20,000 bases of DNA. Origin: an uncultured virus (IMG/VR IMGVR_UViG_3300033163_000075). Taxonomy: Duplodnaviria > Heunggongvirae > Uroviricota > Caudoviricetes. The stretch lies in IMG/VR virus record IMGVR_UViG_3300033163_000075. The stretch is one strand, 5' to 3'. Below are positions 1 through 20,000 of this stretch, piece after piece. Below the pieces are notes generated by a model, which saw only the letters and a list, made by a program, of their open reading frames with translations, ran no database searches and had not been told where the DNA came from. The position numbers and the translations under genes are program-made. Numbering within the stretch: the first letter of the stretch is position 1; every line of letters starts with the position of its first letter.

Positions 1-1224
1 ATGGAACTCATGGACAAGAGAGCGAAGGCATGGGAGGCCGCTAAGGCGTTTCTTAATAGCCACTCTCAGAACGGCGGCATGGTTTCTGCGGAGGATGCCG
101 CAACCTACGACAAGATGGAAAAGGAAGTCACCAACCTCACCAAGGATATCGAGCGCCTGCAGCGTCAGGAGCAGATCGACAAGATGATGAGTGCACCGAC
201 TTCTACTCCGCTCACCGGAAAGCCCGGTGTAAAGGATGAACCGGAGGATAAGCCCGGCAGAGCTTCTGCAGCCTACAAGAAGGCCTTCTGGGACAACATC
301 CGTCATCCCGGCAATCCTGCAATCCGCGATGTACTTGAGGAAGGAACCGATGCAAACGGCGGATACCTTGTTCCGATTGAATTCGAGCACACCCTTGTTC
401 AGGCGCTTAATGAAAACAACATCATGCGTACTATCGGCTGCAAGGTCATTACCACACAGAACGAACGCAAGATCCCTGTGGCAAATGGCCACACGCAGGC
501 GGCGTGGACTGCCGAGAACGGTGCCTACACCGAGAGCAATCCGACCTTCGCTCAGACCAGCATTGACGCTTTCAAGCTGACTGACCTCATCAAGGTGTCC
601 GACGAGCTGCTTTCCGACAGCTTCTTTGATATTGAGGGCTACATCTCTGAGGAATTCGGTCGCGCCTTCGGTGAAGCTGAAGAGGATGCCTTCATCAACG
701 GTGCTGTGCAGACCGGCCAGACGGCTATCGACAGACCTACTGGCCTGTTCATCCCTTCTGCCGCTGGTGGTGCTCCTTCCGGCGTTACCGCAGCTTCCGC
801 TACGGCAATTACCGCCGATGAGCTGATCAGCCTTGTGTACTCTCTCAAGGCTCCTTATCGCAGCAAGGCGAAGTTCCTCATGAACGATGCCACTGTCGCA
901 GCTATCAGAAAGCTCAAGGATCTGAACGGCGTCTATGTATGGCAGCCTGCACTTACTGCCGGAGAGCCCGACAGACTGCTTGGCTATCCGCTCTACACCT
1001 CTCCGAAGGTACCTACAATGGCCGCAGGCGCAAGAGCCATCGCATTCGGCGACTTCTCCTGCTACTGGATCGCTGATAGAGCCGGTCGCACGATCAAGCG
1101 TCTCAACGAGCTTTACGCTACCAACGGTCAGGTCGGCTTTACCTGCACGGAGCGTGTTGACGGCAAGCTGATCCTTTCCGAAGGCATCAAGATTCTCGAC
1201 ATGAAGGCAACTTCCGGTTCTTAA
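1..1224 (+). CDS. Major capsid protein, HK97 fold (true start may be a few codons upstream of the window)
   Basis: N-terminal coiled-coil delta-like domain, GGYLVP motif, RKLKDxNGxYVWQP and RLLGYP, FGDFS and ERVDGKL motifs typical of HK97-family capsids; located before the head-tail genes. Confidence 0.95.
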   Translation: MELMDKRAKAWEAAKAFLNSHSQNGGMVSAEDAATYDKMEKEVTNLTKDIERLQRQEQIDKMMSAPTSTPLTGKPGVKDEPEDKPGRASAAYKKAFWDNIRHPGNPAIRDVLEEGTDANGGYLVPIEFEHTLVQALNENNIMRTIGCKVITTQNERKIPVANGHTQAAWTAENGAYTESNPTFAQTSIDAFKLTDLIKVSDELLSDSFFDIEGYISEEFGRAFGEAEEDAFINGAVQTGQTAIDRPTGLFIPSAAGGAPSGVTAASATAITADELISLVYSLKAPYRSKAKFLMNDATVAAIRKLKDLNGVYVWQPALTAGEPDRLLGYPLYTSPKVPTMAAGARAIAFGDFSCYWIADRAGRTIKRLNELYATNGQVGFTCTERVDGKLILSEGIKILDMKATSGS

Positions 1225-1243
1225 GACAGGGAGGTGAACGACC

Positions 1244-1579
1244 GTGGCTTTGATTTCAACTGAAGATGCGAAGGCCTATCTGCGCGTAGATTCGTCGGAT
1301 GAGGATGCCACGGTCGGTATCCTCTTGGCCTCCGCAATTCGCTTATGTATTGATATTGCAAGACTTTCGGATGATCAGTGGGAAGTGATCGACTCCGATG
1401 CCGCTTCTTCTGATGAATATACCGAGGCGGAGCTGTCTGCAATCCGTGAAACCATGAAGGTCGCTATCCTCTATACCTGTGCCTATCTCTTTGAGCACAG
1501 GGAGGAAGCCGACCACCATGCTCTTACCATGACACTGCGCTCTCTTCTTTTTGCAATACGGGAAGGAGCGTTTTCATGA
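1244..1579 (+). CDS. Head-tail connector (HK97 gp6 / SPP1 gp15-like)
   Basis: AKAYLRVD..DED and AILY..AYLFEHRE motifs; GTG start with upstream GGGAGGTG; follows the capsid gene. Confidence 0.88.
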   Translation: MALISTEDAKAYLRVDSSDEDATVGILLASAIRLCIDIARLSDDQWEVIDSDAASSDEYTEAELSAIRETMKVAILYTCAYLFEHREEADHHALTMTLRSLLFAIREGAFS

Positions 1580-1908
1580 ATATAGCAGCTATGAGGGTGC
1601 GAGTCACCTTCCAGAAAAATACGGTCATCGTCGACAAATACGGAAACCACAAAACCGGCTGGGCGGATTATTTTTCCTGCTGGGCGACTGTCGGCACGAG
1701 CTCCGGTTCCGAATCTTCCGGTGTAGTCATCAATCCGGAGGAATCGCTGGACTTCACCTGCCGCCACTGCTCTGAGCTTGCGGATGTGGAATCGACAAAA
1801 TACCGGATCATCGCGGAAGGCCGCACCTACAACATCACCTATGTGAATCCGATGGGCTATAAGCATAACAGCCTGAAATTCAACTGCAAGCTGGAGAAGA
1901 ACGCATGA
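1576..1908 (+). CDS. Head-tail adaptor / head closure protein (SPP1 gp16-like)
   Basis: MRVRVTFQK, DKYGNH..W, CWATV and YRIIAEGRTYNI patterns; ATGA overlap with the previous gene; synteny. Confidence 0.85.
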   Translation: MNIAAMRVRVTFQKNTVIVDKYGNHKTGWADYFSCWATVGTSSGSESSGVVINPEESLDFTCRHCSELADVESTKYRIIAEGRTYNITYVNPMGYKHNSLKFNCKLEKNA

Positions 1909-2291
1909 GTAGAAATGTATCAATAAGCGAGATGGGCGACGCCATTATGGAGGAACTCGAAAAATATTCAAAGCTCGCTACAGATGACCTGAAGGCTGCA
2001 GTGAAAGAGACTGCCGCTTCCGTCCGCAAGGATATTCAGACTGGCGCTCCGGTCGATACCGGCAAATACAAGAAAAGCTGGTCGGTCAAGAATATGCATG
2101 AGGATTCACAGAGCATTGGCCTCGTGGTGCATTCGAAAAACCGCTATCAGCTGGCACACCTTCTGGAGCACGGGCATGTGAAACGTGGCGGCGGACGTGT
2201 TCCGGCGCAGCCTCATATCGCCTCAGCCGAGGAGCGCGGAAACGAAAAGCTCGTCAATACCATCAAGCAGAAACTGGGAGGTGGATCATGA
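1905..2291 (+). CDS. HK97 gp10-family neck/tail completion protein
   Basis: APVDTGKYKKSW and LAHLLEHGH...GGRV.AQPHI motifs; ATGA overlap; synteny. Confidence 0.88.
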   Translation: MSRNVSISEMGDAIMEELEKYSKLATDDLKAAVKETAASVRKDIQTGAPVDTGKYKKSWSVKNMHEDSQSIGLVVHSKNRYQLAHLLEHGHVKRGGGRVPAQPHIASAEERGNEKLVNTIKQKLGGGS

Positions 2292-2614
2292 CATACGACG
2301 ATGTAATCACCATGTTAGAGGAAGCCGGTCTGCCGCTTGCCTACGACCACTTTGCCGAAGGCGAGTCACCAGACCCGCCCTTCCTCGTTTTTCTATATCC
2401 GGGCTCTGACAATATGTTCGCGGATGACACGGTGTTCAAGAAAATTGATGAGCTGAACATCGAATTATACACGGACGTAAAAGACCCGGAAACAGAAACC
2501 CAGATCGAGGACATCTTAATCGCCCACGACCTGCCTTATGAGAAATCTGAGGTATGGATCGAGTCGGAGAAGCTGTACGAGGTCTTATATCAAACACAGA
2601 TTATAGGAGGTTAA
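2288..2614 (+). CDS. Putative tail terminator / tail completion protein
   Basis: Acidic 108-aa protein directly before the major tail gene; PPFLVF, FADD and WIESEKLYEVLY motifs; RBS GGGAGGTG. Confidence 0.7.
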   Translation: MTYDDVITMLEEAGLPLAYDHFAEGESPDPPFLVFLYPGSDNMFADDTVFKKIDELNIELYTDVKDPETETQIEDILIAHDLPYEKSEVWIESEKLYEVLYQTQIIGG

Positions 2615-2619
2615 AAACT

Positions 2620-3204
2620 ATGTCTAACACGAGTAACAAGGTCAAGTTCGGCCTTAAAAACTGCCACTACGCCATTGCTACGCTTGCCGCAGACGGTACT
2701 GTTACCTTTGGAACGCCTGTAGCAATGCCCGGTGCCGTATCCCTTTCGCTGGATGCTGAGGGAGATAATGATCCATTCTATGCGGACGACTCCGTATATT
2801 ACATGGTTTCAAACAACAACGGCTATTCCGGCGACTTTGAACTGGCGCTGATCCCGGAGAGCTTTCTTACGGATGTCATGCATGAGACTGAGGATGCAAA
2901 CGGCGTCATTGTTGAGAACAAGGATGTAGAGCCGGATCATTTCGCACTGCTTTTTGAGTTTTCTGGCGACCAGAGAAAGATCCGTCACTGCATGTATTAC
3001 TGCAGCGCGACCCGCCCTTCTGTCACCGGCAGCACCAAGGAGGACTCTACCGAGGTGCAGACAGAGACGCTCTCCATCACAGCTTCTCCGCTCCCTTCCG
3101 GCATTGTGAAGGTCAAAACCGGTACGAACACTACAAATGCTGTTTACGACGCTTGGTACAGCTCTGTATATGAGCCGAGTGCTTCAGTAAGTAGCGGTGA
3201 ATAA
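2620..3204 (+). CDS. Major tail (tube) protein, phi13-like family
   Basis: Start reassigned to ATG 2620 (RBS AGGAGG at 2605-2610); NKVKFGLKN.HYA, FYADD, NNGYSG and FALLFEF.GD motifs. Confidence 0.9.
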   Translation: MSNTSNKVKFGLKNCHYAIATLAADGTVTFGTPVAMPGAVSLSLDAEGDNDPFYADDSVYYMVSNNNGYSGDFELALIPESFLTDVMHETEDANGVIVENKDVEPDHFALLFEFSGDQRKIRHCMYYCSATRPSVTGSTKEDSTEVQTETLSITASPLPSGIVKVKTGTNTTNAVYDAWYSSVYEPSASVSSGE

Positions 3205-3215
3205 GGAGGCGCGAT

Positions 3216-3593
3216 ATGGCAGTAACAAAAACAATCGAGGTTGACGGCAAAGAGGTGCAGTTCCGCGCCTCAGCCGCCATTCCTCGCCTTTACAGAAATA
3301 AGTTCCACAGGGATATTTACAAGGATTTAAACGAGCTGCAGAAAGGCATCAATGAAAACGACGCAGAAAGCTCCAATCTGGACACTTTCAGTCTGGAGCT
3401 TTTTGAGAACATCGCATGGCTGATGGCAAAGCATCAGAATCCTGATGTCCCGGATACTCCGGAGGACTGGCTCGACCAGTTCAACACCTTCTCCATTTAT
3501 GAAATCCTGCCTCAGATCATCGAGCTGTGGGGACTCAATGTGGAACAGCAGGTGGAATCTAAAAAAAACATCATCCGACAGAGCGGGAAATGA
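3216..3593 (+). CDS. Tail assembly chaperone (lambda gpG-like)
   Basis: Between major tail and tape measure genes; RBS AAGGAGG; slippery A8C run near the 3' end. Confidence 0.82.
   Translation: MAVTKTIEVDGKEVQFRASAAIPRLYRNKFHRDIYKDLNELQKGINENDAESSNLDTFSLELFENIAWLMAKHQNPDVPDTPEDWLDQFNTFSIYEILPQIIELWGLNVEQQVESKKNIIRQSGK
3563..3569 (+). promoter_or_regulatory. -1 programmed ribosomal frameshift slippery heptamer A AAA AAC
   Basis: In-frame TCT AAA AAA AAC fits X XXY YYZ; the -1 frame reads KHHPTEREMTTP... without a stop; canonical G/GT position. Confidence 0.8.
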
Positions 3594-3754
3594 CAACCCC
3601 GCTCTTTTTACTCCGGTGTGTGCAGATCGGGCTTTCCATCTCGGAGCTCGACCTGCTCACTATCGGGACTGTCAATGACATGTATGCAGAAATGAGCAAC
3701 GACGATTTCAACTATCCTGCGCTCGCGACACAGGAGCAGATGGATCGATTTTAA
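3590..3754 (+). CDS. Tail assembly chaperone gpT-like segment (54 aa, MTTPLFLLRCVQIG...QEQMDRF), probably expressed as a gpGT -1 frameshift fusion; not in the ORF track
   Basis: Hand translation: -1 frame relative to 3216..3593, open from the A8 run (3561-3568) to TAA 3752-3754, ending just before the tape measure RBS. Confidence 0.8.
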   Translation: MTTPLFLLRCVQIGLSISELDLLTIGTVNDMYAEMSNDDFNYPALATQEQMDRF

Positions 3755-3772
3755 CAGGAAGGAGGTCATCGC

Positions 3773-6493
3773 ATGGCTGACAGAATAAAAGGCATAACCG
3801 TGGAAATCGGCGGCGATACGACCGGCCTTTCCAAAGCCCTCTCCGGCGTAAACAAAGAAATCAAATCAACTCAGTCGCAGCTAAAGGACGTCAACAAACT
3901 CCTAAAGCTCGACCCGACAAATACCGCGCTGCTCGAACAGAAACAGAAGCTCCTACAACAGGCAGTCTCCGAAACGAAGGAAAAGCTCACACAGCTGAAG
4001 TCCGTGCAAGACCAGATGGATGCTGGACTTAAAAACGGTACCGTCACCCAGCAGCAATATGATGCATGGCAGCGTGAGATCATAGAGACCGAAAACGAGC
4101 TCAAAAACCTCGAACAGCAGTGTCGGGAAACAGATACTTCTATCACGGCAACACTCCGGGCGACCGGCTCTAAACTGCAGGAGGTCGGCGGGAAAATATC
4201 TGATGTCGGCACGAGCCTATCGACGCATGTAACGGCTCCCATTGTCGCCATCGGTGCTGCCTCCATTGCTGCCTTTAACGAGGTGGATGCTGGCCTCGAC
4301 ATCGTTGCGCAGAAAACTGGTGCTACCGGCGATGAGCTGGAGGATATGTGCCAGATCGTAAAAGACCTCGCCACGGAGATACCGACGGACTTTGAAACTG
4401 CCGGTGCTGCTGTCGGCGAGGTCAACACCCGTTTCGGCCTGACCGAGCAGGCGCTGGATGACCTCTCGGCAAAATTCATCAAGTTTGCCCAGCTCAATGA
4501 TACCGATGTTTCGACATCTATCGACAATGTATCCTCCGTCATGAACGCCTTCGGCATGGACGCTTCTGAGGCGGATAATCTTCTGGATGCTTTAAATGCC
4601 ACCGGTCAGGCCACCGGCATTGATATGGATACACTGGCAAACGCCCTCTCCTCCAATGCCGCGCAGCTGAAGGAAATGGGACTCACTGCCCAGCAGGCCG
4701 CTGGCTTTATGGGCATGGTTGAAATGTCCGGTCTTGATACCTCTGCCGCTATGATGGGTTTAAAGACTGCCATGAAGAATGCAACGGCAGACGGTAAAAC
4801 ACTGGATCAGGTGCTTGCGGAATTTTCTGCTACCATGCAGGGAAGCGGCAGCGATGCAGAAAAGCTGCAAGCGGCTTATGACCTTTTCGGAAGTAAGGCC
4901 GGTGCCTCCATTTATAATGCCGTGCAGACCGGAAAGCTCAACCTGTCGGATTTCTCCAGCTTCCTCGGAGATTTTGAAGGCAGTGTCGAGAACACCTTCA
5001 ATGAGACTCTCGACCCGATTGACCAGTTTCAGATGACGATGAATTCTCTGAAGGAAACCGGTGCAGAGGTCGGCAACTCCCTGATGTCAGTTCTTGCTCC
5101 TGTCCTAAAAGAGCTCTCTGACAAGCTAAAATCCCTCGCCGAATGGTGGAACAACCTCGGAGAGCCTATGCAGCAGATGATCGTAAAAATTGCGCTCGTG
5201 GCTGCTGCAATCGGGCCGGTACTTATAATCGTCGGCAAAGTTATATCCGCTGTTGGTACCATTATGACGATTATTCCTACTGTTACCACTGCTATGGCCG
5301 GAGTAAAGACGGCGATGGCTGGTCTGAATGCTGTCATGGCGGCAAATCCGATAGGCTTGATCATTACGGCCATCGGTCTACTGGTAGCTGCATTTATCTA
5401 CCTGTGGAACAACTGCGAGGGCTTCAGAGAATTCTGGATCAACCTCTGGGAAAAGGTCAAGGAGATCGCCATTACTGTATGGACGGCGATCAAGGACTTC
5501 TTCGTCAGTGTCTGGGAGGTAATAAAGAACACCTTCACCACTGTGGTAAATGCAATCAGCAGTTTTCTTACCACAGCTTGGAATACGATAAAAAGCACGG
5601 TCGAAACCGTGATGAATGCCATAAAGACGGTTATCTCTACGATCTGGAATGGCATCAAGAGCTTTTTTGAAACAATATTCAATGCAATCAAAACTGTGGT
5701 GACTACTTACTTCAATATCTACAAGACGATCATCGAAACCGTCCTGAACGTGATAAAAACCGTGGTTACTACTGTTTGGAACGCGATAAAAACAGCTGTT
5801 GAAACTGTCGTGAATGCCATAAAGACGGTCATCACCACCGCATGGAATGCCATCAAGACTACGACCTCTACGATTTTCAATGCCGTAAAGAGCGTGGTCA
5901 CTTCCGTTTGGAACGGCATAAAGAGCGCGGTCATGAATGTGGTGAATACCATGAAATCCGGCATCAGCAACGGCTTCAATGCGATCAAGAGCACGGTGTC
6001 CAATATCGTAAATGGAATCAAGAGTACCATCTCGAATGTGTTCAATACCATCTGGAGCACGGTATCCGGCATCGTAAACAAGCTAAAGAGCGTATTCAAT
6101 TTCAGCTGGAGCCTGCCGAAGATCAAGCTGCCGCATTTCTCCATCACAGGCAGCTTTTCGCTGAACCCGCCATCCATACCGCACTTTTCTGTGGACTGGT
6201 ATAAGAAGGCGATGTCCGGCGGCATGATCTTAAAGGATGCGACCATCTTCGGCCAGAGCGGCGGCACGCTTCTTGGCGGCGGTGAGGCCGGTGATGAAGC
6301 TGTGGTCGGTGTGAGCTCGCTGCGCTCCATGATTCAGGATGCAGTAAGCAGCGCTACTCTCAGTGTTTCAGGTGACCAGCCTCTCATCAATATCGAGGAA
6401 ATGAGTGTCAGAAGCGACGACGATATCCGGAAGATTTCTCAGCAGCTCAATACTCTGCTGACTGCCGGGCGCAGGGCGAAAGGACTGGTGTAA
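3773..6493 (+). CDS. Tape measure protein
   Basis: 906 aa; IKGITVEIGGDTTGL N-terminus, coiled coils, hydrophobic segments, repeated W/F-x-x-IK units with 11/22-aa spacing, C-terminal GEAGDEAVV. Confidence 0.95.
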   Translation: MADRIKGITVEIGGDTTGLSKALSGVNKEIKSTQSQLKDVNKLLKLDPTNTALLEQKQKLLQQAVSETKEKLTQLKSVQDQMDAGLKNGTVTQQQYDAWQREIIETENELKNLEQQCRETDTSITATLRATGSKLQEVGGKISDVGTSLSTHVTAPIVAIGAASIAAFNEVDAGLDIVAQKTGATGDELEDMCQIVKDLATEIPTDFETAGAAVGEVNTRFGLTEQALDDLSAKFIKFAQLNDTDVSTSIDNVSSVMNAFGMDASEADNLLDALNATGQATGIDMDTLANALSSNAAQLKEMGLTAQQAAGFMGMVEMSGLDTSAAMMGLKTAMKNATADGKTLDQVLAEFSATMQGSGSDAEKLQAAYDLFGSKAGASIYNAVQTGKLNLSDFSSFLGDFEGSVENTFNETLDPIDQFQMTMNSLKETGAEVGNSLMSVLAPVLKELSDKLKSLAEWWNNLGEPMQQMIVKIALVAAAIGPVLIIVGKVISAVGTIMTIIPTVTTAMAGVKTAMAGLNAVMAANPIGLIITAIGLLVAAFIYLWNNCEGFREFWINLWEKVKEIAITVWTAIKDFFVSVWEVIKNTFTTVVNAISSFLTTAWNTIKSTVETVMNAIKTVISTIWNGIKSFFETIFNAIKTVVTTYFNIYKTIIETVLNVIKTVVTTVWNAIKTAVETVVNAIKTVITTAWNAIKTTTSTIFNAVKSVVTSVWNGIKSAVMNVVNTMKSGISNGFNAIKSTVSNIVNGIKSTISNVFNTIWSTVSGIVNKLKSVFNFSWSLPKIKLPHFSITGSFSLNPPSIPHFSVDWYKKAMSGGMILKDATIFGQSGGTLLGGGEAGDEAVVGVSSLRSMIQDAVSSATLSVSGDQPLINIEEMSVRSDDDIRKISQQLNTLLTAGRRAKGLV
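5440..6100 (+). repeat. Degenerate coding repeats (11/22-aa period) in the tape measure gene; boundaries approximate
   Basis: Recurring WNTIK, WNGIK, FNAIK, WNAIK, VNAIK units and DNA motifs such as TGGAA(C/T) and AATGCCAT. Confidence 0.7.
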
Positions 6494-6494
6494 C

Positions 6495-7274
6495 ATGGGA
6501 TTTTCATTTAACGGAACAACCTCCCAGTCTATGGGACTTGCGACAAGAATTACAAACGAATACCGGATGCCGGATCTTAGGAACAACACGATCACCATGC
6601 CCGGACGGCACGGTGTATTTGATTTCGGAGAAACGGTATCCGAGCGAAAGATACTGATTTCCTGCTTCATTCCTCCGGGAAAAACAGACGAGCAGTTTCT
6701 TTCAAAGAAGGACGCTATTATTGAATGGCTGAATCCGGATAACGGCCTCTGCCAGCTCATTCTGGACAAGGAACCGGGACGAGTGTATGAAGCAAGGCTT
6801 ACGTCCGGATTCTCCTTTGACCGGGCAGTCCGTAATTCCTGCACCTTCGATTTGGAATTTTTCTGCCCAGACCCTTATGGCTATGCCATATCAGACGAGA
6901 CCTTTGATTTTGCGGAAACCGGAACCTTTACTGCGTCTCGCACTCTTGGGAATATCGAGTCTTACCCGGTCTACTCCTTAACGGGTGTAATTCCTTCCGG
7001 GACGGACTCGTATATCTCCATAACCACAAACGGCAGCGAGCTTCAGATCATTGGACGGCTTGCCGCCGGAGAAACATTGATTATTGACTCCGATCTGATG
7101 ACGGCAAAAGTAGTTGATTCTAATGGAGAAACCCTCCGAAACGGTCTCCCGCTTTTGTCGGAGCTGAATTTCCCGGTCTTAAATACGGGAGATAATACCA
7201 TCGTGATTGCTGTGGTCGGTACGAGTACAACATTTACGGAACTGAACATTCAAGCCAGAAGCCGCTGGAGGTGA
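6495..7274 (+). CDS. Distal tail protein (Dit)
   Basis: Directly after the tape measure gene; MGFSFNG start, PGRHG, L.LDKEPGRVY.AR, F.CPDPYGY, FP.L..G.N.I and RSRWR end typical of siphophage Dit. Confidence 0.88.
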   Translation: MGFSFNGTTSQSMGLATRITNEYRMPDLRNNTITMPGRHGVFDFGETVSERKILISCFIPPGKTDEQFLSKKDAIIEWLNPDNGLCQLILDKEPGRVYEARLTSGFSFDRAVRNSCTFDLEFFCPDPYGYAISDETFDFAETGTFTASRTLGNIESYPVYSLTGVIPSGTDSYISITTNGSELQIIGRLAAGETLIIDSDLMTAKVVDSNGETLRNGLPLLSELNFPVLNTGDNTIVIAVVGTSTTFTELNIQARSRWR

Positions 7275-7280
7275 TATTGC

Positions 7281-9803
7281 ATGGCTCTTAAAAATATATT
7301 GAATACCCAAGATGCCTTCACCGGCGAGTTCCCGGCTGCATGGGCTCCCGACGGTCTCTGGCGTTTTAACGAGTCCGAACCGGATGCAGATGATTATCTG
7401 GCGGATTCCTCCGGGAAGGATCGCAAGGCATATATTCATAACTGGAGCGGAACAACCGCAGATATGAAAACAGGCAATTTCGGTCGCTATTTTCAGATGA
7501 ACATCAATAATCCTTCATCGGAGAAAACCTACCTGAAGGTAGAAAACGACGGCAGCATCTTTTCAAGCCTCGGTGAAACCATCGTGGTCGGCGGCTGGAT
7601 GAAGCCCACGACATATTCAGTCGGCAACACCTATACTCCGATCTTGAATACCCGCTATGGTTCTGGACAGCCGATTTTCTATCTGTCGCTGATCAGAGGA
7701 AAACCGAGAATTATGCTGTATAACTCCTCCGGTTCTCTGATCCTCGATACGTCGGTAACGCCATCATTCTCTTTGCTAAACGGTTACTGGTATTTTATCG
7801 CCTGTGTGATCAAGCCTAATGCCAAGACAGCACAGTATATCCTTGGCGATAAGAGCTCCGGCACGATTTGGCAGTCAAATGTGTTGACCTTTACCGGAGA
7901 GCTGAATCGTAGCTGCGTGGCTGACCTCATCTGGGGAATGCACGCAGACTCCTACTGGTATGCAGGCGGCTTTGATGATTGGTTCCTCGACTGTGATTCT
8001 GATCTAACCGCCGATGACCTTGCAGAATATTTTCTGGAATCGCTCTCCGCAAACGGTGCAGATCTGACCGGTGATGTGGACGCTCTGACGACACCGGATG
8101 TCGTTACGCTTCGAGCTACAGACTCTGTCTATCCGTCAAGCGGACAGCTCATTACTGCAGCAAGGGACTGTGGCGTGACTGGCAACGGCAGAGTTTCTGT
8201 AAAAGCAGATTACTCTCCGGGAGAGACCTCTATCTCGCTTGTGGAAACAGCCACCTCAGATGACCTCTCCACTTGGACAGAGTGGCAGGCTGTCGGTGCA
8301 AACGGCGAGCTGGAATCTCCTACAAGGAAATACATCAAATACCGCGTCACGCTTTCTACCACAAATACAGCAAGGACGCCTACGCTGACATCTATCAGTC
8401 TGTACGATAATCCAAAGCCGCTCTATACCAAACTTGGCTATGCAAGACCGGTCATTCTGGACTCAGACGGGAATGTAGAAGCTGTGCTGGATAACGCCTA
8501 TGACATCATCGTGACCAGTGAGATCAACGGCGTGGATGAGCTGGAATTTAAGCTGCCGTTTCAGGACAGCAAACGCGCCTATATCGATAACGAAAAGACC
8601 GTGCGTATTGTCAGCGATACCTATCGCATCCGCACGATTACGGACGACAAGGAAGAAAGCGGCAAGGCCATCACCACGGTCTATGCAGAAGCGGCGTTCT
8701 ATGATCTTGCCTATTCCGTGAAAAAGGATGAGATTACCTTTAACGCAGACATGGCTGATGTGCCGATAGCTTATGCTCTTCAGGGAACTGACTGGGATAT
8801 GGGCACGGTTAATGTCTCCACAAAGCGTACTTGGACTTGCTCTGAGAAAAACGCGCTGGCAATTTTGCGTGCAGTACAGAACATTCACGGCGGCGACCTG
8901 ATTTTTGATAACGCAAACAGGATCGTGAAGCTCCTGACCTTCTCCGGTGAGGATTCCGGCGTGCTGTTCTGCTACAAGAAAAATATGAAATCCATCCAAC
9001 GCGTCATTGATACGACCAGCCTGATTACAAGGCTTTACGCCTATGGCAAGGACGGCATGACCTTTGCTTCGATCAATGGCGGCAACGAATATGTGCAGGA
9101 CACGACCTATACTTCCGAAATACGAATTGCTACGCTGGATTGCTCGAACTTCACCAATCCATATCAGATGCTGGAATATGCCAACATGCGACTTGCAGAC
9201 TATGCCTCTCCGCGTATCTCCTATGTGCTAAAGGCGATGGATCTGTCAGTATTGACCGGCTATGAACATGAAACATGGGCGCTGGGCGATACGGTCATGG
9301 TGAAGGATGATGACCTGAACCTGTCTGTAAAGACCAGAATCGTCCGCAGGGAATACAACCTGCAGGAGCCTTGGAATACGGTGCTGGAACTTTCCACTAC
9401 CCTCCGGGAGCTGGGCGATTCCTCCTCACGCTGGGATAGCGCAGCCGATACGCTGGAGTCTACCGATCTGATAGACAGTCAGGAAATGAAGGATCTGGTG
9501 CCGTTTAATCACCTGCGTAATTCCAGAGCAGATTCCGGTCTTACCTACTGGCAAAACTCCGGATTTACCGTGGATGCAGATAATGGCGTATCCGGCACGG
9601 CTTCCTTCAAATGCGAAGGTGCGCTGAATACCACAAAGAGTCTTTCACAGACCATAACGCCCGCCAACCGGCAGTGCTATACCTTTTCGGCGCAGATTGC
9701 CTCTGAGAATCTCTCAAAAGGTACGAATGGACAGGTGGGCATTGAGGTGACCTTTGAATACGAGGACGGAACAACGGAAACACGATTTATAGACCTGATC
9801 TGA
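7281..9803 (+). CDS. Tal / tail spike-like protein: N-terminal LamG/ConA-like domain, central prophage tail hub domain, C-terminal partial carbohydrate-binding-like domain
   Basis: GLWRFNE..DSSG, GGWMKP, WYFIACV and FDDW (LamG-like); from about aa 390 EINGVDELEF, ITRLYAYGKDG and LGDTVMVKD (Tal hub-like); C-terminal NHLRNS...YTFSAQI; follows Dit. Confidence 0.82.
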   Translation: MALKNILNTQDAFTGEFPAAWAPDGLWRFNESEPDADDYLADSSGKDRKAYIHNWSGTTADMKTGNFGRYFQMNINNPSSEKTYLKVENDGSIFSSLGETIVVGGWMKPTTYSVGNTYTPILNTRYGSGQPIFYLSLIRGKPRIMLYNSSGSLILDTSVTPSFSLLNGYWYFIACVIKPNAKTAQYILGDKSSGTIWQSNVLTFTGELNRSCVADLIWGMHADSYWYAGGFDDWFLDCDSDLTADDLAEYFLESLSANGADLTGDVDALTTPDVVTLRATDSVYPSSGQLITAARDCGVTGNGRVSVKADYSPGETSISLVETATSDDLSTWTEWQAVGANGELESPTRKYIKYRVTLSTTNTARTPTLTSISLYDNPKPLYTKLGYARPVILDSDGNVEAVLDNAYDIIVTSEINGVDELEFKLPFQDSKRAYIDNEKTVRIVSDTYRIRTITDDKEESGKAITTVYAEAAFYDLAYSVKKDEITFNADMADVPIAYALQGTDWDMGTVNVSTKRTWTCSEKNALAILRAVQNIHGGDLIFDNANRIVKLLTFSGEDSGVLFCYKKNMKSIQRVIDTTSLITRLYAYGKDGMTFASINGGNEYVQDTTYTSEIRIATLDCSNFTNPYQMLEYANMRLADYASPRISYVLKAMDLSVLTGYEHETWALGDTVMVKDDDLNLSVKTRIVRREYNLQEPWNTVLELSTTLRELGDSSSRWDSAADTLESTDLIDSQEMKDLVPFNHLRNSRADSGLTYWQNSGFTVDADNGVSGTASFKCEGALNTTKSLSQTITPANRQCYTFSAQIASENLSKGTNGQVGIEVTFEYEDGTTETRFIDLI

Positions 9804-9816
9804 AGGAGGGATTTCT

Positions 9817-10008
9817 ATGGCTTCATTTACACACGTGGCACAGGATGTCTCTCCTCAGTATGGCCGCGTCACAAAGATCACCATCCGGGTATGCGTGACC
9901 GACTGCACTGGAACTGTATATATAACAGATATGCTCCTGCAGGGCGGCTCCATCGCCACCGGCTGGGTAGGCCATGTATCAGAAATTCAATGGACGGAGG
10001 ACGGATAA
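9817..10008 (+). CDS. Small tail-associated protein (63 aa) resembling the C-terminal half of a CBM-like beta-sandwich
   Basis: Strong RBS AAGGAGG; GTVYITDMLLQGG..ATGW motif; paralogous to the N-terminus of the next ORF. Confidence 0.7.
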   Translation: MASFTHVAQDVSPQYGRVTKITIRVCVTDCTGTVYITDMLLQGGSIATGWVGHVSEIQWTEDG

Positions 10009-10587
10009 ATGCCGGAGTTTACACGCTTTACAGAGACAATTACAAAAAAACAGGATAAGCGCGTCGTAAACATCACGGTAAAGCCCACCGTCATAGATTG
10101 CACCGGTTCGGTCTGGTTTACCGACTTGATGCTGCAGGAAGGCGATAAAGTCACAGGCTTTGTCATCAACACCGAAACGTTTCTGGAAAAATACGATGGC
10201 GATGATGCTACAGACGGAAAGAGGTTTTATAACGGTATCGTCCGCTCCGCTGCTACCTGCGTCATCTTCAATCTCGGTACCACTGCTGCCGGTCTTGACT
10301 ACAAGGTCTATCCGATTCAGGCGATGGCTGCCGGGTGTATATCGCTTGCGCTGGGTGAAGGTGCTCATAAGGCAACTTTCAAAGCAGCGGCTGCTGCCGG
10401 TGATGAATTTGACCTTTTTGCCTCTACAAGGGAGTGCCTGAAGAACGGCTCTGCAACATCCAAGGACGGCTTTTTCCAATACTCTGCTGCCGGTGACAGC
10501 AAGCACCCGATTACTGTGGCAGATAAAAAGTCTGCACGCATCTATGTTGAGTTTCAGGAAATGCAGGACGGAGGTGATGCCCTGTGA
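10009..10587 (+). CDS. Hypothetical tail-associated protein (192 aa)
   Basis: RBS GGAGG at 9996-10000; GTGA overlap with the next gene; N-terminal ~56 aa similar to 9817..10008. Confidence 0.75.
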   Translation: MPEFTRFTETITKKQDKRVVNITVKPTVIDCTGSVWFTDLMLQEGDKVTGFVINTETFLEKYDGDDATDGKRFYNGIVRSAATCVIFNLGTTAAGLDYKVYPIQAMAAGCISLALGEGAHKATFKAAAAAGDEFDLFASTRECLKNGSATSKDGFFQYSAAGDSKHPITVADKKSARIYVEFQEMQDGGDAL

Positions 10588-13055
10588 GCTATGATTATTT
10601 GAAAGGCCGCAAGTGCATGGTCTGGACATTCATGGGCAATTCCAGAATGTATCAGGCACTTGCCGCATATGGAGACCGCCTCTCGCAAGTAGGTCTCTTT
10701 TCTTTTAAGGTATCGCGCACCGGTGTCATCACGGAAAGCGGCGTGGCCATTTCCAATATGCTGACCTACATCAACCGATGGCCGCATATCAAATGGCTGC
10801 TGACGATATCCAACGATGGCACGAACAGTATCTTTGCTGCTCTCCGGGATAACACCGACGGCGCTCAAGATACCTTCCTTTCGGAGATCGTCCGCATTAT
10901 GGAAAAATACCCGTGGTGCGACGGCATCGACATCGACCTTGAGAAGGGCGACGGGTATTCCACGCACGCTGCCTCCACGGCAATGTTTCGGAATATCTAT
11001 AACACAGTAAAAGGCTATGATAACAGCAAACTCATAAACATCTGCCTGCCGGGTATGAATTCCATCAACGGCTCGGTCGGCGGCGAGAACTGGTGCGTTT
11101 ACGGCGACCTCAATGCTTACTGCGATACGGCGGCCATCATGAGCTATGGCATGGCGTGGGCAGGCTCTGCTCCCGGAGCCGTCTCTCCAAGGGACTGGCT
11201 GGAGGGCATTTACGACTATGCGGTCACAGTCATGAATCCGGAGAAGATATTCTTCGGCCTTCCTGCATACGGATGGAACTGGCAGATTTATGACCTTCCT
11301 GCAAACCTCGGTAAAACCTATCGCGGCACATCAAATACCTATTACGCGGCAAAGAACTGGATGACCGGGCAATACAACTTCACGGACGATGCTCCTCCGC
11401 AGCCCTTCATCCCGATCCTCGCATATTGGGATGACTACGATATGGTGCCTTGGGCGCTTCCGCAAGTCTACGACTTCATGGAAGGCAGGGACGCCACAAG
11501 CTATGAGTATCCTTTGATGAACGGAACCTATAACAGGCGGCATTACCTGACGGCTTACAGCAAAGAACAACACACAGAGTTCGGCACCATTTATGTGGAT
11601 GCGAATGGAACGACAAGCTCTTACTCCGGCATTGTGTCCTTTGAAAACGGCGTGGCCACTCTCGGTGACGCTGGCTCTGCCACATATTCCTTTTCCGTAT
11701 CAAGCGCCGGAACCTACGACATAGCCATCCGCCTCTGCTATCCCTTCTGGGATAAAAACGGCATCTATATTTCGATTGATGGCAACACGACGCATTTTAC
11801 GGAAAGCAGGCTCTGGTGGCCATATTGGAGAAGCACCTTCTGGACAACGCTCGCCAGCAACATTTCACTATCTGCCGGAACGCACACCATTGTGATATCC
11901 GTAGATGTAAAAGGCGTACAGTTTTACGGCTACCGTGTTTGCAGCAACTTTTCGGAGGCTCCCTCTGCGGGCACTGCGACCTTTACGCTCTCACCACGCC
12001 ACTTTATCGACGTGGACGGCAACGAGTGTCAGCCGGACAGAGCTTTCAAGCTCACCTGCGAAATGCTGAGGCGAAAGCCGGACTCTGCCCTTATCTGGTA
12101 TGAGGATTTCCGGGACTACGGTGTGCTGCAAACAAACTACTGGGCGACCCTTTCAGGCTCTTGGACGGTATGGCGCGAAGATGAATATTCCGAAAGCCGC
12201 GTCTACTCCCAGCTTGACGGCTCCGGAAAGCTCGCATGGCGATACGACGGCTTTTCCGATATTCATCTGCGGGCAAGGTTGGCCTTCCCTGCGACAGGAA
12301 GTGGCAAGGCCGGAGTATTCTGCGGTGATCTGTTCTGCTGCCTGAATTACAACACACAGGCCGTTGAATTATATAACGGCAGCACGCTACTTGGAAGCTA
12401 TAGCCAGACCATAGAGCGGACGGCAAATGCCGACCTTCGTACCAATCCATCCATGTACACAGTCGAGATGCGTATCCGTGGAAACAAGGTGCGTGTCTAT
12501 TCCGGATCTTCCTATACGCTGCGCTTCACAGCTACGGTCAGCGGCTTTTCCGGAGGCTATGCCGGATACCGGTCAGATAACCGGACGGTCTGCGAACTGC
12601 TCCGCCTTGGCGATGCATGGACTTACGAGCCCTACGAGCGCTTTGATGTTACCTTCCCGGACGGCACAGTTACGCAGTATGGAAGGATCAGCCGGTCGAA
12701 CGCCACATGGGATACGGAATTTCAGGTGTTTACGCTGACCTCGGATATCGAGGAGGATGCGACACGCAGCGAGAGCATTTCTCTGGATTATGAGTTCTAC
12801 CACTCCCATGAGCTTGCCCTGACCTGTGGCAACGATTATACGGTGACCATCACGCCAAAGGACATCGACATCTGGATAGCAAGGCTCTTTCTCGGTGATG
12901 CTGACGGCTTTTCCATCCTCTACTATCAGGACGTGGATTCGCTCGTTTACTGGGCAAATGAAGCGGCCTACCGCTGGGGAGTGAGAGGCTTTGCCATGTG
13001 GTCGCTGGGACAGGAGGATATGCGGCTCTGGGAGGCGCTACCAAAACAGATATAA
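10584..13055 (+). CDS. Glycoside hydrolase family 18 protein with a large beta-rich insertion, probably virion-associated
   Basis: DGIDIDLE (DxxDxDxE, aa 113-120), IMSYG, KIFFGLPAYG and C-terminal GVRGFAMWSLGQED; GTG start with GGAGGTG. Confidence 0.88.
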   Translation: MSYDYLKGRKCMVWTFMGNSRMYQALAAYGDRLSQVGLFSFKVSRTGVITESGVAISNMLTYINRWPHIKWLLTISNDGTNSIFAALRDNTDGAQDTFLSEIVRIMEKYPWCDGIDIDLEKGDGYSTHAASTAMFRNIYNTVKGYDNSKLINICLPGMNSINGSVGGENWCVYGDLNAYCDTAAIMSYGMAWAGSAPGAVSPRDWLEGIYDYAVTVMNPEKIFFGLPAYGWNWQIYDLPANLGKTYRGTSNTYYAAKNWMTGQYNFTDDAPPQPFIPILAYWDDYDMVPWALPQVYDFMEGRDATSYEYPLMNGTYNRRHYLTAYSKEQHTEFGTIYVDANGTTSSYSGIVSFENGVATLGDAGSATYSFSVSSAGTYDIAIRLCYPFWDKNGIYISIDGNTTHFTESRLWWPYWRSTFWTTLASNISLSAGTHTIVISVDVKGVQFYGYRVCSNFSEAPSAGTATFTLSPRHFIDVDGNECQPDRAFKLTCEMLRRKPDSALIWYEDFRDYGVLQTNYWATLSGSWTVWREDEYSESRVYSQLDGSGKLAWRYDGFSDIHLRARLAFPATGSGKAGVFCGDLFCCLNYNTQAVELYNGSTLLGSYSQTIERTANADLRTNPSMYTVEMRIRGNKVRVYSGSSYTLRFTATVSGFSGGYAGYRSDNRTVCELLRLGDAWTYEPYERFDVTFPDGTVTQYGRISRSNATWDTEFQVFTLTSDIEEDATRSESISLDYEFYHSHELALTCGNDYTVTITPKDIDIWIARLFLGDADGFSILYYQDVDSLVYWANEAAYRWGVRGFAMWSLGQEDMRLWEALPKQI

Positions 13056-13079
13056 CTTCATACACGGATACAGTTCACG

Positions 13080-13113
13080 AGGCTGTCTGCAAAATGCAGG
13101 CGGCTTTTATTTT
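13080..13113 (+). terminator. Rho-independent terminator between the tail module and the holin
   Basis: AGGCTGTCTGCA-AAA-TGCAGGCGGCTT hairpin (with G-U pairs) followed by TTATTTT. Confidence 0.75.
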
Positions 13114-13134
13114 GCACAAAGGAGGGATTTTCTC

Positions 13135-13548
13135 ATGAAAGAATTCTGGAACACGATCCAACTGGTATTTGCTGCTGTCGGAGGATGGCTTGGCTATTTC
13201 TTAGGCGGCTGTGACGGGCTATTGATTGCGCTGGTGATCTTTGTGACCTGCGACTACCTTACCGGCATCATGTGTGCCATTGCCGACAAAAAGCTCTCAA
13301 GCGAGGTCGGCTTTAAGGGAATCTGCCGCAAGGTGCTGATCTTCCTGCTGGTGGGCATCGGGAACGTCATTGATGTTCAGGTGCTCGGACATCCGGGAGT
13401 GCTCCGCACGGCGATCATCTTCTTTTACCTGTCTAATGAAGGACTGTCACTGACGGAGAACGCAGCACATCTCGGCCTGCCGGTACCGGAGAAATTAAAG
13501 GAGGTCTTGGAGCAGCTCCACGACCGTCACGATGAGGAGGAAAGATAA
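13135..13548 (+). CDS. Holin (phage holin family 4 / toxin-secretion-type)
   Basis: Start reassigned to ATG 13135 (RBS AAGGAGG); hydrophobic helices, [18 protein letters not shown] and [18 protein letters not shown] motifs; directly upstream of the lysin. Confidence 0.92.
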
Positions 13549-13549
13549 C

Positions 13550-14521
13550 ATGACGAGAAAAGGAATCGACGTCAGTCATTGGCAGGGAACCATTGACTGG
13601 AATAAGGTCAAAAAGGCCGGTATCGAGTTTGCCATCATCAAGGCTGGCGGCTCCGATGCCGGTTTTTATACGGATAGCAAATGGGAAGCAAATTACAAAG
13701 GTGCGAAGGCTGCCGGTATCCCCATCGGCGCATATTACTTTGTCGGAAAAGACTGCGTGACTGCTGCCGCCGGAAAAGCAGATGCCGAGCGCTTCCTGCA
13801 TATCCTGAAGGGCAAGCAGCTGGAATATCCGGTCTATATGGATAACGAGGCACAGCCCGCTTCTGCCAAAGCCGGAATCACTGAGGCCACCATTGCTTTC
13901 TGTAAGACGATGGAGGATGCCGGATACTTCGTCGGGATCTATGGCTCCGCTGTTTCCGGCTTCAAAGAACGTATGGATGACACGAAGCTCACGCCCTACG
14001 CCCACTGGGTAGCGCAGTATGCCAGCAAATGCTCCTATAAAGGCGACTACGGCATCTGGCAGTATTCTTCCAAGGGCTCTGTTGACGGCATCAGTGGTAA
14101 TGTGGATATGGACTACGCCTATGTGGATTATCCTGCCATTATCCAGAACGGCGGCTTCAACGGCTTTACAAAGTCTGCGTCCGATGACAGTAAGCCTGCC
14201 ACTCCTGCTCCGGTCACTCCGGCAAAGACCGTGGATGAGCTGGCACAGGAGGTGCTGGACGGCAAATGGGGAAACGGAACCGACCGCAAAGAACGCCTCA
14301 CCGCTGCCGGGTATGATTATTCTGCCGTGCAGGCAAAGGTCAATGCTCTGGTGAAAAAGCAGGAATCTACTCCTGTCTACTACACCGTAAAAAGCGGTGA
14401 TACCCTCTCCGGAATTGCTAAGAAATACAGCACCACGGTTTCGGCGATCCAGAAGCTCAACCCGACGCTCATCAAAAACGTCAACCTTATTCTGACCGGC
14501 TGGAAGATCAGAGTGAAATAA
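13550..14521 (+). CDS. Endolysin: GH25 muramidase + CW_7 (Cpl-7) repeat + LysM
   Basis: Start at ATG 13550 (RBS GAGGAGG); [51 protein letters not shown] (CW_7); [16 protein letters not shown] (LysM). Confidence 0.93.
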
Positions 14522-14541
14522 CTGAATATCCAATCTGCTAT

Positions 14542-14585
14542 GCCTGCGAGTGTTCTTCGGAATGCCCGCAGGCTTTTTTTATTTT
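14542..14585 (+). terminator. Rho-independent terminator after the endolysin
   Basis: GCCTGCGAGTGTTC-TTCG-GAATGCCCGCAGGC hairpin followed by TTTTTTTATTTT. Confidence 0.88.
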
Positions 14586-14638
14586 CCTCCGCTCAAAAAG
14601 GCAGTTCATCTCCAGTGGAAACTGGAGGTGGATATGTT

Positions 14639-14845
14639 ATGCCAAACGAAAACATGAAAGTTCAATCTGGATATTTCACACAGGAGCGGATTCAGGGCGA
14701 TCTGGACTACCGCCGGGCGCAGACAATCGCAAAGAAGATGCTCGATGACGGCCTCATTTCTGTGGCTGAATTCAACAAATTAACCGCCATCAATCGGGAA
14801 ACTTTCTCTCCCTTGTTCGCGGAAATAATGCCGAAAATCCCTTGA
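14639..14845 (+). CDS. Small 68-aa protein (SHOCT-like helical motif) preceding the recombinases; candidate accessory/directionality factor
   Basis: ATG 14639 with SD GGAGGTG at 14624-14630; KKMLDDGLISVAEFNKL resembles the SHOCT consensus; the longer start at 14540 overlaps the terminator. Confidence 0.7.
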   Translation: MPNENMKVQSGYFTQERIQGDLDYRRAQTIAKKMLDDGLISVAEFNKLTAINRETFSPLFAEIMPKIP

Positions 14846-14897
14846 TATGTAGTCCCTTTAGAGTGATGTATAGACGTACGGAAAGGAGGTACTTCCC

Positions 14898-16457
14898 TTG
14901 AAAAAAGTTACGAAAATCGCGGAAACAGCGAACTCGAAAGTTAAACTCAAGAAGATCAGGGTAGCCGCCTACTGCCGCGTCTCTACGGATTCCGATGCCC
15001 AGCTTGAAAGCCTTGAGGCACAGAAAACCCACTACGAAAATTACATCACATCCCGTGATGACTGGAAGTTCGCTGGACTCTATTTCGACGAAGGCATCAC
15101 TGGCACCAAGAAGGACAAGCGCCCGGAGCTCCTACGACTCATTGACGACTGCAAGGCCGGTAAAGTGGACTTTGTTATCACAAAATCCATCAGCCGCTTC
15201 AGCCGGAACACAACGGACTGCTTAGAACTGGTAAGAAAACTGCTCGCCCTGCACATTCCGATTTATTTCGAGAAGGAAAATATCAACACCGGCTCAATGG
15301 AGAGCGAGCTGTTTCTGGCAATTCTCTCCAGCATGGCCGAAGGCGAGTCTGTTTCCATATCAGAAAACAGCAAGTGGTCAATCCAGAAACGCTTTGAGAG
15401 CGGCACCTATAAAGTCAGCTACCCACCCTACGGCTACGATTGGGATGGCGAGCAGATGGTAATTAATCCGGAGCAGGCGGCTGTGGTAAAAGAAATCTTC
15501 GCAGCGCTGCTCTCCGGCAAAGGCACCCCCGCCATCGCAGATGACCTGAACCGGCGCGGCATTCCTACCAAGCGAAACGGACGCTGGACAGCCACAACCA
15601 TTCGCGGGATGCTCTCCAATGAGAAGTATGTCGGCGACTGCCTTTTCCAGAAAACGTACTCGGATTCACGCTTTGTCCGGCACAACAATCACGGCGAGCA
15701 GACACAGTACATGGTCAAGGATCATCACGAGGCAATCATCAGCCGGGAGGACTTTGAAGCTGCTCACGCTTTTATTCACCAGCGGGCAACGGAAAAAGGT
15801 GTCGTCAAAGGGAGCGACAAATACCAGAATCGCTACACCTTCTCCGGGAAGATCATCTGCGGCGAGTGCGGCGATACCTTTAAGCGCCGGATACACAGCT
15901 GCACCGGATACAAATACATCGCATGGTGCTGCAGTACCCACATCAAGGATAAAGATAAATGCCACATGCTTTTTGTAAAAGACGATGATCTGAAGCAGGC
16001 TTTCGTCACCATGATGAACAAGCTGGTCTACGCGCACAGGATCATCCTAAAACCATATGTGGACGCATTGAAAAACACTTCGTCTGATGACTCGCTTCGG
16101 CGCATTCAGGAAATACAGACCCTACTGGCGCAGAACACAGAAAAGCGCGAGACGCTGACAAAGCTCATGACACAGGGCATCATCGACCCGATCCTTTTTA
16201 ACAAAGAAACGAACGAGCTGCTTTCGCAGGCAGACAGTTTCCGGGATGAGATCAACGCTTTAAAAAACGCTGTTTCCGGAGATGTAACAAAGGTCACCGC
16301 AGCTACAGCGCTTCTGCACTTTACAGAAAAAGGCGGAATACTTCAGGAATTCGATGATGACCTTTTTAAAGAATATGTGAACCGCATCATTGTACGCTCC
16401 AGAAATGAAGTGTGCTTTGAATTGAAATGCGGTCTGACACTTCGGGAAAGGATGTGA
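14898..16457 (+). CDS. Large serine recombinase 1
   Basis: AAYCRVSTD catalytic Ser, DEGITGT, KSISRFSRN, PYGY recombinase domain, CGECG...CC...C zinc ribbon, coiled coil; TTG start with AAGGAGGT. Confidence 0.95.
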   Translation: MKKVTKIAETANSKVKLKKIRVAAYCRVSTDSDAQLESLEAQKTHYENYITSRDDWKFAGLYFDEGITGTKKDKRPELLRLIDDCKAGKVDFVITKSISRFSRNTTDCLELVRKLLALHIPIYFEKENINTGSMESELFLAILSSMAEGESVSISENSKWSIQKRFESGTYKVSYPPYGYDWDGEQMVINPEQAAVVKEIFAALLSGKGTPAIADDLNRRGIPTKRNGRWTATTIRGMLSNEKYVGDCLFQKTYSDSRFVRHNNHGEQTQYMVKDHHEAIISREDFEAAHAFIHQRATEKGVVKGSDKYQNRYTFSGKIICGECGDTFKRRIHSCTGYKYIAWCCSTHIKDKDKCHMLFVKDDDLKQAFVTMMNKLVYAHRIILKPYVDALKNTSSDDSLRRIQEIQTLLAQNTEKRETLTKLMTQGIIDPILFNKETNELLSQADSFRDEINALKNAVSGDVTKVTAATALLHFTEKGGILQEFDDDLFKEYVNRIIVRSRNEVCFELKCGLTLRERM

Positions 16458-16461
16458 ATGC

Positions 16462-16878
16462 ATGGGACATACTCCCTACGGCTACAGCATTGAAAACGGC
16501 TGTGCCACGATTAAAGAGGATGAAGCCAATAAGATACGAAAGCTCTATGAGAATTACATCTCCGGGATGGCACTGGCCAAGGCCGCTGCCGCTGCTGGCA
16601 TTGAAACCTACCACGGCACGGCAAAGCGTCTGATGGAAAACAGACACTACCTCGGAGACGATTTTTACCCGGCCATCATCGATCAGGAAACCTACGATAA
16701 AGCTGCTGCCATCCGTCTGGAACGCGCCGGGAAACTTGGCAGGCTGAACAGGAAAAAGAATGTAAAACACGCATTGCCTCCTACCGGCTTTCGCATGGCA
16801 GCGGCAGAGCAACATTATGAAGATCCGAGGCTGCAGGCAGAATACCTCTACAGCCTCATTGAAAGCGAGGTAAGCTAA
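16462..16878 (+). CDS. Stand-alone recombinase DNA-binding-domain protein (no catalytic domain)
   Basis: Starts [12 protein letters not shown], contains [11 protein letters not shown] and [19 protein letters not shown], matching the middle domain of the flanking recombinases; no RVST motif. Confidence 0.8.
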
Positions 16879-18446
16879 TGGGAAATGTTATGGTGATTCC
16901 GGCCAGACGACAAGTCGGAAATACAGTAAAACAATCAGATCAGAAAAAGCTCCGTGTTGCAGCCTACTGCCGCGTCAGCACGGATTCCGAAGAACAGGAA
17001 ACAAGCTACGAGGCTCAGGTCACACACTACACCGAGTACATTCAAAAGAATCCGGAATGGGAGCTGGCTGGCATATTTGCGGACGACGGCATCTCCGGCA
17101 CCAACACAAAAAAGCGTGACGAATTCAACCGAATGATCGACGAGTGCATGGCCGGTAACATCGACATGGTCATCACCAAGTCCATCAGCCGATTTGCCCG
17201 AAACACTCTTGACTGCCTCCAATACATCCGGCAGCTGAAAGACAAGAACATACCAGTTTATTTTGAGAAGGAAGCCATCAACACGCTGGACGCTAAAGGC
17301 GAGGTTCTGATCACAATCATGGCGAGCCTTGCCCAGCAGGAAAGCCAGTCAATGAGCCAGAACATCAAACTGGGACTTCAATACCGCTACCAGCAAGGTA
17401 AGGTTCAGGTTAATCACAATCGCTTCCTCGGATACACAAAGGATGACAACGGGCATCTGATCATTGATCCGGAGCAGGCAGAAATCGTAAAGCGCATCTA
17501 CCGAGAATACCTTGAAGGCTCCAGCATGGATAAGATCGCCGACGGGCTTATGGCTGATGGCATCCTTACCGGCGCTGGCAAGACAAAATGGCACACCAGC
17601 ACCATCAACAAGATTCTCCGCAACGAGAAGTACATGGGCGACGCGCTGCTTCAAAAGACCTATACCACAGACTTCTTAACAAAAAAGCGGATCAAGAACA
17701 ACGGCACCGTCCCTCAATACTACGTTGAGGGCGATCATGAAGCAATCATTCCGAAAGAGCTCTTCATGCAGGTGCAGGCGGAGCTTGTCCGTCGCCGGGT
17801 AGTCCACGTCAGCCCGACAGGCAAGAAGCGCAGTTTCTCCTGCAATCACTGTTTTGCACAGATGGTTTTCTGCGGTGACTGCGGTGAGCTTTACCGGCGC
17901 GTTCACTGGAACAACCACGGCTGCAAATCCATCGTCTGGCGCTGCATCAGCCGTCTGGAACCGGGCTCCGCAGACACAAACTGCACCAACCGGACGGTTA
18001 ACGAGCTCCTGCTGCAGGAAGTCACGGTCACAGCCATCAATCAGATTTTGACAGAGCGCGGCACCTTCCTAAAACAGTTGCAAGCCAATATCGCCAAGGC
18101 TGTAGTCAGCGCTGACACCCTCTCGCCGGACGGCATCCAAGCTCGGCTGGAAGAACTGCAAAAAGAGCTCATCAAGAAGGCAAACAACAAACAGGATTAC
18201 GATGCCATCGCTGACGAAATCCTCAGACTCAGGGAACAGAAGGAACAGTCCGAGGTCGACAGCCACCACCGGGAAGAAGCCATGAACCGGATCAAGGAAC
18301 TGCAGGACTTTATCTCCAAGCAGAAAACAGACATCACAGAGTTCGACGAAGCTCTGGTAAAAAAGCTCATCGAGAAGATCACCGTCTTTGCCGACCACTT
18401 CACTGTGAAATTCAAATCCGGGCTTGCAATCGATATCGAAGAATAA
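16878..18446 (+). CDS. Large serine recombinase 2
   Basis: [44 protein letters not shown]...C...C zinc ribbon, coiled coil; TAATG overlap with the previous gene. Confidence 0.95.
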
Positions 18447-18456
18447 TACCATAGAC

Positions 18457-18500
18457 GCAAAAACACCTCCGAGCCATGATTGGTTCAGAGGTGCTTTTGT
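18457..18500. terminator. Probable bidirectional terminator between the recombinase operon and the convergent GGDEF gene
   Basis: AAAAA-CACCTCCGAGCCA-TGAT-TGGTTCAGAGGTG-CTTTT: imperfect hairpin flanked by A and T runs. Confidence 0.7.
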
Positions 18501-18624
18501 CATTATGCCGCTCCCCGCCGCCTTTGATGGCAGTGTGGGAGCCTTGCTTTATGCTTTTCATTTTCCTGTATGATTTCCCGGCGATGAATACGATTACGGC
18601 AGTCCACACAATCCCATTTATTTT

Positions 18625-19518
18625 TTAATATTCAACTCTATTACGTCCGTTACTTTTAGCCAAATACAGCTTTTCATCAGCATGTTTTATCAACTCGTCA
18701 ATGCTCTCACTTTCTGGTGATTTTAAGTAATGAATACCGAAGCTTGCAGTTATGTTAAATTGCTTGCCATTATATTCGATTACAGATCTTTCAATTGACT
18801 TTCGCATACATTCGGCTATTGACTTTGCAGTCTCAAGATCGGCTCCAGGCATGCAAATCAGAAACTCTTCTCCACCATATCTTGCGACCCAGTCAATTTC
18901 TCTTTTAAGACATCCGGATATTGTTATGGCAACATTTTTTAGAGTCTGATCACCGGCAGGATGTCCGTAATTATCGTTAACAGCTTTAAAATAATCAATG
19001 TCAGCCATAATTATAGATATTTCTTTTGATAAAAGCTTAGCGTTCAAAAGATCAACAGGTAGCTTTTCCATAATATATCGTCGGTTATACAGCCCCGTAA
19101 GTTGATCTTTAAAAGCAAGTTTGTTCATACTATCAATAAGCGCATGAATTCCTGTCAATTCATTACCCTTATCGTCAAGCGATTCAAAAAATAAACTGTT
19201 TGTAATATCTTTGAGAATCTCGACTACAACCTTTCTGTTATCTAAAATATAGGGGACTGCAGTCACTATGTATGTTTTGTCTTTTATATACTCAATTTTT
19301 ACATATGTCGTGTTGTCGTTATAAGCCCTCATGGAGATGCAATTATCGCACACTTTGTTTTTACCCCAAAAATCAAAACAGTGGATGTTGTTAATTAGAA
19401 CCTCCTTGTTTCCGTACTCAATAACTCTTTTTTGTAAAGGATCTACAATTCGCGTAAAATCACTGAGTTTACTAAATAACTCACCATTGGTTAAATAATC
19501 ATTAATATTATTTTCCAT
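18625..19518 (-). CDS. Diguanylate cyclase (GGDEF domain) with a Cys-containing N-terminal sensor-like domain; prophage cargo
   Basis: DQLTGLYNRR, DIDYFK.VNDNYGH..GD, REID I-site five residues before GGEEF, ADEKLY.AK.NGRN; RBS AAGGAAGGT; AT-rich. Confidence 0.95.
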   Translation of the reverse strand: MENNINDYLTNGELFSKLSDFTRIVDPLQKRVIEYGNKEVLINNIHCFDFWGKNKVCDNCISMRAYNDNTTYVKIEYIKDKTYIVTAVPYILDNRKVVVEILKDITNSLFFESLDDKGNELTGIHALIDSMNKLAFKDQLTGLYNRRYIMEKLPVDLLNAKLLSKEISIIMADIDYFKAVNDNYGHPAGDQTLKNVAITISGCLKREIDWVARYGGEEFLICMPGADLETAKSIAECMRKSIERSVIEYNGKQFNITASFGIHYLKSPESESIDELIKHADEKLYLAKSNGRNRVEY

Positions 19519-19522
19519 ACAT

Positions 19523-19567
19523 ACCTTCCTTTGTAAAAATTATAATTTCCTATCCATGAACATAAAC
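19523..19567 (-). promoter_or_regulatory. Putative sigma-A promoter and RBS of the GGDEF gene
   Basis: Minus strand has a perfect TATAAT (19544-19539, inside the palindrome AAATTATAATTT) upstream of the RBS (19531-19523); only a weak -35 match. Confidence 0.45.
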
Positions 19568-19641
19568 AATAGAAACGTAACAAAAATCATGGATAAATAA
19601 CAGATACATTCAACCCGACCACACAAGCCCGGGTTTTTCAA

Positions 19642-19731
19642 AAAACATCTAAATCGACCACACGCGAACCTCTGACATCTAAACTGACTACTCGCCAAGC
19701 ACTGACATCTAAATCGCTCTGTCACAAGGTT
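19642..19731 (+). repeat. Three direct repeats with exact 30-bp period, core (CTG)ACATCTAAA
   Basis: ACATCTAAA at 19645, 19675 and 19705; a degenerate copy ACATTCAACCCGACCACAC at 19606 matches unit 1 (ACATCTAAATCGACCACAC). Confidence 0.85.
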
Positions 19732-19799
19732 TTAAGCTCGTTTTGACATGTTCCCTCGAAGTAAGAATCAGGCAATTTCCGAGCGGTGGTTTTTATGGC

Positions 19800-19830
19800 A
19801 AAAACCTTGAAATGCCCTTATTTCAAGCCC
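19800..19830 (-). terminator. Inverted repeat just downstream of the rlmD stop; possible terminator or protein-binding site
   Basis: CTTGAAAT (19806-19813) / ATTTCAAG (19820-19827) with a 6-nt loop, followed on the minus strand by GTTTTT. Confidence 0.5.
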
Positions 19831-19834
19831 TTTT

Positions 19835-19999
19835 TTACGGCTGATTTTCAACCCTCGACATCAATACCACGCACTCAACATGATACGTATTAGCGAACAT
19901 ATCAACAGGTACTATTTCTTTAATCAAGTAATTTTCTTCCATTATATTAAGATCTCGAGCTAATGTCACAGGGTCACAAGAAACATATATGATTTTTTG
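19835..19999 (-). CDS. rlmD: 3' end of a 23S rRNA (uracil-C5)-methyltransferase, RlmD/RumA family (partial; continues beyond the window; not in the ORF track)
   Basis: Hand translation QKIIYVSCDPVTLARDLNIMEENYLIKEIVPVDMFANTYHVECVVLMSRVENQP*, with the family motifs YVSCDP.TLARD (catalytic Cys) and VDMF..T.HVE. Confidence 0.93.
   Translation of the reverse strand, partial: QKIIYVSCDPVTLARDLNIMEENYLIKEIVPVDMFANTYHVECVVLMSRVENQP
19855..19905. other. Putative prophage attachment junction inside the rlmD 3' end, crossover near 19880
   Basis: Imperfect inverted motifs GACAT (19857-19861) and ATATC (19899-19903) are symmetric about 19880 (His codon of HVE); composition shifts there; rumA/rlmD 3' ends are known targets of serine-integrase elements in Bacillota. 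Confidence 0.65.
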
Positions 20000-20000
20000 T

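Follow-up and report, generated by a model that had tools for sequence, protein, structure and literature searches.

A probable plug-and-socket joint divided between genes at a siphophage tail tip

In the 20,000-nucleotide stretch of DNA analysed here (the window), the last part of the tail-tip hub protein Tal and the two small genes that follow it probably encode a conserved plug-and-socket joint of a siphophage tail tip, with Tal as the socket, ORF63 and ORF192 as carriers of the plugs, and ORF192 perhaps also acting as a platform for a GH18 enzyme. The last ca. 100 residues of Tal would represent the initial two thirds of a small beta-sandwich and be unable to fold alone, and ORF63 would bring the missing strands (roughly residues 2–8, 18–27, 33–40 and 46–52), interleaved with those of Tal. 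The paralogous plug of ORF192 would most likely enter the same Tal socket, while the Dit-like beta-sandwich predicted in the rest of this protein may be where the GH18 enzyme, which is translationally coupled to it, is mounted. If Tal is a trimer, each tip would offer three sockets to two kinds of plug.

All the features described here are located on the + strand. The distal tail protein Dit (6495–7274; Pfam Sipho_tail, E 2.8e-17, and SPP1_Dit, E 1.5e-05) is the immediate upstream neighbour of Tal (7281–9803, 840 aa), in which we found the domains Prophage_tailD1 (PF18994, residues 390–471, 61.5 bits for a cut-off of 23.6) and Prophage_tail (PF06605, residues 473–716, 245.4 bits for a cut-off of 31.3). 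Tal also matches phrog_3475 with 1156 bits over positions 1–839 of the 841 in the profile, and can be classified as a Tal protein on these grounds. Its TGA is separated by 13 nt from the ATG of ORF63 (9817–10008, 63 aa), which is in frame +1 with respect to Tal, and the Shine-Dalgarno sequence AGGAGG can be read within this gap (9805–9810). The TAA of ORF63 abuts the ATG of ORF192 (10009–10587), which is in the same frame and has the sequence GGAGGA 7 nt upstream of its start. Finally, the GTG start of the GH18-type glycoside hydrolase or minor tail protein (10584–13055, 823 aa) overlaps the TGA of ORF192 (GTGA) and is preceded by GGAGGTG. A sequence-only reading of this DNA had already described this layout, with a ribosome-binding site for each of the small ORFs and the frame of Tal abandoned, and all the motifs that it quoted were found, NHLRNS starting at 9507 (Tal residue 743). 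The GH18 protein belongs to its family by the match to PF00704 (Glyco_hydro_18, E 4.3e-11, 43.5 bits for a cut-off of 29.6), it matches phrog_3432 over the full length, and its translation contains DGIDIDLE, an instance of DxxDxDxE, which we take to be the catalytic motif of glycoside hydrolase family 18. A CBM_35 match in the same protein, with 24.2 bits, lies below the cut-off of 28.

The first plug is the complete ORF63, whose residues 4–63 align to positions 3–64 of the 66 in phrog_3473 (E 4.2e-26), while residues 3–190 of ORF192 align to positions 5–192 of the 194 in phrog_12827 (E 7.3e-74), i.e., both are full-length members of their families. The second plug corresponds to residues 1–55 of ORF192 (10009–10173). 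That this N-terminus is a paralogue of ORF63 had been proposed from the letters, and the similarity is far above chance; when both families were compared with hhalign, columns 1–58 aligned on 1–58 with a probability of 98.85% (E 4.1e-17). Along the six-frame translation of the window, the HMM of ORF63 recovered two matches only, ORF63 and the ORF192 N-terminus (E 7e-43 and 4e-14). The socket, on the other hand, comprises approximately residues 741–840 of Tal (9501–9800). An HMM built for this half matched only Tal in the six-frame window, with no second socket, and hhalign found no similarity between the Tal half and ORF192. One socket-type half together with two plug-type modules was the composition of 147 out of 165 loci, the remaining 18 being short or truncated.

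The division of the domain between genes is old and not a consequence of decay. The Tal half and the small ORF were in one open frame in none of the 181 loci examined, and all nine frame combinations are represented. A stop codon, a GGAGG-type site and a start codon are found between Tal and ORF63 in all 84 complete loci, with gaps of 4–14 nt save for two in which the chosen start overlapped Tal, and among 80 genome loci, 79 show a stop codon at this place and one has no upstream DNA. Carriers of the module include phages of Clostridia, Bacillus, Geobacillus (TP-84), Streptococcus and Microbacterium, and the four genes have been annotated separately in phages of Streptococcus, Bacillus, Geobacillus, Weizmannia, Erysipelothrix and Microbacterium. 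They also correspond to four separate full-length PHROGs (profiles of 841, 66, 194 and 812 positions for phrog_3475, phrog_3473, phrog_12827 and phrog_3432). A fused form was absent from the 96 matches (E ≤ 1e-3) that phmmer retrieved with ORF63 among 1.84e9 representative proteins, none of which formed the C-terminus of a Tal-like protein. The long matches in this search (935 and 518 aa) were repeat junk, and a word-based search of longer proteins with ORF63 gave four matches, all of them singleton chimeras. With the plug profile, longer proteins gave 169 matches, and the best 120 of them belonged to the ORF192 family (ca. 190 aa) with two exceptions, a chimeric ORF63–ORF192 hybrid (P0001) and a protein of 276 aa with PF20441 (P0177). 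The family phrog_22322 extends 67 positions beyond the end of Tal; we have not taken it as a fused form because it gave no match to ORF63 with E ≤ 0.01. Both plug genes and the socket are under purifying selection (dN/dS of 0.13 for ORF63, 0.11 for ORF192 and 0.09 for the Tal half). The idea that a sequencing error, or the decay or frameshift of what was a single gene, lies behind the arrangement is thus already refuted by the absence of unsplit loci, the variety of frames, the ribosome-binding site of each gene, the low dN/dS of ORF63 and the separate families, and we assign it a practically negligible probability. The earlier argument against a decayed gene held, and the split point, whose conservation across homologues had been proposed as a check, is conserved.

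Structure prediction also indicates that the two halves belong together. Folded alone with AlphaFold2, the Tal half reached a pLDDT of only 45.6 and a pTM of 0.32, as expected if the C-terminus of Tal is not a complete domain by itself. Modelled together with ORF63, it gave ipSAE values of 0.72, 0.73 and 0.72, while the best of three controls gave 0.00; ipSAE is the model's own confidence and was obtained here with shallow alignments (25 rows, 63–100% identical). As a reference, 116 of 157 solved complexes but just 2 of 215 mismatched pairs attain the mark used for this parameter, a rough calibration since own alignments were used. The chains are interleaved in the model through ca. 320 contacts, at least 95% of them shared by the runs, and the pLDDT of the partner is at least 71. 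Residues 44–98 of the Tal chain form a continuous part of the interface and residues 1–54 of ORF63 are all inside it. The pLDDT of the Tal half was 76 with ORF63 vs. 50–51 with unrelated partners, and these within-run controls are the only like-for-like comparison, given that Tal alone and Tal in the complex were modelled with two different programs. The models support that the Tal C-terminal half and ORF63 form one two-chain domain, in which the 63-aa protein would complete, in trans, an incomplete Tal C-terminus as the sequence-only reading had anticipated, and we infer that both are bound in the virion. It could be argued instead that there is no strand complementation at all, the Tal tail being flexible or self-folding, ORF63 and ORF192 unrelated small tail proteins, and the predicted complex an artefact. 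The evidence for binding is all computational and no significant match to any complete domain family was obtained, as this explanation would have it. However, the three controls all scored 0.00, the Tal half gains confidence only in the presence of ORF63, the pair of columns with the strongest charge covariation is a modelled contact (see below), and sockets and plugs co-occur strictly, making this option very improbable in our opinion.

The nature of the composite domain is a different matter. The label of "CBM-like jelly roll" that had been given to it found no significant match, since neither the last ca. 100 residues of Tal nor ORF63 hit any Pfam family at E ≤ 10, and the profile matches to PDB entries (the Pizza propeller motif, leukocidins and MEK1) were attributable to chance. 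No significant profile match to CBM_4_9 or CBM22-type domains was obtained for the Tal plus ORF63 domain in Pfam or PDB; clusters of CBM_4_9 appeared in the ESM Atlas at 0.80–0.81 and are weak leads only. Similarly, sequence searches of the PDB retrieved no solved relatives of Tal, ORF63 or ORF192.

A comparable type of joint is known from the chaperone-usher pili (Fim, Pap), in which an incomplete beta-sandwich is completed by a donated N-terminal strand of another chain, generating a very stable non-covalent joint. The joint of Tal and ORF63 works, as modelled, like this donor-strand complementation, i.e., the Tal half is incomplete and would be completed by strands of other chain, a likeness that is in silico only, but it is not a member of that system. 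ORF63 would contribute about four strands (ca. 54 residues, or one third of the domain) and not one, the module belongs to a phage tail and has no chaperone or usher genes, and the donor comes as two paralogues, one standing alone and the other fused to another domain. Furthermore, an Ig-like fold is not established for the Tal plus ORF63 domain, and there is no sequence relationship to the pili.

One position of the socket covaries in charge with both plugs. Tal E822 (9744–9746; residue 92 of the modelled chain) contacts R24 of ORF63 (9886–9888) in the model, and the charges in these columns have a correlation of r −0.84, the most negative of 800 variable column pairs. The same column in ORF192 (K25, 10081–10083) gives r −0.77 with Tal 822, rank 10 of 1080. 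When Tal 822 is E, an R or K is found at the ORF63 column in 33 of 34 representatives and at the ORF192 column in 28 of 34, and when Tal 822 is K, R or N, neither plug has R or K (0/12 in each). On the tree, the charge swap is confined to one branch (support 71/97), and the covariation therefore has to be considered as one evolutionary event and not as statistical proof. Nevertheless, together with the composition of one socket and two plugs per locus, it gives indirect support to the ORF192 N-terminus as an alternative plug for the Tal socket.

The alternative here is that ORF63 is the sole partner of the Tal socket and the module of ORF192 packs on its own sandwich or on another partner (GH18 or Dit), which we consider rather unlikely. 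ORF192 folded alone with AlphaFold2 (mean pLDDT 55, pTM 0.59) has a C-terminal beta-sandwich at approximately residues 93–187 (10285–10569, pLDDT 56–89) and a plug module with low pLDDT, with N-terminal strands placed beside the C-terminal domain (residues 9–38) and, with low confidence, within its sandwich (residues 14–38). Strands in that position would be compatible with a plug folded back onto the protein that carries it, and so would the structural alignments discussed below, which start at residue 14. K25 of ORF192 is also less conserved than R24 of ORF63, as reflected in the counts given above, and in two loci (L084 and L128) extra genes are found between ORF63 and ORF192, indicating that they are not an obligate unit. 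However, the best conserved segment of the plug (FTDLMLQEG, residues 37–45) stays as a low-confidence coil (pLDDT ca. 28–52) when ORF192 is folded alone, no second socket-type half was detectable in the window or in related loci, the Tal half does not resemble ORF192, and column 25 of ORF192 flips its charge with Tal 822. In addition, the identity between both plugs is slightly higher within a phage than between phages (0.344 vs. 0.327; permutation p ~0.0006). We favor then the shared socket, with ORF63 and the ORF192 N-terminus as its two plugs.

The modelled C-terminal domain of ORF192 may resemble the galectin-type C-terminal domain of Dit (PF22768). VIA alignments of the ORF192 model (mean pLDDT 55, as mentioned before) gave 2x8k_A with Z 9.6 (rmsd 2.8, 112 aligned residues), 8zdo_m with Z 8.7, and 9j1k_K and 2wzp_P with Z 8.0 each, and the alignments to the galectin domains of Dit cover residues 14–187 of the model. 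The putative similarity of this predicted domain extends over the adaptors of the Dit/BppU type (SPP1 Dit 2x8k, p2 ORF15 2wzp, TP901-1 4v96 and 80alpha 6v8i, Z 9.6 to 6.6). In the ESM Atlas the domain gave SPP1_Dit at 0.77, which is a lead only. At the level of sequence there was no similarity between ORF192 and the Dit of the window (hhalign probability 0.2%), and a Pfam match was absent from all 14 members of the ORF192 family searched (E ≤ 1) and from all 6 distant homologues (E ≤ 0.1). The galectin-type domain of Dit holds peripheral receptor-binding proteins in the baseplates of Gram-positive siphophages. Unlike Dit, ORF192 does not have the N-terminal ring domain. To our knowledge, attachment in Dit/BppU baseplates takes place via contacts of folded domains or insertion of arms, and not through a domain whose parts are encoded by separate genes. 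By this likeness, ORF192 might recruit the GH18 protein to the tail tip.

Literature searches found no published description of a split Tal domain with two plugs, and it is not described in the available parts of the NF5 and Douge cryo-EM papers. If the plug-and-socket joint is real, a two-chain domain is part of the tail tip in many widely distributed siphophages of Gram-positive hosts, including prophages from the human gut in the proposed order Heliusvirales, the cultured TP-84, GBK2 and BSTP5 and >160 Microbacterium phage records. The tail genes of phrog_3473 and phrog_12827, both very common and so far "hypothetical", would acquire a function, the possible mounting of a GH18 depolymerase-type protein on the virion would be explained, and a small defined joint would become available for engineering the cargo of tail tips. 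The sockets of one tip might be occupied by both kinds of plug, with a tunable stoichiometry. More tentatively, and in our opinion possible though doubtful, the Tal socket could be universal, the ORF63 cap competing for it with the ORF192 plug and the ratio of both setting the number of depolymerase arms per tip vs. free enzyme; such a joint would let tail-tip modules be swapped across phages of Bacillota and Actinomycetota leaving Tal untouched.

A homologous module is found in TP-84, where TP84_23 to TP84_26 correspond to Tal (877 aa), the small ORF (69 aa), a tail protein (299 aa) and the GH18 glycosylase (991 aa), although their sequences are distant from those of the window (identities of 38% in the Tal half and 49% in the small ORF). 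According to the sections available of the proteomic study, TP84_23 and TP84_25, the homologues of Tal and ORF192, were found in virions by mass spectrometry, while TP84_24, the small protein of 7.9 kDa, was not detected (PMC5889276). In the same source TP84_25 had an HHpred match to 4div (PMC5889276), and TP84_26, the GH18 homologue, is described in the accessible text of a later paper as a capsule depolymerase that is both free and virion-bound (PMC10131341). In those portions of both papers TP84_24 is listed as "unknown" and there is no mention of a split domain or of a shared N-terminal module (PMC5889276; PMC10131341). The detection of TP84_23 and TP84_25 without TP84_24, together with the 1:2 ratio of sockets to plugs, would be compatible with ORF63 being a transient assembly chaperone or placeholder that completes the Tal half while it folds, later gives way to another protein such as ORF192, and is missing from the mature virion. 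We find this improbable. The bands were cut from gels, as far as the consulted sections indicate, and a 7.9-kDa protein could easily be missed in this way; the modelled interface is an interdigitated core, hard to exchange. Besides, in the family alignment the C-terminal tail of ORF63 has invariant residues (E56, I57, W59, D62 and G63) outside the modelled interface, suggesting a lasting structural role for this small protein.

The window represents the late part of a prophage, in which the major capsid gene (1-1224), the tail tube and the tape measure (3773-6493) are followed by Dit (6495-7274), the upstream neighbour of the tail-tip protein Tal (7281-9803). Pfam recognizes Prophage_tailD1 (residues 390-471) and Prophage_tail (473-716) in Tal, and a search at a cut-off as lax as E ≤ 10 gave no Pfam family for the ca. 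120 residues after Prophage_tail. The sequence-only reading had placed here the first half of a carbohydrate-binding-like domain, completed by either of two downstream ORFs, and the layout of genes and motifs that it described was borne out. The stretch quoted in that reading begins at 9507, i.e., at Tal N743, and the small ORF63 (63 aa; 9817-10008) lies in the +1 frame relative to Tal, with its own AGGAGG preceding a start located 13 bases past the Tal TGA. The ATG of ORF192 (10009-10587) abuts the ORF63 TAA, with GGAGGA 7 nt upstream, and the gene of the 823-aa GH18-type protein (10584-13055) has a GTG start that overlaps the ORF192 TGA. The proposed paralogy of ORF63 and the N-terminal 58 residues of ORF192 (the two putative "plugs" of a Tal "socket") was upheld by hhalign (98.85%, E 4.1e-17). 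Tal, ORF63, ORF192 and the GH18-type protein belong to four separate full-length PHROGs families.

The split is ancient and obligate. Our set of related DNA comprised 80 of 126 relatives among viral contigs and 80 of 256 relatives among species-representative genomes, plus 18 loci from three further viral scans that started from distant small ORFs and eleven annotated phage records. All 84 complete loci had a stop codon, ribosome-binding site and start codon between Tal and the small ORF. The genome loci agreed (79 of 80, with upstream DNA missing from the remaining one). Among all the loci with the socket and both plugs in order (181), socket and plug never shared one open frame, nor did the two plugs (0/181 each), and all nine combinations of their relative frames were represented. 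A frameshift, either programmed or accidental, is therefore ruled out. The dN/dS values were 0.13 (ORF63), 0.09 (Tal half) and 0.11 (ORF192), with dS near saturation, indicating strong purifying selection. Only one related viral contig, L080, carries a premature stop in the small ORF (1674-1820; 49 aa), the rest of its module being intact.

None of our searches turned up a fused or unsplit relative. With ORF63 as query, phmmer returned 96 matches at E ≤ 1e-3 from 1.84 billion representatives, nearly all of 40-115 aa and a few corresponding to the N-termini of ORF192-like proteins. Two long matches were repeat junk, and word-based searches limited to longer proteins returned, among the matches listed, singleton chimeras or the ORF192 family of ca. 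190 aa. One of the chimeras, P0001 (219 aa, from a singleton contig), is a hybrid of ORF63 residues 1-55 and ORF192 from the DCTG motif on, as would be expected from a recombination deletion between the paralogous plugs or from assembly collapse.

Structure prediction supports in silico that the Tal half is completed by ORF63. Alone, the last 110 residues of Tal did not fold with confidence (AlphaFold2 mean pLDDT 45.6, pTM 0.32). With ORF63, and 25-row alignments for both chains, the predicted complex reached ipSAE values of 0.72, 0.73 and 0.72 (best of three controls, 0.00), a mark that 116 of 157 solved complexes attained, as did 2 of 215 mismatched pairs, these counts being rough here as our own alignments were used. 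Contact agreement among runs was at least 95%, the partner pLDDT was at least 71, and within the same program the Tal pLDDT was 76 with ORF63 versus 50-51 with unrelated partners. The modelled interface (ca. 320 residue pairs) joins ORF63 residues 1-54 to a continuous stretch of the Tal fragment (44-98), with antiparallel pairings of ORF63 21-27 to Tal 90-95 and 56-61, and of ORF63 33-36 to Tal 75-77 and 46-48. In the model this pattern is one interleaved sandwich, not two docked domains, and it speaks for binding between both proteins, short of proof. The ORF63 C-terminal tail (residues 56-63; 9982-10005), with E56, I57, W59, D62 and G63 invariant in 25 sequences and a W..GH..E..W pattern kept in distant phages, lies outside the confident interface with this Tal fragment and may bind another partner.

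Covariation gave an independent check. Among the lowest-error modelled contacts is that of fragment residue 92 (Tal E822) with ORF63 R24. Over 47 representatives (<90% identity) this pair had the most negative charge correlation (r -0.84) of the 800 Tal-by-plug column pairs in which charge varies, and the homologous ORF192 column (K25) ranked 10 of 1080 (r -0.77). Where Tal has E, R or K is found in 33/34 representatives in ORF63 and 28/34 in ORF192. In the Bacillus and Geobacillus phages with K, R or N at this Tal position, R/K is absent from both plugs (0/12 each), and D or E appears two residues earlier in 10/12, in each plug. When the tree was computed from the Tal half minus the covarying column, the latter group fell together on one side of a single branch of weak support (71/97). 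The charge swap thus counts as one event, kept through much later divergence, and is not statistical proof.

The second plug most likely uses the same socket, because in 147 of 165 loci a single socket-type half accompanies two plug-type modules (the rest are short or truncated), no second socket was detectable within the window, and the charge flip is shared. The AlphaFold2 model of ORF192 was poor overall (pLDDT 55.2, pTM 0.59), moderately confident at about residues 93-187, and the conserved plug motif was a low-confidence coil. This model sets strands 14-38 against the C-terminal domain, as would happen if the plug folded in cis, a rival explanation that we keep alive beside the shared socket. 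Alternative occupancy of the Tal socket by the two plugs, and recruitment of the GH18 enzyme, are plausible. A structure search with the ORF192 model placed Dit C-terminal galectin-type domains on top (Z 9.6 for SPP1 Dit 2x8k_A, 8.7 for Douge Dit 8zdo_m, 8.0 for the monocin tip 9j1k_K and 8.0 for phage p2 2wzp_P), with no match at the sequence level. The likeness is consistent with a weak ESM Atlas lead and with the HHpred hit reported for the TP-84 homologue TP84_25 (PMC5889276).

In Geobacillus phage TP-84, the same study lists TP84_23 and TP84_25 (homologues of Tal and ORF192) among the virion proteins by mass spectrometry, and TP84_24 (69 aa) and TP84_26 as not detected (PMC5889276). TP84_26 is reported in a later paper to be a capsule depolymerase with soluble forms and a faint Western blot band in purified virions (PMC10131341). 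These findings fit partial occupancy of an attachment site and are no proof of it. We found no published description of the split domain or of the small-gene function in the literature covered, most subscription journals being outside it. The principle of strand complementation is already known; the novelty lies in the protein family, in how widely it occurs, and in a single socket that goes with two plugs paralogous to each other.

Separate genes for the module are annotated in phages of Streptococcus uberis, Bacillus subtilis, Geobacillus (TP-84, GBK2, GR1), Weizmannia, Bacillus pseudofirmus, Erysipelothrix and Microbacterium, the latter accounting for 163 of 186 phage records found by tblastn with ORF63. 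The 7.2-kb tail-tip module (6300-13500) has 95.4-96.9% DNA identity to L086, L087, L089, L091 and L094, from assemblies labelled Clostridium sp. CAG:169, Faecalicatena faecalis, Agathobaculum desmolans, Listeria costaricensis and Catenisphaera adipataccumulans. By label these are three classes of Bacillota, which suggests that either the prophage is very mobile or the assemblies are contaminated or mislabelled.

In some loci extra genes are inserted precisely where two genes of the module meet. L084 (5258-6565) has genes for an XRE-like protein, for membrane proteins and for a zinc-ribbon protein between the small ORF and ORF192, and L128 has a similar insertion after the small ORF. At the ORF192-GH18 junction, L045 (5864-6613) has a 249-aa ORF, MerR-like by eye, and extra DNA is also present in L068 and L082 (ca. 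1,050 nt, as in L045) and in L049, L051, L054 and L066 (ca. 570 nt). In Microbacterium phages an additional gene of ca. 160 aa, for which Pfam gave no match, separates the ORF192 homologue from the large minor tail protein (L005 4738-5232; L189 2231-2710).

Downstream of the GH18-type protein are a holin and a GH25/CW_7/LysM endolysin, after which the region 14540-18446 encodes a SHOCT-domain protein and two large serine recombinases (14898-16457; 16878-18446) with a small Recombinase-domain ORF between them. The GGDEF gene that follows on the minus strand (18625-19518) is probably a sign of host DNA past the prophage end. The GH18 Pfam match is confined to residues 64-255 of the 823-aa protein and is followed by a sub-threshold CBM35-like stretch (341-441). 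As its final 40 residues (GVRGFAMWSLGQED...) resemble, by eye, the end of a GH18 barrel, the catalytic barrel may hold a very large insertion.
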